Assembly: GCF_013315695.1 (NCBI RefSeq)
Contig: NZ_CP054353.1
Strand: one strand, 5' to 3'
Length of the DNA: 64,000 nt
DNA from: Escherichia coli
Lineage (GTDB): Bacteria; Pseudomonadota; Gammaproteobacteria; Enterobacterales; Enterobacteriaceae
Part shown: positions 1 to 64,000 of the stretch, piece after piece
Layout of the letters: each line of letters starts with the position of its first letter
How positions within the stretch are numbered: position 1 is the first letter of the stretch
Notes under the pieces: generated by a model
Told to the model about the DNA's origin: nothing
Databases searched by the model: none
The model's input: only the letters and a program-made list of their open reading frames with translations
Program-made: the position numbers and the translations under genes

Positions 1-2911
1 AAGAGGGACGCCAGCGCAACAGGCCATCCGGCTGCACCTGCGGCAACCAGCCAGTTATCTGCACACCGTTGCAGGCGAGATCAATCTCCATACTCTGCCC
101 TGGCTGGCGACAGGCAATGACTCTGTCGGCAAGTTGCTGCATCTCCTGACACTGCGTTTCCCAGAAAATTTCACCAAAGGCACCATACGGCAAATCACCT
201 GCCGCCCGGAATCGGCGGAACAAGCGTTCGGCATCATCCTGCTCAACCAGTGCATTTAATAACTGCTGGTTGATTTGATAACGACTAAGCCCTTCAAGAA
301 TAAAAGGTTCGGTGTCGGGAATTTCGCTGTCTTCGGTACGGAAGTTCACCTGCAAACGCATCTGGAAAAACGCCCGCACCGGATGCGCCCAGAATCGTTG
401 TAGCGTCTCCAGCGGCACGGTTTCCGGCAAGGTAAACGGCAGCGGCTGAACAAATTCAGAATGTGCTTTACCAGCCTGGCTGGCCGCAGGTAGCCACTCG
501 CGCGCATAGCTTTGTCGTTCGCCTGGCTGGTAGTTTTGTGGATCAAACGGCATTCGGGTATGGAGGCAAGTAAGATGCGCTTTTACCCTTGCCTCGCTTT
601 CATCACAGTTGAGCGCTTCATCTCCCGGTAGATAATGGCTTTGCCCGATGTAGTCGATCAGTTCCTGCACCAGTACCGACGGGAAACGTTCACTGTTATC
701 CTGAATGGAACGCCCGATATAGCTGATATAGAGTTTTTGCTGCGCGGAAATTAACGCTTCCAGGAACAGATAGCGGTCATCATCGCGACGGCTACGGTCG
801 CCACGCTTCGGTTTCTGGCTCATCAGGTCAAAGCCCAATGGCGCAAGCTGGCGTGGATAAACGCCGTCGTTCATTCCCAGCAGGCAAACCACTTTGAATG
901 GGATGGAACGCATTGGCATCAGAGTACAAATGTTAACCGGTCCGGCGAGAAAACGCTGGCTGATACGTTCCTGATCCAGGCGCTGTGCCAGTTCATCACG
1001 CAATAGTGACAGCGGCACCGCGTCGCCATACTGTGCACCTAAACCTTCGGCGATAATCGCCTGCCATTGTTGTTCGATCAGCGTCATCGCCGCTTCGGTT
1101 TCCGCATCCGGCAGGAAGAAGGCGTTGAGCATATCGCGACAAACCGGCAACCACTCTTCCAGCGGACGCTCCTGCGCCAGCCCGCGACGCCAGATGTTTA
1201 GCTGCATTAGCAGTGAAGCCAGATGCCCCACCAGTTCTGCAATTAAGCCGCTCGATTCATCATAAGGTAGAACCGATTGCCACTCGCCCTGCGCGCTCTC
1301 CATCGCGTAGCCCAGCAACATGCGCGTCAGGCCAAACCGCCAAGTGTGTTGACCGGTAGCGGGGAGTTCCAGCTCGCGAACGTTGTCGTCATCTATCCCC
1401 CAACGAATTCCGGACTCGTTGACCCACTGGCGTAAATAACGCAGCCCTTCTTCGGTGATGTCAAACCGCGCCGCCAGCACCGGCACATCCAGTAATGCCA
1501 GAACGTCCTCCGACACAAAGCGGCTGTCTGGCAACGATAACAGGCTGATAAACGCTTCAAGTACAGGATGCGACTGCCGCGCCCGACGGTCGGAAATGGC
1601 GTAAGGTAGGTAACGATCCGCAGGTGCGCTACCAAACACAGCCTGAATAAACGGACTGTAGCTGTCGATGTCGGCCACCATCACAATGATGTCGCGCGGA
1701 GTAAGTGTCGGATCTTCCTCCAGCATCGCCAGCAGGCGATCGTGTAAAACTTCAACTTCACGCTGTGGGCTATGGCAAACGTGGAAGGTGATACTGCTAT
1801 CCAGTGGATCAAGCGGGCGTTTGTTATCGCTACGGGAAAACTCTTCGATGTTCACACCAGCAACGGCGCGGTTTTCCAGTTCCAGAATGTCAGACTGAAT
1901 GTTATGCAGCAGGTTATCTGGCGTCACATCGACAAAAGCGTCCAGCTCCTGGCTGCTCTCCAGATCAGAAAGGAGATAAATGTAGTCGCGTCCAAGCTTG
2001 CCCCATGAGGCCAGCAGCGGGTTGCCGACATCCTGTTCACCATCGCTGTTAAAGAGCTGCCCGGCATTTTCGCTGTCGCGAAATAACGATAATTCGCGAT
2101 CTTCAAAACTGTGTCGGCGCTGGCGAGTCAGCAGTTTCGCCAGATAAGCAGGATCTTTAATGTCGCCCCAGTAATAACGGCAGGGGTTGGTAAACAGGAG
2201 ATGGATTTCAATATGTTTACCCAGCGCCTGTAGCGCCTGGAGATAAACAGGCGGTAACGCGGAAATACCGCATATAAAGACGCGCGAAGGTAGCCCCGGC
2301 GGGCAGGTCGTCGCGGACTCCAGCGTTTCGATAAAGCGCTGATAGAGATTGGCGCGGTGCCAGCGCGGTTGCCCGAGTTGATGGGTATATTCCACCAACG
2401 CCTTCCACAACGGCGCTTGCCAGGCCTGTGCTTCTCCCAACCCTTCTACCAGATGTCCTGTTTCCCACTGTGCCAGCCAGTCCGGACGATAGACCAGATA
2501 CTGGTCAAACAGGTCCGCCGCTTTTGAAGAAAGCTGGAACAGTTTTCGCTTGTCGCTATCGTCAGTCAGATAATGCCGCAACAGGGTAAAGTCTTCGCGC
2601 TCCAACAGTTGCGGCAGCAGAGTCATCAGTTTCCAGCTCATGCTCTGTTTGTTAAAGGCGCTCTCTTTGGGGATCTCCGGTAACACCCGGACGAACATAT
2701 CCCAGATAAAGCTCGCTGGCAGCGGAAAATCAATGTTTGCCGCAATACCAAACTTTTGCGACAGGGTCATTTGCAGCCACTGCGCCATACCGGTACTTTG
2801 CACCAGAATCATTTCTGGTTCGAAAGGATCGTCCAGCCGTTCGCGTTCGACGATAAACTCCATCAACGCTTCCAGCACGTCCAGACGATTGGAATGGTAG
2901 ACCCTTAACAT
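1..2911 (-). CDS. recC: RecBCD exonuclease V gamma subunit RecC, N-terminal ~970 codons (3-prime end lies beyond window start)
   Basis: Continuous minus-strand reading frame from ATG at 2909-2911 (translation MLRVYHSNRLDVLEALMEF...) running off the window edge; not in the ORF track because no stop lies inside the window; matches recalled RecC N-terminus and K-12 synteny (recC-ppdC-ygdB-ppdB-ppdA-thyA). Confidence 0.85.
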   Translation of the reverse strand, partial: MLRVYHSNRLDVLEALMEFIVERERLDDPFEPEMILVQSTGMAQWLQMTLSQKFGIAANIDFPLPASFIWDMFVRVLPEIPKESAFNKQSMSWKLMTLLPQLLEREDFTLLRHYLTDDSDKRKLFQLSSKAADLFDQYLVYRPDWLAQWETGHLVEGLGEAQAWQAPLWKALVEYTHQLGQPRWHRANLYQRFIETLESATTCPPGLPSRVFICGISALPPVYLQALQALGKHIEIHLLFTNPCRYYWGDIKDPAYLAKLLTRQRRHSFEDRELSLFRDSENAGQLFNSDGEQDVGNPLLASWGKLGRDYIYLLSDLESSQELDAFVDVTPDNLLHNIQSDILELENRAVAGVNIEEFSRSDNKRPLDPLDSSITFHVCHSPQREVEVLHDRLLAMLEEDPTLTPRDIIVMVADIDSYSPFIQAVFGSAPADRYLPYAISDRRARQSHPVLEAFISLLSLPDSRFVSEDVLALLDVPVLAARFDITEEGLRYLRQWVNESGIRWGIDDDNVRELELPATGQHTWRFGLTRMLLGYAMESAQGEWQSVLPYDESSGLIAELVGHLASLLMQLNIWRRGLAQERPLEEWLPVCRDMLNAFFLPDAETEAAMTLIEQQWQAIIAEGLGAQYGDAVPLSLLRDELAQRLDQERISQRFLAGPVNICTLMPMRSIPFKVVCLLGMNDGVYPRQLAPLGFDLMSQKPKRGDRSRRDDDRYLFLEALISAQQKLYISYIGRSIQDNSERFPSVLVQELIDYIGQSHYLPGDEALNCDESEARVKAHLTCLHTRMPFDPQNYQPGERQSYAREWLPAASQAGKAHSEFVQPLPFTLPETVPLETLQRFWAHPVRAFFQMRLQVNFRTEDSEIPDTEPFILEGLSRYQINQQLLNALVEQDDAERLFRRFRAAGDLPYGAFGEIFWETQCQEMQQLADRVIACRQPGQSMEIDLACNGVQITGWLPQVQPDGLLRWRPS

Positions 2912-2923
2912 AGCGGCTCCTGA

Positions 2924-3247
2924 CTACTGACGATTCGGGCAATGCAGGCGGGTCATCTCGCCTTCTCTGCCCCCGGGTGAAACTAGCGTAACGCTGATGC
3001 TGACACATCCCGCCTGCGATGTCTGCATTCGGTTGACCTGCCAGTTAGCAGGTGGCGAAATCGCGCGCAGTTGCGTTTGCTGCCAGCCATACCGCCAGAG
3101 CTGTTGGTACTGGTTTCTGCTGGCAAGACTGTTCATTAATGTTCGCTGGAAACCCGATAACGCAGTGACAATCATCACCATCAACACCATCGCCAACATT
3201 ACCTCCGGCAGGCTAAAGCCTTGTTGATTCTTCAGGGAAGCTGACAT
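2924..3247 (-). CDS. ppdC: prepilin-like protein PpdC
   Basis: Track ORF 2924..3334 trimmed to internal Met ([24 protein letters not shown]...), giving 107 aa with a type IV prepilin-like N-terminus (GFSLPE motif); synteny. Confidence 0.8.
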
Positions 3248-3639
3248 AACGCCCTCTCTTTCAGCGGACAAAAATCGCTCCAGCCGCGTGGCGAAAAAAC
3301 AATGTTTCCATCGATGACTTCGCCTGTTCGCCACAACGAAACGCCTTCATAACCGGCAATCAATAAGGCTTCATTATCTGCCAGTAAACGCAGACAAACC
3401 CGGGCACCGGTGGCAGCATACAGTAAGCACTGAACTGCGGGCTGCGTCTGCCAGGAGTGCATTTTTCCCCACTCCAGCGCCGACTGAACGATGGCCTGGC
3501 GGCGCAATGACTGACTTTCCATGCTCACGCGAGAGGCAAAACTGCGATCCTGTTGGCTCATTCCTTGTAATAGCAAGCTACCCAAAATCAGCAGCATCAG
3601 GACCAGAGCCAGTGACGAAACACCCTTTTCGCGGTTCAC
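3232..3639 (-). CDS. ygdB: DUF2509 protein YgdB (ppd operon)
   Basis: 135-aa ORF with hydrophobic N-terminus, located between ppdC and ppdB as in K-12. Confidence 0.8.
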
Positions 3640-4199
3640 AGGTTGAATCCTGTCACGCTATAGCTGGCATTCACCACGGTTTGCGGTTCAGACTTACTGG
3701 CAGCACGCATATTAACCGTCAACACCGGCGAGAAGCCGCTGACATCCTGACGTACGACCTGAAAAGTGTCGATAATGATGGCATCCGGATTAGTGACTTT
3801 ATCCCAGCCCTTACCTTCACAGGATGTCGCACCGCGTAGCGTTTCCAGCACATGCTCCTTCAGACGAAATCCAATCTGGTCGGACTCTTTTACCGGTTCG
3901 CGATCCCAGATACCGTTACTGTTCGCATCCCACTGCACAATGACACAGTCACCCTGTCCGACAATTTCCAGCCCTTCGCCGGTACAGCTGCCATGACAAT
4001 AACCCGCCCTCTGGAGATGCTTCGCAACGGTAAATACCCGCAGCCAGATTTCATCTTCCAGCGCCAGCTTACGGGTGCTCGTTAAACTGTCACGCTGTAA
4101 CGCAGGCAGAAAGCGTGCAGCCCCCAGCAACAATACGCTACTGATCGCCATAGCAATCAACACTTCCAGCAGAGAAAAACCTTGCTCTTTTACAGGCAT
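3636..4199 (-). CDS. ppdB: prepilin-like protein PpdB
   Basis: Track ORF 3636..4439 trimmed to internal Met ([21 protein letters not shown]...), 187 aa, prepilin-like N-terminus; synteny. Confidence 0.8.
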
Positions 4200-4660
4200 C
4201 CTTCTGTTTCTCCTTGCTGACAAAGCCGGAGTCTTCCCCACGGCGAAACCACCAGCCACCACTCGCCCGTTGAGTTTTTGAAGCGAATATGCCCGGCCCA
4301 TGCGGTATTGCGCAGGCCAAAGAAAGCAAGCGAAGGTGTCAGATCGCTCATTTCGACTTCGGGCCAGCGTGGCACAAAGACCAATGGTGAACTGCCATGA
4401 CAGGTATTGGCCCCAGCAGCGGAACTCACAAGGCACCATAACGTCCCCTCCCTGATAACACTGATACTGTGGTCGCGGTTATGCCAGTTGGCATCTTCAC
4501 GTAAATAGAGCAAATAGTCCCGCGCCTGGCTGGCGGTTTGCCAAAGCCGTTGCGACTGCTGCCAATATTGCCAGCCATAGAGCCCACTTGCGCTTAGCAT
4601 GACCAGAATCAGCATCGCGACCAGCGTTTCAATCAGTGTATAACCACGTTGTGTTTTCAT
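4190..4660 (-). CDS. ppdA: prepilin-like protein PpdA
   Basis: 156-aa ORF beginning [19 protein letters not shown] (prepilin-type N-terminus); synteny. Confidence 0.85.
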
Positions 4661-4844
4661 GCCGGCAGTATGGAGCGAGGAGAAAAAAAGACGAGGGCCA
4701 GTTTCTATTTCTTCGGCGCATCTTCCGGACTATTTACGCCGTTGCAGGACATTGCAAAATTTCGGGAAGGCGTCTCGAAGAATTTAACGGAGGATAAAAA
4801 AAACCGACGCACACTGGCGTCGGCTCTGGCAGGATGTTTCGTAA

Positions 4845-5639
4845 TTAGATAGCCACCGGCGCTTTAATGCCCGGATGTGGATCGTATCCTTCAATCTCAA
4901 AGTCTTCGAAACGGTAGTCGAAGATGGATTCGGGTTTACGTTTGATAATCAACTTCGGCAGCGGACGCGGTTCGCGGCTTAATTGCAGATGAGTTTGATC
5001 CATATGGTTGCTGTACAGGTGCGTGTCGCCACCGGTCCAGACAAAATCACCCACTTCCAGATCGCACTGCTGCGCCATCATATGCACCAGTAACGCGTAG
5101 CTGGCAATGTTGAACGGCAGGCCGAGGAAGACGTCACAGGAGCGCTGATAAAGCTGGCAAGAGAGTTTGCCGTCTGCCACATAGAACTGGAAGAATGCAT
5201 GGCACGGTGCCAGCGCCATTTTATCCAGTTCGCCTACGTTCCACGCTGAAACAATAATGCGGCGCGAATCCGGGTCGTTTTTCAGCTGGTTCAGTACCGT
5301 AGTGATCTGGTCAATATGACGACCATCTGGCGTTGGCCAGGCGCGCCACTGTTTACCATACACTGGCCCGAGGTCGCCGTTTTCATCGGCCCATTCGTCC
5401 CAGATGGTGACATTGTTTTCGTGTAGATAAGCAATGTTAGTGTCGCCCTGCAGAAACCACAGCAGTTCATGGATGATGGAACGCAGGTGGCAACGTTTAG
5501 TTGTCACCAGCGGGAATCCATCCTGCAGGTTAAAACGCATCTGATGACCAAAAATGGAAAGCGTTCCGGTTCCGGTACGGTCGTTTTTCTGTGTGCCTTC
5601 GTCGAGCACTTTTTGCATCAGTTCTAAATACTGTTTCAT
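4845..5639 (-). CDS. thyA: thymidylate synthase
   Basis: 264-aa [66 protein letters not shown]..., classic ThyA sequence. Confidence 0.97.
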
Positions 5640-5645
5640 GGTTCC

Positions 5646-6521
5646 TCAGGAAACGTGTTGCTGTGGGCTGCGACGATATGCCCAGACCATCATGATCACA
5701 CCCGCGACAATCATCGGGATGGAAAGAATTTGCCCCATGCTAATGTACTGCACCCAGGCACCGGTAAACTGCGCGTCGGGCTGGCGGAAAAACTCAACAA
5801 TGATGCGAAACGCGCCGTAGCCAATCAGGAACAAGCCTGAGACAGCTCCCATTGGGCGCGGTTTACGAATATACAGGTTGAGGATAATAAACAGCACCAC
5901 ACCTTCCAGCAGCAGCTCGTAAAGCTGTGATGGGTGGCGCGGCAGCACACCGTAAGTGTCGAAAATGGATTGCCACTGCGGGTTGGTTTGCAGCAGCAAA
6001 ATATCTTCTGTACGGGAGCCAGGGAACAGCATGGCAAACGGGAAGTTTGGGTCAACGCGGCCCCACAATTCACCGTTAATAAAGTTGCCCAGACGCCCGG
6101 CACCAAGACCAAACGGAATGAGTGGGGCGATAAAATCAGAAACCTGGAAGAAGGAACGTTTAGTACGGCGGGCGAAGATAATCATCACCACGATAACGCC
6201 AATCAGGCCGCCGTGGAAGGACATGCCGCCGTCCCAGACACGGAACAGATACAGCGGATCGGCCATAAACTGCGGGAAATTGTAGAACAGAACATAACCA
6301 ATACGTCCACCGAGGAAGACGCCGAGGAAGCCCGCATAGAGTAAGTTTTCAACTTCATTTTTGGTCCAGCCGCTGCCCGGACGATTCGCCCGACGTGTTG
6401 CCAGCCACATTGCAAAAATGAAACCCACCAGATACATCAGGCCGTACCAGTGAAGCGCCACGGGTCCTATTGAGAAAATGACCGGATCAAACTCCGGAAA
6501 ATGCAGATAGCTACTGGTCAT
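5646..6521 (-). CDS. lgt: prolipoprotein diacylglyceryl transferase
   Basis: 291-aa polytopic membrane protein ORF immediately upstream of thyA (lgt-thyA operon arrangement). Confidence 0.95.
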
Positions 6522-6671
6522 CTGTCACCACAAGTTCTTGTTATTTCGCTGAAAGAGAACAGCGATTGAAATGCGCGCCGCAGGTTTCAGGCGCTCCAAA
6601 GGTGCGAATAATAGCACAAGGGGACCAGGCTGGTTGCCGGATACCGTTAAAAGATATGTATATGATCCGCG

Positions 6672-8918
6672 CTATAACCCTCCGCGAATCAGCCCGCCCA
6701 TGCCGCGACGCTCCATAAAGGCTGCAACCTGATGGCGAACTTCGGTCGCCAGTTGCGCTTCCAGACTACGCTGCGCAAGATTTTCTGCTTCAGCAAAATC
6801 AATGCGCCGCAGCAGGTATTTTACGCGCGCTACAGAACGTCCGTTCATAGACAGATGGCGATACCCAAGCCCAATGAGGATTGCCACGCACATGGGATCG
6901 CCCGCCATTTCACCGCACAAACGGAGATCGATACCATGTATTTCCGCTTCCCGGGCGATCATCGCCAGAGCTCGTAACATTGCAGGATGAAGACTGTCAT
7001 AAATGTTCGCCACCCGGGTATTGTTGCGATCAACGGCCAGGATGTATTGCGTCAGATCGTTGGTGCCAACAGAGATGAAATCGACCCGCTTTGCCAGATG
7101 CGGCAGCATAAATACCATTGACGGCACTTCCAGCATGATGCCGATACGTGGTTTGGGAATTTCGTAACCGATCATCTCCTCGACTTCACGTCCGGCACGT
7201 TCAATCAGGCGGCGTGCTTCGTCAACTTCATCGAGGCTTGTGACCATCGGCAACAGAATATTCAGGTTGCCCGTAGCGGCATTAGCACGCAGCATCGCCC
7301 GTACCTGGATCAAGAAGATCTCCGGCTGATCGAGCGTAATGCGAATCCCACGCCAACCCAGGCATGGATTCTCTTCGCTGATCGGCATGTAAGGCAGCTG
7401 CTTATCTGCTCCGACATCCAGCGTACGCAAGGTGACGGGTTTATCATTGAACATTTGCAGCATCCCCTGATACTGCGCCACCTGTTCTTCTTCCGACGGA
7501 AAGCCACTTTGCAGCATGAATGGGATTTCAGTGCGATAAAGTCCTATGCCATCAATACGGCTGCCCAGTTTTTCTTCATGTTCCGGGCTTAAACCGGCAT
7601 TGAGCATGACTTTTATACGCTCACCGCTTTTTAACTGCGCGGGTAAATTGACGTCATCTTCCGCCAGACGGCTAAGCTCAATCTCTTCACTAATTAGCCG
7701 CTGATATTCTTGCAGCAGTACCGGCTCCGGATCGACCAGCAATTCACCGCGATAACCATCGACGATCAGCGTCCGACGATGCAGTACCGAAGGCTGAATA
7801 TCCGCGCCCATCACGGTAGGGATCCCCAGCGCACGTACCATGATCGCAGCATGGGAGTTGGCAGCGCCATCGCGCACGACAACACCGACTAAGCGATCCT
7901 GGGGCAGCTCAGCAAGCGTTGTCGCTGACAGTTCATCTGCCACCAGAATGAAACGTTCCGGCCAGGCGTTCGGCCCTTGATTAGCGTCATCAAGATGAAA
8001 CAGCAATCGCTGGCCCAGCGCACGTAAATCGCCAGCCCGCTCTTTGAGATAGTTATCGCTTAGCGCGGCAAACTGTTCGGCAAATTTTTCAATGACCGTT
8101 TTTACCGCCTACTCTGCCACCGAGCCTTTATCAACCTCGGCAAACAATTCGCGACGCAGCCGGGTGTCCGAAAGCAGGTGCGAGTAAAGATCGAAAATAG
8201 CCGCCGTTTCTTTTTGTGCACCGGCGGCAAAGCGTTTGCTGTAGCGGCGAAACTCGTTTGCCGCTTCTTCCAGCGCCCCGGTCAGTCGTTCGCGTTCCAG
8301 AGCCGGATCCAGCGTTGATGCCTGATACACCTGTTCCATTAAAGGTAACGTGGCATCCTGCCAGCCTTCGGCAATCGCCACACCAGGTGCTGCCGGTAAT
8401 GCGCGGATTCGCGTCTGGCGATATTGCCCAAACAAGGCAGTCAACTGCGACTGAGAAAGAATAGCTGCCATCTGGGTGGCAAGCGTCACCAGGAAGGATT
8501 CTTCACTTTCGTCATACTGGCGCAACTCTCGTTGCTGTACCACCAGTACACCAAGCAACTGGCGACGTTGAATAATTGGTACGCCTAAAAATGCGCGGAA
8601 ACGTTCTTCTTTTACGGAGGGGACGTATTTGAATCTGGGGTGCTTTTGCGCATCTGCAAGGTTTATCGGTTCCGCCAGCCTGCCAACCAGGCCGACGATC
8701 CCTTCATCAAACGCGAGCGTTACAGTGCGACCGCGTGGTTTTTTCAGCCCCCGGGTCGCCATCAGGTAGTAACAACGTCGATCATGATCGGCAAGGTAAA
8801 CCGAACAGACCTCGGTATCCATCGCAAGACAGATGTCGGTAACCAGAATATTTAACGCCTCATTCAGGCGTGGTGCGCTGGCTACCTTTTCGACTATTTC
8901 GCGCAGGCGAGTGAGCAT
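6672..8918 (-). CDS. ptsP: PTS-Ntr enzyme I (GAF domain + PEP-utilising enzyme), reading frame interrupted by an in-frame TAG at 8109-8111
   Basis: Two track ORFs (8109..8918, 269 aa, and 6672..8006, 444 aa) are in the same frame and together span 749 codons; the upstream ORF ends ...DKGSVAE then TAG, and translation continues in frame as AVKTVIEKFAEQ...; the only interruption is a single amber codon. Confidence 0.85.
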
Positions 8919-8930
8919 AATTGGCGTGAC

Positions 8931-9461
8931 TTAACCTCTTTTACGTCGATAAGCAGATGCGTTTTGTGGTTTTGGCGTATTTTCCTGCAGTGACATCACC
9001 ACACTCGCGAACTCTTTCATTACCCTACGGTAGACATCACGTTTAAATGACACCACCTGTCTGACCGGATACCAGTAACTTACCCATCGCCAGCCGTCAA
9101 ACTCTGGTGTACTGCTGGTTTGCATATTGATTTCTGCATCGCCGCTCACCAGCTGCAAGAGAAACCATTTTTGTTTTTGGCCGATACAAACCGGCTTCGT
9201 GTCCCAACGCACCAAACGTTTCGGTAATTTGTAGCGCAACCAGTTACGCGTTGAAGCAAGGATTCGAACGTCTTTACGGCTTAATCCTACTTCTTCAAAC
9301 AATTCACGGTACATCGCCTGCTCTGCGGATTCTCCGGGGTTGATTCCGCCTTGCGGAAATTGCCAGGAGTGCTGACCAAATCGCCGGGCCCACATTACCT
9401 GCCCCTGGCGATTACAAATCACGATACCTACGTTTGGGCGGTAGCCATCGTCATCAATCAC
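8931..9461 (-). CDS. rppH: RNA pyrophosphohydrolase (Nudix)
   Basis: 176-aa ORF with Nudix box ([22 protein letters not shown]); position upstream of ptsP. Confidence 0.95.
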
Positions 9462-9599
9462 CGGACTACCTCAAAATAAAGCTTTATATACGAATGATTG
9501 TTTCATACTCCAGGAAGACGGTAAACCACTCTCTGCAGGGCATTACACACTAATAACAATTGAATAACTCACAGTTATGTGCAGAGTTATAAACAGAGG

Positions 9600-9960
9600 A
9601 AGGGGTGGATAGCCGTTTTTATTCACCTTTTCTGTGGATAGAGTTGTGAAGAACTACGGAATTACTACGGGAAAACCCGGAGCATTCTGAATAAGCCCGA
9701 TATAGACATTTTAAAATATTCATTATTAGTCAATGCATTACATGTAATTTTAGTAATAAAAAAGAGTAATTCGTGACCCAGGTCACACCTCTCATTTACG
9801 GGTTGGCGAAAGATCAACCAATGCCGTATTTATCCACAGAATGTGCCACTAAGTTAAGCACTGAACCACTAAAAACTGGAGTTTCGTCGCACGTCAAGGC
9901 TGTAAATGGAAACAGTAGTGGAGGTTTTTCACAGTTATCCCAGCTTTCTGTGGATAACAT
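9600..9960. promoter_or_regulatory. DnaA-box cluster in the rppH-mutH intergenic region, consistent with DARS2 (DnaA-reactivating sequence 2)
   Basis: Perfect or near-perfect DnaA boxes (TTATCCACA consensus) read directly at about 9624-9632 (tgtggatag, minus orientation), 9830-9838 (ttatccaca), 9923-9931 (agttatccc, degenerate) and 9942-9950 (tgtggataa); DARS2 is described as lying between the rppH(ygdP) and mutH genes. Confidence 0.6.
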
Positions 9961-10145
9961 GGTGTAAGATCCTGTTTATTTTCAGTGACCAGATTTGGAA
10001 AACCCATTGCAGTGTTGCGCAACGCGATTACCGGCAACCTAAAAAGCAATATAAATCAGAGAATTGAACAACGCCTGTGGAAAAAGTTACACTGCGAATA
10101 TTCGGCACATAATTGCTGTTTGTTTTTTAACCAAGGTATCGTGAC

Positions 10146-10835
10146 ATGTCCCAACCTCGCCCACTGCTCTCTCCTCCCGAAACTGAAGAACAGTTGTTAG
10201 CGCAAGCACAGCAACTTTCTGGTTATACATTGGGAGAACTGGCGGCACTTGCCGGGCTGGTTACGCCAGAGAATTTAAAACGCGATAAGGGCTGGATTGG
10301 CGTGTTACTGGAGATCTGGCTAGGTGCCAGCGCAGGGAGTAAACCTGAGCAAGATTTTGCTGCTCTGGGCGTGGAACTTAAAACTATCCCTGTGGATAGT
10401 CTTGGTCGTCCGCTGGAAACAACATTCGTTTGTGTTGCCCCGTTAACGGGTAATAGCGGGGTGACCTGGGAAACCAGCCACGTGCGCCACAAGCTCAAAC
10501 GCGTACTGTGGATACCGGTTGAAGGCGAGCGCAGCATCCCGCTGGCGCAGCGTCGCGTAGGATCACCGTTACTGTGGAGCCCGAATGAAGAGGAAGACCG
10601 GCAACTGTGCGAAGACTGGGAAGAATTAATGGATATGATTGTTCTCGGTCAGGTTGAGCGGATCACCGCTCGTCACGGGGAATATTTACAGATACGACCG
10701 AAAGCAGCGAATGCGAAAGCGCTTACCGAAGCCATTGGTGCCCGGGGCGAACGGATTCTGACGCTGCCACGCGGCTTTTATTTGAAGAAGAATTTCACCA
10801 GTGCACTACTGGCCCGTCATTTTCTGATCCAGTAG
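10146..10835 (+). CDS. mutH: methyl-directed mismatch repair endonuclease MutH
   Basis: 229-aa ORF; sequence and position match MutH. Confidence 0.95.
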
Positions 10836-10903
10836 CCATCGCTTTGACCTGCCGCTTTCCGGGCATATAATTACCGCTTCATTTTTTTGGCAGGGCTTTT
10901 TAG

Positions 10904-11617
10904 ATGTTATTTGCATGGATAACCGATCCTAACGCCTGGCTTGCGCTCGGTACGCTGACGCTGCTGGAGATCGTTCTTGGGATCGACAATATTATTTTCC
11001 TTTCTCTGGTGGTGGCAAAGCTTCCCACAGCACAACGTGCTCATGCGCGCCGTCTGGGGTTGGCGGGAGCCATGGTTATGCGTCTGGCGCTGCTGGCATC
11101 AATCGCCTGGGTTACGCGCCTGACGAATCCGCTTTTTACAATATTCAGCCAGGAAATTTCCGCCCGTGATTTGATTCTGCTTCTGGGTGGCTTGTTCCTT
11201 ATCTGGAAAGCCAGCAAGGAAATCCACGAATCCATTGAAGGTGAAGAAGAAGGGCTGAAAACACGCGTTTCATCATTCCTCGGCGCTATCGTGCAGATTA
11301 TGCTGCTGGATATTATCTTCAGCCTCGACTCGGTGATTACCGCTGTGGGTCTGTCAGATCACCTGTTTATTATGATGGCCGCCGTGGTGATTGCCGTAGG
11401 CGTGATGATGTTCGCCGCACGCTCGATTGGTGATTTTGTCGAACGCCATCCTTCGGTAAAAATGCTGGCGCTCTCTTTCCTGATTCTGGTGGGCTTTACC
11501 CTGATTCTTGAAAGTTTCGACATCCACGTACCGAAAGGTTACATCTACTTCGCGATGTTCTTCTCTATTGCGGTTGAAAGCCTCAACCTGATTCGCAACA
11601 AAAAGAATCCGCTCTGA
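10904..11617 (+). CDS. ygdQ: TerC-family inner membrane protein
   Basis: 237-aa multi-span membrane ORF; synteny downstream of mutH. Confidence 0.9.
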
Positions 11618-11754
11618 TACTCCGTACGCTCTCCTGCGGGAGGGCGTACTCACTCCTGTTACCCTCACAGTTTAAGATTTTCCTGCTTTCAAGATATATA
11701 ACGTCGGTTTATAAAAAGACTATTATCATAGGTGGGCCAAATGAGGATAACCGG

Positions 11755-11973
11755 ATGAAAAAATGGGCAGTAATAATTTCTGCAGTCGGACTGGCGTTTG
11801 CTGTTTCCGGGTGTTCCAGTGATTACGTCATGGCGACCAAAGATGGCCGTATGATTTTGACCGATGGAAAACCTGAAATTGATGATGATACCGGGCTGGT
11901 GAGTTATCACGATCAGCAAGGTAACGCGATGCAAATTAACCGTGATGATGTTTCGCAAATTATTGAACGTTAA
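11755..11973 (+). CDS. ygdR: small lipoprotein YgdR
   Basis: 72-aa ORF with lipoprotein signal (AVSGCSSD lipobox); synteny. Confidence 0.85.
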
Positions 11974-12080
11974 CAAATAAGGTCAGCATCCGGCTGGCCT
12001 TAAGATTTTTCTCTTTCCCTTTTCCCTTCCCTCTGCCATTTTTATATTCCTTATGTCGTGATTATAAAAAGGAAACGGCT

Positions 12081-13121
12081 ATGCAATATCACCGTATACC
12101 CCACAGTTCGCTGGAAGTCAGCACGCTGGGGCTTGGCACGATGACGTTTGGTGAACAGAACAGCGAAGCCGACGCCCACGCACAACTCGACTATGCCGTC
12201 GCTCAGGGCATTAACCTTATCGATGTTGCCGAAATGTACCCAGTACCTCCGCGCCCCGAAACGCAAGGGCTAACCGAAACCTACGTCGGCAACTGGCTGG
12301 CGAAACATGGCAGCCGCGAAAAGTTAATTATCGCCTCCAAAGTGAGCGGACCGTCGCGCAATAATGACAAAGGCATCCGCCCGGATCAGGCGCTGGATCG
12401 GAAGAATATCCGCGAAGCGCTGCATGACAGCCTCAAGCGTCTGCAGACTGATTACCTCGATCTCTATCAGGTGCACTGGCCGCAGCGTCCAACCAACTGC
12501 TTCGGCAAACTCGGTTATAGCTGGACAGATTCTGCGCCTGCGGTTTCGCTGCTGGATACGCTGGACGCACTGGCAGAGTACCAACGCGCGGGAAAAATTC
12601 GTTATATCGGCGTGTCGAACGAAACTGCATTTGGCGTAATGCGCTACCTGCATCTGGCGGACAAACACGATCTGCCGCGTATTGTCACCATTCAGAACCC
12701 CTACAGCCTGTTAAACCGCAGTTTTGAAGTAGGTCTGGCAGAAGTCAGCCAGTATGAAGGGGTCGAACTGCTGGCCTATTCGTGCCTGGGTTTCGGCACA
12801 CTGACCGGGAAATATCTCAATGGTGCAAAACCCGCTGGCGCACGTAATACGCTCTTTAGTCGGTTCACCCGCTATAGCGGTGAGCAAACGCAAAAAGCCG
12901 TCGCGGCGTATGTTGATATCGCCAGACGTCATGGCCTGGACCCTGCTCAGATGGCGCTCGCATTTGTACGCCGTCAACCGTTTGTTGCCAGCACTCTGCT
13001 GGGCGCAACCACGATGGAGCAGTTGAAAACTAACGTCGAAAGTTTGCATCTGGAGTTGAGCGAAGACGTATTAGCTGAAATTGAAGCGGTGCATCAGGTT
13101 TACACTTATCCGGCACCATAA
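12081..13121 (+). CDS. tas: NADP(H)-dependent aldo-keto reductase Tas
   Basis: 346-aa ORF with aldo-keto reductase features; synteny. Confidence 0.95.
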   Translation: MQYHRIPHSSLEVSTLGLGTMTFGEQNSEADAHAQLDYAVAQGINLIDVAEMYPVPPRPETQGLTETYVGNWLAKHGSREKLIIASKVSGPSRNNDKGIRPDQALDRKNIREALHDSLKRLQTDYLDLYQVHWPQRPTNCFGKLGYSWTDSAPAVSLLDTLDALAEYQRAGKIRYIGVSNETAFGVMRYLHLADKHDLPRIVTIQNPYSLLNRSFEVGLAEVSQYEGVELLAYSCLGFGTLTGKYLNGAKPAGARNTLFSRFTRYSGEQTQKAVAAYVDIARRHGLDPAQMALAFVRRQPFVASTLLGATTMEQLKTNVESLHLELSEDVLAEIEAVHQVYTYPAP

Positions 13122-13152
13122 GATTAACGCCGGTTAAAACCGGCGTTAAATA
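13122..13152. terminator. GC-rich hairpin between convergent tas and lplT (putative bidirectional terminator)
   Basis: Inverted repeat aacgccggtt / aaccggcgtt at 13126-13147. Confidence 0.5.
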
Positions 13153-16519
<3,367 letters not shown>

Positions 16520-16585
16520 TCAGTAAAAGCGAATGGAGGGAGATTACACGAGATAAAGAACGCGAGCGACAGTAAATTAGGTGCG

Positions 16586-16673
16586 AAAAAAAACCTGCGC
16601 ATCCGCGCAGGTTGGTGCAAGAGACAGGGTACGAAGAGCGTACCGAATAATCTCACCAATCAATACCTCTGGG
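16586..16673 (-). ncRNA. omrA: OmrA small regulatory RNA (Hfq-dependent, OmpR-regulated)
   Basis: Reverse complement reads cccagaggtattgattggtgagattattcggtacgctcttcgtaccctgtctcttgcaccaacctgcgcggatgcgcaggtttttttt, matching the recalled OmrA sequence with its terminator hairpin and U-tract; located between aas and galR. Confidence 0.9.
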
Positions 16674-16787
16674 ATCTTGATTGTGGTCTGCACAACGACT
16701 CTTCGCCAGCGAGAAAACGCAAAGGAATGAAGGGAAATGCAACGAGGTGTGTAAATTGTCGGTTACTGTTACAGATTGATGACCGGC

Positions 16788-16870
16788 AAAAAAAAACCTG
16801 CGCATCTGCGCAGGCTGGTGTAATTCATGTGCTCAACCCGAAGTTGACTTCACCTATCAATACCTCTGGG
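16788..16870 (-). ncRNA. omrB: OmrB small regulatory RNA
   Basis: Reverse complement cccagaggtattgataggtgaagtcaacttcgggttgagcacatgaattacaccagcctgcgcagatgcgcaggttttttttt; shares 5-prime and 3-prime ends with OmrA, tandem arrangement. Confidence 0.9.
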
Positions 16871-17083
16871 ATCACCACTTTAGCAACCTGAAGCCAAACG
16901 CCACCAGCGGTCAATCGCAACAGCGTTTCGCAAAGTGTAACCAAAGGTTTGCAATCTCTTTTTTTGTCTTACTTATTTGCGTTTGGCTCACATTCCCACG
17001 ATGAAAACACGCCCCCCCTTGAACCAACGGGCGTTTTCCGTAACACTGAAAGAATGTAAGCGTTTACCCACTAAGGTATTTTC

Positions 17084-18115
17084 ATGGCGACCATAAAGGA
17101 TGTAGCCCGACTGGCAGGCGTTTCAGTCGCCACCGTTTCCCGCGTCATTAATAATTCACCCAAAGCCAGCGAAGCTTCCCGGCTTGCTGTGCATAGTGCA
17201 ATGGAGTCTCTTAGCTATCACCCGAACGCCAACGCCCGTGCGCTGGCGCAGCAGACCACTGAAACGGTCGGTCTGGTCGTTGGTGATGTTTCCGATCCGT
17301 TTTTCGGTGCAATGGTGAAAGCGGTCGAACAGGTGGCTTATCACACTGGTAATTTTTTATTGATTGGCAACGGTTACCACAACGAACAAAAAGAGCGTCA
17401 GGCCATTGAGCAACTGATCCGCCATCGCTGTGCTGCGCTGGTTGTCCATGCCAAAATGATCCCGGATGCCGATTTAGCCTCATTAATGAAACAAATGCCC
17501 GGTATGGTGCTGATCAACCGTATCCTGCCTGGCTTTGAAAACCGTTGTATTGCTCTGGACGATCGTTACGGTGCCTGGCTGGCAACGCGTCATTTAATTC
17601 AGCAAGGTCATACCCGCATTGGTTATCTGTGCTCTAACCACTCTATTTCTGACGCCGAAGATCGTCTGCAAGGGTATTACGATGCCCTTGCTGAAAGTGG
17701 TATTCCGACCAATGATCGGCTGGTGACATTTGGCGAACCAGACGAAAGCGGCGGTGAACAGGCAATGACCGAGCTTTTGGGACGAGGAAGAAATTTCACT
17801 GCGGTAGCCTGTTATAACGATTCAATGGCGGCGGGCGCGATGGGCGTTCTCAATGATAATGGTATTGATGTACCGGGTGAGATTTCGTTAATTGGCTTTG
17901 ATGATGTGCTGGTGTCACGCTATGTGCGTCCGCGCCTGACCACCGTGCGTTACCCAATCGTGACGATGGCGACCCAGGCTGCCGAACTGGCTTTGGCGCT
18001 GGCGGATAATCGCCCTCTCCCGGAAATCACTAATGTCTTTAGTCCGACGCTGGTACGTCGCCATTCAGTGTCAACTCCGTCGCTGGAGGCAAGTCATCAT
18101 GCAACCAGCGACTAA
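17084..18115 (+). CDS. galR: galactose operon repressor (LacI family)
   Basis: 343-aa ORF beginning MATIKDVARLAGVSVATVSRVINNSPKASEASR (LacI-type HTH). Confidence 0.95.
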   Translation: MATIKDVARLAGVSVATVSRVINNSPKASEASRLAVHSAMESLSYHPNANARALAQQTTETVGLVVGDVSDPFFGAMVKAVEQVAYHTGNFLLIGNGYHNEQKERQAIEQLIRHRCAALVVHAKMIPDADLASLMKQMPGMVLINRILPGFENRCIALDDRYGAWLATRHLIQQGHTRIGYLCSNHSISDAEDRLQGYYDALAESGIPTNDRLVTFGEPDESGGEQAMTELLGRGRNFTAVACYNDSMAAGAMGVLNDNGIDVPGEISLIGFDDVLVSRYVRPRLTTVRYPIVTMATQAAELALALADNRPLPEITNVFSPTLVRRHSVSTPSLEASHHATSD

Positions 18116-18121
18116 CCGCAG

Positions 18122-19384
18122 TTAAAGCAATTCCAGCGCCAGTAATTCTTCAATGGTCTGGCGACGGCGAATCAACCGCGCCTGACCATTATCAAACAGA
18201 ACTTCTGGTAACAGCGGACGACTGTTGTAGTTGGATGACATTGATGCGCCATATGCCCCCGTATCATGCAGTACCAGATAATCACCCGCCTTCACTTCCG
18301 GTAAGACGCGGGTTTCAACATTTCCCCCTTCTTGCTGGGTAAAGACATCGCCCGATTCACATAACGGCCCGGCGACGACGGTTTCCACCGTTGGCGCGTA
18401 TTCCAGAGAACGACCATCAGCTGCCAGGGCACTGATATGGTGGTAACTGCCGTACATTGCCGGGCGCATCAGATCGTTAAACCCGGCATCAACCAGCACA
18501 AAGTGGCGGCTACCCATTTGTTTGACGCTCCGCACCTGAGTAATTAACACGCCAGACTGCGCTACCAGGAAGCGACCCGGTTCAATTTCCAGTTTCACAG
18601 GGTGGCCCAAATGGCGGGCGATTTGCTCACGCGCGGCATTCCACAGACCATAATAATGTTCGGTATCAACCGCCTCTTCACCCTGTTGATAAGGAATAGA
18701 AAGCCCACCACCCGCAGAAATAGCCTGTAAATCCTGACCGAATTCGAGGACCTGACGCACCATAGCACCACACACTTGCTCCAGATGGGCATAATCAACG
18801 CCAGAACCAATGTGCATGTGAATGCCGACCAGCTGCAGATGATGACGTTGTATCACGTCCAGTGCGGCGGGCAGATCGGTGTACCAGATACCGTGCTTGC
18901 TGTTTTCGCCACCGGTATTGGTTTTTTGGCTATGTCCGTGACCAAACCCCGGATTAACGCGCAGCCATACCCGATGCCCTGGCGAAACCTGGCCCAGTTG
19001 GTCGAGCATATCAACAGAACCCGCATTCACCGGAATTTGCAATTCACTGACGCGTTCAAGCGTCGCCTGATCGATAACATCTGCCGTAAAAACAATATCA
19101 TCGGGGTGCGTTTGCGGATTGTAACCCGCCGCCAACGCACGCTCTATTTCGCCTAACGAGACGGAATCCACTTTCACGCCCTGCTCACGCATTAAGCGCA
19201 AAATATGAATATTGGAACAGGCTTTCTGTGCGAAGCGCACCACATCAAACTGTTTCAGCGCTGCAATCTGCCGACGAATAATTTGCGCATCGTAGACCCA
19301 CACCGGGCAGCCAAATTCTGCGGGCAAACGCAGCAGATTTTCGGCGGTGAGATCGGTATCAGTGCTGAACAGTGAATGTGGCAT
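18122..19384 (-). CDS. lysA: diaminopimelate decarboxylase
   Basis: 420-aa ORF, PLP-dependent decarboxylase; divergent from lysR. Confidence 0.95.
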   Translation of the reverse strand: MPHSLFSTDTDLTAENLLRLPAEFGCPVWVYDAQIIRRQIAALKQFDVVRFAQKACSNIHILRLMREQGVKVDSVSLGEIERALAAGYNPQTHPDDIVFTADVIDQATLERVSELQIPVNAGSVDMLDQLGQVSPGHRVWLRVNPGFGHGHSQKTNTGGENSKHGIWYTDLPAALDVIQRHHLQLVGIHMHIGSGVDYAHLEQVCGAMVRQVLEFGQDLQAISAGGGLSIPYQQGEEAVDTEHYYGLWNAAREQIARHLGHPVKLEIEPGRFLVAQSGVLITQVRSVKQMGSRHFVLVDAGFNDLMRPAMYGSYHHISALAADGRSLEYAPTVETVVAGPLCESGDVFTQQEGGNVETRVLPEVKAGDYLVLHDTGAYGASMSSNYNSRPLLPEVLFDNGQARLIRRRQTIEELLALELL

Positions 19385-19505
19385 AACAAACTCCAGATAA
19401 GTGCTTTTTTATGATTACGCCACATCATAAAAAGAATAAAAAATATCGATTTATGTCGAGTCTATGCAAAAATGATATGGATTACCGGATTGCGAGAGAG
19501 CGCTA

Positions 19506-20441
19506 ATGGCCGCCGTTAACTTACGTCATATTGAAATTTTTCATGCGGTAATGACCGCCGGAAGTCTGACTGAGGCGGCACACCTGCTACACACCTCACA
19601 GCCAACCGTCAGCCGCGAACTGGCGCGCTTTGAGAAGGTGATCGGGCTGAAATTGTTTGAGCGCATACGTGGGCGATTACATCCTACCGTGCAAGGACTG
19701 CGTCTGTTTGAAGAAGTGCAACGATCCTGGTACGGACTGGATCGCATTGTCAGTGCCGCAGAAAGTCTGCGCGAGTTTCGCCAGGGAGAACTGTCTATTG
19801 CCTGCCTGCCGGTCTTTTCGCAATCTTTTTTACCGCAGCTCCTGCAACCCTTTCTGGCACGTTATCCCGATGTCAGCTTAAATATCGTGCCCCAGGAATC
19901 ACCGCTACTTGAAGAGTGGCTCTCGGCCCAGCGTCATGATTTAGGACTCACTGAAACGCTCCATACGCCTGCGGGAACAGAACGTACCGAATTACTCTCT
20001 TTAGATGAAGTGTGTGTGTTACCTCCGGGCCATCCGCTGGCGGTAAAAAAGGTATTAACGCCGGATGATTTTCACGGTGAAAACTACATCAGCCTTTCCC
20101 GTACTGACAGCTATCGCCAGTTGCTGGATCAATTGTTTACTGAGAATCAGGTTAAACGACGCATGATCGTAGAAACCCACAGCGCCGCGTCAGTCTGCGC
20201 AATGGTACGGGCGGGGGTAGGCGTTTCGGTGGTTAACCCGCTCACCGCACTGGATTATGCGGCAAGCGGTTTAGTGGTGCGGCGGTTCAGCATTGCGGTT
20301 CCATTCACCGTCAGCCTGATCCGCCCCCTGCACCGCCCGTCATCAGCGCTGGTGCAGGCGTTTAGTGAGCATTTACAAGCGGGATTACCGAAACTGGTCA
20401 CTTCTCTTGACGCTATTTTGTCGTCAGCTACGACAGCATAA
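19506..20441 (+). CDS. lysR: LysR-type transcriptional activator of lysA
   Basis: 311-aa ORF with LysR-family HTH N-terminus, divergent from lysA. Confidence 0.95.
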
Positions 20442-21120
20442 AAGCGACAGCATCCTCGGCATGGATCGCCGCGGTATCAAACACAGGCAGAACACTGCGC
20501 TCTTCTGGCACCAGTAAACCAATTTCTGTGCAGCCAAAAATGACGCCCTGTGCGCCCTGTTCTGCAAGGCGAGCAATCACTTGCGCATAATAAGCGCGTG
20601 ATGCTTCGGTAAATTGCCCCAGACACAGTTCTTCAAAAATAATCTGATTAATTTTCGCCCGTTCATCCGCTTCAGGAATAAGACAGTTGATGGAAAATTG
20701 TTCCGTCAGCCGCCCGCGATAAAAATCCTGTTCCATGGTGTAACGCGTACCCAGCAGCGCCACACGAGTCATTCCTGCCCCGGTAATTGCACGTCCAGTG
20801 GCATCCGCTATATGTAAGAAAGGCAGAGAGCAACGAGACTCAATGGCATCCGCCACTTTGTGCATCGTATTGGTACATAACACAATGCCTTCTGCGCCCG
20901 CCCGCTGTAAGCCAAGCGCCGCCTCAGCCAGAATATCCCCGGTTTTGTCCCACTCACCGCGACGCTGGCACTCTTCTATTTCATGAAAATCGACGCTATG
21001 TAGCAGCACTTGCGCAGAGTGAAGCCCACCAAGCCGCTGTTTAATGCCTTCATTTATCAGACGATAGTAAGGAATAGTGGATTCCCAGCTCATTCCTCCC
21101 AGCAAACCAATTGTTTTCAT
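20428..21120 (-). CDS. ygeA: Asp/Glu/hydantoin-type amino-acid racemase
   Basis: 230-aa ORF ([19 protein letters not shown]...); synteny. Confidence 0.9.
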
Positions 21121-21248
21121 TCCTCTCTCCTGATGTGTGTTACCGCAACAAGGCTGAATAAGGAACGAGACAAACGCCTCAACGGCCAGGTGCCTAATCT
21201 CTATTAACGAAAAAAGGGCCGGATGTACAGCACATCCGGCCCGTGAAA

Positions 21249-22667
21249 TCAGACGCCGATATTTCTCAACTTTTCGCCTGCCATCAGTTTGCGCTCGATA
21301 TGTTCCAGCGTGACATTTTTGGTTTCCGGAATGAGCCAGAAAGTAATGCCCACAAACGCAATGTTCAGCGCAGTGTAGAGCCAGAACGTACCGGCAGCGC
21401 CAATGCTATCAAGCAGTGTCAGGAAGGTCGCGCCGATAATCATATTCGACACCCAGTTTGTCGTCGTCGAACAGGTGATGCCAAAATCGCGGCATTTCAG
21501 CGGCTGAATCTCAGAGCACAGGATCCACACCACTGGCGCGGCGCTCATCGCATAACCGGCAATACACATCATCGTCATGCCAACAGAGAGCCAGGACAAG
21601 CCACTGGAAGCCGTACCGTTATCAAACTGCATCAGGCAATAGCCCAGCACCAGAGTGCCTAACGCCATCACGCTGAAACCAATTTTCAGAGCCGGTTTAC
21701 GCCCTGCTTTATCTACCGTAAAGACCGCAATGAAGGTGGCGAACATAAAGGTCAGCCCCACGACCAGAGTCGCAATCATCTGTTGTTCTGTGGTCGTAAA
21801 GCCCGCCATTTTGAAGATACGCGGCGCGTAGTACATGATGATGTTCATACCGGTAAACTGCTGCATCGCCTGCAACAACATACCGAGAAACACAGCACGA
21901 CGGACGTTACGGTTGATCTTAAACAGTGCCCAACCGCCCTGTTTTAACTTCAGGCTTTCACGAATTTCGTTGAGTTCTTCTCGCGCTTTTTCCGACGTAT
22001 CGCGCAGCATACGCAATACTTCTTCCGCCTCAATATGACGCCCCTTTTCCGCCAGCCAGCGCGGGCTATTTGGCAGGAAGACCACCAGAATAATCAGCAG
22101 AACTGCTGGTAAAGCAAGAACCCCCAACATTGCGCGCCAGTTACCGCTATAACTGAACGCTGTATCGGATAAAAACGCCAGCACGATGCCGAGAGTGACC
22201 ATCAACTGGTACATGCTGATCATCTTACCGCGAACGTTTTCACTTGCCATTTCAGAAAGATACAGAGGAGCGGTGTAAGACGCGATCCCGACAGCAATGC
22301 CCAACACCACACGAGCGGCGATTAACATCTCTACGCTGGTCGCAAAAGCGGACCCTATCGAACCGAGTACAAACAGGATGGCCCCCGCCATCAGGCTGTA
22401 TTTACGCCCCAGGCGGAACGACAGCCAACCATTAAACAGCGCACCAATTGCTGCGCCGAGCATCATGCTACTGACCACCCATTCCTGCAAACGACTGGTC
22501 AGTACAAAGTGATCGGTAATGAACGGCAACGCTCCGGCGATTACGCCGATATCAAGACCAAATAACAATCCTGCGACCGCAGCAGCTACCGAAACAAACA
22601 TATTCATACGCCGCGTATCCCGCAAAGAACGTGGCGTTAAAGCAGATTCCGTATTGATAGTAACCAT
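21249..22667 (-). CDS. araE: arabinose:H+ symporter (MFS)
   Basis: Track ORF 21249..22796 trimmed to [42 protein letters not shown]..., 472 aa, sugar porter. Confidence 0.93.
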
Positions 22668-22739
22668 TTTTTCCTGCCAGCAGAGAGTAAGACATAGTGA
22701 AAAAATACGTGAACAATTCACACAGGTGTCAGGTCGGAA

Positions 22740-22920
22740 ATAGCATAAATATGGATTAAATTGCTGCGACATGTCGTTATGTGATGGATATTCCAATTTT
22801 CAAATTAAGTTGAATTATTGAGATTATTATTAACCAACTAATTTTAAAGCAGATAAAATTCATAAAGTTCACTAATTGATAATTGATATGGATTATTTCA
22901 TAACCATGATATGGATTATG
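22740..22920. promoter_or_regulatory. araE upstream region containing repeated TATGGAT-type motifs (candidate AraC half-sites)
   Basis: Four copies of (a/g)atatggat(t/a)a at about 22748, 22782, 22884 and 22907; the last two (tgatatggattat) are a 13-bp direct repeat spaced 23 bp apart; motif resembles the reverse complement of the AraC half-site TAGCATTTTTATCCATA. Confidence 0.4.
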
Positions 22921-22933
22921 ATGATCTGCAGGT

Positions 22934-22960
22934 ATAAAAAACCCTGCCATGCGGCAGGGT
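22934..22960 (-). terminator. rho-independent terminator downstream of kduD
   Basis: Hairpin accctgcc/ggcagggt preceded on the plus strand by an A-run (a U-tract on the minus-strand transcript). Confidence 0.6.
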
Positions 22961-22981
22961 CATAAAAGTAAGAAGAATGGA

Positions 22982-23743
22982 TTAACGAGCCAGCCAACCG
23001 CCATCCACGGCAATGGTATAACCATTCACATAATCTGAAGCACTGGAGGCAAGAAACACTACCGGCCCCATCAGGTCACTCGGCAGTCCCCAACGGCCAG
23101 CTGGAATGCGGTCGAGAATTTCCGCGCTACGTTGTTCATCTGCCCGTAGTTGTTGAGTATTGTTGGTCGCCATGTAACCCGGAGCTATCGCATTAACATT
23201 AATGTTGTGTTTAGCCCATTCATTCGCCATCAATCGCGTCACGCCCATCACGCCGCTTTTTGATGCGGTATAAGAAGGCACACGGATCCCGCCCTGGAAG
23301 GAGAGCATTGACGCGATATTGATAATCTTGCCGCCATTGCCTTGCGCGATAAAGTGTTTCGCCGCTGCCTGAGACATGAAGAATACGCTCTTGATATTCA
23401 GGTTCATGACATCGTCCCAGTCTTTTTCGCTGAACTCGAGAGCATCTTCGCGGCGAATCAATCCGGCGTTATTCACCAGGATATCAATATGACCAAACTC
23501 AGCTACCGCGCGATCCAGCAGTGCTGGAATGCCATCAATCTTTCGCAGATCGGCGGTCAGGCTTAAAAAACGACGCCCCAGCGCCGTGACCTGCTTGATG
23601 GTTTCAGTCGGTTCAACGATGTTAATGCCAACAATGTCACAGCCCGCTTGCGCCAGCCCCAACGCCATCCCCTGGCCCAGTCCAGTATCACAACCAGTGA
23701 CGACCGCAACTTTACCTTCGAGAGAAAATGCACTTAAAATCAT
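22982..23743 (-). CDS. kduD: 2-dehydro-3-deoxy-D-gluconate 5-dehydrogenase (SDR)
   Basis: 253-aa short-chain dehydrogenase ORF (TGCDTGLGQGMALGLA Rossmann motif). Confidence 0.95.
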   Translation of the reverse strand: MILSAFSLEGKVAVVTGCDTGLGQGMALGLAQAGCDIVGINIVEPTETIKQVTALGRRFLSLTADLRKIDGIPALLDRAVAEFGHIDILVNNAGLIRREDALEFSEKDWDDVMNLNIKSVFFMSQAAAKHFIAQGNGGKIINIASMLSFQGGIRVPSYTASKSGVMGVTRLMANEWAKHNINVNAIAPGYMATNNTQQLRADEQRSAEILDRIPAGRWGLPSDLMGPVVFLASSASDYVNGYTIAVDGGWLAR

Positions 23744-23772
23744 AACAATACCTTATTCGTTTATGCCGACAA

Positions 23773-24609
23773 CTAGCGCAAATCTTTAACGGCCACATGG
23801 TCCATATCATCAAAGACCTGGTTTTCACCGACCATGCCCCAGATAAAGGTATAAGCTTTGGTTCCGACGCCGGAATGGATCGACCAGCTCGGGGAGATCA
23901 CCGCCTGCTCGTTATGCATCACAATGTGACGCGTTTCTTGCGGCTGCCCCATCATGTGGAAAACGCAGGCGTCATCATCCATATTGAAATAGAAATAAAC
24001 TTCCATCCGGCGCTCGTGGGTGTGACACGGCATGGTGTTCCACAAGTTACCCGGAGCCAGCTCCGTCAGCCCCATACTCAATTGGCAGGTTTCCAGCACA
24101 TCCGGGACAAAATATTTGTTAATCGTGCGACGGTTGCTGGTGAGGTTATCGCCTAACGTGACTGGAGATACTTCGTCCGGTGTGACTTTTTTGGTGGGAT
24201 ACGTCGTATGCGCGGGTGCGCAATTGTAATAAAACTTCGCCGGAGTGGCGGTATCAATACTGGCAAAGACAACTTCTTTTGCACCTTTACCAACATACAG
24301 GGCGTCGCGGTGACCGATTTCATAGCATTGACCATCGACAGTAATCGTACCGGCACCGCCAATATTGATAACACCTAACTCGCGACGTTCCAGGAAATAG
24401 CTTACCCCGAGTTGTTTACCAACTTCCCCGCCAACGGAAACCGTTTTAGTTACCGGCATAATGCCGCCAACAATAATACGGTCAATGTGGCTGTAAACCA
24501 TGGTGTACTCATCGGCGACAAATACCTTTTCAACCAAAAATTCATTGCGCAACCCCTGGGTATCCAGCGTTTTTGCATGCGCACTGTGGATGCTCTGTCT
24601 TACGTCCAC
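23773..24609 (-). CDS. kduI: 5-dehydro-4-deoxy-D-glucuronate isomerase
   Basis: 278-aa ORF upstream of kduD; KduI-like cupin. Confidence 0.93.
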
Positions 24610-24895
24610 ATCAACCTCCGATAATCAGTAAAGCGTGAAAATAGAAAACGATAGTGAAACGCTGTTTCGTTTTCTCTATAAGGGGATGATATGCCCACGG
24701 GATAGGGTTTTCAATTAAAAATAAAACAATGTTTCATTTTTAAGGTAAGGACTGAAAAAAGTGCAGTGTCGATCACGAATATGTCATGAGAATGGAAAAA
24801 TCAGGGAGCCCTGAAAATGTATGTCGACTCGCCAGCCACCATTATTCAACAGATTAATGACGGCTGATATTTATCGGTAAGGAGGAAATGCAGAG

Positions 24896-26080
24896 CTATT
24901 CGTCACGTTCAATGGTCAATGCCACGCCCTGGCCCCCGCCGATACAAAGCGTAGCCAGTCCTTTGCGGGCATTACGTTTCACCATTTCATGAACCAGAGA
25001 AACCAGGATTCGGCAACCGGACGCGCCTATTGGGTGACCGAGCGCGATCGCACCACCATTAACATTGACCCGACGCTCATCCCATTCAAGCATCTTGCCA
25101 ACCGAAAGCGCCTGAGCAGCAAACGCTTCATTAGCCTCAATAAGATCGACATCAGCCAACTGCCAGCCGACACGTTCCAGGCAACGGCGTGTCGCATACA
25201 CCGGCGCAATTCCCATTAATGCCGGATCTACACCAACGCTGGCAAATGCGCGAATGCGGGCAAGCACGGGTAAATTCAACGCTCGCGCTTTGGCTTCGCT
25301 CATCATCATTACCGCAGCTGCGCCATCGTTTATGGATGATGCATTACCCGCTGTCACAGAACCGAGACTATCAAATGAAGGATTTAAACGGGCCAAGCCT
25401 TCTGCACTGGCGTCAGTGCGTGGCTGTTCATCGGTATCAACAACCAACGCCTGACCGTTACTTTGGGCCATTACCGGGACGATTTCATCTTTAAATCGTC
25501 CGGCGTCAATCGCCGCTCGCGCTTTTTGTTGCGAGCTAAGTGCGTAAGCATCCTGCAACTGACGGCTGATGCCATATTCGCGAGCCAGATTTTCGGCGGT
25601 GACACCAATATGATAATCATTGAAGGCATCCCACAAGCCGTCATGCACCAGACTATCAACCAACTGGCTATTGCCAAGCTGTGCACCGGTGCGGCTATCA
25701 GTCAGAACATGTGGTGCGCGACTCATGTTTTCCTGACCACCGGCGATGACAATATCAGCCTCGCCACACTGTATCGCCTGAGTAGCCAGATGCAGTGCTT
25801 TAAGCCCGGAACCACAAACGTCATTAATAGTGATTGCAGAAACGCTATTAGGAAGACCACCTTTAATAGCCGATTGCCTTGCCGGATTCTGCCCTGCCCC
25901 TGCAGTCAACACCTGACCAAGAATTACTTCATCCACCGCATATGCAGGAACGCCGGTACGTTCTATTAACGCTTTCACGACCAGACTACCAAGTTCCACA
26001 GCGGAATGACCCGCTAACGCACCACGAAAGCAGCCGATAGGTGTCCGTAACGCCCCGACAATCACAACGTCTTTCATCAC
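24896..26080 (-). CDS. yqeF: acetyl-CoA C-acetyltransferase (thiolase II)
   Basis: 394-aa thiolase ORF (MKDVVIVGALRTPIG...). Confidence 0.93.
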   Translation of the reverse strand: MMKDVVIVGALRTPIGCFRGALAGHSAVELGSLVVKALIERTGVPAYAVDEVILGQVLTAGAGQNPARQSAIKGGLPNSVSAITINDVCGSGLKALHLATQAIQCGEADIVIAGGQENMSRAPHVLTDSRTGAQLGNSQLVDSLVHDGLWDAFNDYHIGVTAENLAREYGISRQLQDAYALSSQQKARAAIDAGRFKDEIVPVMAQSNGQALVVDTDEQPRTDASAEGLARLNPSFDSLGSVTAGNASSINDGAAAVMMMSEAKARALNLPVLARIRAFASVGVDPALMGIAPVYATRRCLERVGWQLADVDLIEANEAFAAQALSVGKMLEWDERRVNVNGGAIALGHPIGASGCRILVSLVHEMVKRNARKGLATLCIGGGQGVALTIERDE

Positions 26081-26331
26081 AACCTCGCACCAATTAACAG
26101 TGCAATAGTAAATGATTGTTAATTACAGTTATCTTAATTGTTTAAAAAAAGTGACTATTATCACAAAGGAAATACGCCTGAGTAGCAGTCAGAGACATAA
26201 CTGGCACGTAAGGTTTGCAACCACTAACCCACCAATAGAGGGGTAGAAAGGGCGTTAATCTCCCATACTTAACCTGGTTTATGGTAAATTGCCCTCCATT
26301 TTGTTTAATTTGTAGATGATACGTTCAGATA

Positions 26332-37287: not shown

Positions 37288-38022
37288 CTACTTATTTTTT
37301 AACCTGATTAAATTAGTTAGAATAGCCCTGTACTTCCATAACAGCCAGCAAGTCGCAATGGACATTAATGCAAGTAAGATAGAAACCGGCATAGTCTTAT
37401 CATAAGCAAAAATAGGTTCGTTAATTTCATATGTTGGTGCTTGTTCAATAATATCTCTTCGTTTTGACAATACGACTGAAATATTCTCATATTGTACGCT
37501 TGCAAAGCTATTAACAATAAATCTCTTAATGTCATTTATTTTTATTTCTGGATTGATATCTTTTTCATATACAGCAAGTACAGAAATATGAATTGGTAAA
37601 GCAGTTTTGCCACTATCACCTGTATCAACATCGTAACTAACATGTACTCTTGAAGAAACAATGCCATCCATAATTTTGAGAGATTGCTCCAAACGCTGTT
37701 CAATAGCAGAATACAATCTTGCTTTTTCCGCTCGTGGAGAGGAAACGAGTGCATCTGCAGGAAACATCTGCGATATTTGAATATCAGGCTTACCCGGGAG
37801 ATTGTAGATTTTTAGCCAATCCACCGCAGAAGCAAAATCCGTTGGTTCTACATAGATTGAAAATCCAATTTTGCCTTGATCCTTCTTCTCAGCATTAATA
37901 TTATGTCTTTGTAAAACAGCAAGGACATCATTAGCTTGCTGTTGATCAAGATGGTTCAGTAATTCCTGCTGCTTGCAACCGCACAACAGCAGGATAAACA
38001 AGAATAATGATATATATTTCAT
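37288..38022 (-). CDS. eprK: T3SS inner-membrane ring lipoprotein (PrgK/EscJ/SctJ family)
   Basis: 244-aa ORF with lipoprotein signal (FILLLCGCKQ), SctJ-like periplasmic region and C-terminal TM anchor. Confidence 0.8.
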   Translation of the reverse strand: MKYISLFLFILLLCGCKQQELLNHLDQQQANDVLAVLQRHNINAEKKDQGKIGFSIYVEPTDFASAVDWLKIYNLPGKPDIQISQMFPADALVSSPRAEKARLYSAIEQRLEQSLKIMDGIVSSRVHVSYDVDTGDSGKTALPIHISVLAVYEKDINPEIKINDIKRFIVNSFASVQYENISVVLSKRRDIIEQAPTYEINEPIFAYDKTMPVSILLALMSIATCWLLWKYRAILTNLIRLKNK

Positions 38023-38351
38023 GAGCGAGTCAACGTCTCAACTGCAGCGACAATTTTTCTTGCTAATGTTCCCACCAATGAAACCTCGACATTATAATTA
38101 AGCACATGATCCTGCAAGACTAATAATTTTTCAGGAGTTAACCCCTTTTTATCAGACCTTAATGCTTGTAACGCATTTTGCTGCCAATTTTCAGTTTGTA
38201 CCGCATAGTTAGCAAAAGCGGAGATCATTTTATCATCCGGGTTATCAAGATTGAGAACCCGGTCATTTAAATCAATAACTTTCGCTTGCTGTATTTCATG
38301 AGCAGCTGATTGCTCAGCTCTATCAATAGGTGGCATATTGCTTACTGACAT
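38019..38351 (-). CDS. eprJ: T3SS inner rod protein (PrgJ/SctI-like)
   Basis: Small ORF between the needle and SctJ genes; track ORF trimmed to MSVSNMPPID. Confidence 0.6.
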   Translation of the reverse strand: MSVSNMPPIDRAEQSAAHEIQQAKVIDLNDRVLNLDNPDDKMISAFANYAVQTENWQQNALQALRSDKKGLTPEKLLVLQDHVLNYNVEVSLVGTLARKIVAAVETLTRS

Positions 38352-38370
38352 AATAAAATCCTTATCCAGT

Positions 38371-38610
38371 TTAGCGGAAGTTTTGTATGATTGCCGAATC
38401 AAGATCTTTATACGCTTTTACAACGTTAGATTGCGCATTTCGATATAATGTATACTCAGCTAATGCACTCTGATATTCGGCAAGGAATTTCGGGTCGGAA
38501 GGATTGGTTGCTAAATCCTCCAACGCTTTTTCAACTTGCTGGTTCAGATCATCAACGCCCTGATCAAATTGTTTGCTGATATCCATAATATAACCATTCC
38601 AATCTGCCAT
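38371..38610 (-). CDS. eprI: T3SS needle filament protein (PrgI/MxiH/SctF family)
   Basis: 79-aa ORF whose C-terminus (YRNAQSNVVKAYKDLDSAIIQNFR) closely matches the needle-protein C-terminus of Salmonella PrgI. Confidence 0.85.
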   Translation of the reverse strand: MADWNGYIMDISKQFDQGVDDLNQQVEKALEDLATNPSDPKFLAEYQSALAEYTLYRNAQSNVVKAYKDLDSAIIQNFR

Positions 38611-38657
38611 AAGTCCTCCTCAATTATTCCTGAAATGTCCACTTGCTACCTTGAGAC

Positions 38658-39425
38658 GGTGATGCTGCCAACTTACTGATTTAGTGTATGATGGTGTTTT
38701 TGAGGTGCTCCAGTGGCTTCTGTTTCTATCAGCTGTCCCTCCTGTTCAGCTACTGACGGGGTGGTGCGTAACGGCAAAAGCACCGCCGGACATCAGCGCT
38801 ATCTCTGCTCTCACTGCCGTAAAACATGGCAACTGCAGTTCACTTACACCGCTTCTCAACCCGGTACGCACCAGAAAATCATTGATATGGCCATGAATGG
38901 CGTTGGATGCCGGGCAACAGCCCGCATTATGGGCGTTGGCCTCAACACGATTTTACGTCACTTAAAAAACTCAGGCCGCAGTCGGTAACCTCGCGCATAC
39001 AGCCGGGCAGTGACGTCATCGTCTGCGCGGAAATGGACGAACAGTGGGGCTATGTCGGGGCTAAATCGCGCCAGCGCTGGCTGTTTTACGCGTATGACAG
39101 GCTCCGGAAGACGGTTGTTGCGCACGTATTCGGTGAACGCACTATGGCGACGCTGGGGCGTCTTATGAGCCTGCTGTCACCCTTTGACGTGGTGATATGG
39201 ATGACGGATGGCTGGCCGCTGTATGAATCCCGCCTGAAGGGAAAGCTGCACGTAATCAGCAAGCGATATACGCAGCGAATTGAGCGGCATAACCTGAATC
39301 TGAGGCAGCACCTGGCACGGCTGGGACGGAAGTCGCTGTCGTTCTCAAAATCGGTGGAGCTGCATGACAAAGTCATCGGGCATTATCTGAACATAAAACA
39401 CTATCAATAAGTTGGAGTCATTACC
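38658..39425 (+). mobile_element. insAB: IS1 insertion sequence, copy A (768 bp; insA 38713-38988, insB 38907-39410)
   Basis: Terminal inverted repeats ggtgatgctgccaacttactgat ... atcaataagttggagtcattacc; InsA (91 aa) and overlapping InsB (167 aa) frames. Confidence 0.97.
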
Positions 39426-39907
39426 GACTTAATGTTATCCCGATAACTCTTCCACCGCTGCGTGAACGTCAGGAAGATATTGAATTACTGGTGCATTACT
39501 TTTTACATCTGCATACCCGTCGTCTGGGATCGGTTTATCCTGGCATTGCTCCGGATGTCGTCGAAATATTGCGTAAGCATCGTTGGCCCGGAAACCTGCG
39601 CGAGTTAAGCAATTTGATGGAATATCTGGTTAACGTGGTTCCTTCAGGTGAAGTTATCGACAGCACGCTATTGCCACCAAATCTGCTGAATAATGGCACA
39701 ACGGAGCAAAGTGATGTAACAGAGGTCAGTGAGGCGCACCTGTCACTCGATGATGCGGGCGGCACGGCGCTGGAGGAGATGGAAAAGCAAATGATCCGCG
39801 AGGCGCTTTCACGTCATAACAGCAAGAAGGAAGTTGCTGATGAACTGGGCATCGGCATTGCTACGCTCTATCGCAAGATTAAGAAATATGAGTTGTTAAA
39901 CACATAA
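39426..39907 (+). pseudogene. ygeV: 3-prime fragment of sigma-54-dependent activator gene ygeV, truncated by IS1
   Basis: The frame is open from the first base after IS1 (LNVIPITLPPLRERQEDIELLVHYFLHLH...), encoding only the end of the AAA+ domain and the C-terminal Fis-type HTH; no N-terminal domain is present. Confidence 0.8.
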
Positions 39908-39946
39908 CCTCAGTGAATCCGGTCTGAATTCAGGCCGGATATCCTT

Positions 39947-40426
39947 TTACTTCGTTTTCTCGCAATCCAGAACTGTATTTACAATCATCTGATACCCCGT
40001 GCAGCGACAAAGATTTCCCGCCAGTCCGCGACGAATTTCCGTAATGGTTAATGGCTTCTCGCGTGGTTTCGCCAGCATTGCCGTGGTAGCCATAATCAGG
40101 CCAGGCGTACAAAACCCGCACTGCACTGCGCCGGATTTCGCATAAGCCTGCTGAACATGAGAAAGTTTTCCGCCTTTCGCTTCACCTTCAAGCGTGCGGA
40201 TCTCTTTTCCTTCAGCCCAGGCGGCAAGGTATAAGCAACTGTCTATTGCTGTGCCGTCGACCAGCACCGTACAGGCACCACATTCACCCACGCAGCACCC
40301 TTGTTTGACACTTAGCAGTCCTTGTTCGCGGAGTAATTCCGAGAGCGGCGTGCCTGGTGCGGCATGAAGCTGAAAAGGCATCCCGTTAATGGTGCATTCG
40401 ATGGTAATTGTTTCGCTGTGATTCAT
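39947..40426 (-). CDS. xdhC: xanthine dehydrogenase Fe-S subunit (2Fe-2S ferredoxin-like)
   Basis: 159-aa ORF with two [2Fe-2S] cysteine clusters ([11 protein letters not shown] and CGFCTPG). Confidence 0.9.
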
Positions 40427-41301
40427 TGCAATTTTCCCCCCGCCGCGGCGACGGCTTCGCTAATCACTTTTTTGGTCATCGTCTGGATGAGATGCAGACG
40501 AAACTCTTTACTGGCCCGCCATGAAGAACGCGGGGCGACATCTTGCAGGACAGATTCGCTGATAGCTTCCAGCGTTTGCAGGTTTAATGGCGCATTTTGT
40601 GCAGTCTGTTCGGCATGTTGGCAGCGAATCGGCGTTGGCGCGGCAACACCAAATGCCAGGCGTAATTCGCTGAAATTGCCGTTATCCAGTCGGCAATGTG
40701 CGGCACAGCCAATCGTTGAAATATCCATTGCGTCGCGCATGGCATATTTAAAATGCGCGCTGCCCGCGTGTTCTTTCGGCTGGGGCGGAAAATGAAAGGC
40801 GACAAGGATTTCGTCATGCTCAAGAGACACTTTGCCCGGCCCAGTGTGAAAGCCATTAATCGGGACGAAACGAACACCGCGCGGGGAGTGAATCTCCAGT
40901 GTCGCGTCATAAATTAGCGTTGGCGTGGCAGAATCTGCGCTGGTAGCACCGTTGCAAATATTTCCACCGTAGGTAGCGACGTTACGGATCTGCGGTCCGG
41001 CAATGGACGAGGCCGCAGCACATAACGCTGGGAGATGACGTTGAGTTACAGGATCTTCAATGAGCTGGGTAAATGTCGTTGCAGAGCCGATACGTAGTGA
41101 GCCATCTTCCGCCAGCGTAATTCCCCGCAGCTCCGCCAGATTATGAATATCAACAATATGGCGATAACGGTCATTGTGATGGTGGAGCTGAATCAGTACG
41201 TCAGTGCCACCGGCGAGCAGTTTGGCCTGCGGGTTGTCAGCCAGCAGGTTGATGGCATCGGCAAGGGTTGCTGCGCGATGGTAAGAAGCAAAATCAAACA
41301 T
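40423..41301 (-). CDS. xdhB: xanthine dehydrogenase FAD-binding subunit
   Basis: 292-aa ORF with CO dehydrogenase flavoprotein-like sequence; overlaps xdhC by 4 nt. Confidence 0.9.
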
Positions 41302-41311
41302 GATGTTATCC

Positions 41312-43570
41312 TCAAATCAATCCTGCCAGATGGAACTCTTCATATAACCGTTTTGGCGTCAGCGGCAGTGTATTGATTGCAACACCGGTAGCCATCTTCA
41401 CCGCGTTACGAATAGCAGCGGCAACAGGAATTATTGGTGGCTCACCCAGTGACTTATGTCCGTATGCGGATTGCGGCTCATTGATTTCGACGAACGCGCT
41501 TTCCAGTTGTGGCAGATCCGGCATGGTCGGCATTTTGTAATCCAGCAGATTGGGGTTACGGACCACGCCGCTTTTCGCATCGATGATCATCTCTTCAAAT
41601 AGCGCCCAGCCAATGCCCATTCCCATTCCGCCGTGTACCTGACCTTCTGCCAGCAGCGGATTTAGAATATGCCCCGAATCATGAACGTTGAGGATGCGGT
41701 TGATGGTGACTTTGCACAGTGCAATATCGACCGTCAGATCAACAAAGGTACAGCCGAACGCCGGTGGGTTAGTGGTGGTTTTGATGGAGCTTTCAGCAGA
41801 GAGCTGCCCGCCGCGTTCAGGGTGGTAGAAAGCGTCCATCGCCAAATCTTTTAACGACATTAACGGTTCTTCCGGTCGTTCAATCAGCACGATATGGCCT
41901 TTTATCAGGGTCAGATTCATCGCTGACTGATGTAGCATGACTGCGGCGTGAGCGATGATTTTCTCTTTTAATAACAGTGCCGCACTGCGCAGCGCAGGCG
42001 CGGCAACATAGCTCTGGCGTGAGGCAAATGCGCCGGGATCGAACGGCGTAACATCGGTATCTTGTGTTGAAATAACGCGAACGTCGCTGACCGGAACCCC
42101 CACGGTTTCTGCCACCATTTGCGAGAAGACGGTGTCGGCACCCTGACCGATTTCCGTCGCGCCGCTTTGCACGTTGATGGTTCCATCCTGATTCATCAGA
42201 AGGCGCGCGCCTGCTATTTCTACGCCGACAGGCCAGGTGTTCGAGGTGTAGCTAAAACAGGCGACGCCAACGCCGCGGCGTAAATTGCCTTTCTGGTTCT
42301 GGCACTCTGCACGGCGTTTTTCCCATTCAAAGATTTTCCGGCCTTTTTCAAGACACTCCGGCAACCCTGCGCTGTAAATACGTTTGCCCGTGAGCGGATT
42401 AGCATCTCCTTCGCGGGCGGCGTTGCGTAAACGAATTTCAACAGGATCAATACCTAACGCTGTCGCGGCGTCATCAAGCATAGACTCAACGGCAAATACG
42501 ACTTGTGGCGCGCCATAACCACGCATCGCACCAGCTGAGGGGAGGTTGGTATAGCAGGTCTTTGAACTGTAAGCGTAGGCACAACGAGGATAAAGGTAAG
42601 CGACTTTATTCCCCCCCGCAGAAGCGATGGAGTGCCCGTGAGATGCGTAAGCGCCGGTGTTAGACAGAACATCCAGACTATAACCTTTCAATGTTCCGTC
42701 GCGGTTCACGCCCATTTGCCCGTCAATAGTAAAAGCGTGGCGGGTACGGGTTGCGAGGAAACACTCTTCACGGCTAAGGGAAACTTTCATCGGAATGCCG
42801 CCAAGCTTGCTGGTCAGGAATGCCGCCATTGGCTCTTCCAGTACATCCTGTTTATTACCAAAACCGCCACCGACAAACGGTTTGATGACTCGTACGCATG
42901 ACCAGGGAATATTCAGCGCCTGACCAACCACACGGCGAACAATGTGTGGGATCTGGGTGCTGGAAACGATGGTAATTCGCGAGTCATCCTCCATCCATGC
43001 CAGCGATGTCACGCTTTCCATGTGACAATGTTGAATGACCGGCGTCTGATAGTGCCCCTGTACCTGGTAGTCGGCGGCATCGATTGTTTGTTGGACATTG
43101 CCCGTCGACATCGTGCTTTGTTTTAGTAAATTGCCGCCGTTATGGATTGGTTCAGCGTCATCAGCCAGCGCCGCTTCTGGGGTGGTGATAACGGGTAATT
43201 CTTGCCACTCAATGCTGACCAATTGCGCCGCTTTTTCTGCCGTGAGTTCATCACGGGCCACGACGATGGCAACGGCGTCACCATGGTGACGAACATGGCG
43301 AGTTAGCAGTGCGCGATCGGCGGTATCGCGCTTGTTTTCGTCAAGTGTCCAGGCATGCCCAGCTGTAGCGAATGGGATATCAGGCACATCTTCCCAGGTA
43401 AAAATCGCCAGTACGCCCGGTAAACTTCTGGCTTGTTCATCATTAATACTTACGGCATAACCATGTGCGATAGGGCTACGTACATATTTCGCGTAACACA
43501 TGCCCGCCATAACATAATCGTCAGTATATCGTGCCCGCCCGGTGACCTTAGCAATGGCATCTACGCGCAT
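41312..43570 (-). CDS. xdhA: xanthine dehydrogenase molybdopterin-binding subunit
   Basis: Track ORF trimmed to MRVDAIAKVTGRARYTDD..., 752 aa, aldehyde oxidase/xanthine dehydrogenase family. Confidence 0.92.
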   Translation of the reverse strand: MRVDAIAKVTGRARYTDDYVMAGMCYAKYVRSPIAHGYAVSINDEQARSLPGVLAIFTWEDVPDIPFATAGHAWTLDENKRDTADRALLTRHVRHHGDAVAIVVARDELTAEKAAQLVSIEWQELPVITTPEAALADDAEPIHNGGNLLKQSTMSTGNVQQTIDAADYQVQGHYQTPVIQHCHMESVTSLAWMEDDSRITIVSSTQIPHIVRRVVGQALNIPWSCVRVIKPFVGGGFGNKQDVLEEPMAAFLTSKLGGIPMKVSLSREECFLATRTRHAFTIDGQMGVNRDGTLKGYSLDVLSNTGAYASHGHSIASAGGNKVAYLYPRCAYAYSSKTCYTNLPSAGAMRGYGAPQVVFAVESMLDDAATALGIDPVEIRLRNAAREGDANPLTGKRIYSAGLPECLEKGRKIFEWEKRRAECQNQKGNLRRGVGVACFSYTSNTWPVGVEIAGARLLMNQDGTINVQSGATEIGQGADTVFSQMVAETVGVPVSDVRVISTQDTDVTPFDPGAFASRQSYVAAPALRSAALLLKEKIIAHAAVMLHQSAMNLTLIKGHIVLIERPEEPLMSLKDLAMDAFYHPERGGQLSAESSIKTTTNPPAFGCTFVDLTVDIALCKVTINRILNVHDSGHILNPLLAEGQVHGGMGMGIGWALFEEMIIDAKSGVVRNPNLLDYKMPTMPDLPQLESAFVEINEPQSAYGHKSLGEPPIIPVAAAIRNAVKMATGVAINTLPLTPKRLYEEFHLAGLI

Positions 43571-44024
43571 GCATGATTCACCTGTAGCGGTTGCTTCCCG
43601 CGCTTCCATAGAAATCCCCTCGATTTGAACATTTGGTTCTTATGGCAAAGATTTAGTCTAAGCAGGCAAGATTTACGCCAGAAACGACGATAAGCGTTAA
43701 GGGAGGAAGGAAGTGTGATGATGTTAAAAAAACACAGATATGATACGAAACAGGACCCTGAATAGGGGCAGTGATACGTATCAATATCAGTGGCGATAAA
43801 ATCAATGTGATAAATTGGGATTATTACGCATCAGGATGGGAAATAGGGTAAATGAGTCAGGAAATTCGATACCTCTACAGTGAATATTTTGCTGATGATA
43901 CTTCCCTTTGCCAAATGAAATTAACCTCTTTCTCTATTACCGCGTTTTTCCAGAAGCAAGAGATTGGGTATCAAGAGGCTGGCTGCTATGATATGGCGTC
44001 TTGTTTTTTAAGCGAGGAAAGATT

Positions 44025-44777
44025 TTGAGTGCGGGACGCCTGAATAAAAAATCTCTGGGTATCGTGATGTTGTTATCGGTTGGACTGCTTTTGGCGGGCT
44101 GCTCGGGTAGCAAATCATCCGATACAGGAACGTATTCCGGCTCCGTTTACACCGTGAAACGGGGGGATACGCTATATCGTATTTCGCGCACCACGGGAAC
44201 CAGCGTAAAAGAGCTGGCGCGACTGAACGGCATTTCCCCCCCTTACACCATTGAAGTTGGTCAGAAACTAAAACTGGGTGGGGCGAAAAGTAGCAGTACA
44301 CGTAAATCAACCGCCAAATCAACGACCAAAACCGCATCGGTTACACCGTCATCAGCAGTACCGAAATCTTCCTGGCCGCCAGTAGGGCAACGTTGTTGGT
44401 TATGGCCAACGACAGGGAAAGTTATCATGCCGTATTCGACAGCTGATGGCGGCAATAAAGGGATTGATATCTCAGCTCCACGGGGTACACCTATTTACGC
44501 TGCGGGTGCAGGAAAGGTGGTGTATGTGGGCAACCAGCTGCGTGGCTACGGTAATCTCATCATGATTAAACACAGTGAAGATTACATTACGGCTTACGCC
44601 CATAATGACACGATGCTGGTAAATAATGGGCAAAGCGTGAAGGCTGGGCAAAAAATCGCCACTATGGGGAGCACTGATGCGGCATCTGTTCGCCTGCATT
44701 TCCAGATTCGTTACCGTGCAACGGCAATTGATCCGCTACGTTACTTGCCGCCTCAGGGCAGCAAGCCAAAATGCTGA
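44025..44777 (+). CDS. ygeR: LysM + M23 peptidase-family lipoprotein
   Basis: Probable TTG start at 44025 preceded by gaggaaag; lipobox LLLAGCSG, LysM domain (YTVKRGDTLYRISRTTG) and M23/LytM-like C-terminus. Confidence 0.85.
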   Translation: MSAGRLNKKSLGIVMLLSVGLLLAGCSGSKSSDTGTYSGSVYTVKRGDTLYRISRTTGTSVKELARLNGISPPYTIEVGQKLKLGGAKSSSTRKSTAKSTTKTASVTPSSAVPKSSWPPVGQRCWLWPTTGKVIMPYSTADGGNKGIDISAPRGTPIYAAGAGKVVYVGNQLRGYGNLIMIKHSEDYITAYAHNDTMLVNNGQSVKAGQKIATMGSTDAASVRLHFQIRYRATAIDPLRYLPPQGSKPKC

Positions 44778-44855
44778 TGGCGAATTAATCAGCAGTCAGC
44801 AGCGCGGCACTTGCTAAGGAGAGCGTAAGGTTTATAATGCCTTACGCATCTCGAA

Positions 44856-44929
44856 GCGGGCGTAGTTCAATGGTAGAACGAGAGCTTCCCAAGCTCTATA
44901 CGAGGGTTCGATTCCCTTCGCCCGCTCCA
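44856..44929 (+). tRNA. glyU: tRNA-Gly (anticodon CCC)
   Basis: 74-nt cloverleaf gcgggcgtagttcaatggtagaacgagagcttcccaagctctatacgagggttcgattcccttcgcccgctcca; anticodon loop ttCCCaa; 3-prime CCA encoded. Confidence 0.95.
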
Positions 44930-45162
44930 ATTTATCTTCACCTCATCAATCTGCCATTTTTGCTGTATCTGATTTTCTATATTATCTTAATTCAATCGCT
45001 TCAGACTTTTCGCAATCGCTGTAACACTTCCCCATTTTTTTGTAAATAAAAAGCGTTTACGCAATGCAATCCTTTTGTAACAACCCAGGTAAAATACCTT
45101 ATTTTCAAGTTGTTAAATAAGTGGTTATCTACGCTTTTAACAAACGATTGATGGAATCTTTT

Positions 45163-46608
45163 ATGAAAGGGAAATCTACATTAACTCTTCTGCTCGCTGG
45201 TATATTTTCGTACGGCACATGCCAGGCGGCAGGGGCAGAAGTGACGAGTGAATCTGTATTTAACATTCTTAATTCCACGGGGGCAGCAACTGATAAAAGT
45301 TATTTATCGTTAAATCCAGATAAGTATCCTAATTATCGTCTTCTGATTCACTCAGCCAAATTAAAAAATGAAATAAAGAGCCACTATACCAAAGACGAAA
45401 TTCAAGGATTGTTAACATTAACAGAAAATACACGAAAGTTAACGTTGACGGAGAAACCCTGGGGAACATTTATTCTTGCTTCTACTTTCGAAGATGACAA
45501 AACAGCGGCAGAAACCCACTATGATGCTGTCTGGCTGAGGGATAGTTTATGGGGCTATATGGCATTAGTATCAGATCAGGGAAATAGTGTAGCCGCAAAA
45601 AAGGTTCTGCTCACTCTGTGGGAATATATGTCTACGCCCGACCAGATTAAGCGGATGCAGGACGTCATTAGCAACCCAAAACGACTGGATGGTATTCCTG
45701 GGCAAATGAATGCTGTACATATCCGATTTGACAGCAACTCCCCCGTGATGGCAGATGTGCAGGAAGAAGGCAAGCCGCAGCTGTGGAACCATAAACAAAA
45801 TGATGCGTTAGGTCTTTATCTTGATCTCCTTATACAAGCAATCGACACTGGTACTATTAACGCTGAAGATTGGCAAAAAGGTGACCGATTAAAATCGGTT
45901 GCGCTGCTGATTGCTTATCTGGATAAAGCCAATTTCTATGTTATGGAAGATTCCGGAGCGTGGGAGGAAGATGCCCGATTAAACACATCTTCCGTTGCAC
46001 TGGTGACCTCTGGACTGGAACGTTTGTCAAACCTACTCTCGAAGAAAGACTCTGTTTTTGTCTCTGATTTACTACGCGAAGCTAAAGCCAATGAACTGGA
46101 TGAACCACTTTCAACAACGAGGTTGAACCACCTCATAGATAAAGGTTATGAAAGAATAACGCTACAGCTTGATTTAGGGGGAGAATCTCCTGGTTATCTG
46201 GAAAAAGATAAACATTACAGAGAAGCCGATGCGGCTTTACTTAATGTTATTTATCCTGCAAATCTTTCAAAGATAAACACCAGAAGAAAAGAGCAAGTTC
46301 TAAAAATAGTTAAAAAACTAGCAGGTCCGTATGGTATAAAAAGATACGAGAAGGATAATTATCAGTCGGCAAATTTTTGGTTCAATGATATTAAAACCGA
46401 TACCGATCAAAATTCACATGCGAAAAGAGAAATGAGCTTCATTCCATCAACAGAAGCAGAATGGTTTTTTGACTCATGGTATGCAAAATCAGCAGCAATT
46501 GTTTATAAAGAATCAAGAAAAGAAGAGTATTTGAATGACTCAGTGCAATTTATGAATAGATCATTGGCCCAAATAACAGGCGAGAAGGTAATGACTCCAA
46601 CTTATTGA
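45163..46608 (+). CDS. glycoside hydrolase family 15 (glucoamylase-like) lipoprotein, ygeQ-like; 3-prime end runs into IS1
   Basis: Long ORF with signal peptide/lipobox ([16 protein letters not shown]) and GH15-like motif (DAVWLRDS); the last ~7 codons and the stop are supplied by IS1 sequence starting at 46587, so the native C-terminus is missing; start codon uncertain (45121-45163). Confidence 0.6.
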
Positions 46609-47354
46609 TAGTGTTTTATGTTCAGATAATGCCCGATGACTTTGTCATGCAGCTCCACCGATTTTGAGAACGACAGCGACTTCCGTCCCAGCCGTGCCAG
46701 GTGCTGCCTCAGATTCAGGTTATGCCGCTCAATTCGCTGCGTATATCGCTTGCTGATTACGTGCAGCTTTCCCTTCAGGCGGGATTCATACAGCGGCCAG
46801 CCATCCGTCATCCATATCACCACGTCAAAGGGTGACAGCAGGCTCATAAGACGCCCCAGCGTCGCCATAGTGCGTTCACCGAATACGTGCGCAACAACCG
46901 TCTTCCGGAGCCTGTCATACGCGTAAAACAGCCAGCGCTGGCGCGATTTAGCCCCGACATAGCCCCACTGTTCGTCCATTTCCGCGCAGACGATGACGTC
47001 ACTGCCCGGCTGTATGCGCGAGGTTACCGACTGCGGCCTGAGTTTTTTAAGTGACGTAAAATCGTGTTGAGGCCAACGCCCATAATGCGGGCTGTTGCCC
47101 GGCATCCAACGCCATTCATGGCCATATCAATGATTTTCTGGTGCGTACCGGGTTGAGAAGCGGTGTAAGTGAACTGCAGTTGCCATGTTTTACGGCAGTG
47201 AGAGCAGAGATAGCGCTGATGTCCGGCGGTGCTTTTGCCGTTACGCACCACCCCGTCAGTAGCTGAACAGGAGGGACAGCTGATAGAAACAGAAGCCACT
47301 GGAGCACCTCAAAAACACCATCATACACTAAATCAGTAAGTTGGCAGCATCACC
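46587..47354 (-). mobile_element. insAB: IS1 insertion sequence, copy B (768 bp; insA 47024-47299, insB 46602-47105), inverted relative to copy A
   Basis: InsA and InsB ORFs identical in protein sequence to copy A but on the minus strand; terminal inverted repeats at 46587 and 47354. Confidence 0.97.
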
Positions 47355-47992
47355 CGATGGGGATGTTCCTGGCACTGGGTGAAATAGTCGGTCGTAAACT
47401 CTCTTCACACGATATTATTCGCGGGCTGCGTGTCGATGGCGTAGGGACAATGATAGGCGGAACGTTTAACAGCTTCCCCCACACGTCATTTTCACAAAAC
47501 GTTGGCCTGGTTAGCGTGACGCGCGTTCATAGCCGCTGGGTGTGTATTTCTTCGGGAATTATATTAATCCTGTTTGGCATGGTGCCAAAAATGGCGGTGC
47601 TGGTCGCCTCCATTCCGCAATTTGTGCTGGGCGGTGCTGGGCTGGTGATGTTCGGCATGGTACTGGCGACAGGGATTCGAATTCTGTCGCGCTGTAACTA
47701 CACCACCAACCGTTACAACCTCTATATTGTGGCGATCAGTCTCGGCGTTGGCATGACTCCGACGCTCTCTCACGATTTCTTTTCTAAGTTACCGGCCGTA
47801 CTGCAACCGTTGCTGCATAGCGGCATTATGCTCGCAACCCTTAGCGCCGTTGTGCTGAACGTCTTCTTTAATGGCTATCAGCATCATGCTGATCTGGTGA
47901 AGGAATCCGTCTCTGATAAAGATTTAAAAGTCAGGACAGTACGTATGTGGCTTCTGATGCGCAAGCTGAAGAAAAATGAGCATGGAGAATAA
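47355..47992 (+). pseudogene. ygfU: 3-prime fragment of nucleobase:cation symporter gene (ygfU/uacT-like), truncated by IS1
   Basis: Frame opens directly at the IS1 boundary and encodes only the C-terminal ~210 residues (several TM helices) of an NCS2-family permease; N-terminal part absent. Confidence 0.75.
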
Positions 47993-47993
47993 T

Positions 47994-48119
47994 ATGAATC
48001 TTTTAATGCGCGCTATATTCAGTCTGCTGTTGCTTTTTACTCTCTCTATTCCTGTCATTTCTGACTGTGTTGCAATGGCCATTGAAAGTCGCTTCAAATA
48101 TATGATGCTGCTTTTTTAA
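47994..48119 (+). CDS. candidate 41-aa hydrophobic small protein
   Basis: ATG 2 nt after the ygfU stop; MNLLMRAIFSLLLLFTLSIPVISDCVAMAIESRFKYMMLLF; not in the ORF track (below 60 aa). Speculative. Confidence 0.3.
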   Translation: MNLLMRAIFSLLLLFTLSIPVISDCVAMAIESRFKYMMLLF

Positions 48120-48241
48120 ATGGTTTTTACCTGTCGACATCCGCTCAAAACGGGCGGTTGTCGATAAACGCTCACTTGGTTAATCATTTCACTCTTCAAT
48201 TATCTATAATGATGAGTGATTAGAATTACATGTGAGAAATT

Positions 48242-48790
48242 ATGCAAACGGAACACGTCATTTTATTGAATGCACAGGGAGTTCCCACGGGTACGCTGGA
48301 AAAGTATGCCGCACACACGGCAGACACTCTCTTACATCTCGCGTTCTCCAGTTGGCTGTTTAATGCCAAAGGGCAATTATTAGTTACCCGCCGCGCCCTT
48401 AGCAAAAAAGCGTGGCCTGGCGTGTGGACTAACTCGGTTTGTGGGCACCCACAACTGGGAGAAAGCAACGAAGACGCGGTGATCCGCCGTTGCCGTTATG
48501 AGCTTGGCGTGGAAATTACGCCTCCTGAATCTATCTATCCTGACTTCTACTATCGCGCCACCGATCCGAATGGCATTGTGGAAAATGAAGTGTGTCCGGT
48601 ATTTGCCGCACGCACCACCAGTGCGTTACAGATCAACGATGATGAAGTGATGGATTATCAATGGTGTGATTTAGCAGATGTATTACACGGTATTGATGCC
48701 ACGCCGTGGGCGTTCAGTCCGTGGATGGTGATGCAGGCAGCCAATAGTGAAGCAAGAAAATTGTTGTCTGCTTTCGCGCAGCACAATTAA
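48242..48790 (+). CDS. idi: isopentenyl-diphosphate delta-isomerase (type I, Nudix-like)
   Basis: 182-aa ORF beginning [41 protein letters not shown]. Confidence 0.95.
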
Positions 48791-48816
48791 AAAACCCCGA
48801 CATTTGCCGGGGTTGT
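48789..48816 (-). terminator. rho-independent terminator of lysS (hairpin shared with the idi 3-prime end)
   Basis: Hairpin ccccg-acatttgc-cgggg preceded on the plus strand by aaaaa (U-tract for the minus-strand transcript). Confidence 0.7.
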
Positions 48817-48832
48817 GAGCATAACGTAATGC

Positions 48833-50350
48833 TTATTTCACCGGACGCATCGCCGGGAACAGAATAACGTCGCGGATGGTATGGCTGTTGGTGAACAGCA
48901 TTACCATACGGTCGATACCAATTCCCAGACCTGCTGTCGGCGGTAAGCCATGTTCCAGTGCGGTGACGTAATCTTCATCGTAGAACATCGCTTCGTCGTC
49001 ACCTGCATCTTTCGCGGCAACCTGATCCAGGAAGCGCTGCGCCTGATCTTCCGCGTCATTCAGTTCGCTAAAGCCGTTACCGATTTCACGACCACCGATA
49101 AAGAACTCAAAGCGGTCTGTGATTTCCGGGTTAACGTCGTTACGACGCGCCAGCGGAGAAACTTCTGCCGGATATTCAGTAATGAAGGTCGGCTGAATCA
49201 GATGTGCTTCTGCCACTTCTTCGAAGATCTCGGTAACGATACGGCCCAGACCCCAGCTCTTCTCAACGTGGATGCCGATAGATTCAGCAATCGCTTTCGC
49301 AGAGTCGAAGTTGTCCAGATCCGCCATGTCGGTTTCCGGGCGATATTTCTTGATCGCTTCACGCATGGTCAGTTTTTCGAACGGTTTACCGAAGTCCAGC
49401 GTTACGTCGCCGTAGGTCACTTCCGTCTTACCGAGAATATCCTGTGCCAGAGTACGGAACAGCGATTCGGTCAGCTCGATCAGATCTTTGTAATCTGCGT
49501 AAGCCATATAGAGTTCCATCATGGTGAACTCTGGGTTATGACGTACGGAAATACCTTCGTTACGGAAGTTACGGTTGATTTCGAATACACGCTCGAAGCC
49601 ACCGACCACCAGACGCTTGAGGTACAGTTCCGGCGCGATACGCAGGTACATGTCGAGATCCAGCGCGTTATGGTGAGTGATAAACGGACGCGCAGCGGCA
49701 CCGCCAGGGATCACCTGCATCATCGGCGTTTCAACTTCCATAAAGCCGCGGTTCACCATGAACTGGCGAATACCAGAGAGGATCTGCGAGCGCACTTTAA
49801 AGGTGTTGCGGGATTCATCGTTAGAGATGAGATCCAGATAACGCTGACGATAGCGCGCTTCCTGATCCTGCAAGCCGTGGAATTTATCCGGCAGCGGACG
49901 CAGTGCTTTGGTCAGCAGACGCAGCTCGGTACAGTGGATAGACAGTTCGCCGGTTTTGGTTTTGAACAGTTTACCTTTCGCGCCGAGGATGTCACCAAGG
50001 TCCCATTTTTTGAATTGATCGTTATAAACGCCTTCCGGCAGATCGTCACGGGCAACGTACAGCTGAATGCGACCGCCAACGTCCTGCAGGGTAACGAAAG
50101 ACGCTTTACCCATAATACGACGGGTCATCATGCGGCCAGCAACGGCGACTTCGATGTTCAGCGCTTCCAGTTCTTCGTTCTCTTTGCCGTCGAATTCTGC
50201 GTGCAATTGGTCAGAGGTATGATCGCGACGGAAATCGTTCGGGAAGGCAATCCCCTGCTCGCGCAGGTTCGCCAGCTTCTCACGACGCGTTTTCAGTTCA
50301 TTGTTAAGATCGACTACCGCGTCAGCGCCCTGTGCGTTTTGTTCAGACAT
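48833..50350 (-). CDS. lysS: lysyl-tRNA synthetase (constitutive)
   Basis: 505-aa class II aaRS ORF ([33 protein letters not shown]...). Confidence 0.97.
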
Positions 50351-50359
50351 GTTGGTTCC

Positions 50360-51458
50360 TCATAACCCTGCTTTCAAACTTGCTTCGATAAATTGATCCA
50401 GGCTGCCGTCCAGCACGGCCTGCGTGTTGCGGGTTTCTACCCCGGTGCGCAGATCTTTAATGCGGGAGTCATCAAGGACATAAGAACGAATCTGGCTGCC
50501 CCAGCCGATGTCGGATTTGTTATCTTCCATCGCCTGTTTCTCGGCATTTTTCTTCTGCATCTCCAGTTCATAAAGCTTCGCTTTCATCTGCTTCATGGCC
50601 TGGTCTTTGTTCTTGTGCTGGGAACGGTCGTTCTGGCACTGAGTCACGATCCCGGTTGGGATGTGAGTAATACGCACCGCAGATTCGGTACGGTTAACGT
50701 GCTGACCGCCCGCGCCGGATGCGCGATAAACGTCGATGCGCAGATCCGCCGGATTGATTTCGATATCGATATCATCATCAACTTCCGGGTAAACAAACGC
50801 GGAGCTGAACGACGTGTGGCGACGACCGCCGGAGTCAAACGGGCTCTTACGCACCAGGCGGTGAACGCCGGTTTCTGTACGCAGCCAGCCATAAGCGTAA
50901 TCGCCGGAGATTTTGATCGTCACGGATTTAATACCCGCCACTTCACCTTCCGACTCTTCAATGATTTCAGTTTTGAAACCACGCGATTCAGCCCAGCGCA
51001 GATACATACGCTCAAGCATGCTCGCCCAGTCCTGTGCTTCCGTACCGCCAGACCCCGCCTGAATATCGAGGTAGCAGTCGGCGCTGTCATATTCGCCAGA
51101 GAACATACGGCGGAACTCAAGCTGCGCCAGTTTTTCTTCCAGGGCGTCGAGTTCAGCAACGGCTTCGTTAAAGGTTTCTTCGTCGTCAGCTTCTACAGCC
51201 AGTTCCAGCAGACCAGAAACATCTTCCAGCCCCTGCTTCATTTGGTCGAGGGTGTCGACAACGGCTTCGAGGGAGGAACGCTCTTTACCCAGCGCCTGTG
51301 CGCGTTCGGGTTCGTTCCAGACATCCGGCTGTTCCAGCTCGGCGTTTACTTCTTCCAGACGCTCTTTCTTGGCGTCATAGTCAAAGATACCCCCTAAGAA
51401 CGTCGGAGCGTTCCGTGAGGTCCTGAATGCGATTATTTATCGGATTAATTTCAAACAT
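50360..51458 (-). CDS. prfB: peptide chain release factor 2, expressed via programmed +1 ribosomal frameshift
   Basis: Frame 0 from ATG at 51456-51458 encodes [25 protein letters not shown] and then TGA (plus-strand 51381-51383) within the canonical slippery context AGG GGG UAU CUU UGA C; the +1 frame continues into the 293-aa track ORF (50360..51241) containing the GGQ motif. Confidence 0.95.
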
Positions 51459-51548
51459 GGTCTGATTTCTTTTATTGAGCTAGTCAAAATGCGGTGATAA
51501 GAGCGGGATTGTACCCAATCCACGCTCTTTTTTATAGAGAAGATGACG

Positions 51549-53282
51549 CTAAATTGGCCAGATATTGTCGATGATAATTTGCAGGCTGCGGTTGCCGCGA
51601 AACTCGTTGATATCGAGCTTGTAAGCCAGTTGCACTTCGCGCACGCCGTTATCCGGCCAGAGGGCGGTATCGACATTAAAAGCAATACCATCCAGCAGCG
51701 GACCGCCGCCGACCGGCTCGACCATGACTTTCAAATGACGCTCGCCCACCAGCCGCTGTTGCAGCAGACGGAAATGACCATCAAACAGCGGCTCCGGGAA
51801 CATCTGCCCCCACGGGCCAGCATCGCGCAACAGCTGCGCCACTTCCATGGTCATTTCGGCCGGACTTAACGGACCGTCCGACACCACTTCGCCTTGCAAT
51901 AAAGAAGGATCTAACCACTCAGTAACCAGTTCGCCAAACCGTTGTTGAAAGAGTTCGAATTTATCCTCTTCCAGCGACAAACCCGCCGCCATCGCATGAC
52001 CGCCAAACTTGAGCATCATGCCAGGGTAGAGCGTGTCTAACCGCTCCAGCGCATCACGCATATGTAGCCCCTGAATGGAGCGACCGGAACCTTTCAGCGT
52101 ACCATCACCTGCTGGCGCAAAGGCGATAACCGGACGGTGAAAACGCTCTTTGATGCGCGAAGCCAGAATACCGACCACGCCCTGATGCCATTCGGGGTGA
52201 TACATTGCCAGCCCGCCGGGTAGTGTGTCACGGCTGCGCTCCAGTTTCTCGCACAGGGTCAGGGCTTCAATCTGCATTCCTTGTTCGATCTCTTTTCGCG
52301 TCTGGTTTAGCGCATCGAGTTCATTTGCCAGCACGCGCGCTTCGCCGATGTTGTCGCACAGCAACAGCGCCACACCAACGGACATATCATCCAGTCGCCC
52401 GGCAGCATTGAGACGTGGCCCCAGCGCAAAACCTAAATCGCTGGCGGCGAGTTTTTGCGCATCGCGATTTGCCACTTCCAGCAGCGCTTTAATCCCCGGA
52501 CGGCACTTACCGGCACGGATGCGACTCATCCCCTGCCAGGTCAGAATGCGATTATTAGCGTCCAGCGGTACGACGTCCGCCACTGTCCCCAGCGCGACCA
52601 GATCCAGCAGTTCTGCCAGATTAGGAATTGCGATGCCGCGCTCATCAAACCAGCCCTGATCGCGCAAAAAGGTGCGCAGAGCCAGCATCAGATAAAACGC
52701 CACACCCACGCCTGCCAGTGATTTCGACGGGAAATTACAGTCGCGCAAGTTAGGGTTAATGATCGCTTCCGCTGCGGGTAATGTGTCGCCTGGCAAATGG
52801 TGATCGGTAACAATAACCGGAATGCCCAACGAACGAGCGTGTTCAACCCCCGCATGGGAGGAAATACCGTTATCCACCGTGACAATTAACTGCGCGCCAC
52901 GGGCATGAGCCTGATCGACTACTTCCGGGCTTAAGCCGTAACCGTCTTCGAAACGGTTTGGAACCAGGTAGTCGATATTGCTGCAACCAAGCGAGCGCAT
53001 CGCCAGCACGCTTAGAGCCGTGCTGGTGGCCCCGTCGGCGTCGAAATCACCGACCACAATAATCCGCGTTCCTTCGCGAAAAGCGTTGTAAAGGATCTCA
53101 ACGGCCTTTTCGACGCCGCTCAGTTGCTGCCAGGGCAGCAACCCTTTAACACTGCGTTCCAGTTCTTGCGCACTGCGTACTCCCCGGCTGGCGTATAAAC
53201 GGCGCAGCAAGGGAGGCAATTCAGCGGGCAAGTCGGCCGTTTCATCGACTTCTCGGCGACGAAGTTGTATCTGTTGTTTCAC
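51549..53282 (-). CDS. recJ: single-stranded-DNA-specific 5-prime to 3-prime exonuclease RecJ
   Basis: 577-aa DHH-family ORF. Confidence 0.95.
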   Translation of the reverse strand: MKQQIQLRRREVDETADLPAELPPLLRRLYASRGVRSAQELERSVKGLLPWQQLSGVEKAVEILYNAFREGTRIIVVGDFDADGATSTALSVLAMRSLGCSNIDYLVPNRFEDGYGLSPEVVDQAHARGAQLIVTVDNGISSHAGVEHARSLGIPVIVTDHHLPGDTLPAAEAIINPNLRDCNFPSKSLAGVGVAFYLMLALRTFLRDQGWFDERGIAIPNLAELLDLVALGTVADVVPLDANNRILTWQGMSRIRAGKCRPGIKALLEVANRDAQKLAASDLGFALGPRLNAAGRLDDMSVGVALLLCDNIGEARVLANELDALNQTRKEIEQGMQIEALTLCEKLERSRDTLPGGLAMYHPEWHQGVVGILASRIKERFHRPVIAFAPAGDGTLKGSGRSIQGLHMRDALERLDTLYPGMMLKFGGHAMAAGLSLEEDKFELFQQRFGELVTEWLDPSLLQGEVVSDGPLSPAEMTMEVAQLLRDAGPWGQMFPEPLFDGHFRLLQQRLVGERHLKVMVEPVGGGPLLDGIAFNVDTALWPDNGVREVQLAYKLDINEFRGNRSLQIIIDNIWPI

Positions 53283-53287
53283 GCGAA

Positions 53288-53998
53288 TTATTTACCGCTG
53301 GTCATTTTTTGGTGTTCGTCGAGGAATTCTTTCATGTCTTTCGGCGGCTGGTAACCCGGAACAAGTGTGCCATTGCTCAGCACAATTGCCGGAGTGCCAC
53401 TAACGCCAAGCTGGACGCCAAGTGCGTAATGATCGGCAATATCAATATCGCAACTTGCCGGAGTGGCAGCTTTACCCGCCATCACATCATCAAACGCTTT
53501 CTTTTTATCTTTCGCACACCAGATGGCTTTCATTTGTTGCTCAGCCTGGCTCTCCAGCCCCTGGCGTGGGAAAGCAAGATAACGCACGGTGATCCCCAGT
53601 GCGTTGTAGTCTGCCATTTGCTCATGCAGTTTGTGGCAGTAACCACAGGTAATATCAGTAAACACGGTGATGACGTGTTTTTCCTGCGGCGCTTTATAAA
53701 CGATCATCTCTTTTTCAAGCGCATTCAACTGCTTTAACAGCATCTTATTGGTGACATTGACCGGAGCTGTGCCACTAACGTCATACATTGGCCCCTGAAT
53801 GATATGTTTACCATCATCGGTGATGTACAACACACCGCTGTTAGTCAGAACTGTCTTCATGCCAGCTACGGGCGCGGGCTGAATATCGCTGCTTTTGATG
53901 CCCATTTTGGCTAACGTTTGTTGAATTGCCGCGTCATCAGCCTGAGCAAAGCCTGAAAACGCCGCTAACAAAGTAAACAACATAAAACCTTTCTTCAT
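53288..53998 (-). CDS. dsbC: periplasmic disulfide isomerase DsbC
   Basis: 236-aa ORF with signal peptide and thioredoxin CGYC active site. Confidence 0.95.
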   Translation of the reverse strand: MKKGFMLFTLLAAFSGFAQADDAAIQQTLAKMGIKSSDIQPAPVAGMKTVLTNSGVLYITDDGKHIIQGPMYDVSGTAPVNVTNKMLLKQLNALEKEMIVYKAPQEKHVITVFTDITCGYCHKLHEQMADYNALGITVRYLAFPRQGLESQAEQQMKAIWCAKDKKKAFDDVMAGKAATPASCDIDIADHYALGVQLGVSGTPAIVLSNGTLVPGYQPPKDMKEFLDEHQKMTSGK

Positions 53999-54022
53999 AA
54001 ATCTTCCCGTTCTTTTCAGACA

Positions 54023-54919
54023 TCACGCCCGCGGGTGATGCTGTTGATGAAGTTGCCGCAGACGCTCGGTAGCGACATGCGTATAAATTTGCGTGGTGGA
54101 GAGATCGCTGTGGCCCAGTAGCATCTGCACCACGCGTAAATCCGCACCATGATTTAATAAGTGAGTGGCAAAAGCGTGACGCAACACATGCGGTGACAGC
54201 TTTTCGCTGTCGATCCCCGCCAGCACGGCATAATGTTTAATGCGGTGCCAGAAGGTCTGTCGCGTCATCTGCTGCGCACGCTGACTGGGGAACAACACGT
54301 CAATTGACACACCATTCAGCAGCCACGGACGCCCATGTTCCAGATAAGTTTCCAGCCAGTAAACCGCCTCTTCACCTAACGGCACCAGGCGCTCTTTGTT
54401 GCCTTTACCAATGACCCGCACTACGCCCTGACGCAGGCTGATATCACTCATTGTCAGCCCGACCAGTTCAGAGACACGCAGTCCGGTAGCATACAACACT
54501 TCAAGCATGGCTTTATCGCGTAGCTCCAGTGGCTGATCAATTAATGGTGCCTGTAATAAACGTTCGACCTGCGCTTCGCTTAAATCTTTTGGCAAACGCT
54601 GGGGCAATTTCGGTGAAGCGAGATGCGCACTGGGATCGTCTTCACGAAACTTTTCGCGATAAAGATACTGGAACAATCGGCGCACTGCACTCAGCAAACG
54701 CGCTGAGCTGGTGGCTTTATACCCGCCCTCCAGCCGTTCTGCCAGTAATGCCTGCAAATCGTCACTTTGCGCCGTCGCCAGCGTCAACCCGCGGTGATGC
54801 AACCACTCCACCATCATTGACAGATCGCGACGGTAAGCGTTCAACGTATTTTCAGCCAGATTTTTTTCCAGCCACAGAGCATCAAGAAACTGCTCGATGC
54901 GTGCCAGATCCTGTTTCAC
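54023..54919 (-). CDS. xerD: site-specific tyrosine recombinase XerD
   Basis: 298-aa ORF with tyrosine-recombinase C-terminal motifs (HVLRHAFATHLL...LGHSDLSTTQIYTHV). Confidence 0.95.
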   Translation of the reverse strand: MKQDLARIEQFLDALWLEKNLAENTLNAYRRDLSMMVEWLHHRGLTLATAQSDDLQALLAERLEGGYKATSSARLLSAVRRLFQYLYREKFREDDPSAHLASPKLPQRLPKDLSEAQVERLLQAPLIDQPLELRDKAMLEVLYATGLRVSELVGLTMSDISLRQGVVRVIGKGNKERLVPLGEEAVYWLETYLEHGRPWLLNGVSIDVLFPSQRAQQMTRQTFWHRIKHYAVLAGIDSEKLSPHVLRHAFATHLLNHGADLRVVQMLLGHSDLSTTQIYTHVATERLRQLHQQHHPRA

Positions 54920-55030
54920 TTGCGCCCCTTATGGTCACTCATTTGATCCATTATGCCTTATTGTGCCGTGACTAAAGCGATTCTGATACACTAGCCACAA
55001 AAGCCACAGCAGAATCGAGAAGCTTACGTT

Positions 55031-55552
55031 ATGAATATGGGTCTTTTTTACGGTTCCAGCACCTGTTACACCGAAATGGCGGCAGAAAAAATCCGCGATA
55101 TTATCGGCCCAGAACTGGTGACCTTACATAACCTCAAGGACGACTCCCCGAAATTAATGGAGCAGTACGATGTGCTCATTCTGGGTATCCCGACCTGGGA
55201 TTTTGGCGAAATCCAGGAAGACTGGGAAGCCGTCTGGGATCAGCTCGACGACCTGAACCTCGAAGGTAAAATTGTTGCGCTGTATGGGCTTGGCGATCAA
55301 CTGGGATACGGCGAGTGGTTCCTCGATGCGCTCGGTATGCTGCATGACAAACTCTCGACCAAAGGCGTGAAGTTCGTCGGCTACTGGCCAACGGAAGGAT
55401 ATGAATTTACTAGCCCGAAACCGGTGATTGCTGACGGGCAACTGTTCGTGGGTCTGGCGCTGGATGAAACTAACCAGTATGACCTTAGCGACGAGCGTAT
55501 TCAGAGCTGGTGCGAGCAAATCTTCAACGAAATGGCAGAGCATTACGCCTGA
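55031..55552 (+). CDS. fldB: flavodoxin 2
   Basis: 173-aa [24 protein letters not shown]... (flavodoxin fold). Confidence 0.93.
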
Positions 55553-55591
55553 TGTCACTGACGGCTTAGCGCACAGGCTTTGCCGTCATCT

Positions 55592-56258
<667 letters not shown>

Positions 56259-56487
56259 TCACGAAAATCCAGTCCCCGCTATTGTAACGTGTTTTTCGAC
56301 TTCTTTTACGGGAATATCAGTAAACACAATCGCGATCGCGAAATTAATTCACAACAATTCAAGGGCTTCATTTTTTTGGAAGTCGCCTCGCAGAAGGCAC
56401 AGATCGCGTAGTGAAAGCACTTGCATTGCCTCATAGCTCTTTTACCATTAGTCATTAATACGCCGTTAAGCAACTCAGGACTCTATT

Positions 56488-57468
56488 ATGGCTTTTACAC
56501 CTTTTCCTCCCCGTCAGCCTACGGCTTCTGCCCGTTTGCCACTGACGCTGATGACGCTTGATGACTGGGCGCTTGCCACCATTACTGGCGCGGACAGCGA
56601 AAAATATATGCAGGGTCAAGTGACAGCAGATGTCAGCCAGATGACAGAAGATCAGCACCTGCTCGCCGCCCATTGCGACGCCAAAGGTAAAATGTGGAGC
56701 AATTTACGTCTGTTCCGCGACGGCGATGGCTTTGCATGGATTGAACGGCGCAGCGTGCGTGAACCGCAGCTGACTGAACTGAAAAAATATGCGGTGTTCT
56801 CTAAAGTGACCATCGCGCCAGACGACGAGCGTGTGCTGCTTGGTGTTGCCGGTTTTCAGGCGCGCGCCGCGTTGGCAAATCTCTTTAGTGAACTACCTTC
56901 GAGAGAAAAACAGGTAGTCAAAGAAGGCGCGACCACGTTGCTATGGTTTGAACACCCGGCAGAACGTTTCCTGATCGTAACCGATGAAGCTACTGCCAAT
57001 ATGCTGACCGATAAACTGCGCGGTGAAGCGGAACTGAACAATAGCCAACAGTGGCTGGCATTAAACATTGAAGCGGGTTTCCCGGTGATTGACGCCGCCA
57101 ACAGCGGGCAGTTTATCCCCCAGGCGACCAACCTCCAGGCGCTGGGCGGCATCAGCTTTAAGAAAGGCTGCTATACCGGACAGGAGATGGTGGCGCGAGC
57201 AAAATTCCGTGGTGCCAACAAACGCGCGTTGTGGTTGCTGAAGGGGAGCGCCAGCCGACTGCCGGAAGCGGGTGAAGACTTAGAGCTGAAAATGGGCGAG
57301 AACTGGCGTCGTACCGGTACGGTGCTGGCTGCGGTCAAACTGGAAGATGGTCAGGTTGTGGTGCAGGTTGTCATGAATAACGATATGGAACCGGACAGCA
57401 TCTTCCGCGTGCGTGACGATGCGAATACATTGCGTATCGAGCCACTGCCATATTCGCTGGAAGAGTAA
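56488..57468 (+). CDS. ygfZ: folate-binding Fe-S cluster repair protein YgfZ
   Basis: 326-aa ORF; GcvT-like fold; synteny. Confidence 0.93.
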
Positions 57469-57476
57469 ATCTCTAT

Positions 57477-57506
57477 ATCGCATCAGGCATTTATCGCCTG
57501 ATGCGA
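57477..57506. repeat. REP-like palindromic hairpin downstream of ygfZ
   Basis: Palindrome tcgcatcaggc-atttat-cgcctgatgcga. Confidence 0.5.
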
Positions 57507-57544
57507 TACTGGTGTGTCTTTTCAGGCCTACAAAGGCACGCCAA

Positions 57545-58279
<735 letters not shown>

Positions 58280-58367
58280 TTAGCTAAAATAAATTCTGAT
58301 TTGAGATTAATCTCTGAAAAATCATGAAATTAAATGCGAAATTTCAACTAACAGGCGTGAGTTCAAT

Positions 58368-58679
58368 TTAAAGGCATTTAAATTCAATCACATAAAACTG
58401 TGTCTGGTCGGGATAGATGTCGGCAATGACCTTTTTCAGTTCAGTCAGGGTCATATTTTCCTGCTCTGCATGTTTTTCCGTCAGCGTATCCAGCGTTACG
58501 GTTGAGGTTGCAGTGACTTCAATCGTGCAAAAATAACCGCCATCTTCAAAACGCCCGACACGAAGCACATCACCCGTTTTGAAGTGCGATTCAGACTCGT
58601 CGCGGATGGTGATAATTTTACGCCCAGCCAGAATGTCATCCTGGAAACGTTGAAAAAAAGTGATGTCGTTTGGCTGCAT
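58368..58679 (-). CDS. yqfB: ASCH-domain protein YqfB
   Basis: 103-aa ORF; synteny upstream of bglA. Confidence 0.88.
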
Positions 58680-58696
58680 GGTACTATTTCCTGTAA

Positions 58697-60157
<1,461 letters not shown>

Positions 60158-60162
60158 TTACC

Positions 60163-60212
60163 CGATGTGCCTGATGCGCCCCGCTCATCAGGCCTGGCGC
60201 TCCTGTCATATA
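60163..60212. repeat. REP (repetitive extragenic palindrome) element downstream of bglA
   Basis: gatgtgcctgatgcgccccgctcatcaggcctgg: typical REP palindrome. Confidence 0.6.
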
Positions 60213-60320
60213 TTGAACTCCTGGAGTTTATATTTACGCTTCATCCGACACACAAAGCGCACTTTATTAACAAGCTAAAAAGGCGCCGAAGCGCCTTTAG
60301 AAGATAGTCGAATCAGTAAA

Positions 60321-63194
60321 TTACTGGTATTCGCTAATCGGTACGCAGGAGCAGAACAGGTTACGGTCGCCGTAAACATCATCCAGACGTTTCACTGTTG
60401 GCCAGTATTTGTCTGCCACGCCTGCCGGGAATACTGCAACTTCACGGCTGTACGGATGCGCCCACTCGGCGACCAGTTCGCTCTGAATGTGTGGCGCGTT
60501 CACCAGCGGGTTATCTTCCAGCGGCCAGACACCGGCTTTCACCTGGTCGATTTCTGCGCGAATAGCCAGCATCGCGTCGATAAAGCGATCCAGTTCCACT
60601 TTGCTTTCGGATTCGGTCGGTTCAACCATCAGCGTACCCGCCACTGGGAATGACATGGTCGGCGCGTGGAAACCGTAGTCGATCAGACGCTTGGCAATAT
60701 CCAGTTCGCTGATGCCGGTTTCTTCTTTCAGCGGACGAATATCAAGAATACATTCGTGCGCCACGCGACCGTCGCGACCGGTATACAGCACCGGGAAAGC
60801 ATCCTGCAGGCGGCTGGCAATATAGTTGGCGTTAAGAATTGCCACCTGGCTTGCTTTTTTCAGCCCTTCTGCGCCCATCATGCGGATGTACATCCAGCTG
60901 ATTGGCAGAATGGATGCGCTACCGAACGGTGCCGCAGAAACCGCGCCCTGACGGGTTAACATGCCTTCGATTTGCACCACGCTATGACCCGGTACAAACG
61001 GAGCCAGATGCGCTTTCACGCCGATCGGTCCCATACCAGGGCCGCCGCCACCGTGCGGAATGCAGAAAGTTTTATGTAGGTTAAGGTGTGAAACGTCCGC
61101 ACCAATAAAGCCCGGCGAGGTGATGCCAACCTGGGCGTTCATGTTCGCGCCATCAAGGTAAACCTGACCGCCGAACTGATGCACGACTTCACACACTTCA
61201 CGGATCGTTTCTTCATACACGCCGTGGGTAGAAGGATAGGTCACCATGATACAGGAGAGGTTATCGCCCGCCTGTTCCGCTTTCGCGCGCAGATCAGCCA
61301 GATCGATGTTGCCGTTTTTATCACACGCCACAACCACCACCTGCATTCCTGCCATATGCGCGGAAGCCGGGTTAGTTCCGTGCGCAGAAGCCGGGATCAG
61401 GCAGATATCGCGATGCCCTTCGTTGCGGCTTTCATGATAATGACGAATCGCCAGCAGGCCCGCGTATTCGCCCTGTGCGCCGGAGTTCGGCTGCATACAA
61501 ACGGCGTCGTAACCGGTCAGTTTCACCAGCCAGTCAGCCAACTGCGCAATCATCTGCTGATAACCTTCGGCCTGTTCCGGCGGGCAGAACGGGTGCAGTT
61601 CGGCAAATTCCGGCCAGGTGATGGGGATCATCTCGGCGGCGGCGTTCAGTTTCATGGTGCAGGAACCCAGCGGGATCATCGCCTGATTCAGCGCCAGATC
61701 TTTACGCTCCAGCGAGTGCATATAGCGCATCATTTCGGTTTCGCTGTGGTAGCGATTAAACACCGGATGGGTGAGGATTTCGTCGTCGCGCAGCATCGCA
61801 GGCTGGATAGAGCGGCTGTCGTGAGCCACGTCTTTGTCCAGCGTGTCGATGTCCAGGCCGTGGTTATCCCCCAGCAGTACGCTGAAAAGCTGCATCACGT
61901 TTTCGCGCGTGGTGGTTTCATCAAGGGTGATCCCAACCGCGTTCAGGATATCGCTACGCAGGTTGATTTCAGCCGCTTCGGCACGCGCCAGTACGCCCGC
62001 CTTGTCTGCCACTTCCACACACAAAGTGTCGAAATAGTGCGCATGGCGCAGCTTCAGACCTTTTTGTTGCAGGCCCGCCGCCAGGATATCGGTCAGACGG
62101 TGAATGCGGTTAGCGATACGTTTCAGGCCAACCGGACCGTGATAAACGGCATACAGGCTAGCGATGTTTGCCAGCAGTACCTGGGAAGTACAAATGTTGG
62201 AGTTCGCTTTCTCACGGCGAATATGTTGCTCGCGAGTCTGCATTGCCATGCGCAGCGCGGTATTGCCAGCTGCATCTTTCGATACACCGATAATACGGCC
62301 CGGCATTGAGCGTTTGTATTCGTCTTTCGCCGCAAAGAATGCCGCGTGTGGGCCACCGTAGCCCATCGGCACGCCGAAGCGTTGCGCCGAACCAAAAACA
62401 ATATCCGCGCCCTGTTTACCCGGCGCAGTTAACAGCACCAGCGCCATAATATCGGCGGCGACACTGACCACAATTTTGCGTGATTTCAGTTCGCTAATAA
62501 GCGTGGTGTAGTCGTGAATTTCACCAGTAGTGCCGACCTGCTGTAACAGCACGCCGAAGACGTCCTGGTGGTCGAGCACTTTTTGCGCGTCATCGACAAT
62601 CACTTCAAAACCAAAGGTTTCAGCACGAGTACGGACCACATCGAGCGTTTGCGGATGAACGTCAGAAGCAACAAAGAAGCGGTTGGCATTTTTCAGTTTG
62701 CTGACGCGTTTAGCCATCGCCATTGCTTCGGCGGCAGCGGTGGCTTCGTCAAGAAGAGAAGCAGAGGCCATATCCAGCCCGGTTAAATCCAGCGTTACCT
62801 GCTGGAAGTTGAGCAGTGCTTCAAGGCGGCCCTGGGAGACTTCAGGTTGATACGGAGTATACGCGGTATACCAGCCCGGATTTTCCAGCATGTTACGCAG
62901 GATAACCGGCGGTAGCTGCACGGCGGTGTAACCCATGCCGATGTAAGACGTGAAGCGTTTATTGCGACTGGCAATAGCCTTGAGTTCTGCCAGTGCGGCG
63001 TATTCGGTCGCCGGTGCGCCAACCTGCGGTGGTGTCGCAAGCTGAATATCTTTCGGCACAATCTGGCCGGTCAGCGCGTTTAACGATTGTGCACCAACGG
63101 CATTCAGCATTTCTTGCTGTTGCGCGGCGTCCGGTCCGATATGGCGTTCAATAAAAGCGCCGCTGTTTTCAAGCTGGCTTAACGTCTGTGTCAT
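60321..63194 (-). CDS. gcvP: glycine dehydrogenase (decarboxylating), glycine cleavage P protein
   Basis: 957-aa ORF beginning [29 protein letters not shown]. Confidence 0.97.
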
Positions 63195-63311
63195 GAGCGA
63201 TGGTTCCTGAAACGTGCAGTGAATTGTGAACCTCTCTCCTTGCGAAGAGAGTGAGGGTGAGGCGTAAATTTCCTCACCCTGATCCTCTCCCGCAGAAGAG
63301 GAATAAAGCCG

Positions 63312-63701
63312 TTACTCGTCTTCTAACAATGCTTCGTATGCGGTCGCATCCAGCAGTGATTCCAGTTCGCTTTCATCGCTGGCTTTGATTTTAAAGATCC
63401 AGCCGCCTGCATACGGTTCGCTGTTCACCAGTTCCGGGGAATCGCTCAGTGCGTCGTTTACCGCCACGATTTCACCGCTTACTGGCGCATAAATGTCTGA
63501 CGCCGCTTTTACCGATTCGGCAACCGCGCAGTCATCGCCCGCGCTAACCGTTGCGCCCACTTCCGGTAGGTCAACAAACACCATATCGCCTAACAGCTCC
63601 TGAGCGTGTTCGGTGATGCCAACGGTGTAAGTGCCGTCGGCTTCTTTACGCAGCCATTCGTGTTCTTTGCTGTATTTCAGTTCTGCTGGTACGTTGCTCA
63701 T
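63312..63701 (-). CDS. gcvH: glycine cleavage system H protein (lipoyl carrier)
   Basis: 129-aa [37 protein letters not shown]... with the lipoyl-lysine region. Confidence 0.95.
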
Positions 63702-63724
63702 CAATCAATCTCCAAAAAAGTAAA

Positions 63725-64000
63725 TCACGCGACGGCTTTGCCGTTACGCACAAAAACAGGTTTCGTCACTTTAACCGGCATTTCACGGTTGCGAATTTGC
63801 ACAATCGCTGTTTCACCAATACCTTCCGGCACGCGCGCCAGCGCAATGCTGTAACCCAGCGTCGGGGAGAAAGTCCCGCTGGTGATAATGCCTTCATGCT
63901 GGTTGCCCTGCGCATCAGTAAAACGTACCGGCAGTTCATTACGCAGCACGCCTTTTTCGGTCATCACCAGACCAACCAGTTTTTCTGTGCCATGCTCACG
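63725..64000 (-). CDS. gcvT: glycine cleavage system T protein (aminomethyltransferase), C-terminal part only (5-prime end beyond window)
   Basis: Minus-strand frame ending at 63725 and open to the window edge; located upstream of gcvH as in the gcvTHP operon. Confidence 0.9.

Follow-up and report, generated by a model that had tools for sequence, protein, structure and literature searches.

RESULTS

The ptsP locus and its internal stop codon

The window analysed here is a 64,000-nt stretch of DNA from one strain of Escherichia coli. It carries ptsP, the gene for enzyme I-Ntr (EI-Ntr), on the minus strand (Table 1). EI-Ntr is the first enzyme of the nitrogen-related phosphotransfer relay. The gene occupies its conserved chromosomal place (rppH-ptsP-lgt), where five complete genomes have an annotated ptsP in syntenic position, and it belongs to the same operon as rppH (PMC4635465). 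A promoter and terminator scan of 6300-9800 gave nothing above shuffled expectation.

The ptsP frame comprises 749 codons, and its translation contains one internal stop, a TAG at codon 270, roughly one third into the gene, around which the minus strand reads GGC TCG GTG GCA GAG TAG GCG GTA AAA ACG. The ORF list contains two pieces of this frame. The N-terminal ORF (8109-8918) begins with ATG and encodes 269 residues that end in FAEVDKGSVAE, and the downstream ORF (6672-8006) has 444 residues counted from a TTG codon. In an NCBIfam profile search with the PtsP equivalog model NF008283 (748 positions), the N-terminal piece corresponds to positions 1-269 and the remainder to positions 271-747, and thus the stop stands for exactly one residue in an otherwise collinear ptsP. 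The single internal TAG is therefore confirmed: translation and the ORF list bear out the first-pass annotation, which had placed a lone TAG at codon 270 and had given the same coordinates and flanking peptide. A chance test does not apply to the stop because it is a point difference in a conserved gene and not a statistical pattern.

Table 1. Features of the ptsP region (positions counted from the first base of the window)
Feature	Position	Strand	Remarks
ptsP (EI-Ntr), whole frame with one interruption	6672..8918	-	Syntenic with ptsP annotated as intact in MSB1_4I, AF3, AF14, MS 21-1 and SMS-3-5
Premature amber stop, W270*	8109..8111	-	cta on the plus strand; changed base 8110
Still-translatable 269 codons	8112..8918	-	GAF domain (window 8460-8867) and residues 174-269 of PEP-utilisers_N; Pfam, NF008283
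Codons 271-749, now untranslated	6672..8108	-	Rest of PEP-utilisers_N, mobile His domain and PEP-binding domain; NF008283 profile, Pfam
Codon 95, AGC to AGA, S95R	8634..8636	-	GAF domain; private; changed base 8634; 61-mer in no complete genome
Codon 539, GTG to GTA, V539V	7302..7304	-	Synonymous; private; changed base 7302; 61-mer in no complete genome
Codon 356 CAT, phospho-acceptor His356	7851..7853	-	Downstream of the stop; sequence, PDB alignment, PMC4635465
TTG codon 305, first in-frame start-type codon after the stop	8004..8006	-	Preceded by GGGCCAGCGA; no Shine-Dalgarno match
rppH, upstream gene of the rppH-ptsP operon	8931..9461	-	Identical to relatives

Ancestral codon 270 and the search for the mutant allele

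Codon 270 is TGG in all 12 other ptsP copies that were read, namely those of MSB1_4I, AF3, AF14, MS 21-1 and SMS-3-5 and seven copies from other lineages. W270* is thus a single G-to-A transition on the coding strand. This alignment is the check that the first-pass annotation had proposed, and it upholds the one-base change from a Trp codon TGG to TAG that was suspected there. An in-frame stop located at a sense codon of intact orthologs and absent from close relatives is the signature of a nonsense pseudogene.

The allele was then sought in larger collections. None of 5,426 complete E. coli genomes contains an exact copy of the 61-mer centred on the TAG, and 5,423 of them match it at 95-99% identity. 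Relatives that share the stop and use a downstream restart, a scenario that had been named as evidence against a knockout, were found neither among the 12 copies nor among these genomes. The exact 31-mers of W270* and S95R gave 0 matches in JGI metagenome contigs, a weak null obtained with no positive control. Both the 269-residue fragment with Arg95 and the Trp-restored full-length protein with Arg95 are absent from a large gene-product index. The 269-residue fragment with the ancestral Ser95 did match seven Logan contigs. In every one of them the gene is cut by the contig end and has no stop codon, and these matches were rejected as an exact-length artefact. The seven short contigs (L019-L024) derive from different sequencing runs and end at ptsP nucleotide 807/808, before the mutated base, six of the seven at the same base. 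Ends just before the mutated base are most likely a side effect of a query for a protein that is exactly 269 residues long. Some database records are unusual in their own right: a search with window 7960-8260 returned one ptsP-matching place on a plasmid record and one genome with two ptsP places, and one of the 5,426 genomes did not match the 25-kb query anywhere.

Domains retained and lost in the truncated product

What does the premature stop remove from EI-Ntr? In the Trp-restored protein, Pfam assigns GAF to residues 18-153, PEP-utilisers_N to residues 174-294, PEP-utilizers (the mobile His domain) to residues 320-391 and PEP-utilizers_C (the PEP-binding domain) to residues 420-707, which is the domain order of PtsP/enzyme I-Ntr (NF008283, PRK11061). 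The E. coli EI-Ntr N-domain structures PDB 5T1O and 5T12 align to residues 170-375 and have Q at the His position of NSHAAIM, which corresponds to codon 356 here. His356 is the phosphorylatable residue, and the H356A protein fails to complement a ptsP mutant (PMC4635465). The GAF domain binds glutamine, which is inhibitory, and alpha-ketoglutarate, which is stimulatory (PMC13104625).

The first-pass annotation had the stop separating the GAF domain from the catalytic region. The stop does precede His356 and the PEP-binding domain, but it is located inside PEP-utilisers_N and not at the GAF boundary. The 269-residue product therefore consists of the GAF domain and about 80% of PEP-utilisers_N. 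With both His356 and the PEP-binding domain gone, phosphate should no longer be transferred to NPr and EIIA-Ntr, which supports the loss of PtsP-dependent phosphorylation predicted on first inspection. The 269-residue product scores 508.3 bits against NF008283, under the cut-off of 583, and the frame provides no uninterrupted polypeptide that includes His356. By descent this ptsP is a member of the family; as encoded, it would not be a functional one.

Downstream starts and tRNA genes

No Shine-Dalgarno-backed in-frame start was found after the stop at or before codon 305, and the first ATG after the stop is codon 360, beyond His356. A product of residues 305-748 would be devoid of residues 174-304, essentially the whole of PEP-utilisers_N, and residues 270-304 would be present in neither piece. 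The only tRNA gene of the window is Gly(CCC) at 44856-44929, and the window encodes no suppressor tRNA. A programmed recoding or read-through site would have a stop that is conserved in relatives. The TAG is private among the 12 copies and the 5,426 genomes, and ptsP codon 270 is therefore not a conserved recoding site.

Relatives of the strain and accuracy of the assembly

Over its first 25 kb, the window differs by 3-4 bases from MSB1_4I (rectal swab, Australia) and AF3 (blood culture, UK). Stretches of 100% identity extend over 22,239 bases with MSB1_4I and over 13,086 and 4,627 bases with AF3. Only four point differences, at 7302, 8110, 8634 and 32006, distinguish the window from both sister genomes over about 62 kb. 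These long perfect matches and the small number of differences indicate that the base accuracy of the window's assembly is high. The base 9727T is common to the window and MSB1_4I only, which identifies MSB1_4I as the sister of the window.

The C-to-T difference at 32006 changes codon 5 of ygeG (YgeG T5I). It is not found in the four closest complete genomes, but 12 independent contigs in public collections (ENA metagenomes, Logan) carry it. The private differences of the window thus include verified real variation, and T5I marks a sublineage that includes the strain of the window. One of the T5I contigs, 42 kb in length and from a metagenome (ERZ27238810 k111_47610), runs 108 bases into IS1 at the exact junction of the window (38657/38658). 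Judged indirectly from product look-ups, this contig appears to encode none of the mutant products. The MutH allele of the lineage occurs in 1,847 blocks, and its look-up gave an unrelated complete genome.

The window contains two identical, inverted 768-bp copies of IS1 (38658-39425 and 46587-47354). Beside the first copy, a segment of 8,340 bp is missing from the ETT2 type III secretion cluster; MSB1_4I still has it (22240-30579 of the matching MSB1_4I sequence, from an escN fragment into prgH). The missing segment looks like an IS1-adjacent deletion, and the ERZ27238810 contig has the same IS1 junction as the window. At 36243-36250, MSB1_4I has a 1-bp indel relative to the window and AF3, and a hypothetical gene annotated as frameshifted in MSB1_4I is intact in AF3.

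Three private substitutions in ptsP

Of the four point differences that separate the window from the sister genomes, three lie in ptsP, within 1.3 kb of each other, and the gene differs from that of the sister strains at 3 of 2,247 bases. They are S95R, W270* and V539V. The first-pass annotation had recognized the stop and overlooked the other two. S95R was considered as a second damaging change and rejected. Among 39 PtsP homologs, Arg is the commonest residue at this position (Arg 15, Ser 8, Ala 7), and S95R is thus probably benign.

With uniformly distributed SNPs, the probability that at least three of four fall in the 2.25-kb ptsP is about 2e-4. Given one already in ptsP, the probability that at least two of the other three join it is about 4e-3, and this value rises to about 0.04 if, by our own estimate, only about a quarter of the sites outside the dead gene are effectively neutral. 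The clustering reaches nominal significance, with a p of about 0.004-0.04 according to the neutral model chosen. Drift in an older pseudogene, a single clustered event and coincidence are candidate explanations.

Two sources of clustering were rejected. Templated mutagenesis or gene conversion finds no repeat of more than 10 bases elsewhere in the window that carries any of the variant bases. General hypervariability of ptsP in the clone is not seen either: the close relatives AF14 and MS 21-1 show roughly the one private ptsP change apiece that is expected. In each case it is a missense change in the catalytic domain (P494L in AF14, V636G in MS 21-1) that is absent from the other compared genomes. 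The recent tip changes in ptsP of the clone are mostly non-synonymous, and the ptsP of the distant strain SMS-3-5 has 12 differing sites, all of them synonymous.

Other disruptions of ptsP in public assemblies

The exact 444-residue downstream ORF occurs in 114 blocks of an assembly collection, and the lesions were read at six of these places. They include a single-base deletion from an A5 run (codon 278), Q282* (CAG to TAG), the duplication of 7 bp at codon 292 and a tandem duplication. Q282* was seen in two distinct ptsP sequences, one with 29 and the other with 15 differences from AF3, which suggests recurrence or recombination. Since the 444-residue ORF is called only for lesions between about codons 267 and 305, these cases are a small sample of all ptsP disruptions. 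Lineage-wide ptsP pseudogenes were also considered and rejected: the codon 278 deletion and Q282*, which come from draft and metagenome assemblies, are absent from all 5,426 complete genomes, and hence the loss of ptsP is sporadic and rare.

DISCUSSION

ptsP of the present strain is interrupted by W270*, which we regard as very probably a genuine and recent null allele that is private to the strain. A G-to-A change on the coding strand would turn the TGG codon of Trp270 into an amber codon and terminate translation after 269 residues. The product would keep the GAF domain that senses glutamine and alpha-ketoglutarate and most of the helical NPr-binding subdomain. Devoid of His356 and the PEP-binding domain, it is not expected to autophosphorylate from PEP or to pass phosphate to NPr. 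NPr and EIIA-Ntr would then be mostly unphosphorylated, and the relay would no longer report nitrogen status. The predicted phenotypes are those of a ptsP deletion, namely hypersensitivity to salt, sucrose, ethanol and SDS via dephospho-NPr and altered potassium homeostasis via dephospho-EIIA-Ntr. The sugar-PTS enzyme I reportedly cross-phosphorylates NPr at a low level, and the phenotype would then be milder than predicted. The other two private changes in ptsP, S95R and V539V, are probably neutral passengers. Two observations sit uneasily with this null-allele interpretation. Three private substitutions in 1.3 kb are unusual for a simple recent point mutation and could mean a local artefact or a single unusual event. 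Moreover, the allele is in no other public sequence searched and is so far without independent confirmation.

Could the strain nevertheless have a working EI-Ntr? If the TAG were an error of sequencing, polishing or assembly, perhaps together with the other two ptsP differences, the gene would be intact. The uniqueness of the allele, which was found neither in the 5,426 complete genomes nor in JGI metagenome contigs or the gene-product index, would be expected of an error, and the confinement of three private differences to 1.3 kb resembles a local quality problem. In addition, 7302 is two bases from a CCAGG (Dcm) motif, and the Dcm-motif context troubles some nanopore basecallers. However, the rest of the window equals independent assemblies base for base over tens of kilobases that include many CCWGG sites, and both 8110 and 8634 lie outside methylation motifs. 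The changes are substitutions, in contrast to the homopolymer indels typical of long-read errors, and random errors would not cluster in one gene. A random base-call error that hits a stop-creating position in so clean an assembly is possible, but it is not the likelier reading, and we consider an artefact quite improbable. It is far less probable still that the genuine TAG leaves ptsP functional, through an amber suppressor tRNA, natural read-through or a split enzyme with a restart at TTG 305. The downstream frame is fully intact with a synonymous change as its only difference, and the 444-residue ORF from the TTG at 8006 is called as a gene in other split-ptsP assemblies. An intact downstream frame is, however, expected after any recent nonsense mutation. 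The absence of the stop from all other copies and genomes searched, the Gly(CCC) gene as the only tRNA of the window, the TTG codon devoid of a Shine-Dalgarno sequence and the location of the next ATG after His356 all argue against residual function. A restart product without PEP-utilisers_N, with residues 270-304 missing from both pieces, points in the same direction.

The remaining explanations accept that ptsP is null and concern the origin of the cluster. The three changes may have arisen in one event, such as recombination with an unsampled donor over a short patch, a 'mutation shower' during error-prone repair, or mutagenesis or allele exchange in the laboratory. This origin appears somewhat unlikely, although the low probabilities calculated above for the clustering favour it. 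Outside ptsP the branch lengths of the window and MSB1_4I are similar (one change for the window and one to two for MSB1_4I in about 62 kb), and the two neutral-looking changes, an Arg that is common in homologs and a synonymous substitution, fit hitch-hiking in one tract. No donor emerges, however: the 61-mers of all three changes are absent from complete E. coli genomes, and the 31-mers of W270* and S95R are absent from JGI metagenomes. There is no templating repeat nearby, since the longest shared k-mers, at 10 bases, are at chance level. The types of change are mixed (two G-to-A and one C-to-A on the coding strand) and carry no single mutagen signature. Under relaxed selection on an older pseudogene, with non-synonymous sites constrained elsewhere, the clustering is significant only at a p of about 0.04, which also counts against a single event. 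A further explanation, which we hold to be unlikely, is positive selection for the loss of ptsP in the host, as for ptsP mutations in mouse-gut colonisation experiments, with the excess of private changes reflecting repeated or clustered changes in a gene under selection. If so, ptsP would be a gene whose function is lost time and again in natural E. coli associated with humans. In a weaker variant of this selective explanation, the 269-residue GAF fragment alone might act as a glutamine- and alpha-ketoglutarate-binding protein.

As a probable null allele, W270* is an ordinary strain-specific knockout of a well-known non-essential regulator; it is not a new kind of feature and is not surprising alone. 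For annotation, ptsP in the present strain should be flagged as a pseudogene. For physiology, the nitrogen-PTS relay of the strain would be assumed to be locked in the unphosphorylated state, which predicts sensitivity to osmotic and envelope stress and altered potassium handling. W270* is also a further natural case among the few independent ptsP disruptions known from wild E. coli, and it adds to the experimental reports of adaptive ptsP loss.

Among the closest counterparts of W270* are the split alleles read in public assemblies. They are independent disruptions within 25 codons of W270* that leave the identical 444-residue downstream ORF, but they have other lesions in other strain backgrounds, and none carries W270*. 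MG1655 cells deleted for ptsP accumulate dephospho-NPr and become hypersensitive to salt, sucrose, ethanol and SDS as a result (PMC4635465). The same result is expected here, with dephospho-NPr and dephospho-EIIA-Ntr accumulating and stress hypersensitivity following. However, the K-12 deletions are engineered, whereas W270* is a point mutation of natural origin, known from the sequence of a wild, human-associated lineage, and may leave a 269-residue GAF fragment. In Fe(II)-evolved E. coli K-12, ptsP C519* and a 1-bp deletion swept, and thus ptsP loss can be favoured (PMC7937436). Those alleles resemble W270* as single-base changes that terminate ptsP prematurely, but C519* is located at codon 519 rather than 270, and they arose in a laboratory strain under defined selection. 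In mice, ptsP was mutated repeatedly across hosts, and the study termed the gene a new target in the adaptation of commensal E. coli (PMC7064181). Both that study and the present strain involve gut-associated E. coli; the mouse work followed experimental colonisation by a known ancestor, whereas a single genome is considered here, for which adaptation is only possible. Taken together, the published deletion mutants, the laboratory sweeps and the mouse-gut mutations indicate that the loss of ptsP is viable and sometimes favoured.

Follow-up and report, generated by a model that had tools for sequence, protein, structure and literature searches.

The window analysed here, a 64,000-nucleotide stretch of Escherichia coli DNA, contains a 684-bp spacer between two divergent genes. 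On its left is rppH (also known as ygpD or nudH; 8931-9461, minus strand), a 176-aa ORF that maps to K-12 b2830, and on its right is mutH (10146-10835, plus strand), a 229-aa ORF that maps to K-12 b2831. Between them lies a cluster of DnaA boxes that is almost certainly DARS2 (DnaA-reactivating sequence 2), the non-coding chromosomal element of E. coli that turns ADP-DnaA back into initiation-competent ATP-DnaA. This identification is correct, and no observation speaks against it, but the element is already known, reportedly having been described originally by Fujimitsu in 2009, and by itself the finding adds nothing new. Recognising DARS2 nonetheless matters for annotation of the window, because it is the main device by which E. 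coli raises ATP-DnaA before each round of replication. The rppH-mutH spacer is found in 5424 of 5426 complete E. coli genomes, with a median of one copy per genome, and that of strain MSB1_4I is 100% identical to the window. The offset relative to MG1655 is constant, such that position x of the window is MG1655 x+2,959,516 (position x-6483 of the extracted K-12 locus).

DnaA boxes and published sites of DARS2

Exact copies of the DnaA box TTATCCACA are located at 9830-9838 (plus strand) and 9949-9957 (minus strand), and are accompanied by CTATCCACA at 9633-9641 (minus strand) and by TTTTTCACA at 9925-9933 (plus strand), which fits the relaxed consensus TTWTNCACA. There are nine TTWTNCACA matches in the 64-kb window, four of them inside the 255 bp between 9830 and 10084, and the segment 9596-10050 holds seven sites with no more than one mismatch from TTATNCACA. 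This density is above chance, as none of 200 dinucleotide-preserving shuffles equalled either of two box counts over 455 bp (4 observed with a shuffle maximum of 2, and 8 observed with a shuffle maximum of 6). The cluster of at least four DnaA-box matches in both orientations reported in the preliminary description is thus real. A further box fitting the relaxed consensus, TTTTCCACA (10076-10084, minus strand), lies just beyond the published DARS2 and directly upstream of the mutH promoter region, and positions 10075 and 10077, which flank this box, vary between strains. The only other exact TTATCCACA in the window is at 36196-36204 (plus strand).

The published reagents for DARS2 were placed by exact string search of the primers and oligonucleotides in Table S1 of Kasho 2014 (PMC4245941; MutH-2, -4, -11, -14, -15 and -17, and Ksh-30 to -35) and in the supplement of Miyoshi 2021 (PMC8682772; the FBS2-5 oligonucleotide), together with the deletion arms of Frimodt-Moller 2015 (PMC4585315). 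Twenty of the 23 primers, arms and oligonucleotides map exactly at the constant offset, and each of the three that fail spans a strain SNP (9727 or 9758). The 455-bp DARS2, whose ends are given by primers MutH-4 and MutH-2 (Kasho 2014), occupies 9596-10050 (MG1655 2,969,112-2,969,566; plus strand), within the rppH(ygpD)-mutH intergenic region. The placement of DARS2 in this spacer, which had been put forward as established knowledge, is therefore correct base for base: the published coordinates map here rather than elsewhere, and the boxes are those bound experimentally. The span of 9600-9960 given earlier omits the last 90 bp of the element. The minimal DARS2 (the pOA67 insert, or 'delta-Right', from MutH-4 to MutH-11) corresponds to 9596-9828 (plus strand), and on a plasmid is sufficient for over-initiation (Kasho 2014, PMC4245941).

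The core of the element, removed by the deletion made with MutH-14 and MutH-15 (9619-9653), consists of three DnaA boxes. Box I (TTATTCACC, 9619-9627, plus strand) is head-to-head with box II (CTATCCACA, 9633-9641, minus strand, with one mismatch) across a 5-bp spacer, and box II is head-to-tail with box III (TTCTTCACA, 9645-9653, minus strand) across 3 bp. The core thus has the 9-5-9-3-9 arrangement of the DARS family, reading TTATTCACC-TTTTC-TGTGGATAG-AGT-TGTGAAGAA; both this geometry and the single mismatch in box II of DARS2 were described by Sugiyama 2019. To the right of the core are box IV (TTATTCAGA, 9686-9694, minus strand; the segment substituted with Ksh-30 and Ksh-31) and two IHF-binding sites 3 bp apart, IBS1 (9712-9724) and IBS2 (9728-9740), each one mismatch from WATCAANNNNTTR and each identical to K-12. 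A PciI site at 9740-9745, used in Kasho 2025, abuts or overlaps IBS2 as published.

The IHF sites lie between the core and the Fis sites. FBS1 (GAGTAATTCGTGACC, 9764-9778) is a perfect consensus match, identified by comparison of FIS-1U with FISsub-5U, and is dispensable in assays. The FBS2-3 segment (9805-9829, with FBS2 at 9805-9819 and FBS3 at about 9812-9826; the FBS2 sequence is from the supplement of Miyoshi 2021, PMC8682772) is identical to K-12 and adjoins box V (TTATCCACA, 9830-9838, plus strand; Ksh-32 and Ksh-33); it contains the essential 21-mer, delimited by MutH-17/-11 and MutH-24/-25 at 9808/9-9828/9. Three low-affinity boxes placed by the substitutions of Miyoshi 2021 (PMC8682772) flank box V, namely V-c (9809-9817), V-b (9820-9828) and V-a (9841-9849), and all are present within a segment identical to the published FBS2-5 oligonucleotide (9800-9851; Miyoshi 2021, PMC8682772). 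The right part of the element contains box VI (TGTGGATAA, or TTATCCACA on the minus strand; 9949-9957; Ksh-34 and Ksh-35) and FBS6 (10006-10020), which reads ATTGCAGTGTTGCGC in the window and GTTGCAGTGTTGCGC in K-12 (Miyoshi 2021 supplement, PMC8682772). Consensus scans for IHF and Fis, which the preliminary description had in view as a check, do recover IBS1-2 and FBS1 but have little power: with up to one mismatch allowed, there are 1.3 matches per kb for IHF and 12.5 for Fis, a background high enough that such scans are weak evidence on their own.

A closely spaced head-to-head pair at 9923-9950 had also been singled out. A convergent pair does exist here, formed by 9925-9933 (plus strand) and 9949-9957 (minus strand) with a 15-bp gap, but the left member is not conserved in other genera and the pair is not decisive; the conserved partner of box VI is instead TTATCCCAG at 9935-9943, separated from it by 5 bp, and the decisive head-to-head pair is that of boxes I and II at 9619-9641.

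DnaA reactivation at DARS2

The mechanism of DARS2 has been demonstrated experimentally for the K-12 element (Kasho 2014, PMC4245941; Sugiyama 2019; Miyoshi 2021, PMC8682772; Kasho 2025), and the sites that it uses are all identical in the window and in K-12. Because the window's copy matches the tested element in sequence, we infer that it has the same biochemical activity. ADP-DnaA would bind to the core boxes, with boxes I and II opposed across 5 bp so that the AAA+ domains of their protomers could meet head-to-head, and box III, 3 bp further on, would add a head-to-tail protomer that stabilises the complex. In K-12 the head-to-head contact between the box I and box II protomers is made via Gln208 and goes with release of ADP, and box III is stabilising (Sugiyama 2019). 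IHF at IBS1-2 would bend the DNA sharply and so bring Fis at FBS2-3, about 190 bp from the core, to the core complex; K-12 DARS2 needs both proteins at these sites and is sensitive to their positions and phasing (Kasho 2014, PMC4245941), IHF binding is made more stable by supercoiling, and Fis seems to make contact with DnaA (Kasho 2025). The protomers on boxes I and II would then release ADP, and apo-DnaA would depart and bind ATP. As ATP-DnaA accumulates, it would oligomerise, starting at box V and extending over V-a, V-b and V-c, and displace Fis, a negative feedback expected to switch the element off; such displacement of Fis by oligomerisation on V-a/b/c is reported by Miyoshi 2021 (PMC8682772).

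Conservation and the right half of the element

Compared with K-12, the locus and the length of DARS2 are the same, there are no indels, and all of the named sites are at the same places. There are seven differences in the 684-bp spacer, four of which are SNPs within the 455-bp DARS2: 9727 C>T, which falls between IBS1 and IBS2, 9758 G>A, 10006 G>A, which changes the first base of FBS6, and 10024 T>G. None is in any box, in either IBS, or in FBS1-5, and the first base of FBS6 is the only position of a named site that departs from K-12. The first three recur in other natural isolates, and 10024 T>G is present in none of the six other strains compared. The A at 10006, which replaces the first consensus G of FBS6 in K-12, is also present in strains ARS-C301 and 2013C-4225; the change at this position is one of the three in the subFBS6 mutant of Miyoshi 2021 (PMC8682772), and FBS6 is dispensable in the published work.

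Among seven diverse E. coli strains there are 18 variable columns within DARS2, none of them in boxes I-VI, IBS1-2 or FBS1 and only one, in a single strain, in the essential 21-mer, in agreement with a survey of 59 genomes (Frimodt-Moller 2015, PMC4585315). We also note that one complete E. coli genome, NZ_CP084026.1, carries a 1329-bp insertion of the ISVsa5/IS10 type (positions 1676-3004 of the extracted locus) within IBS2, at the equivalent of window positions 9734-9742, with a 9-bp target duplication (TGCATTACA). With the core thus parted from FBS2-3, the insertion presumably makes this genome a natural knock-out of DARS2.

When one genome of each species was scanned for the core pattern TTATNCAC-N6-TGTGGATA-N4-TGTG, at least 120 loci were returned. 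Five of the matches listed fall in the rppH-mutH spacer (of Enterobacter, Pantoea, Serratia, Yersinia and Photorhabdus), and 11 are upstream of uvrB, which is the position of DARS1. With Salmonella and two Klebsiella species added from records mislabelled 'plasmid', nine genera could be aligned, and several features of the element are evident. First, the core, FBS2-3, box V and box VI show little or no variation; mean identity to E. coli is 0.90 for the core, 1.00 for box V, which is invariant, and 0.73 for FBS2-3, in which an AAAGATC block is conserved. Box I is nearly invariant, as is box II apart from its last base (9641), which varies between G and T, and the CA and TA of IBS2 are invariant. 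Secondly, in each of the six genera measured, the core-to-box-V distance comes to exactly 211 bp. Thirdly, box IV (0.54), FBS1 (0.52) and FBS6 (0.31) are not conserved, in line with their reported dispensability in experiments. The sequence identity, placement, architecture, conservation and spacing of DARS2 are all direct observations of the present analysis.

The best-conserved sequences without a name are in the right half. The first, 9893-9916 (GTCAAGGCTGTAAAT..AAACAGT; mean identity 0.92 over the nine genera), is invariant and holds a CTGT-N8-ACAG motif (9900-9915) and, on the minus strand, a -35-like TTGACG (9897-9892). The second, 9935-9980 (mean identity 0.89), is likewise described as invariant and holds TTATCCCAG (9935-9943), box VI (9949-9957) and GGTGTAAGATCCTGTT (9961-9976, with a GATC at 9968-9971). 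The right-half blocks are 63, 105 and 131 bp from box V in the six genera measured, with one base less in Yersinia. Two more invariant blocks, 9564-9574 and 9585-9595, lie just to the left of the published DARS2; in each of the six genera measured they are upstream of the core by 54 and 34 bp. Neither right-half block, nor those on the left, has a named function in the DARS2 literature examined, and a literature search with the invariant block sequences found nothing.

Part of the second block forms another 9-5-9-3-9 arrangement at 9935-9969, TTATCCCAG-CTTTC-TGTGGATAA-CAT-GGTGTAAGA, in which the middle box is box VI. It is nearly invariant across genera, with changes in a single genus at two box bases, while the nearby TTTTTCACA (9925-9933) is not conserved. 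The CTGT-N8-ACAG motif of the first block is part of an SOS-box-like sequence, GGCTGTAAATGGAAACAGTA (9898-9917), that matches 14 of 20 positions in a crude count against the LexA SOS-box consensus; this is the best score in the window, the next being 12/20, and the genuine uvrB box scores 15/20. Its CTG-N10-CAG is kept in all six genera, and no literature supporting LexA at this locus was found. In addition, a CRP site, CGTGACCCAGGTCACA, at 9772-9787 overlaps FBS1 inside the minimal DARS2 and is outside the published DARS2 model. It is listed in Table 1 of a 2026 Footprint-seq preprint (PMC12871828) as a novel high-affinity site, 'rppH / mutH', with an estimated Kd of 2.7 nM in vitro and no link to DARS2. 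The site is conserved in Enterobacteriaceae (Salmonella, Klebsiella and Enterobacter), and its left half-site is kept in Serratia and Yersinia. The DARS2 literature examined mentions neither CRP nor LexA, and a search for literature linking either protein to DARS2 or mutH returned nothing relevant except the Footprint-seq table.

The conserved right half and left blocks, the second core-like arrangement, the SOS-like motif and the CRP site on FBS1 raise the possibility that DARS2 is larger than the minimal element and receives more inputs, as a regulatory module of the chromosomal context coupling DnaA reactivation to carbon status (through cAMP-CRP), to DNA damage (through LexA) or to through-transcription; we consider this possible, though rather unlikely. 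The timing of IHF loading onto DARS2 and its removal is a question posed in reviews, and the conserved blocks, the CRP site and the possible LexA site are places to look.

Several of the same features could be read another way, with the boxes serving mainly as operators through which DnaA controls divergent transcription of rppH-ptsP and mutH. RNA polymerase genomic SELEX (Shimada 2014) puts promoters in the spacer, and the same study predicts for rppH-ptsP a sigma-70 promoter, TTGACG-18-TTTAGT, that falls at 9897-9868 on the minus strand, in the right half, with box VI and the invariant blocks just upstream of it; the CRP site at 9772-9787 and the conservation of a right half that is dispensable for DARS2 activity on plasmids also count in favour of this reading. 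Although the -35 of the predicted promoter is part of an invariant block, conservation of the -10 does not extend beyond Escherichia and Klebsiella. Moreover, published experiments show that deletion of the core and substitution of the IBS and FBS sites alter the ATP-DnaA level and initiation, that ADP release can be reconstituted with purified proteins, and that IHF binds to DARS2 with rifampicin-resistant dynamics. As an account of the cluster, control of the neighbouring genes is thus improbable, and at most it could be an additional role of the right half.

Some further observations concern transcription in the spacer. A transcript from the predicted rppH-ptsP promoter would run through box V, FBS2-3, IBS1-2 and the core. 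Shimada 2014 also predicts a mutH promoter, TCGGCA-18-TTTAAT, which maps to 10102-10131 on the plus strand; the -10 is TTTAAC in the window strain and in four of the six other E. coli strains, and TTTAAT in K-12. A scan with a sigma-70 pattern found one promoter-like site, near mutH (10086-10113), and none in the conserved blocks.

The only RefSeq annotation between rppH and mutH is ygdT, a 48-aa ORF (9814-9960, minus strand) wholly within DARS2, and its presence in annotated E. coli genomes is the one point in favour of the conservation reflecting a small protein gene (ygdT, or the ORFs at 9773-9967 and 9985-10200) or a small RNA, with the boxes incidental. We regard this as very improbable. 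None of the five spacer ORFs (these three and two more) has a Pfam or NCBIfam match above the cut-off, and outside Escherichia all five are disrupted by loss of the start codon, by stop codons or by frameshifts, with the DNA blocks themselves remaining invariant; ygdT itself loses its start codon or gains in-frame stops in Enterobacter, Pantoea, Serratia, Yersinia and Photorhabdus, and is probably an annotation artefact or an ORF restricted to Escherichia. The conservation takes the form of invariant blocks at fixed spacing, without codon periodicity. At gathering thresholds, Rfam reports only OmrA/OmrB and one tRNA in the whole window, and a permissive scan of 9400-10200 gave only chance-level matches. 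An RNA reading of 9880-9990 was dropped, as consensus folding of both strands across six genera revealed no compensatory base-pair changes. Taken together, the lack of family matches, the broken ORFs, and the absence of Rfam matches and of covariation argue that conservation is at the level of DNA sites. The two ORFs at 9773-9967 and 9985-10200, which are absent from RefSeq K-12, are accordingly probably not genes, as had been supposed at the outset, and the earlier description of the DNA as otherwise non-coding is fair, ygdT being annotated but not conserved as an ORF. A search of the literature for ygdT yielded mainly 'YGDT' motifs of polymerases, which are unrelated. Elsewhere in the window are the OmrA and OmrB small RNAs (16586-16870, minus strand) and a tRNA-Gly(CCC) (44856-44929, plus strand).

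Related DnaA-box clusters

DARS2 shares with DARS1, located in the bioD-uvrB spacer (core at MG1655 813,107-813,141), an identical 9-5-9-3-9 three-box core, which in DARS1 reads TTATCCACT-ATTCC-TGTGGATAA-CCA-TGTGTATTA. However, DARS1 is about 100 bp long, with a perfect box II, and needs no cofactors, whereas box II of DARS2 carries one mismatch and the element depends on IHF and Fis bound 60-190 bp away from its core. With oriC, DARS2 has in common IHF and Fis sites and a mixture of DnaA boxes of high and low affinity, and the head-to-tail ATP-DnaA oligomers on the boxes flanking box V resemble those on the low-affinity arrays of oriC; in contrast to oriC, no duplex-unwinding element or 13-mers were seen in it, and its published activity is to release the nucleotide of DnaA rather than to unwind DNA. 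For these two reasons an origin-like reading was set aside.

The likeness to datA is of the same general kind, in that both are non-coding DnaA-box clusters with an IHF site, essential in each case, and a cell-cycle-timed influence on DnaA's nucleotide state. datA stimulates DnaA to hydrolyse its bound ATP, without a head-to-head core or a requirement for Fis, and has the opposite effect on initiation. That the window's cluster is such a site, titrating DnaA or promoting ATP hydrolysis and thereby lowering initiation potential, has next to no chance of being right in spite of the shared boxes and IHF site, since extra copies lead to over-initiation and deletion lowers ATP-DnaA, the reverse of datA, the head-to-head core is common to DARS1 and not to datA, the locus (datA is next to glyV-X-Y/queG) and the box layout differ, and the idea has already been refuted for the K-12 sequence.

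The core pattern is also found well beyond the two DARS loci. Only 16 of the 121 matches listed are beside uvrB or rppH/mutH, and most of those listed are in Gamma- and Betaproteobacteria outside Enterobacterales; examples are L024 6309-6343, and L059 2219-2253 and 4870-4904. Among the matches listed, the positions left unspecified in the pattern follow the DnaA-box consensus, and those in Pseudomonas have a 35-mer that is identical or nearly so across species. In 12 listed Pseudomonas loci for which the retrieved sequence takes in both neighbouring genes, the site has a syntenic position, with a DUF1232 gene on one side and an FKBP isomerase gene on the other, and five further listed loci (four in Pseudomonas and one in Stutzerimonas) have the DUF1232 gene only. 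Legionella nagasakiensis has eight copies of the DARS-core pattern among the matches listed.

Follow-up and report, generated by a model that had tools for sequence, protein, structure and literature searches.

The sequence at 16586-16870 of the 64-kb window (the whole stretch of DNA analysed here) is the pair of known Escherichia coli sRNA genes omrB and omrA themselves, not a relative of them. We are all but certain that they constitute two same-strand, independent transcription units for the paralogous Hfq-binding sRNAs OmrB and OmrA, regulated in the manner proposed below. Gene identity and boundaries, RNA structure, promoter sequence features, conservation, and in silico pairing with ompT and ompR were all established directly in this work.

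With RNA sequences identical to those of K-12, the value of the locus as a discovery is low; knowledge of OmrA and OmrB goes back to 2001 and their detailed characterisation to 2006. The practical value lies in annotation. Scans for unexplained conserved intergenic repeats can be expected to rediscover the omr pair again and again, and a single Rfam search settles the matter.

Identity and layout of the two genes

A scan of the whole 64-kb window at the Rfam gathering threshold returned three matches, a tRNA (44856-44926) and two members of RF00079 (OmrA-B). Both RF00079 matches are on the minus strand and cover the model in full (positions 1-87 of 87), with 96.6 bits at 16673..16586 and 86.1 bits at 16870..16789, compared with a gathering score of 40. 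An earlier note on this DNA had described two minus-strand units at 16586-16870 between aas and galR, had named them OmrA and OmrB, and had proposed an Rfam scan as a check. These claims were borne out: the range is the exact outer boundary of the two matches, the flanking genes agree (Table 1), both full-length matches score far above 40, and the 5´ seed is present. All features that define the family at the level of sequence were found, and no result argued against the assignment.

The aas-galR spacer spans 16499-17083 (585 nt). Read along the minus strand between 17200 and 16300, the order is the start of galR on the opposite strand, the unit beginning at 16870, the unit beginning at 16673, and the start of aas. 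By identity to the K-12 genes, the upstream, galR-proximal unit is omrB and the downstream, aas-proximal unit is omrA.

Table 1. Coordinates of the omr genes, their parts and their neighbours in the window
Feature	Position	Strand	Basis or description
omrB gene, 82 nt	16789..16870	-	Rfam RF00079, 86.1 bits; identical to K-12 b4445; transcription start 16870, last annotated U 16789
omrA gene, 88 nt	16586..16673	-	Rfam RF00079, 96.6 bits; identical to K-12 b4444; transcription start 16673
OmrB 5´ target-pairing seed CCCAGAGGUAUUGAU	16856..16870	-	exact match; single-stranded in Rfam consensus structure
OmrA 5´ target-pairing seed, identical to that of OmrB	16659..16673	-	unpaired in MFE fold
omrB intrinsic terminator	16788..16816	-	stem-loop 16816..16795, then 9 T; scan, fold, cross-species pairing
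omrA intrinsic terminator	16586..16613	-	stem-loop 16613..16592, then 8 T; scan, fold, cross-species pairing
omrB promoter	16871..16950	-	-10 TAAAGT at 16882..16877 (-12T); conserved block -80..-34 (16950..16904)
omrA promoter	16674..16788	-	whole 115-nt spacer past omrB terminator; -10 CACAAT at 16685..16680 (-12C, -13C)
aas, flanking, downstream of omrA	14339..16498	-	
galR, divergent flanking, upstream of omrB	17084..18115	+	

The curated record of K-12 MG1655 has two ncRNA genes on the aas strand, omrA (b4444) of 88 nt beside aas and omrB (b4445) of 82 nt beside galR. Alignment to NC_000913.3 showed both RNAs to be 100% identical to K-12 over their annotated length, and the window thus shares with OmrA (also called RygA or SraE) and OmrB (RygB) of K-12, the RF00079 pair, the RNA sequences, the gene order, the strand and the position in the aas-galR spacer. 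The structure is also the same, consisting of a free 5´ seed, a variable hairpin closed by GGUG/CACC, and a terminator. Only three single-base differences separate the window from K-12 over 621 nt, all of them outside the annotated RNAs: a G for T at position -144 of omrB, an extra T immediately after the omrB U-tract (9 T versus 8, the ninth at 16788), and a T for C at -21 of the omrA promoter (16694). The omrB promoter is accordingly 100% identical to that of K-12 from -1 to -143, and the omrA promoter departs from its K-12 counterpart only at -21. These differences imply no functional difference; a slight effect of the 9-T terminator and the -21 T allele on OmrB/OmrA output is a remote possibility.

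A stronger version of this idea would be that only one copy is functional in the strain of the window, owing to the T at -21 of PomrA or to the extra T after the omrB terminator. Both differences from K-12 are real, but we judge this extremely improbable. Position -21 falls between the promoter hexamers, in a part of the PomrA alignment that is unconserved between genera, and a tract of nine T rather than eight should, if anything, help termination. With an 801-nt query, 5423 of 5426 complete E. coli genomes proved to carry the locus, in several cases at 100% identity. At least 99% identity was reached in 4350 records, and the exact allele is present at 100% in many unrelated isolates, which argues against a degenerating locus.

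The spacer can look empty in public data. The RefSeq record of AR_0077, annotated by PGAP and identical in sequence at the locus, lists only aas, galR and lysA there, so that the spacer carries no feature; of the records compared, the curated K-12 one alone gives the names omrA and omrB.

RNA structure and conservation of the pair

Exactly two copies of the sequence CCCAGAGGTATTGAT are present in the 64-kb window (16659-16673 and 16856-16870), both on the minus strand. Allowing up to two mismatches, 0.07 matches would be expected by chance, and none of 100 shuffles gave two. In pairwise alignment the first 15 nt of omrA and omrB are identical; over the first 21 nt the genes agree at 20 positions, and over the last 32 nt at 30. 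The middles diverge and differ in length by 6 nt. A repeat finder accordingly reported two blocks, one of 24 nt (96%, spacing 197) and one of 38 nt (89%, spacing 203), and no repeat in the sequence that separates them. A terminator scan found a hairpin of nine pairs (six of them G-C) with a 4-nt loop and a T-run in each unit, and the 3´-end hairpin also appears in the MFE folds (z = -2.7 and -2.9). The OmrA seed is unpaired in its MFE fold; part of the OmrB seed is weakly paired. The near-identical 5´ ends, divergent middles and terminator hairpins with a U-tract are as the earlier note had described them.

For a comparison across species, one genome per species was scanned with the 15-nt seed, and the Enterobacterales loci that we used are among the matches listed. 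The scan also produced many chance matches in unrelated phyla, about 555 being expected for a 15-mer in approximately 298 Gb on both strands. Running Rfam on 20 Enterobacterales loci, again among the matches listed, uncovered 29 further full-length Omr genes in 19 of the 20. Tandem pairs about 190-275 nt apart are present in E. albertii, Citrobacter, Enterobacter, Kosakonia, Pluralibacter, Serratia grimesii and Edwardsiella. Lelliottia, Superficieibacter, Shimwellia, Siccibacter, Dickeya and Serratia bockelmannii carry a single copy. Single matches were also obtained for Enterobacter sp. BIGb0383, Erwinia persicina and Pantoea sp. AS-PWVM4, although a second copy farther away could have escaped notice in the Erwinia and Pantoea loci, which are short.

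An alignment of 31 Omr genes from 18 species (28 distinct sequences) shows which parts of the RNA are kept. Columns 1-15, the seed, are invariant by construction, given that an exact match to the seed was the basis for choosing the loci, and we did not use them as evidence. Beyond the seed, GGUG (17-20) and UU.CACC are invariant; the middle varies in length, with indels of 1-18 nt. The variable middle hairpin could not be aligned across genera by MAFFT, and covariation was therefore counted for the outer stem and terminator only. In these two helices, standard pairs occupy 100% of 336 cells. Three terminator pairs show compensatory double changes, from G-C to A-U in seven distinct sequences, from U-A to C-G in two, and from C-G to U-A in two. 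The covariation score was reached by none of 500 shuffles, controls with slid partners dropped to 18-56% paired, and RNAalifold independently predicted the same two helices.

These data bear on the thought that the two blocks might be a non-functional direct repeat, a mini-array or the remnant of a mobile element rather than genes. The earlier note had warned that the units could be mistaken for a direct repeat, and with good reason: the repeat finder sees only two short direct-repeat families here (spacing 197 in one, 203 in the other), and no feature is annotated in the spacer in the pipeline-generated RefSeq record. Against this, both units match a curated covariance model over its full length and far over threshold, and from Escherichia to Edwardsiella and Pantoea the ends have been kept, with compensatory changes in the stems, although the middles have drifted. 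There are moreover two copies only, with no other in the window, and the curated K-12 record names both as ncRNA genes. On the strength of the RF00079 matches, the K-12 ncRNA annotation and the compensatory pairs, we rejected the reading as a plain repeat, to which we attach practically no probability.

Equally negligible is the chance that the region encodes small proteins: a six-frame list does contain overlapping ORFs of 49-78 aa (16423-16659 and 16653-16805 on the minus strand, 16581-16730 and 16727-16891 on the plus strand), but this list is purely mechanical, the invariant ends, the middle of variable length (indels of 1-18 nt) and the compensatory changes fit an RNA and are incompatible with a conserved frame, and the annotated records that we checked have no CDS in the spacer. 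The small ORFs were rejected on these grounds, the pattern of conservation being that of an RNA.

The single-copy loci of Lelliottia, Superficieibacter, Shimwellia, Dickeya, Siccibacter and Serratia bockelmannii have the same seed, stem and terminator as the genes in the window, at 80-93 bits in Rfam. They differ in having one gene in place of two; most have an upstream block of the PomrB type, and Siccibacter has one of the PomrA type.

Other duplicated sibling sRNAs that share a seed include RyhB/IsrE, GlmY/GlmZ, Qrr1-5 and Prr1/2. Such siblings resemble the Omr pair in several respects. The paralogs are tandem or dispersed, their pairing and terminator modules are conserved and their middles have diverged, and their promoters, which are partly different, serve to integrate different signals. 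They belong to other families with other seeds, regulators and targets, and the likeness is conceptual only.

A different arrangement is found in Pantoea stewartii (locus L031, 2747-4879), in which 2 kb rather than about 200 nt separate the omr genes; a similar spacing of about 2 kb occurs at another locus (L060). Between the two omr genes of P. stewartii, and on the same strand, lies a gene for a 579-aa FtsI-like penicillin-binding protein. With NF011685 it scores 687 bits, below the cutoff of 737, and it is probably a paralog.

Promoters, target pairing and proposed regulation

Promoter positions are numbered with +1 at the 5´ ends given by Rfam and by K-12, and the promoters were located through published numbering and conservation, not de novo. 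A scan of 16450-17150 for sigma-70 consensus promoters returned no sites, as is expected because both promoters are activator-dependent.

In PomrB, the conserved block at -80..-34 holds GTTACA at -71 and GTTGCG at -51; the OmpR-type hexamers, which are candidate sites, are GTTACA at -71 and GAAACG at -59. With mutations T-75C and A-68G in box B2, this promoter is no longer activated by multicopy RstAB, and its activation by OmpR is strongly reduced (PMC13425233, 2026). The window has T at -75 (16945) and A at -68 (16938), in agreement with the published mutant names (PMC13425233), and this serves as an independent check of 16870 as the transcription start.

The conserved blocks of PomrA are CTGTAACAG at -101..-93 (16774..16766) and a stretch at -79..-33 (16752..16706). 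Here the OmpR-type hexamers, again candidate sites, are GTAACA at -99, TTTACA at -82 and GTTGCA at -70. They are not in a clean 10-bp phase, and the sequence by itself therefore does not allow exact OmpR sites to be drawn. In vitro, both promoters are activated directly by OmpR-P on templates that start at -114, and PomrA truncated to -60 gives no activation by OmpR-P, so that sequence between -114 and -60 is needed (PMC5175337). The OmpR-type hexamers of both promoters fall inside blocks conserved across genera, and those of PomrA are within the -114..-60 interval needed for activation (PMC5175337). The upstream regions, which the earlier note had marked for inspection for OmpR boxes, contain these candidate hexamers inside blocks that are conserved in Enterobacterales. 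The two promoters also differ at the -10 element: according to a review, omrA is sigma-S-dependent via -12C and omrB has the canonical -12T (PMC12692685), and the -12C of PomrA and -12T of PomrB in the window fit this account.

Phylogenetic footprinting supports the OmpR-type hexamers. Over 17 upstream-type or single-copy promoters, AAACCTTTGGTTACACTTTGCG and GCTGTTGCGATTG.CCGCTGG (-80..-34) stand out and the rest is unalignable; over 11 downstream-type promoters, CTGTAACAG, ACACACCT.GTTGCATTTC, TCATTCCTTTGCGTTTTC.CGCTGG and CCACAAT are conserved. The boxes characteristic of the PomrA type are CTGTAACAG and CCACAAT, and those of the PomrB type are CCTTTGGTTACACTTTGCG and GCTGTTGCGATTG. When PomrA and PomrB of E. 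coli (16706-16752 and 16904-16950) are set side by side, they have in common a core of GTTrCA-N14-TTGCG-N6-CGCTGG at about -71..-33. This shared core suggests that the ancestral duplication included an OmpR-responsive promoter and that the flanking boxes may have diverged afterwards.

One single-copy locus departs from most of the others. In Siccibacter colletis (L081, 4050-4260, minus strand) the aas-galR spacer holds a single Omr gene with an OmrA-type RNA. Its promoter is likewise of the omrA type, with TGTAACAG, CACACCTGGTTGCA, CATTCCTTTGC and the -10 CCACAAT (sigma-S-like, -12C), and no second Omr copy was found in S. colletis even at Rfam E<=1. Single-copy species have been reported always to keep the omrB promoter (PMC13425233, 2026), in a paper whose main text does not name the genus Siccibacter. 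We see a slim chance that the case of S. colletis holds up as an exception to this rule. If it does, either paralog can be the survivor, and the idea of the omrB promoter as an indispensable ancestral module would be weakened.

Pairing with targets has been worked out experimentally for E. coli. Compensatory mutations demonstrated that the conserved 5´ end base-pairs close to the translation initiation regions of cirA, ompT and ompR; the pairing region comprises nt 2-10 and beyond, Hfq and RNase E are both required for regulation, and a feedback arises from repression of ompR-envZ (PMC2588501). We computed duplexes between the first 30 nt of each sRNA in the window and positions -60..+40 of K-12 ompT, cirA and ompR, with 29 gene starts from the window and shuffled seeds as controls. 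The segments at +13..+21 of ompT (CUUCUGGGA) and -18..-10 of ompR (CCUUUGGGA) are predicted to pair with nt 1-9 of the sRNAs at -20 to -22 kcal/mol. For OmrA, the predicted duplexes with ompT and with ompR are each stronger than those of all 29 control gene starts; for OmrB, the predicted duplexes are matched by one of the 29 controls for ompT and by two for ompR. Only 1-3% of shuffled seeds do as well on ompT and ompR. The predicted cirA duplex is no better than background, consistent with the short pairing reported for this target.

Expression of the pair, control by OmpR and sigma-S, Hfq dependence and the target set are taken from the literature and should apply here by virtue of sequence identity to K-12. 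The same literature agrees with the characterization of the pair, in the earlier note, as OmpR-controlled, Hfq-dependent repressors of outer-membrane protein mRNAs (PMC2588501, PMC5175337). In the model that we propose, each gene would have its own weak, activator-dependent promoter with OmpR-type sites at about -100 to -35, and its own intrinsic terminator. Phosphorylated OmpR would turn on both omrA and omrB; omrA would additionally depend on sigma-S via -12C, and omrB would use sigma-70. The identical single-stranded 5´ ends would then pair with short complementary segments at or near the translation initiation regions of mRNAs such as those of ompT, cirA, fecA, fepA, ompR, csgD and flhD, with Hfq binding the terminator and U-tail and assisting pairing. 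Such pairing would block translation and lead to RNase E-dependent decay, and repression of ompR-envZ would close a negative feedback loop.

Other features of the window

Several observations were made elsewhere in the window. The tRNA gene at 44856-44926 (plus strand) scores 71.6 bits in Rfam and is annotated as tRNA-Gly in an identical genome; its anticodon loop, CUUCCCAAG, identifies it as tRNA-Gly(CCC). This gene is part of a segment of 7161 nt (39426-46586) that is bracketed by two inverted, 100% identical IS1 copies of 768 nt (38658-39425 and 46587-47354) and that also contains a truncated HTH gene, xdhCBA, actS/ygeR and a GH15 gene. Collinearity with a strain in which ETT2 is complete stops at 38657, inside a type III secretion gene of the prgH/eprH family, where the left IS1 cuts the ETT2 island; the right IS1 copy abuts a truncated uacT. 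The arrangement over 12 kb here is shared, at 80% or more, by only 2 of 5426 complete E. coli genomes. Its best match, in MSB1_4I, begins exactly at 38658, and the left IS1 junction therefore appears to be strain-specific.

Finally, at 50360-51460 on the minus strand, prfB shows up as an ORF of 293 aa that has no start, consistent with the programmed +1 frameshift annotated for prfB in MSB1_4I.

Follow-up and report, generated by a model that had tools for sequence, protein, structure and literature searches.

Two conserved distal AraC-type half-site candidates upstream of the araE promoter in core Enterobacteriaceae

The kduD–araE intergenic region and the proximal araE promoter

The DNA described here, referred to throughout as the window, is a stretch of 64,000 nucleotides from Escherichia coli in which the gene order around araE (lysR-ygeA-araE-kduD-kduI) is the same as that of strain K-12. 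Over positions 22600-23050 the window is 100% identical to E. coli strain MS 21-1, in which kduD and araE are annotated. Of 5,423 complete E. coli genomes, nearly all match the same interval at 95-99% identity, and approximately 24 have no uninterrupted match there. The site of interest is the kduD–araE intergenic region. The ORF list, the identity with MS 21-1 and the K-12 annotation together place the araE coding sequence (an arabinose:H+ symporter of 472 aa) at 21249..22667 on the minus strand, with its ATG at 22667..22665 and its stop codon at 21251..21249, and the control region of the gene is therefore also read on the minus strand. On the kduD side, the stop codon that ends the coding region begins at 22982, and a terminator scan places the intrinsic terminator of this gene at 22930..22961 (minus strand; stem-loop 22961..22940, followed by a T-tail), which forms the upstream boundary of the araE control region.

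We fetched 80 araE loci, one genome per species, and the counts given below refer to a set of 59 that comprises 58 loci from core Enterobacteriaceae and the window itself, either aligned with MAFFT or anchored on the I1 box. This set covers approximately 20 genera, including Escherichia, Salmonella, Citrobacter, Pseudocitrobacter, Klebsiella, Raoultella, Kluyvera, Enterobacter, Lelliottia, Leclercia, Huaxiibacter, Kosakonia, Phytobacter, Siccibacter, Superficieibacter and Pseudescherichia.

At 22750..22766 (minus strand) lies an I1 AraC half-site, CAGCAATTTAATCCATA, composed of the A-box AGC and the B-box TCCATA. It scores 27.4 bits, against 22.9 for the I1 of araBAD, on a position weight matrix that was built from I1 sites only, is strong for I1 alone and rejects even araO2 and I2, and that was used in this work for part-scores and not for yes/no detection. 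A sequence-only reading of this DNA had likened the element to an araI1 half-site, and on the araE strand it is indeed a canonical one; the copy of the repeated motif that it contains begins at 22750, one position before the 22751 given in that reading. Across the 59 loci, A(-10), G(-9) and C(-8) of I1 are invariant or nearly so (AGC in 58-59), and the B-box is TCCATA in 51 and TCCATG in the other eight. Twenty-one bp downstream, at 22729..22745 (minus strand), the sequence offers an I2-like AraC half-site, TGCTATTTCCGACCTGA, which coincides with the conserved block TTTCCnGCCTGACAC of the 59-locus alignment and resembles the I2 half-site of araBAD, TAGCGGATCCTACCTGA (PMC2893085). Its CCTGA end overlaps a -35-like CTGACA at 22727..22732 (minus strand), an arrangement like that of pBAD, and the distance from the TCCATA of I1 to CTGAC is 23 bp in every one of the 59 loci. 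By analogy with pBAD, the TATTTT at 22702..22707 (minus strand) is the putative araE -10 hexamer; it occupies a conserved block of the alignment at the appropriate position relative to CTGACA, and its cross-species consensus, TACTTT, is similar to the TACTGT of pBAD. Between these hexamers, at 22711-22725 on the minus strand, the window reads TGTGAATTGTTCACG where K-12 reads GCGTGAGTTGTTCACG; the two SNPs give rise to a GTGAA/TTCAC inverted repeat, which is CRP-site-like but has a spacer of 5 bp, not 6.

Upstream of I1, the core TGTGATGGATATTCCA at 22780..22795 (plus strand) falls within a highly conserved block, (A)TGTCCATCACA, and is a candidate CRP site by virtue of its fit to the consensus TGTGA-N6-TCACA and of the known araE promoter architecture. 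The distance from this box to the I1 box is 31 bp in 59/59 loci. Stoner and Schleif are said to have described an AraC-plus-CRP architecture at pE in 1983, and the proximal AraC/CRP activation site of araE is the part of our findings that was already known.

Two distal boxes downstream of the kduD terminator

Between the CRP-like site and the kduD terminator lie two further AraC-type half-site candidates, both on the minus strand. The nearer, D2 (TTATGAAATAATCCATA, 22887..22903), has a full B-box and no A-box, and its box is 137 bp upstream of the I1 box; the farther, D1 (GATCATCATAATCCATA, 22910..22926), has a full B-box and an A at -10 but no AGC, and stands 23 bp beyond D2, at a distance of 160 bp from the I1 box. 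Each bears an exact TCCATA on the araE strand in the orientation of I1. A 13-bp direct repeat, TGATATGGATTAT, that had already been pointed out is present, as described, at 22884-22896 and 22907-22919, 23 bp apart. Four copies of a TATGGAT(T/A)(A/T) motif had also been counted upstream of araE. Exact TATGGATWW occurs there three times, at 22750-22758, 22887-22895 and 22910-22918 on the plus strand and in each case as TATGGATTA, and a fourth copy can be had only by allowing one mismatch, either as GATGGATAT at 22783, within the CRP-like site, or as AATGGATTA at 22976, just past the end of the kduD coding region.

A TCCATA with a single additional A carries little information, and a match in one genome proves nothing. 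Over the whole window, TATGGATWW occurs nine times against 2.0 +/- 1.3 expected from shuffles, none of 100 of which reached nine; three of these matches are packed into 170 bp. Among the six others is an exact TATGGATTA at 19476-19484, 22 bp upstream of the start codon of lysR (ORF 19506..20441), which probably arose by chance or belongs to the control region of lysA-lysR.

Related species had been named as a check on the motifs, and there the distal boxes are retained without exception: all 59 core loci carry two araE-strand TCCATA/TCCATG boxes just downstream of the terminator of the upstream gene, at fixed spacing. D1 reads TCCATA in 59/59 and TCCATAT in 57/59, and D2 reads TCCATA in 51/59 and TCCATG in 8/59, the same tally as that of the I1 B-box. 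The alignment holds approximately 2 bits per column at D1 and D2, as it does at I1 and the CRP site, and approximately 0-0.6 in the spacer. Furthermore, the flanks are alike, with a purine at -1 in 59/59 loci at D1, 57/59 at D2 and 59/59 at I1, and A/T at -2 to -4 common to all three. The A-box, (T)AGC at -11..-8, is absent from both distal boxes (GATC at D1 and TTAT at D2 in the window); across species, remnants of it are seen at D1, with A(-10) in 49/59 and T(-9) in 47/59, and none at D2.

Given this pattern, D1 and D2 almost certainly constitute a functional cis-element. The region is AT-rich, the motifs are short and TATGGATWW recurs six more times in the window, all of which would suit a chance repeat without function; that reading is effectively refuted by the conservation, both boxes standing at fixed positions in 59/59 loci from some 20 genera while the spacer has diverged to near-random identity.

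The boxes belong to the control region of araE and not to kduD. In most loci the end of the terminator T-run is 17-20 bp from D1, and we considered whether D1 and D2 might be a feature of the kduD 3' end. This was rejected, as it is the distance to araE, and not that to the terminator, which is kept when insertions intervene or kduD is missing: insertions have pushed the terminator 45-100 bp away from D1 in some loci with no change in the distance from D1/D2 to I1, and that distance is likewise unchanged in K. indica and Phytobacter, whose upstream DNA is unlike the end of kduD and shows no terminator-like T-run. The locus of Salmonella enterica subsp. arizonae contains REP-like palindromes 100-200 bp upstream of D1, ahead of the terminator, and still keeps the layout of terminator, 18 bp and D1. 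A reading of the boxes as IHF or DnaA sites was also set aside, the fit to their consensus sequences being poor by eye and not conserved.

In loci that do not belong to the core group, the distal region holds a single TCCAT box, at 150-154 bp from I1, in Franconibacter, Cedecea, Mangrovibacter and Buttiauxella, and no distal box was found upstream of araE in the Mixta, Erwinia, Rosenbergiella and Pluralibacter loci examined. One Mixta sp. locus carries more than ten tandem copies of the heptamer CAGTCCG approximately 150-260 bp upstream of its araE homologue.

Spacing between the distal boxes and the promoter

The spacer between the CRP site and D2 (22796..22886) is conserved in length and not in sequence. 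Over 90 bp and 13 genera, its mean ungapped identity is 0.40, against 0.32 expected from composition. Nonetheless, D2 lies 106-108 or 96-98 bp from the CRP box and, measured box to box, 137-139 bp from I1 in 46 loci and 127-129 bp in the remaining 13. The spacing of the direct repeat had been thought close to the 21-bp periodicity of AraC half-sites. It is not: D1 and D2 are 23 bp apart in 58/59 loci and 33 bp apart in the one exception, a Raoultella MAG, whereas I1 and I2 are separated by 21 bp in all 59.

A neighbour-joining tree of AraE resolves how these lengths arose. The 129-bp class forms one clade of Klebsiella, Raoultella and Kluyvera (-9 bp), and Phytobacter, at 127 bp (-11 bp), is nested in a Kosakonia clade of 138 bp; the third independent event, of +10 bp, falls between D1 and D2. 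Three events of -9, -11 and +10 bp, in loci that otherwise vary by ±1 bp, argue that only indels of ±1 bp or of about one helical turn have been accepted in approximately 100 bp of otherwise unconstrained DNA. The distance from D1 and D2 to the complex of CRP, I1, I2 and RNA polymerase has changed only by ±1 bp or by whole helical turns.

This record also bears on the proposition that the element is some other feature altogether, be it a second araE promoter farther upstream, a small RNA or an ORF of 57 codons (22777..22950). The mechanical ORF does span the region, and a weakly conserved, TAAAAT-like AT-rich block is present in the spacer. Against these, the 9-11 bp indels and the unconserved spacer exclude a conserved ORF, the region has no Rfam match at E<=1, and the distal region contains no sigma-70-like promoter on the araE strand, the -10-like block being inconsistent in position in the Klebsiella/Kluyvera class. 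We regard any such feature as highly improbable.

The spacer is not always left intact. E. coli TUM9757 has an IS1A between D2 and the CRP site (positions 2797-3494 of our locus L087, corresponding to about 22840 of the window), which adds at least 0.7 kb to the distance between the distal boxes and the promoter, given a transposase ORF that by itself measures 698 bp; the arrangement of D1 and D2 is thus dispensable for viability. Within the spacer of the 138-bp class, approximately 40-60 bp downstream of D2 (window ~22835-22850), there is an AT-rich block, cTTnAAAATTAg...TTAAT, of moderate conservation (1-1.5 bits), and some loci of the Enterobacter clade have an additional ATCACA approximately 25-30 bp after D2. 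Such sequences might act as a bend, as a site for a nucleoid protein or as a weak second CRP half-site.

Likeness to araO2 and a possible AraC loop at araE

The AraC operator known to loop, araO2, offers the closest comparison for D1 and D2. In K-12 it reads GAAACCAATTGTCCATA, on the same strand as the araBAD I1 box and 211 bp upstream of it. We fetched the araC-araB intergenic region of six further genera by way of their AraC orthologues, and in all seven genera O2 is TCCATA and the O2-I1 distance is 211-212 bp despite a highly diverged interior. O2 and I1 have only xAxxxxxxxxxTCCATA in common (PMC11983282). D1 fits this pattern, in the orientation of I1 and more than 100 bp upstream of it, and D2 fits it in the B-box only; in many genera D1 is CA(A/T)TTGTCCATAT, the O2 sequence. 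On the I1 matrix, read for its part-scores, O2 (-3.0), D1 (5.3) and D2 (6.3) all obtain the full B-box score (11.7) and fail at the A-box; araO2, which is a validated half-site, also has no AGC (GAAA). The distal boxes thus share with araO2 a TCCATA that is not accompanied by an A-box, the A(-10) in the case of D1, the orientation of I1, a CRP site in between, and a distance to I1 that is locked while the interior diverges. There are differences, however. araE has two boxes 23 bp apart and not one, the loop would be 127-162 bp as against 211-212 bp, and araO2 is situated in the araC leader, whereas D1 and D2 are in intergenic DNA beyond a terminator.

With the araI site (I1-I2) of pBAD and the proximal araE site, the distal pair has in common that it consists of direct-repeat AraC boxes with an identical I1 B-box. 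It differs from them in its 23-bp separation, where I1-I2 is 21 bp, in having no A-box, where the AGC of I1 is invariant, and in abutting no -35. The separation of 23 and not 21 bp implies that the pair is not a canonical full site of the I1-I2 type, and the want of an AGC A-box implies that each box resembles the lone half-site araO2 and not araI. It had been suggested that araE possesses an additional AraC-binding element, possibly a distal operator-like site, and the conserved boxes at fixed spacing in 59/59 core loci are in keeping with this in so far as a full site of the I1-I2 type is not meant by it. The regulatory loops of lac O3/O2, gal OE-OI and deo are comparable in that a weak distal operator stands at a phase-constrained distance from a primary site; they involve another protein family, whereas AraC loops by means of one dimer touching two half-sites.

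Judged from these likenesses, the protein that recognises D1 and D2 is probably AraC. The boxes could instead be read by another protein, such as a nucleoid protein or another AraC/XylS-family member (e.g. XylR, acting in cross-regulation between arabinose and xylose), with the likeness to the AraC B-box being coincidental. Only 6-7 bp are conserved per box, the A-box is missing and a 23-bp spacing is atypical for AraC, all of which would accommodate this. Yet the hexamer, its orientation and its flanks (purine at -1, A/T at -2 to -4, T at +7) are those of araE I1 and araO2, the XylR-controlled xylA promoter region of K-12 has no TCCATA direct repeats, and we know of no other enterobacterial regulator that recognises such repeats. 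We consider a different protein distinctly improbable.

On the assumption that AraC is the protein, D1 and D2 might together bind one dimer as a separate upstream full operator that does not loop to I1, in the manner of araO1 or of the upstream AraC sites of araFGH. Such an operator might, for example, raise the local concentration of AraC, assist activation by CRP and AraC, or block read-through from kduD, directly downstream of whose terminator the pair is located. The two boxes share an orientation and a fixed separation of 23 bp (33 bp in one lineage), and AraC binds direct repeats and tolerates approximately 11 extra bp between them (PMC2241862). In opposition to this are the 21 bp that separate I1 and I2 in every araE locus, the missing A-box, which would make for weak binding of a dimer, the single distal box of lineages that are not part of the core group, and the length-locked spacer of ~100 bp, whose ~10-bp jumps would be left unexplained. 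The upstream AraC sites of araFGH and araJ are reportedly footprinted full sites (Hendrickson, Stoner and Schleif, 1990). araO1 and these sites resemble the araE pair as extra AraC-type elements that an ara promoter carries upstream of its activating site, but they are full sites, whereas at araE the candidate sites consist of B-boxes alone at an atypical spacing. In our estimation, a non-looping operator is unlikely.

The match of D1 and D2 to araO2 in sequence make-up, orientation and evolutionary signature leads us to favour an O2-like reading, and on balance we lean towards D1 and D2 being auxiliary AraC half-sites of the O2 type that would let apo-AraC bridge to I1, poising AraC and limiting basal transcription. 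The looping function is the least secure step of this proposal. AraC without arabinose is found mainly on the well-separated O2 and I1 half-sites, with the DNA looped, and moves in the presence of arabinose to the adjacent I1 and I2 (PMC2241862). By extension to araE, in the absence of arabinose an AraC dimer would place one DNA-binding domain on I1 and the other on D2 or D1, and the closed loop of ~130-160 bp would keep AraC poised and basal araE transcription low; upon the addition of arabinose, AraC would move to the adjacent I1-I2 pair and activate with CRP, as it does at pBAD. AraC occupancy, looping and regulatory effect at D1 and D2 are all features that we infer from sequence and evolution. 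The missing AGC A-box and the separation of 23 and not 21 bp count against the proposal. With regard to helical phase, at about 10.5 bp per turn the distances of 138 and 129 bp correspond to 13.1 and 12.3 turns and the 211 bp of O2-I1 to 20.1, so that the phase of the araE boxes agrees with that of O2-I1; at 11.1 bp per turn, the value reportedly measured in work on the ara loop in vivo, they correspond to 12.4 and 11.6 turns against 19.0, and the phase disagrees. We would more tentatively put forward a wider scenario, for which we hold somewhat less confidence, in which an AraC loop controls araE as well, the tandem O2-like pair goes back to one ancestral half-site that stood ~150 bp upstream of I1, and the natural 9-11-bp indels are a record of a helical-phase requirement.

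One ChIP-qPCR study of cells grown without arabinose assayed six known AraC targets, the araE region being one of them, and all of the regions tested are stated to have given signal (PMC3738151). Primer JW073 of that study sits on I1, and a proximal amplicon of this kind cannot resolve 140-160 bp. Our full-text literature search, which included the literal distal and proximal sequences, returned no description of distal araE sites, with key older papers and the AraC ChIP-seq paper beyond its reach. As such a search stands, an O2-type auxiliary operator at a second promoter is probably previously undescribed.

AraC looping between araO2 and araI1 is, to our knowledge, a textbook case treated as specific to araCBAD; we likewise know of looping in the classical literature at araCBAD only, and of no report of repression of pE by AraC, which speaks against the proposal. 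If the proposal is true, a conserved, phase-locked, O2-like pair would imply that the promoter of the arabinose transporter is also poised or repressed by looping. This would bear on the basal level of AraE, and hence on all-or-none induction in arabinose systems and in pBAD expression strains, and the accepted indels (±1 or 9-11 bp) would constitute a clean natural dataset for loop geometry. The arrangement further suggests that ~260 bp upstream of the ATG should be included in ParaE reporter constructs.

Last, upstream of araF in K-12, the sole strong I1-type half-site is CAGCAGATTAATCCATA (24.7 bits). It lies on the strand opposite to that of araF transcription, the reverse of the orientation seen at araE and araBAD.

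Follow-up and report, generated by a model that had tools for sequence, protein, structure and literature searches.

Probable stepwise IS1-driven decay around an inverted xdh-glyU segment in one clone of Escherichia coli

Introduction

How does a chromosomal segment come to lie reversed between two copies of the same insertion sequence, with large parts of its neighbourhood missing on both sides? The question is raised by a 64,000-nucleotide stretch of Escherichia coli DNA from contig NZ_CP054353.1 (hereafter the window, to which coordinates refer unless stated otherwise), in which xdhCBA and glyU are enclosed by two IS1 elements. Intramolecular replicative transposition of IS1 produces inversions as well as deletions next to the element, as known from the classical gal deletions and from later work on intramolecular rearrangements, and mutational attrition of the ETT2 type III secretion cluster at glyU in E. 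coli is widely reported. An earlier reading made from the letters of the window (the sequence-only reading) had attributed the arrangement to intramolecular IS1 transposition giving an inversion plus adjacent deletion. Our analysis indicates that the locus very probably records not one event but a stepwise, IS1-driven decay of the region of ETT2, xdh and purine catabolism within a single clone of E. coli rich in IS1, because three sister genomes differ by IS1-adjacent deletions and simple insertions.

Results

The window contains a single inverted repeat, whose arms (38658-39425 and 46587-47354) are 768 nt each, 100% complementary and separated by 7,161 nt. The left arm is a 768-bp IS1 copy of the IS1A type on the + strand (38658..39425), with IRL towards the remains of eprH and IRR towards those of ygeV. 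The right copy (46587..47354, - strand) is 100% identical to it, with IRR towards a truncated glycoside hydrolase family 15 (GH15) gene and IRL towards the remains of uacT. The termini are the canonical inverted repeats of IS1 (IRL GGTGATGCTGCC..., IRR GGTAATGACTCC...), and the element has the expected length of ~768 bp and imperfect ~23-bp repeats (GGTGATGCTGCCAACTTACTGAT / GGTAATGACTCCAACTTATTGAT) that match at 18 of 23 positions. The IS1 transposase profile NCBIfam NF033558 is fully covered, by a 91-aa ORF at profile positions 1-81 and a 167-aa ORF at 75-199 of 199. An A6C motif (AAAAAAC) at IS1 nt 307 fits the -1 frameshift of insA/insB', and the RefSeq label on the identical sequence is IS1A family transposase with programmed frameshift. 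No further IS1 copies were found in the window. The fully complementary arms bear out the earlier description of two complete, oppositely oriented 768-bp IS1 copies around a ~7.2-kb segment.

Comparison by BLAST with K-12 MG1655 (locus L004) shows how this segment is placed. The kduI to ygeO part, window 24485-37089, runs collinear with K-12 on the + strand. Next comes window 39422-44942, which corresponds to L004 20494 down to 14972, inverted (ygeV 3' end, xdhCBA, actS/ygeR and glyU), and window 45016-46299 to L004 14976 down to 13693, likewise inverted (ygeQ). The + strand resumes at window 47357-49076, which corresponds to L004 48181-49901 (uacT 3' end and idi). From these strands it follows that, measured against idi-lysS, xdhABC and glyU have been turned round. 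The sequence-only reading had given the K-12 orientation correctly: MG1655 carries xdhABC opposite to the window, relative to idi. The inversion is seen equally against the IS-free strain 266917_2. The ancestral order is ETT2 (eprH to eivC/sctN to eivF), a ghoT-like gene, GH15, glyU, actS, xdhABC, ygeV, ygeW to ygfT, uacT and idi.

The segment is bordered by IRR on either side. Its orientation therefore comes from the assemblies rather than from junction sequence, and short reads are unable to establish it, a lesson for assembly that holds for any segment between inverted IS copies. The inner junctions read as IRR joined to unique sequence and are identical in either arrangement, and reads shorter than 768 bp cannot orient what lies between them. 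The orientation might thus be an assembly artefact, the real chromosome carrying two simple IS1-adjacent deletions around a segment in its native orientation. We consider this very unlikely: the window is contiguous across both IS1 copies, and the same orientation is found in two independently deposited circular complete genomes (Australia and United Kingdom), each with at least 40 IS1-matching places, where closure would have needed IS1-spanning reads.

Inside the segment, xdhC (39947-40426), xdhB (40423-41301) and xdhA (41312-43609) lie on the - strand, intact and inverted relative to idi. The gene actS (ygeR; 44025..44777, + strand) is also intact and inverted, and glyU, encoding tRNA-Gly(CCC), is inverted at 44856..44929 (+ strand). 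The GH15 gene (45163..46608, + strand), the full-length form of K-12 ygeQ, has had ~214 bp of its 3' end removed by IS1; the breakpoint corresponds to L008 13236, inside the GH15 coding sequence (13022-14671), and the frame runs into the right IS1, where it meets a stop codon.

At the edges, two genes survive as remnants. The ygeV remnant (39426..39910, + strand), identified by BLAST to K-12 ygeV and by translation, comprises the C-terminal 160 codons and the stop (frame 39428-39910). Its match to sigma-54 activator profiles is confined to their last ~150, C-terminal positions; the sensor domain is gone, as is most of the AAA+ domain. The uacT (ygfU) remnant (47355..47992, + strand) retains the C-terminal 211 codons (47357-47992) and matches only positions 237-407 of the 407 in a xanthine permease profile. 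The truncation of both genes had been read correctly from the sequence, since the last 160 and 211 codons remain and are cut exactly at the IS1 ends, but each frame starts with the third base beyond IS1 and not, as had been stated, with the first.

The loss of ygeV bears on the regulation of xdhABC. A sigma-54 promoter upstream of xdhABC has been reported, and YgeV is a putative activator of these genes, a role inferred from co-expression (PMC10602906). In the window, a sigma-54-like -24/-12 motif spotted by eye, and such by resemblance only (tGGcgtaaatcttGCc; 43665..43681, - strand), lies ~55 nt upstream of xdhA; a strict scan for the sigma-54 consensus with one mismatch allowed did not list it. 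With this motif kept and the putative activator gene destroyed, xdhABC is orphaned from its presumed activator, as the sequence-only reading had anticipated.

Between the two remnants, a large block is missing. BLAST finds nothing in the window that matches K-12 L004 20495-48180, an interval of 27.7 kb with 17 complete genes from ygeW to ygfT, and across the entire chromosomes of two sister genomes, MSB1_4I and AF3, probes for ygeX, ygfK, xdhD and guaD gave no hit. The suspected absence of ~17 genes between ygeV and ygfU is thereby confirmed, and the probe results on the sister chromosomes indicate that this DNA is truly deleted. The strain has lost transporters for xanthine, guanine and urate together with guanine deaminase, and the deleted set includes genes for anaerobic uric-acid breakdown.

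On its outer side the left IS1 adjoins the final ~34 bp of eprH, a gene of ETT2 (PrgH/EprH family; 38624..38657, - strand) that is not normally found beside ygeV. This implies a second deletion, of ~15 kb, on the ETT2 side, which the sequence-only reading had overlooked, as it had the truncated GH15 gene. Part of it can be followed in MSB1_4I, where window 34997-38657 corresponds to L001 1-3660 and window 38658 onward to L001 12001 onward, with the eprH coding sequence at L001 3627-4808. L001 3661-12000 of MSB1_4I is missing from the window, an 8,340-bp deletion that ends at the first base of IS1 and leaves the element in place. It has the form of an IS1-adjacent deletion, which starts exactly at the IS end, retains the IS and has a variable far endpoint. 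The eprH|IS1 junction of the window was not among the best-ranked matches in 5,426 complete genomes. Overall, the losses amount to ~27.5 kb of genes for the catabolism of purines and uric acid and ~15 kb of ETT2, about 43 kb on the two sides of the flipped segment, and the 7.2-kb stretch from the ygeV remnant through xdhCBA, actS and glyU to the truncated GH15 gene is inverted. Nor does the strain retain a functional ETT2 apparatus.

Two intact inverted IS1 copies around 7.2 kb formally constitute a composite transposon, and a Tn1681-like unit running from the ygeV remnant to the GH15 remnant could in principle have moved as a whole into its present site. We regard this as extremely improbable. 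The segment sits at its native locus between native neighbours, the outer flanks (ETT2 and uacT) are not adjacent in any intact genome, no direct 9-bp duplication lies outside the two copies, and no true plasmid or second chromosomal site carries the segment. Full-length matches in a plasmid collection were only records of 4.8-4.9 Mb, which are mislabelled chromosomes, and a mobilised transposon was rejected.

The sister genomes resolve some of the steps. MSB1_4I is 100% identical to the window over 38658-64000 in one block, and shows 5 mismatches over window 1-35235. AF3 has the same junction of IS1 with the uacT remnant as the window, and keeps 610 bp more beside the right IS1, comprising the GH15 3' end and a ghoT-like gene; the corresponding 610-bp deletion into GH15 is common to MSB1_4I and the window. 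Of these three near-identical genomes, only the window shows the 8,340-bp loss that runs into eprH from IRL of the left IS1; a separate deletion, private to AF3, starts at IRR of the left IS1 there and reaches into the sequence upstream of xdhA. Simple IS1 insertions with 9-bp target duplications (TCTGGATAA, TGATTTTGT) are present in GH15 (AF3) and in eivJ (AF3 and MSB1_4I), showing that IS1 is active in the clone. All IS1 copies at these loci, in the window and both sisters, are identical. With several IS1 events within 50 kb, the three genomes form a small, clean series on the speed at which an IS1-rich clone erodes a locus.

Junction probes were run against the 5,426 complete genomes. The uacT junction is shared only by MSB1_4I and AF3, and the ygeV junction only by MSB1_4I and the unrelated HCP17S3_I4; no un-inverted relative of the clone with IS1 in ygeV or uacT was present in this set.

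Discussion

Which events produced the arrangement? The routes that we constructed from one IS1 need at least four (insertion, inversion and two deletions), and the window carries two further deletions. In the most economical, four-step route, IS1 would first have entered ygeV, its IRR pointing to the 3' end of that gene; an adjacent deletion from the IRL end would then have taken 27.5 kb, from the 5' part of ygeV through that of uacT. The segment from the ygeV remnant to sctN would then have been inverted between two opposite IS1 copies, either by replicative intramolecular transposition into sctN or by RecA recombination with a second inverted IS1. Finally, an adjacent deletion at the IRR end of the uacT-side copy would have taken the sctN 5' part through eivF (6.9 kb). 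This order of events is what we infer, and its inversion step may be of either kind. The later steps come from comparison of the three genomes: the 610-bp GH15 deletion, and then the 8,340-bp eprH deletion.

The target sites offer no further discrimination. Neither IS1 copy in the window has a direct 8-9 bp target duplication, as expected for rearranged copies. A fresh IS1 inversion product is expected to show a reciprocal inverted 9-bp pattern, and the sequence-only reading had looked to the four IS1 ends for it, but the 9-mers in the window (CCTTGAGAC, GACTTAATG, AGGCGAGAA and CGATGGGGA) contain no reciprocal pair, and neither do the earlier flanks that MSB1_4I and AF3 retain. Such a pattern would have disappeared when later deletions removed the partner sites, so its absence weighs for neither origin.

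The inversion may also have had no transposition behind it. Two independent IS1 events (the ygeV-uacT deletion, and a sctN-eivF deletion by an opposite IS1) could have been followed by a RecA-mediated flip of the segment, which may still flip. We rate this as quite conceivable, somewhat short of an even chance. Other strains commonly carry deletions that leave a uacT remnant, IS1 and a ygeV remnant without inversion and with the same IS1 orientation. Within the clone, IS1 often inserts or deletes adjacent DNA (five differences among three near-identical genomes), the inverted 768-bp copies are 100% identical, and, with no reciprocal target duplication, nothing favours a single transposition event. 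Against this, the route requires five events rather than four, and the shared orientation in all three sister genomes means that flipping is not rapid. The two origins of the inversion are inseparable by sequence alone. Of the mechanism first proposed, the IS1-bounded inversion with deletions stands; its transposition component does not have exclusive support, as a RecA flip gives the same sequence.

The four-step route and its later deletions agree with classical IS1 rearrangements in that deletions start exactly at an IS1 end with the IS1 retained, and that an inverted segment lies between opposite, identical IS1 copies with no direct target duplication. The window differs in carrying several superimposed deletions and no single-event signature. 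It likewise resembles ETT2 attrition elsewhere in E. coli, with a partial deletion and IS at the breakpoints beside glyU; the K-12 remnant is itself IS-rich, with IS2 in ygeO/ygeP. The window stands apart in that its ETT2 deletion is coupled both to the glyU-xdh inversion and, beyond the segment, to a missing purine cluster. Titles and abstracts on ETT2, IS1, glyU and inversion gave no apparent description of this rearrangement. It is ordinary IS-driven genome decay, textbook in mechanism and lineage-specific as an instance, and it leaves the established picture of IS1 unchanged.

Loss of the purine cluster recurs. In six comparison strains (ETEC1717, XJW9B277, strain 61, H3, PSS-10 and HCP17S3_I4), as in the window, IS1 lies at the deletion junction and ygeW to ygfT are wholly or partly lost, and in four of the six the IS1 IRR faces the ygeV 3' remnant, again as in the window. 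The breakpoints differ from those of the window, except for the ygeV junction of HCP17S3_I4, and the segment is inverted in none of the six. ETEC1717, XJW9B277 and strain 61 carry the uacT remnant, IS1 and ygeV remnant in the same IS1 orientation without inversion, which is a precursor-type structure. The IRR|ygeV junction of HCP17S3_I4 is identical to that of the window on a background diverged by 1.6%. Common descent of this junction was rejected as the simplest reading because that divergence over the segment equals the one seen against K-12, and because sequence differences in the flank begin 25 bp away from the junction.

In E. coli, IS1-associated deletions of the ygeV-uacT region arose independently at least seven times, with breakpoints that differ, and ygfK-ssnA is missing from 4.4% of complete genomes. 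We think it unlikely, but worth stating, that this urate and purine cluster is a recurrent target of IS1-mediated loss, which could reflect a sequence-specific IS1 hotspot in ygeV, where the joining base is identical in two backgrounds 1.6% diverged, or selection in some gut niches. If so, the window would be one case in which anaerobic urate degradation has been lost convergently and possibly adaptively.

The IS-free strain 266917_2 shows 100% identity over uacT-idi-lysS, only 98.5% in the xdh segment and 94.6-97% in ETT2. Divergence in the latter two regions led us to reject it as an ancestor or close relative of the clone; it serves as an IS-free reference for gene order.

An inverted segment between two IS1 copies

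A repeat search over 36000-50000 returned a single inverted pair, whose 768-nt arms (38658-39425 and, inverted relative to it, 46587-47354) are 100% complementary and lie 7,161 nt apart. This bears out the two complete, oppositely oriented 768-bp IS1 copies described in a sequence-only reading of the window, in which no further IS1 was found. Both copies end in canonical IS1 terminal repeats, with 18 of 23 positions shared between the two ends, and in both the right terminal inverted repeat (IRR) is the inner end. Against the 199-position NCBIfam IS1 transposase profile, the 91-aa ORF covers positions 1-81 and the 167-aa ORF positions 75-199. An A6C frameshift motif is present at nt 307 of IS1, and the RefSeq label on identical sequence is IS1A-family transposase.

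The surroundings were compared with K-12 MG1655 by BLAST. The window is collinear with K-12 on the plus strand from recC to ygeO (1-37089), and returns to the plus strand from 47357 onward, with the last 636 bp of uacT (ygfU) followed by idi and lysS. Between the IS1 copies, 39422-44942 matches K-12 in reverse (the 3' 486 bp of ygeV, then xdhC, xdhB, xdhA, actS/ygeR and glyU), as does 45016-46299 (ygeQ), confirming that the segment with xdhABC, ygeR and glyU is inverted relative to K-12. ARAGORN places glyU, a tRNA-Gly(CCC), at 44856-44929 on the plus strand. With the direction of replication taken from K-12, glyU, xdhABC and actS have been turned around, and glyU would now lie head-on to the replication fork.

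Because both inner ends are IRR, flipping the segment would leave the junction sequences unchanged, and its orientation is therefore beyond the reach of short reads. The inverted order is agreed by the contiguous window and by two independent circular complete genomes, each with at least 40 IS1-matching places and, we infer, closed with IS1-spanning reads. We consider mis-orientation very improbable. A composite transposon was ruled out, as there is no flanking duplication and the segment sits at its native locus and on no true plasmid. Three PLSDB plasmid-collection records of 4.8-4.9 Mb (H169-H171) are evidently misfiled E. coli chromosomes.

Losses of native DNA

The 27,686 bp that separate the ygeV and uacT breakpoints in K-12 have no BLAST match in the window. 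They hold the 5' parts of both genes plus 17 whole genes (ygeW, ygeX, ygeY, hyuA, yqeA, yqeB, yqeC, mocA, ygfK, ssnA, ygfM, xdhD, xanQ, guaD, ghxQ, ygfS and ygfT), in agreement with the earlier estimate of roughly 17 missing genes. The C-terminal remnants of ygeV and ygfU, put at about 160 and 210 codons in that reading, amount on translation to 160 and 211, and each matches just the C-terminal part of its own family profile. A chimeric probe was assembled from a 2 kb window anchor (uacT'-idi-lysS) and four 600-bp K-12 pieces of ygeX, ygfK, xdhD and guaD. In ordinary genomes it matches six places, namely the anchor, the four pieces and lysU, which has 84% identity over 524 bp to the lysS part of the anchor. 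In the chromosomes of the near-identical sister genomes MSB1_4I and AF3 it matches just two, and none of the four pieces was found. With these chromosomes as a proxy for the window's own genome, the missing purine genes appear to have been deleted, not moved.

The sequence-only account was largely right but incomplete, in that it missed a glycoside hydrolase gene, the eprH flank and a second loss on the side of ETT2, a type III secretion cluster. The glycoside hydrolase family 15 (GH15) gene inside the segment (45163-46608) has had its 3' end removed by IS1, and its stop codon lies inside the element. Outside the left IS1 lies the end of an ETT2 gene, the last ~34 bp of eprH, and not purine-cluster DNA. 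Mapping the breakpoints onto two standard-order genomes, PEC1020 and the IS-free 266917_2, gives an ETT2-side loss of about 15.1 kb, which takes the 3' end of GH15, a ghoT-like gene, eivF, eivG, eivE, eivA, eivC/sctN, eivI, eivJ, the epa genes and almost the whole of eprH. Just the left-hand regulatory and basal-body genes of ETT2 remain.

ETT2 attrition is well known. A junction probe (38558-38657, eprH 3' end/eprI) was matched over at least 80% of its length by 36 complete genomes. In all eight genomes examined, an IS1 sits in eprH no more than a few hundred bp away, though not where the window has its own, and so ETT2, too, looks like a frequent IS1 target.

Sister genomes and the order of events

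None of the complete E. coli genomes holds the whole structure. MSB1_4I, from a human rectal swab in Australia, matches 38658-64000 at 100% identity in one block and has 5 mismatches to 1-35235. Its sole structural difference is an extra 8,340 bp that runs exactly up to base 1 of the left IS1, which there adjoins the last ~229 bp of sctN. The loss of these 8,340 bp from the window is a classical IS1-adjacent deletion, and very recent. AF3 (blood culture, UK) shares the IS1-'uacT and sctN'-IS1 junctions, and in both sister genomes a further IS1 with a 9-bp duplication lies in eivJ. Three differences set AF3 apart. Next to the right IS1 it retains another 610 bp, comprising the GH15 3' end and the ghoT-like gene; its GH15 carries an additional IS1, again with a 9-bp duplication; and a deletion private to AF3 starts at the left IS1, from its IRR end, and extends through ygeV'-xdhCBA. 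A split between AF3 and the pair of MSB1_4I and the window is implied, from a common ancestor that would have read sctN'-IS1-ygeV'-xdhCBA-actS-glyU-GH15-ghoT-IS1(inverted)-'uacT. The inverted arrangement is limited to one clone, and most of it is already in a public genome.

The AF3-specific deletion ends exactly at the site equivalent to window 43810-43828, native DNA upstream of xdhA (ATAAATTGGGATTATTAC) that resembles the terminal ~19 nt of the IS1 IRR (ATAAGTTGGAGTCATTACC). Old reports describe IS1 targets as resembling IS1 ends, which this site fits.

Four ancestral breakpoints were defined: p1 in sctN, p2 between eivF and the ghoT-like gene, p3 in ygeV and p4 in uacT. The order in the ancestor of the three strains is DNA up to p1, IS1, p3 to p2 inverted, the second IS1, and DNA from p4. 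Starting from one IS1, every route we constructed takes at least four events: an insertion, an inversion that yields a second, oppositely oriented copy, and two adjacent deletions. Our preferred start would be an IS1 in ygeV whose IRR pointed to the 3' end of that gene, followed by a deletion from this IS1 to uacT. The resulting uacT'-IS1-ygeV', uninverted and in the same IS1 orientation, exists in other strains, and an unrelated pig isolate, HCP17S3_I4, has IS1 joined to ygeV at exactly the same base.

The inversion may then have come from intramolecular transposition of the replicative type, with sctN as the target; RecA recombination with an inverted IS1 that had inserted independently would serve equally well, as both routes leave the same sequence. 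The sequence-only account is right on the IS1-bounded inversion and the adjacent purine-cluster deletion, but was too specific as to mechanism. The reciprocal 9-bp target-site pattern it had put forward as a check was not found at the IS1 ends; this absence weighs neither way, because the partner sites lay in DNA later deleted. We regard a general IS1-driven account of the window as highly probable, and within it lean only slightly towards a transposition-type inversion over a RecA flip.

Recurrence in other E. coli

IS1-mediated adjacent deletion and inversion are textbook processes. The window's rearrangement is real, a fresh instance of IS1-driven decay of a known kind. Purine-cluster loss is not rare: of 5,426 complete genomes, 241 (4.4%) lack a match to a ygfK-ssnA probe. 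Independent deletions associated with IS1, each with its own breakpoints, are seen in at least seven cases: the window's clone, ETEC1717, XJW9B277, strain 61, H3, PSS-10 and HCP17S3_I4. Related loci in unrelated E. coli (L005, from HCP17S3_I4, and L006, L011, L014, L015 and L016) have lost all or part of ygeW to ygfT in IS1-associated deletions whose breakpoints differ, and simple IS1 insertions also occur in uacT. This recurrence may stem from selection, or simply from the target preference of IS1.

The junction of the IS1 IRR with ygeV (window 39422-39434; L005 12097-12110) is base-identical in the window's clone and HCP17S3_I4, although the latter is unrelated, has no inversion, differs by 1.6% and carries a SNP 25 bp away. 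At the break, the native ygeV sequence is TACC, as are the final 4 nt of IS1. This favours a candidate target hotspot for IS1 over common ancestry.

YgeV is a predicted sigma-54 activator whose putative regulon includes xdhABC, ygeWXY and ygfT (PMC10602906). Its reduction to a remnant leaves xdhABC without this presumed activator, as had been anticipated, and because of that loss xdhABC is probably silent or poorly induced. The genes themselves are intact, and a -24/-12-like motif is kept ~55 nt upstream.

Follow-up and report, generated by a model that had tools for sequence, protein, structure and literature searches.

The short reading frame between truncated uacT and idi in an Escherichia coli genome is yqfG, a catalogued small membrane protein gene and a tentative partner of UacT-type permeases

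What is encoded, if anything, by the short hydrophobic reading frame that lies between a remnant of uacT (ygfU) and idi in the stretch of Escherichia coli DNA analyzed here (64,000 nucleotides, hereafter the window)? A sequence-only reading of the window had placed a frame of 41 codons at 47994-48119 on the plus strand, had described it as unannotated, and had suggested that it could be a known gene of the yqf series at the corresponding K-12 position. The frame itself, running from ATG to TAA, was confirmed and the suggestion proved right, while the description as unannotated did not hold: the frame is yqfG (K-12 b4684), an already catalogued gene and not a new one. In K-12 MG1655, yqfG occupies 3032817-3032942, between uacT (b2888) and idi (b2889), and the order found in the window, 'uacT-yqfG-yqfH-idi-lysS, is the K-12 order, with yqfG co-directional with both uacT and idi. 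The product encoded in the window is identical to RefSeq WP_001050745.1, 'protein YqfG', from strains FDAARGOS_497 and MSB1_4I. When compared to K-12 YqfG (YP_002791254.1), 40 of 41 residues are identical and the length is equal, the single replacement being L3 here for F3 in K-12; two further changes relative to K-12 yqfG are both synonymous. Moreover, a megablast search with positions 47900-48260 returned matches in 5384 of 5426 complete E. coli genomes, and RefSeq carries the annotation 'yqfG: protein YqfG' beneath every full-length match (29/29) in a sample spread over E. coli. The closest context is that of E. coli MSB1_4I (NZ_LR898874.1), to which the window is 100% identical over 3.8 kb, and in whose record yqfG is annotated and flanked by a uacT pseudogene, yqfH and idi. 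In itself, yqfG is therefore a rediscovery, as the gene has long been part of the K-12 annotation and its protein has been used as a model substrate of the protease RseP; what the correct call does provide is a validation of such sequence-only calls. The explanation that we consider best, and very probably correct when taken as a whole, is that the frame is the real, catalogued yqfG, that it encodes a single-helix inner-membrane protein, that its translation is probably coupled to that of uacT, and, more tentatively, that its product is a partner of UacT.

The translation of 47994-48119 (+) is MNLLMRAIFSLLLLFTLSIPVISDCVAMAIESRFKYMMLLF, followed by the stop codon (41 codons plus TAA). The stop codon of uacT (TAA) occupies 47990-47992, and a single T at 47993 separates it from the ATG of yqfG at 47994; the earlier statement that this ATG lies two bases after the ygfU stop is right as a coordinate offset, with one base in between. 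On reading the sequence, a Shine-Dalgarno-like GGAG is seen at 47984-47987 (+), 6 nt before the yqfG ATG and within the last codons of uacT, and homologous loci carry purine-rich GGAG, AGGA or GGGGG motifs at the equivalent place. The 1-nt spacing between stop and start, together with a Shine-Dalgarno sequence inside uacT, suggests that yqfG is probably made from the uacT mRNA, where its translation would be coupled to that of uacT. The program-made list of open reading frames contained a longer version of the protein, with 47 residues, beginning at an in-frame ATG at 47976. This start was dropped, as no comparable Shine-Dalgarno sequence precedes it and the 41-residue start is the one used in all annotations and experiments; the 41-residue start is also in agreement with the residue numbering of the experimental work (I8, L11-L13, F15) and with the aligned N-termini of the homologues.

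The strong hydrophobicity noticed from the sequence was borne out, as YqfG has a GRAVY of 1.44 and a best 19-residue Kyte-Doolittle mean of 2.18, the latter being attained by just 0.9% of the 214 ATG-initiated frames of 30-60 residues in the window. The N-terminal two-thirds of the protein are strongly hydrophobic, and with its 41 residues YqfG falls among the small single-pass proteins, taken here as those with at most 50 residues and one bilayer-spanning segment. In addition, AlphaFold2 predicted for YqfG alone one continuous helix spanning residues 3-40, with a mean pLDDT of 86 from a 17-sequence alignment. The arginine near the N-terminus (R6) is nearly invariant, which fits an N-in orientation; R33 and K35 lie on the opposite side of the transmembrane segment, and the charge bias is by itself not decisive for the orientation. 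A lipoprotein reading based on Cys25 was considered and rejected, as the D at position -1 misfits a lipobox and most homologues have G, A, S or V in place of the Cys.

The gene was reportedly discovered by Hemm et al. in 2008, who are said to have shown its epitope-tagged product in immunoblots. Most of what is established about the protein comes from the Akiyama laboratory, whose papers on RseP trace these small membrane proteins to Hemm et al. 2008 and describe YqfG as one of them, with function unknown (PMC4597795, PMC10470546), in line with the likeness to single-span small membrane proteins that had been proposed from the letters alone. According to the same papers, TMHMM predicts YqfG to be N-in/C-out, HA-MBP-tagged YqfG is integrally associated with the membrane, and the S2P intramembrane protease RseP cleaves it, presumably inside the transmembrane segment; in vivo, both plasmid-borne and chromosomal RseP cleaved the protein, and in vitro the purified protease did so (PMC4597795, PMC10470546). 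YqfG thereby belongs, together with YkgR, HokB, HokE, Blr and YshB, to the 'Class I' RseP substrates (PMC10470546), a class that is defined by the common protease and not by homology or shared function. The window itself holds nothing that bears on RseP, and the transmembrane residues that were probed for RseP cleavage in K-12 YqfG (I8-F15) are identical in the window allele. Regarding expression, yqfG is entered in a Ribo-seq study from 2023 among the 'previously known sORFs', with an acid-stress change that is unadjusted and non-significant and with no expression level, and the RiboReport supplement has no yqfG entry.

YqfG was chosen for the RseP work on account of its resemblance to signal peptides, which RseP also degrades (PMC4597795, PMC10470546), and it can be asked whether the protein is itself a precursor of that kind. 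In such a case, YqfG would insert N-in and be cut by signal peptidase I after A29 (between A-M-A and I-E-S-R-F), the conserved C-terminal peptide of 12 residues would be released into the periplasm, and RseP would clear the leftover helix. Several features that YqfG shares with the Sec-type and remnant signal peptides degraded by RseP speak for this proposal, namely its basic n-region (R6), its Leu-rich core and its small residues at -1 and -3: the former position is A or G in 17/17 homologues and the latter A or T in 16/17, and the best conserved block, [IL]-x-[SG]-R-F, follows right after. Nevertheless, the Raoultella homologue is the exception at -3, where it has D, the hydrophobic core of YqfG is, with 16-17 residues, long for a Sec signal peptide, the 'mature' part would have just those 12 residues, and the predicted helix continues unbroken through the putative cleavage region with a pLDDT of about 90. 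Moreover, in the absence of RseP, YqfG with an N-terminal tag builds up at the size expected for the full-length protein (PMC4597795, PMC10470546). Overall, we consider both the cleavage and the release of a periplasmic peptide to be very unlikely, and favor YqfG as a protein that stays in the membrane as a single helix.

To place the gene among its relatives, idi was used as an anchor to collect 80 loci, one genome per species, which were queried by tblastn with YqfG and with the C-terminus of UacT. Including two E. coli loci fetched earlier, uacT was found upstream of idi in 13 loci, belonging to E. coli, three other Escherichia lineages, E. albertii, E. whittamii, Citrobacter sp. MGH106, the C. 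amalonaticus group, Citrobacter sp. R56 and Klebsiella indica. In each of these 13 loci, a yqfG of 40-41 codons begins 1 nt past the uacT stop, while the other 69 idi-anchored loci showed neither a uacT match nor a significant YqfG-like frame. The 12 distinct yqfG sequences from Escherichia, Citrobacter and Klebsiella indica contain no indels, and their variable sites are distributed over the three codon positions as 22/11/35 (of 40). Pairwise dN/dS values range from 0.04 to 0.42, synonymous sites having reached saturation in the most distant pairs, and stops occur in both of the other frames. Conservation of the frame in related genomes, which had been put forward as a check on the sequence-only reading, is hence found. 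The strongest constraint is on P20 and on the C-terminal block I-E-S-R-F; among 17 homologues, P20, R33 and F34 never vary. As judged from these substitution patterns, purifying selection on yqfG at the protein level is shown across at least three genera.

Beyond the idi loci, a word-indexed protein search had left the family confined to Escherichia (plus Shigella), a picture that was discarded as an artefact of annotation and indexing once tblastn and HMM searches found other genera. A profile search against 1.84 billion cluster representatives retrieved 26 clusters at E <= 1e-3, which include proteins of 38-42 residues with identities down to about 25-35%. By cluster, the relatives come from the Klebsiella michiganensis/oxytoca/pasteurii group, K. 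aerogenes, Enterobacter, Citrobacter sp. Marseille-Q6884, Apirhabdus apintestini/Erwinia sp. HR93 and Salmonella enterica subsp. diarizonae. Those that have been named are almost always labelled 'hypothetical' or 'uncharacterised protein', and a Raoultella frame of the same kind (locus positions 4029-4145) was missed by the gene calls of its contig. The family is under-called in annotation outside E. coli, most of its non-Escherichia members being either unannotated or entered as 'hypothetical protein'. It was also observed that the YqfG-like frames of Raoultella, of the Citrobacter amalonaticus group and of Klebsiella indica were detected only by translated and HMM searches.

These comparisons also bear on the simplest alternative, namely that an AT-rich spacer between two genes happens by chance to be open in this frame and encodes nothing. 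The shortness of the frame could be taken in favor of such a reading, and so could the scans of YqfG and 16 homologues against NCBIfam and Pfam, which assigned no family and gave matches at noise level (E > 0.1). It is refuted, however, by a frame and a length that are kept without indels across genera at saturated synonymous divergence, by the clusters retrieved with the profile, and by the standing of yqfG as a curated K-12 gene whose protein has been studied experimentally; we give it practically no credence.

We then turn to the company that the gene keeps. In the eight distant homologues for which contigs were taken, the YqfG-like frame lies, wherever the upstream DNA was visible, behind a gene for a PF00860 permease (xanthine/uracil permease, NCS2) of 481-490 residues, and starts -1 to +4 nt relative to the permease stop, with a purine-rich Shine-Dalgarno sequence within the last permease codons. 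Four of these partner permeases are merely 41-43% identical to E. coli UacT. Typical further neighbors are ygfS/ygfT-like Fe-S flavoproteins and a molybdopterin oxidoreductase of 715-718 residues, and such neighbors are the setting of the formate-dependent, anaerobic urate pathway (PMC12507026). In several Klebsiella, Enterobacter and Apirhabdus loci, this oxidoreductase is encoded by the gene that follows the YqfG-like frame. It is often called in two pieces (139 + 559 residues), as would be expected if its gene contained a TGA for selenocysteine, compare formate dehydrogenase H, and this would fit the formate-linked urate pathway.

The permeases themselves carry a mark of the pairing. Every permease with a YqfG-like frame behind it ends in a tail of the form R-T-V/M-R-M-W-L-L-L/M-R-K, including those of the clade that is about 43% identical to UacT, and in the window the corresponding codons (RTVRMWLLMRK, 47933-47965, +) are part of the surviving uacT remnant. 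The tail is conserved as protein, its codons changing freely at third positions and between Arg codon families. For a search in the reverse direction, contigs were taken for four UacT homologues picked by identity alone. The Raoultella homologue (84%) is followed by the uncalled YqfG-like frame, 80 nt downstream and with its own Shine-Dalgarno sequence, while the homologues of Morganella (77%), Hafnia (70%) and Pandoraea (68%) have no YqfG-like frame downstream, and in these three the tail is absent. Among the best 120 UacT homologues, the tail (allowing F or L for W) was found only in those that are about 79% or more identical to UacT, and among the loci examined it occurs only in permeases that are followed by a YqfG-like frame. 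The pairing of tail and YqfG amounts to about 25 loci, which is a small sample. The literature searched contains no mention of a link between YqfG and UacT or of a module made of permease tail and YqfG.

Two observations on the junction between permease and small frame were made along the way. One is a predicted protein of 523 residues (P0134, from a Logan assembly, on a 3.3-kb contig), in which a UacT-like permease is in frame with a YqfG-like peptide (…RKLKKTSGMNKMSLLLRS…). Relative to a close homologue locus (2860-3009), it shows a one-base change in an A-run near the permease stop, and it may be either a real fusion or a homopolymer sequencing error. The other is that, in GC-rich genomes, a long open frame lies upstream of yqfG-like frames; together with the fused protein, this was considered as a hint of programmed frameshifting, and the idea was dropped.

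What would the pairing mean? The conserved gene pair and the co-occurring tail point to YqfG working with UacT-type permeases, and we tentatively propose it as their accessory or regulatory partner, which in E. coli would be a partner of the urate:H+ symporter UacT in the membrane, with a turnover that would be controlled by RseP. Small subunits of this kind accompany several transporters and complexes, namely KdpF with KdpABC, AcrZ with AcrB, CydX with CydAB, and MgtS/MgtR with MgtA. Subunits of the KdpF, CydX, AcrZ and MgtS type consist of one hydrophobic helix of about 30-50 residues, and YqfG is alike. KdpF and CydX are, moreover, encoded in the operon of their partner and conserved together with it, which is the genomic pattern of YqfG with UacT-type permeases: adjacent, co-directional and co-occurring genes were found in 13/13 idi-anchored loci, in 8/8 distant loci and in the one Raoultella locus. 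In contrast to these resemblances of form and arrangement, KdpF, AcrZ, CydX and MgtS/MgtR have no sequence similarity to YqfG.

A physical contact was modelled with AlphaFold2 as a fusion of UacT, a 20-residue Gly/Ser linker and YqfG, using 14 paired and 21 unpaired alignment rows and monomer weights, a topology which is sensible if the C-terminus of UacT and the N-terminus of YqfG are both cytoplasmic. The transporter body was predicted with pLDDT values mostly between 80 and 93, while the YqfG part reached 44-66, in comparison to the 86 of YqfG alone, and the tail stayed below 50. The model lends no support to docking, though it is a weak test. The want of a confident packing in this fusion is one of the points that favor a different view, in which YqfG is a genuine membrane protein unrelated to UacT that merely rides in the uacT transcript, with a role, for instance, in membrane homeostasis or as a competitor or decoy for RseP. 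Such a role would also be compatible with the experimental facts, which consist only of membrane association and cleavage by RseP and are common to many unrelated small membrane proteins, and with the UacT homologues at 65-78% identity that have no YqfG-like frame; adjacency alone, in addition, could be operon hitch-hiking. However, pure hitch-hiking does not predict that the pair is maintained in permease clades with a mutual identity of only about 43%, nor that the small frame co-occurs with a permease tail which is itself conserved at the protein level. A role independent of UacT is thus possible and must be taken seriously, though we regard it as somewhat doubtful.

Returning to YqfG as a permease partner, the proposal can be carried further, and more speculatively. 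YqfG-like peptides of 38-42 residues and the conserved, cytoplasmic tail (R-T-V/M-R-M-W/F/L-L-L-L/M-R-K) of a subset of urate-type NCS2 permeases could form a co-inherited module of the anaerobic, formate-dependent uric-acid cluster, in which YqfG would govern the assembly of UacT, its stability or its activity, and the lifetime of YqfG would be set by RseP. If this were true, a K-12 'y-gene' would gain a function, and gut-relevant urate uptake would acquire a layer of control by a small subunit. Bacterial urate uptake and anaerobic urate degradation are of current interest for host purine homeostasis, and the pairing across Escherichia, Citrobacter, Klebsiella, Enterobacter, Raoultella and Apirhabdus/Erwinia offers a cheap and concrete hypothesis for what YqfG does.

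Directly downstream of yqfG, a conserved stem-loop was found at 48132-48166 (+). The 86-nt stretch that contains it (48100-48185) has a minimum free energy of -25.2 kcal/mol, corresponding to z = -4.05 against shuffled sequences, and compensatory changes were seen in 6 of the 9 consensus pairs among 12 sequences from Escherichia, Citrobacter and K. indica. A U-tract is missing from both strands of the stem-loop, and an Rfam scan of 47300-48900 (E <= 1) yielded no hit that came close to a gathering score. The stem-loop probably forms the 3' end, or the terminator, of the uacT-yqfG transcript. On the opposite strand, the same DNA carries yqfH (48116-48187, -), an antisense frame of 23 residues annotated as 'protein YqfH', which covers the hairpin and whose stop codon overlaps that of yqfG. 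YqfH is a validated small protein encoded between uacT and idi (PMC6001520). Outside E. coli, yqfH is far less conserved than yqfG, with 61% identity in E. albertii and partial matches in other taxa, and the hairpin that it overlaps may account for such conservation as is seen. In addition, a constitutive promoter of idi, TTGTCG-18-AATCAT, has been listed between yqfG and idi (PMC3946193), and on our reading of the sequence the hexamer TTGTCG is part of the 3' arm of the hairpin.

This arrangement, with the uacT stop and the yqfG start tightly spaced, a conserved hairpin directly after the frame and the reported idi promoter just downstream (PMC3946193), could be taken in favor of a role for the act of translating yqfG and not for the peptide, with ribosomes moving past the uacT stop protecting the 3' end of the mRNA or modulating the hairpin and the read-through into idi. 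Such a proposal is nevertheless at odds with the selection acting on the amino-acid sequence, as seen in the dN/dS range and the three invariant residues, and with the fact that the peptide is kept although the downstream gene varies by taxon (idi, fdhF-like or ygeV-like). It is, in our estimation, highly improbable.

In the strain analyzed here, the surroundings of yqfG have been altered. What had been read as a remnant of ygfU is indeed one: the 3' part of uacT, the gene of the urate:H+ symporter, is present as a pseudogene at 47357-47992 (+), annotated in RefSeq as 'incomplete; missing N-terminus', and in blastn positions 47355-47992 of the window align to 812-1439 of intact uacT. An IS1 copy on the minus strand (46587-47354), which carries the annotation of an IS1A family transposase, interrupts the gene at 47354/47355 and leaves its 3' 636-638 nt. 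A second IS1 copy, inverted and 100% identical, lies at 38658-39425, and the gene order across the region is ETT2 fragment - IS1 - 'ygeV - xdhCBA - actS - tRNA-Gly - GH15 - IS1 - 'uacT - yqfG - idi. It was also noticed that uacT and ygeV are both truncated at IS1 ends. Relative to what we take to be the K-12 order, the segment from GH15 to ygeV is inverted between the two IS1 copies. With the 5' part of uacT and a ygfT fragment as probes, no match was found within the window, and the stretch from ygeW to ygfT, again on the presumed K-12 order, consequently appears to be missing. The full junction between IS1 and 'uacT is rare, being present in just 2 of 5,426 complete E. coli genomes.

As IS1 removed the 5' part of uacT together with its promoter, yqfG has probably lost its normal transcription. 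A promoter scan of the uacT remnant showed no sigma-70-like site on the plus strand upstream of yqfG, and two 'terminators' called on the plus strand inside uacT are within chance expectation. Judging from this arrangement, the intact yqfG of this strain is probably either expressed at a low level or functionally orphaned, and, should the partner model hold, it is probably also left without its partner. A different lesion is seen in FDAARGOS_497, whose yqfG region is 100% identical to that of the window: its uacT is a full-length but frameshifted pseudogene (locus positions 1155-2593). Given the frameshift there and the IS1 truncation here, uacT was inactivated independently in two strains that share one yqfG allele.

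Follow-up and report, generated by a model that had tools for sequence, protein, structure and literature searches.

The split reading frame that we analyzed here is almost certainly the canonical autoregulatory +1 programmed ribosomal frameshift site of Escherichia coli prfB, the gene for release factor 2 (RF2). The site lies on the minus strand of a 64-kb stretch of DNA (64,000 nucleotides, hereafter the window), which is E. coli DNA with the gene order xerD-dsbC-recJ-prfB-lysS-idi. The assignment is based on how the site is built, on what the joined product is, on a cassette identical to that of strain K-12, and on conservation both within E. coli and between species. Slippage as such, the contribution of pairing between the Shine-Dalgarno (SD)-like sequence and the anti-SD, and the feedback by RF2 are carried over to this strain from the literature, and we word them accordingly below. 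A TGA at codon 26, an upstream SD-like sequence, CTT T, and a following C are the described elements of autoregulatory prfB +1 frameshifting, and both +1 shifting and the dependence of its efficiency on RF2 have been shown experimentally for the identical K-12 cassette (PMC12421855). The site is already known: it is the type example of the prfB +1 frameshift family, in the type species, and a textbook case of a translation factor that senses its own concentration, to which the copy in the window adds nothing new.

The initial annotation had placed a canonical prfB frameshift site at positions 51381-51386 and described a frame 0 that terminates at TGA after 25 codons, within AGG GGG UAU CUU UGA C, with the +1 frame encoding the remainder of RF2. 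All of this was borne out by the letters of the window. Positions 51386..51381 of the minus strand read CTT TGA, so that the coordinates cover exactly the slippery codon and the stop; C follows at 51380, and the full string AGG GGG UAU CUU UGA C occupies 51395..51380. In its wider surroundings the minus strand reads GAC GTT CTT AGG GGG TAT CTT TGA CTA TGA CGC C. The AGGGGG element, which is the reported consensus of the prfB internal SD-like sequence (PMC12421855), lies exactly 3 nt 5' of the CUU codon, as in the prfB cassette. The features of the gene and its downstream neighbor are as follows.

51384..51458, minus strand: prfB frame-0 segment, consisting of the ATG at 51458..51456 and 24 more sense codons, the last of which is CUU (Leu25)
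51381..51458, minus strand: the corresponding entry in the open reading frame (ORF) list, a 25-amino-acid ORF with an ATG start, whose translation ends at the TGA
51390..51395, minus strand: internal SD-like AGGGGG, doubling as the Arg22-Gly23 codons and identical in K-12
51387..51389, minus strand: 3-nt spacer, the UAU codon of Tyr24, which would occupy the E site while the P site holds CUU
51383..51386, minus strand: slippery sequence CUU U, made up of the Leu25 codon and the first base of the stop (window letters; PMC12421855)
51381..51383, minus strand: in-frame, RF2-specific UGA stop, codon 26 of frame 0
51380, minus strand: C directly 3' of the UGA, forming the weak UGA-C termination context and serving as the third base of GAC (Asp26) (PMC12421855)
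50360..51382, minus strand: prfB +1-frame segment, from GAC (Asp26) to Leu365 and then TGA, with SPF at residues 205-207 and GGQ at residues 250-252
48833..50350, minus strand: lysS (lysine-tRNA ligase), directly downstream and co-directional, starting 9 nt past the prfB stop

Translation of both frames gave 25 codons and a stop in frame 0 (ATG at 51458 to TGA at 51383..51381) and an open +1 frame. From the GAC at 51382..51380, the +1 frame stays open for 340 codons and ends at the TGA at 50362..50360; its only stops in the gene region are this terminal one and one upstream of the site. Frame 0, by comparison, carries 25 stops across the gene beyond the site. The 16-mer AGGGGGNNNCTTTGAC occurs once in the 64-kb window. 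Allowing up to one mismatch, 0.06 matches to it are expected by chance, and 6 of 100 shuffled sequences contained one. A chance origin is nevertheless untenable, because the match falls at codon 26 of an RF2 homologue and recurs across species and across E. coli genomes.

The motif is widespread among bacteria. Surveys of the prfB frameshift motif across Bacteria were reportedly made by Baranov in 2002 and Bekaert in 2006. In a more recent survey of 12,753 genomes, the motif was present in 64%, with the consensus AGGGGG-N3-CTTTGAC and a stop that was TGA in nearly all cases and the RF1-specific TAG in none (PMC12421855, Prince et al. 2025). The window fits this consensus with no difference of substance. 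We scanned one genome per species for AGGGGGNNTCTTTGAC, a pattern that itself fixes AGGGGG in every match, and obtained at least 120 loci. For each locus listed, the frame-0 leader and its +1-frame continuation were translated and compared with the RF2 of the window by blastp. Split RF2 genes with the site at the homologous place made up 109 of the 120 matches listed, and in 107 of these 109 the protein alignment crosses the junction. Among the matches listed, taxa included Bacillota, Bacteroidota, Gemmatimonadota, Myxococcota, Fusobacteriota, and many Pseudomonadota; frame-0 leaders were mostly 20 to 27 codons long; and the commonest spacer was TAT (62 of 109 sites). Other lineages differ from the window in the spacer codon (TCT, TTT, or CAT) and in leader length. 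Protein identity to the RF2 of the window ranged from 42% to 99% (median, 62%) in the 96 near-full-length cases among the matches listed. That the 16-nt string is kept while the proteins diverge to 42% identity indicates a constraint at the nucleotide level, which is what a recoding signal would predict and which agrees with the published survey. Of the 11 other matches listed, two reach the end of their contig after a few codons, too early to be scored, and the remaining ones look like chance matches.

By analogy with the K-12 site, ribosomes would start at the ATG at 51458 and translate 25 codons, bringing peptidyl-tRNA-Leu on CUU into the P site and UGA-C into the A site. When RF2 is abundant, the UGA would be read and a 25-residue peptide released. 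When RF2 is scarce, the ribosome would pause at the weak UGA-C stop, and the internal AGGGGG, 3 nt 5' of the CUU, would pair with the anti-SD of 16S rRNA and destabilize or displace the E-site tRNA. The P-site tRNA-Leu could then re-pair one base forward, from CUU to UUU, whereupon GAC would enter the A site and translation in the +1 frame would yield the full 365-amino-acid RF2. In this way, the RF2 concentration would set the rate of its own synthesis through the choice between termination and a +1 slip at UGA-C. The anti-SD tail of the host 16S rRNA is expected to be present, as the organism is E. coli; the 64-kb window itself contains no rRNA genes at Rfam gathering thresholds, at which only OmrA, OmrB, and one tRNA were found. 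A scan of positions 50300-51700 against Rfam gave no match at an E value of ≤1, and Rfam has no family for the prfB frameshift element. When 140 nt around the site were folded, the minimum free energy of -37.4 kcal/mol (z = -1.23) was not significant, with 23 of 200 shuffled sequences folding at least as well. The lack of a significant fold is consistent with a site that works through SD pairing and a stop codon, without a downstream pseudoknot or stimulator.

A +1 shift could also occur without re-pairing of the P-site tRNA-Leu, as in Ty3, if the first base of the A site were occluded and Asp-tRNA bound out of frame at GAC; CUU U would then matter for the weakness of the P-site interaction rather than for slippage. 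The near-universal GAC after the T among the matches listed fits either mechanism, and sequence alone does not discriminate between them. What speaks against occlusion is the slippery sequence: CTT T hardly varies across bacteria, and the few sites that depart from it have TTT T tracts, on which a tRNA can likewise re-pair in the +1 frame (PMC12421855), as the re-pairing mechanism predicts. Classical mutagenesis of the E. coli site, which is established knowledge and is summarized in the same paper, likewise supports P-site slippage. We therefore give occlusion only a slim chance and retain slippage of the P-site tRNA-Leu as the mechanism that the window copy would use.

Within E. coli, we searched complete genomes with a 1.4-kb query around the gene, which was found once each in 5,425 of 5,426 genomes, placing prfB at a single location per genome. 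A 30-mer across the cassette (51407..51378) was likewise present once per genome in 5,416 of the 5,426, with all matches in the ≥99% identity band. A longer 50-mer (51361-51410) that includes the synonymous codon TAT27 was exact in 997 of 5,417 matching genomes and had one or two mismatches in the other 4,420. The 1.4-kb query was 100% identical to the E. coli isolates AF3 and MSB1_4I, and in AF3 the genes run in the order xerD, dsbC, recJ, prfB, lysS, idi, yqfH, and yqfG. The RefSeq/PGAP annotation of AF3, whose prfB DNA is identical, gives a coding sequence joined from two pieces and labeled "programmed frameshift," and prfB of K-12 MG1655 is annotated in the same way, with two pieces and that label. 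The 10 of 5,426 genomes without an exact 30-mer comprised one with no prfB match at all and nine that have the gene, and 1 of the 5,425 prfB matches was on a record labeled as a plasmid. Mis-assembly or natural variation of the cassette could account for the genomes without the 30-mer and for the one with a plasmid-labeled prfB.

We also compared the window with K-12 directly. The cassette CTTAGGGGGTATCTTTGAC (CTT AGG GGG TAT CTT TGA C) is identical, as are the stop at codon 26, the 3-nt spacer, the 365-amino-acid product, and the recJ-prfB-lysS context. The two sequences differ only in alleles, all of which lie outside the cassette: 17 nucleotide differences over the 1,099-nt gene, 15 of which fall on the third base of a codon when the shift is used to set the frames, and two amino acid changes in RF2, V7I and T246A. 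This pattern indicates that both segments are translated in the shift-defined frames and are under purifying selection. Codon 7 (51438-51440, minus strand), in the frame-0 leader, is GTA in K-12 and ATA in the window. At codon 27, which lies 4 nt past the shift, K-12 has TAC and the window the synonymous TAT. At codon 246 (50724-50726, minus strand), the window encodes Ala where K-12 encodes Thr. The Thr246 form of RF2 has been reported to be peculiar to K-12 and less active, with Ala in other E. coli strains (PMC5373646), so that the window carries the ordinary E. coli form of the protein. It is quite improbable that the 25-residue termination product, which carries V7I relative to K-12, is a functional small peptide, or that the combination of the Ala246, V7I, and UAU27 alleles shifts the autoregulatory set point relative to K-12; conservation of the leader is already explained, because its residues are part of the N terminus of mature RF2.

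These comparisons bear on whether the split ORF might instead be a pseudogene, or the product of an assembly or sequencing indel, and not a case of recoding. A single extra base does resemble a frameshift mutation or a homopolymer error, and runs of five G's and three T's adjoin the site. However, an indel would have to account for an identical interruption, once per genome, in nearly all complete E. coli assemblies (5,416 of 5,426) and for its presence at the homologous position in RF2 genes of distant phyla (109 among the matches listed). Gene decay would also be a poor match for the differences from K-12, since 15 of the 17 are synonymous third-position changes in the shift-defined frames. 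Moreover, prfB has a single location per genome, and RF2 is, to our knowledge, the sole factor that reads UGA. We consider the probability of a pseudogene or indel to be negligible, and the warning in the initial annotation that the split ORF should not be taken for a pseudogene was well placed in light of the conservation and the third-position substitutions. The prfB +1 frameshift site should accordingly be annotated as a join of 51458..51384 and 51382..50360 (minus strand) under the name prfB, and not as a pseudogene or as two hypothetical ORFs.

The joined product itself was identified from its sequence. The 25 codons of frame 0 and the 340 codons of the +1 frame make up a 365-amino-acid protein that scored 525.9 bits against the NCBIfam model TIGR00020 (prfB; cut-off, 370) and fell under the cut-offs of the RF1 models. 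It contains the PCRF and RF-1 Pfam domains, the stop-recognition tripeptide SPF at residue 205, and the catalytic GGQ at residue 250. Its residues 1-365 align to residues 1-365 of the E. coli RF2 crystal structure 1gqe_A (E value of ~1e-240), and 1ml5 was also matched. As judged by family models, domains, and structures, the joined frame-0/+1 product is full-length RF2, in keeping with what had been claimed for the +1 frame.

If AGGGGG were an ordinary ribosome-binding site, for which it is a good SD sequence, the locus could encode two separate products, the 25-amino-acid frame-0 peptide and an independently initiated, N-terminally truncated RF2. However, the +1 frame contains no ATG, GTG, or TTG in the stretch from its preceding stop to the site; translation in it could begin no earlier than Met74, which lies 140 nt 3' of the SD-like AGGGGG. 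Because the +1 frame has no start before Met74, residues 26-73 of RF2 can be reached only by a ribosome that comes from frame 0. In addition, the solved E. coli RF2 chains (1gqe and 1ml5) include the frame-0 N terminus, residues 1-25, fused to the +1 frame, and the cross-species alignments span the junction in all but two of the 109 cases among the matches listed. Independent initiation is thus vanishingly unlikely, and a single RF2 made by +1 frameshifting is the reading that we adopt, with no observation speaking against it. Transcriptional slippage was rejected by inference, as the site lacks long runs of A or T (having just T3 and G5), the interruption is encoded in the DNA and fixed across genomes, and the proteins match the ribosomal +1 join.

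We noted several further features around prfB. The terminal stop of the gene is also a TGA, which is read by RF2; its context is TGA G, and it overlaps the GAGG SD sequence of lysS (50350-50365, minus strand). The tight spacing between prfB and lysS is compatible with translational coupling. In the 90-nt spacer between recJ and prfB, a crude sigma-70 scan found nothing promoter-like. The same spacer holds an inverted repeat at 51498-51530 (AAGAGCG-GGATTG..CAATCC-CGCTCTT). Only on the plus strand, where a run of T's follows it, does the repeat score as resembling an intrinsic terminator; on the minus strand, that of the gene, a run of A's precedes it. From its sequence, this repeat could be a recJ terminator, an antisense terminator, or nothing.

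Elsewhere, the window contains two 768-bp copies of IS1 that are 100% identical and in inverted orientation, at 38658-39425 (plus strand) and 46587-47354 (minus strand). The InsA/InsB' -1 programmed frameshift motif TTAAAAAAC is present in both, the A6C being at 38964-38970 (plus strand) and 47048-47042 (minus strand), and PGAP labels such copies "IS1A family transposase, programmed frameshift." IS1 InsAB' resembles prfB in that it uses a programmed ribosomal frameshift and is annotated by PGAP as a two-piece coding sequence. Unlike the prfB site, it shifts in the opposite direction (-1, on A AAA AAC) and involves no stop codon or release-factor sensing. Moreover, the IS1 frameshift sets the ratio of transposase to inhibitor, whereas that of prfB forms a feedback loop on a translation factor.

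Next to the second IS1 copy, an ORF matching uacT (urate/proton symporter; 47357-47992, plus strand) lacks its N terminus and begins 3 bp from the end of the element, and the AF3 annotation lists uacT, within an identical region, as an incomplete pseudogene. Such an arrangement points to a deletion or truncation, associated with IS1, in the interval from tRNA-Gly to uacT. The tRNA-Gly(CCC) gene lies at 44856-44929 (plus strand). In AF3, the closest genome, the counterpart of positions ~30000-44000 of the window contains type III secretion genes (PrgH/EprH, EscJ, SctI, SctT, EscU, and others), several of which are frameshifted or interrupted by IS1 and which adjoin tRNA-Gly(CCC), so that the stretch resembles a degenerate island of the ETT2 type. 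Collinearity between the window and AF3 breaks down there: the tRNA is 1,389 bp off its predicted position, and AF3 has four copies of IS1 versus two in the window. Finally, tandem genes for the small RNAs OmrA and OmrB are present at 16586-16673 and 16789-16870, both on the minus strand (Rfam RF00079; 96.6 and 86.1 bits).

Follow-up and report, generated by a model that had tools for sequence, protein, structure and literature searches.

The window, the whole stretch of 64,000 nucleotides (64 kb) of Escherichia coli DNA analysed here, carries the gcvT-gcvH-gcvP operon on its minus strand. Window positions 60275-64000 correspond to MG1655 positions 3046122-3049848 (E. coli K-12) with 97.5% identity in a BLAST alignment, and gcvH and gcvP were assigned from the list of open reading frames together with the K-12 annotation of this region. 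The features considered below are the following.

60321-63194, minus strand: gcvP, glycine decarboxylase (P protein)
63195-63311, minus strand: gcvH-gcvP intercistronic spacer, 117 nt (118 nt in K-12)
63195-63231, minus strand: gcvP translation-initiation leader, with the Shine-Dalgarno sequence AGGA at 63205-63208
63231-63302, minus strand: 72-nt core of the spacer, a putative degenerate inverted pair of BoxC-like units, from the fold and BoxC HMM matches
63232-63251, minus strand: predicted hairpin H3, 8-bp stem including a U.G pair, GNRA loop (GCAA; GUAA in K-12), −10.6 kcal/mol
63250, minus strand: equivalent of a published Term-seq RNA 3' end, mapped through the BLAST alignment; the RNA ends ...GCCUCACCCUCACU-3'
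63254-63280, minus strand: predicted central hairpin H2, perfect 9-bp stem AGGGUGAGG/CCUCACCCU, 9-nt loop, −15.2 kcal/mol, z −5.2
63283-63302, minus strand: predicted hairpin H1, 8-bp stem including a U.G pair, loop UGCG, −11.8 kcal/mol
63312-63701, minus strand: gcvH, glycine cleavage H protein, stop codon TAA at 63314-63312

BLAST located a single copy of the spacer, with at least 95% identity, in each of 5422 genomes out of 5426 complete E. coli genomes. Its last 37 nt, the gcvP leader, are predicted to be unstructured (−1.6 kcal/mol, z +0.8), and about 30 nt of the leader, ATTCACTGCACGTTTCAGGAACCATCGCTC, are nearly invariant among Enterobacteriaceae genera in the spacer alignment. Control of this C/A-rich leader by the GcvB sRNA was considered and set aside; the GcvB regulon paper mentions neither gcvP nor gcvH, and no convincing pairing was seen by eye. 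No sigma-70-like promoter was called on the minus (coding) strand of the spacer, and a consensus scan of the minus strand from 62900 to 63750 called no terminator-like hairpin with a T-run. A 45-codon open reading frame on the plus strand (63251-63388) was discarded as spurious, as it overlaps the palindrome and the antisense strand of gcvH. On the other side of gcvP, alignment to K-12 showed that ygfF and its BoxC pair, which adjoins gcvP in K-12, are absent from the window strain.

Predicted RNA fold of the spacer

An initial annotation, made from the letters of the window, had described the 117-bp spacer between gcvH and gcvP as a structured element with nested inverted repeats, unlike a simple terminator, and had pointed to RNA folding as a check. 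All of the repeats that it quoted are present: cctctctcc (63231-39) with gaagagag (63244-51), agggtgagg (63254-62) with cctcaccct (63272-80), and cctctccc (63284-91) with agaagagg (63294-63301). The outer blocks of the core are mutually complementary as well (29-nt arms, 72%), so that two readings of the repeats are possible, as three hairpins side by side or as a single long nested hairpin. The absence of a hairpin with T-run from the minus strand of the spacer bears out the distinction from a simple terminator.

Folding gave a stable structure. In the mRNA sense, the whole spacer is predicted to fold at −44.4 kcal/mol (z −4.3), and the 72-nt core on the mRNA strand at −40.4 kcal/mol (z −5.97), a value that none of 200 shuffled sequences equalled. 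The minimum-energy structure of the core is the three-hairpin form, which accounts for 44% of the ensemble; the alternative long hairpin, with an extended stem of about 23 bp, appeared in the centroid fold and in the antisense fold. H2 is the most stable of the three hairpins. H1 begins 10 nt past the gcvH stop codon and is kept in an alignment of ten BoxC-type spacers. On the mRNA strand the spacer runs, with the hairpins in parentheses, CGGCUUUAU-(UCCUCUUC-UGCG-GGAGAGGA)-UC-(AGGGUGAGG-AAAUUUACG-CCUCACCCU) as far as the end of H2, and continues CA-(CUCUCUUC-GCAA-GGAGAGAG)-GUUCACAAUUCACUGCACGUUUCAGGAACCAUCGCUC-AUG into the gcvP start codon.

A scan against Rfam at E ≤ 10 returned only sub-threshold hairpin noise, by which an Rfam family, a riboswitch or a known sRNA was rejected. 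The best match, whalefall-1, reached 19.8 bits where the gathering score is 37, and the matches to microRNA models were hairpin noise.

Relation to the BoxC family

BoxC, which is the same repeat as PIT and TMECO, has the consensus CCCTCNCCC-N3-6-GGGNGAGGG-N3-GGGNGAGGG, and MG1655 carries 23 copies of it, all intergenic, at 18 loci, five of which hold two inverted copies (Holder et al. 2015, PMC4666352). The family, treated in Bergler 1992, by Bachellier, in Hoyne and Maher 2000 and 2002, and in Holder et al. 2015, has no known function (PMC4666352). PIT elements displayed neither promoter nor terminator activity in the reporter work of Hoyne and Maher (summarised in PMC4666352). Canonical copies form a purine-motif triplex in vitro and lie at hypervariable loci, and the triplex was undetected in vivo (PMC4666352).

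The gcvH-gcvP core has the architecture of an inverted BoxC pair. On the plus strand it consists of six pyrimidine (Y) and purine (R) blocks, Y-R-tga-R..Y-tgat-Y-R, whose order and orientation are those of such a pair, with linkers of 3 nt (tga) and 4 nt (tgat); block order and spacing are the same as in canonical inverted pairs such as the K-12 pair, numbers 10 and 11, that sits directly downstream of gcvP. On the mRNA strand the blocks are Y(UCCUCUUCU)-R(GGGAGAGGA)-uca-R(GGGUGAGGA)..Y(CCUCACCC)-uca-Y(CUCUCUUC)-R(GGAGAGAG). Like BoxC, the element is intergenic, lying between the gcvH stop and the gcvP start codon, and its Y and R 9-mers are ordered Y-loop-R-N3-R and form hairpins. It shares the GGGTGAGG and GGGAGAGG motifs and the exact 3-nt linker, and the pattern GGGTGAGG-N3-20-CCTCACCC occurred once in the 64 kb versus not at all in 100 shuffles.

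A BoxC profile HMM (nhmmer), for which the 23 published K-12 copies were the sole input, was run over both strands of the window (128 kb). The best match fell at 63298-63272 on the minus strand (14.5 bits, E 0.0025) and the second-best at 63232-63262 on the plus strand (3.5 bits, E 7.2), in inverted orientation to the first; for the canonical K-12 pair the same profile gives 44.2 and 37.1 bits. Neither half fits the strict BoxC consensus, from which the two differ at 5 of 24 positions (minus-strand half, with a 2-nt loop) and 6 of 24 positions (plus-strand half). Shuffled windows reach 6-8 mismatches by chance, and each half taken singly is only marginally better than chance. The element is absent from the published list of 23 K-12 copies.

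Several features set the element apart from BoxC proper. Its G3/C3 runs are broken, and its scores of 14.5 and 3.5 bits compare with 37-44 for the canonical pair. Its two units are only 9 nt apart, so that the inner R and Y blocks pair with each other as a hairpin of their own, H2. It lies within an operon and is stably conserved, not at a hypervariable locus, and it has less potential to form a triplex: with the G runs interrupted, only about 6 of the 9 base triads in the better half are still canonical, counted by hand.

Near-identical copies were sought with the spacer and a 77-nt core against 5426 E. coli genomes, and the median genome had a single matching place, even with the BLAST cut-off relaxed to E ≤ 10; the 64-kb window likewise holds no second copy. 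A high-identity dispersed repeat is ruled out by this single copy per genome. The suggestion in the initial annotation of a repetitive extragenic element is supported. The pair architecture, the top HMM matches and the canonical pairs at the same site in other genera (see below) speak for it, the strict consensus and the search for near-identical copies speak against it, and the kinship holds at the level of the BoxC family only. The comparison that it called for with the REP, RIP and BoxC families yielded a match to BoxC architecture, and the REP motif is absent. Judged from its sequence, the element is a diverged BoxC-type inverted pair and not a canonical member of the family.

Conservation and variation within E. 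coli

BLAST found the element in 5425 of 5426 E. coli genomes, with at least 95% identity in all but three. A rearranged copy in one strain carries an inverted duplication inside the element. When five strains were compared (the window, K-12 and L082-L084; L-numbers are handles of the compared loci), the stems were identical and every difference lay in a loop. The H2 loop is AAAUUUACG, AACAUUUACG or AAAAUUUAUG, and the H3 loop is GCAA or GUAA, both of the GNRA type.

We also compared the element with the canonical pair at the same site in Enterobacter cloacae (L009). Of the roughly 11 differences in the blocks, nine are GC-to-AT transitions. Two stem changes, one in the outermost pair of H1 and one in the second pair of H3, are compensated, each replacing C-G by U-A; the others are C-to-U changes that leave G.U pairs, which are tolerated only on the mRNA strand. 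The predicted stability of the core is accordingly asymmetric, with −40.4 kcal/mol in sense versus −34.5 kcal/mol in antisense orientation, a difference of 5.9 kcal/mol in favour of sense, whereas the canonical Enterobacter copy has no sense bias (−61.4 versus −63.6 kcal/mol). In the folding model, the G.U pairs and the strand asymmetry, which come from few substitutions, give a hint of maintenance. A transcription-associated C-to-T bias on the non-template strand could produce the same asymmetry.

The same junction in other genera

The stretch from the gcvH stop to the gcvP start was extracted from at least 80 species-level loci of GcvH relatives; Salmonella, Klebsiella and other Escherichia species fall outside these listed loci. 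Canonical double BoxC elements occupy the junction in Enterobacter cloacae (L009), E. asburiae (L025) and Pseudocitrobacter (L017), with 24-35 bits per half, and across other genera, Buttiauxella and Pluralibacter among them, canonical units at this site, between the gcvH stop and the conserved gcvP leader, score 24-39 bits. Diverged double elements were found in L011, L022, Buttiauxella (L028) and Siccibacter (L033), a single BoxC in Pluralibacter (L047), and a lone CCCTCTCCC/GGGAGAGGG hairpin in L020, L021, L023 and L038. A second Escherichia species-level genome (L003) has a further diverged variant of the E. coli type.

Other spacers are filled from other sources. REP/PU units lie at the junction in Citrobacter werkmanii, C. 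youngae, Lelliottia, Trabulsiella, some Enterobacter and others, ERIC in C. youngae CCUG 30791, C. koseri and Kluyvera, and a classic hairpin with T-run in Photorhabdus, Providencia, Serratia, Yersinia, Dickeya, Pectobacterium and Shewanella. The source of the gcvH-gcvP hairpin varies by lineage, being BoxC, REP, ERIC or a terminator-like hairpin. A strong local hairpin (a 40-nt window at −12 kcal/mol or lower) is predicted in 75 of 80 listed spacers, with a median of −18.9 kcal/mol against −11.4 kcal/mol for shuffles and a median start 3 nt past the stop codon. The spacers of Erwinia (23 nt) and Rosenbergiella (8 nt) have none, which means that a hairpin at this junction is not essential.

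RNAalifold recovered the three hairpins from the ten aligned BoxC-type spacers. Standard pairs filled 92% of the pair cells, compared with 56-72% when the partners were slid by 1-3 columns, and 6 of 20 pairs showed changes on both sides. Since BoxC is itself palindromic, these pairing data demonstrate that the structure was kept, not that selection acted at gcvH-gcvP.

An RNA 3' end at the central hairpin

In Term-seq data for MG1655, an RNA 3' end on the minus strand, at 3049097, is classed as 'orphan' (Adams et al. 2021, eLife, PMC7815308), because it lies more than 50 bp beyond gcvH (PMC7815308). The published file, with one sheet per growth condition, lists this end three times, with an average read count of 412219 (LB, OD 0.4) and of 171112 on another sheet (PMC7815308, supplementary file 1). 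The sheet that gives 412219 lists 36065 for the gcvP terminator end, 3046123 (PMC7815308). The 3049097 end is about 11 times stronger than the gcvP terminator end, by Term-seq counts, which do not measure molar abundance. Nor is any region of Rho termination listed close to 3049097. The sequence column of the file was taken to show the 3'-end nucleotide preceded by 50 nt and followed by 10 nt, a reading that was checked on sgrS and the gcvP terminator.

The equivalent position in the window, 63250, lies 4 nt past the last pair of H2 and within the 5' arm of H3. An mRNA-processing or stability structure within the gcvTHP transcript, the other possibility raised from the letters alone, gains support from this strong 3' end just beyond the central hairpin. 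Canonical BoxC hairpins elsewhere in K-12 also have Term-seq ends, 3-5 nt after the CCCTCTCCC/GGGAGAGGG stem, at 3781065 (after lldD), 164636 and 847200. The SMRT-Cappable-seq supplements contained no gcv entry, and a literature search for gcvTH sub-transcripts or studies of the gcvH-gcvP spacer in E. coli found nothing relevant.

Discussion

We consider it probable, on balance, that a BoxC pair, domesticated or in decay, serves here as a REP-like 3' barrier in the gcvTHP mRNA. The best reading of the Term-seq end is that the central hairpin H2 defines the 3' end of an abundant RNA carrying gcvT-gcvH without gcvP. The gcvTHP mRNA would carry the element as three hairpins, or alternatively as one long hairpin. 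The gcvP segment would be opened to decay by an endonucleolytic cut in the A/U-rich, unstructured leader or by termination farther downstream; 3'-to-5' exonucleases would then remove the gcvP part and the weaker H3 and stall at H2, and the upstream gcvTH message would outlive the gcvP message. By this analogy with REP, the cell probably keeps more gcvT-gcvH than gcvP message. We infer the exonuclease barrier itself, and any effect on the GcvH:GcvP ratio, from the same analogy.

The likeness to REP/BIME stabilisers has several parts. An intercistronic REP reportedly protects the upstream message at malE-malF, as Newbury, Higgins and co-workers are said to have found in 1987. The gcvH-gcvP element is likewise a stable palindrome between two cistrons of one operon. 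In the published K-12 data an RNA 3' end lies immediately downstream of H2 (−15.2 kcal/mol), as it does just past the hairpin in the REP/BIME class, and the excess of upstream over downstream message that holds for REP/BIME is proposed here for gcv. REP elements themselves fill the gcvH-gcvP junction in Citrobacter, Lelliottia and some Enterobacter. The sequence family, however, is unrelated to REP; the GCCGGATG/ATCCGGC motif is present in Citrobacter spacers and missing from the E. coli spacer.

The main rival is a neutral relic, that is, a decaying selfish or neutral BoxC insertion whose 3' end is incidental, as it might be to any stable hairpin in a transcript. BoxC has no known function and its reporter tests were negative (PMC4666352), the G/C runs have decayed by GC-to-AT transitions, the site holds other repeats in other genera and none in some lineages, and one strain has a rearranged copy, all of which would be expected of such a relic. 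A relic accounts less readily for stems that are identical in five E. coli strains while the loops vary, for pairing that was kept though the consensus was lost, and for added stability that is specific to the sense strand. The element is, moreover, nearly universal, being present in 5425 genomes, and its 3' end is among the stronger ones in the region. We therefore regard a purely neutral relic as rather unlikely, while giving it serious weight.

A partial terminator or attenuator, at which polymerase halts at or just past H2 and a fraction of transcripts reaches gcvP, appears unlikely as the main explanation. The element does resemble intra-operon intrinsic terminators, with a GC-rich hairpin after a stop codon and a 3' end a few nucleotides downstream; the E. 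coli end follows the 9-bp GC-rich stem by 4 nt, its tail CACUCUCUU is pyrimidine-rich, no Rho region is listed nearby, and a hairpin with T-run occupies the same position in Photorhabdus, Providencia, Serratia, Yersinia, Dickeya and Shewanella. Unlike those terminators, the E. coli element has no U-tract, the tail after H2 being CACUCUCUUCG, and the terminator scan called none on the minus strand. Intrinsic 3' ends usually lie 7-9 nt past the stem, and the distance of 4 nt found here fits trimming better than termination. PIT/BoxC elements were also without terminator activity in earlier tests (cited in PMC4666352). Weak termination at H2 may contribute to the 3' end.

Cleavage by RNase III has a still smaller chance of being the explanation. 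The long hairpin, with H1 paired to H3 around H2, would be cut, gcvTH would be split from gcvP, and the 3' end so created would carry H2. An extended stem of about 23 bp appears in the centroid and antisense folds, the Escherichia variant L003 and the canonical copies fold as a single long, nearly perfect hairpin, and intergenic sites within transcripts are enriched among RNase III targets (PMC6212723). In E. coli itself, however, the minimum-energy structure is the three-hairpin form, with 44% of the ensemble, and among the Gordon 2017 table entries listed there is no gcvH/gcvP site, only a gcvT-visC site. A DNA-level element, an intrastrand triplex or cruciform affecting replication, recombination or supercoiling as proposed for BoxC/PIT, is very improbable: canonical BoxC does form a triplex in vitro and its loci are hypervariable (PMC4666352), the K-12 pair next to gcvP is gone from the window and one strain has an inverted duplication inside the element, but in the gcvH-gcvP element the broken G runs leave only about 6 of 9 triads canonical while hairpin pairing is nevertheless kept, the triplex was undetected in vivo even for canonical copies (PMC4666352), and the locus is stable across 5425 genomes.

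Beyond the barrier proposed for E. coli, the comparison of genera raises a broader and more tentative idea, which we put forward as less than an even bet. In Enterobacterales, selection may have kept a 'hairpin slot' at the gcvH-gcvP junction, which would set the ratio of gcvTH to gcvP message and would have been filled anew, time and again, by unrelated elements, with the BoxC pair of E. coli domesticated in it. Distant lineages would hold an intrinsic terminator there, and Enterobacteriaceae would hold BoxC, REP or ERIC; the E. coli pair would have lost its G-run and triplex signature while keeping and improving its sense-strand RNA pairing. ERIC/IRU offers a parallel, as an imperfect palindrome that is transcribed within operons and fills the same slot in C. 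youngae, C. koseri and Kluyvera, although with its length of about 127 bp and different core it shares no sequence similarity with the E. coli element.

The BoxC family and the stabilisation of upstream operon message by palindromic repeats are already known. What appears, in the literature searched, to be undescribed is that the gcvH-gcvP spacer holds a diverged BoxC pair and that this coincides with a strong 'orphan' 3' end, and also that lineages differ in whether BoxC, REP, ERIC or a terminator occupies the junction. Current understanding is not overturned by this; the element is of an ordinary kind, nicely documented.

For the biology of the operon, the element would account for an 'orphan' Term-seq 3' end in a well-studied transcript. 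It also suggests a gcvTH sub-transcript in excess of full-length gcvTHP, which would be a simple route to making more of the H shuttle protein than of the large P protein. That one junction is occupied by three repeat families in sister genera provides a natural experiment on repeat turnover and domestication. For the family, the association of BoxC hairpins with RNA 3' ends is a testable lead, either on BoxC itself or on its effect on transcripts, and the Term-seq ends at several canonical copies point toward the same barrier role. If the gcvH-gcvP junction is indeed a selected slot, a 3'-end-defining barrier would be the first RNA-level role for BoxC, which has been without a known function for 30 years.

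Repeat families at the gcvH-gcvP junction

The gcvH-gcvP junction was compared across 80 species-level loci carrying GcvH relatives (L002-L081, at around 1890-2100 in each). Among the matches listed, the following repeat families were located there.

REP/PU: Citrobacter, Lelliottia, Trabulsiella
ERIC: C. youngae CCUG 30791, C. koseri, Kluyvera
BoxC: Enterobacter, Pseudocitrobacter, Buttiauxella

Judged from these sequences, the junction is a hot spot, at which different repeat families alternate between sister genera. The 445-nt spacer of a Providencia MAG (L077) contains three tandem ERIC-like units.

The gcvP leader, GUUCACAAUUCACUGCACGUUUCAGGAACCAUCGCUC (window 63195-63231, minus strand), is near-invariant across many Enterobacteriaceae genera, and folding predicts no stable structure in it (-1.6 kcal/mol, z +0.8). 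Its conservation exceeds what a ribosome-binding site alone would need.

Variant forms of the element and of a neighbouring BoxC locus

The genome labelled E. coli SCPM-O-B-8794 (L003, 1891-2003), in fact a separate species-level representative, carries a further diverged version of the element, 113 nt in length, whose predicted fold is one long, nearly perfect hairpin (-40.8 kcal/mol) instead of three. In E. coli VTB96775v (L085, NZ_CP178634.1 855337-855831), the gcvH-gcvP spacer is 170 nt long, compared with the usual 117-118 nt, and contains an inverted-orientation duplication of part of the element (...cctcaccctcactctctccttacgaagagagtgagggtgagg...). Either the palindrome mediated a rearrangement here, or the duplication is an artefact of assembly.

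Downstream of gcvP, comparison of window 60158-60274 with the K-12 locus (L001, 103-1122) revealed that K-12 3045102-3046121, containing ygfF and a canonical inverted BoxC pair (TMECO 10+11), is absent from the window strain. The 117 bp found there instead include, at roughly 60170-60197, the REP-like palindrome gcctgatgcgccccgctcatcaggcc. Such a difference agrees with the published hypervariability of BoxC loci.

A 45-codon GTG ORF in the mechanical ORF list (window 63251-63388, plus strand) starts within the palindrome and extends antisense to gcvH; it has no support as a gene.

RNA 3' ends at canonical BoxC copies

Published Term-seq data (Adams 2021, supplementary file 1, PMC7815308) contain the following 3' ends.

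K-12 3050602(-), 3050723(-): outside the window, past its end; one lies 65 nt into gcvT, the other in its leader
K-12 3781065(+), 164636(+), 847200(-): BoxC-associated

The gcvT-region ends hint at premature termination or processing where the operon begins. The BoxC-associated ends belong to canonical copies and lie 3-5 nt past the CCCTCTCCC/GGGAGAGGG hairpin. These positions suggest that the family behaves in a general way at the RNA level, of which the BoxC literature consulted makes no mention.
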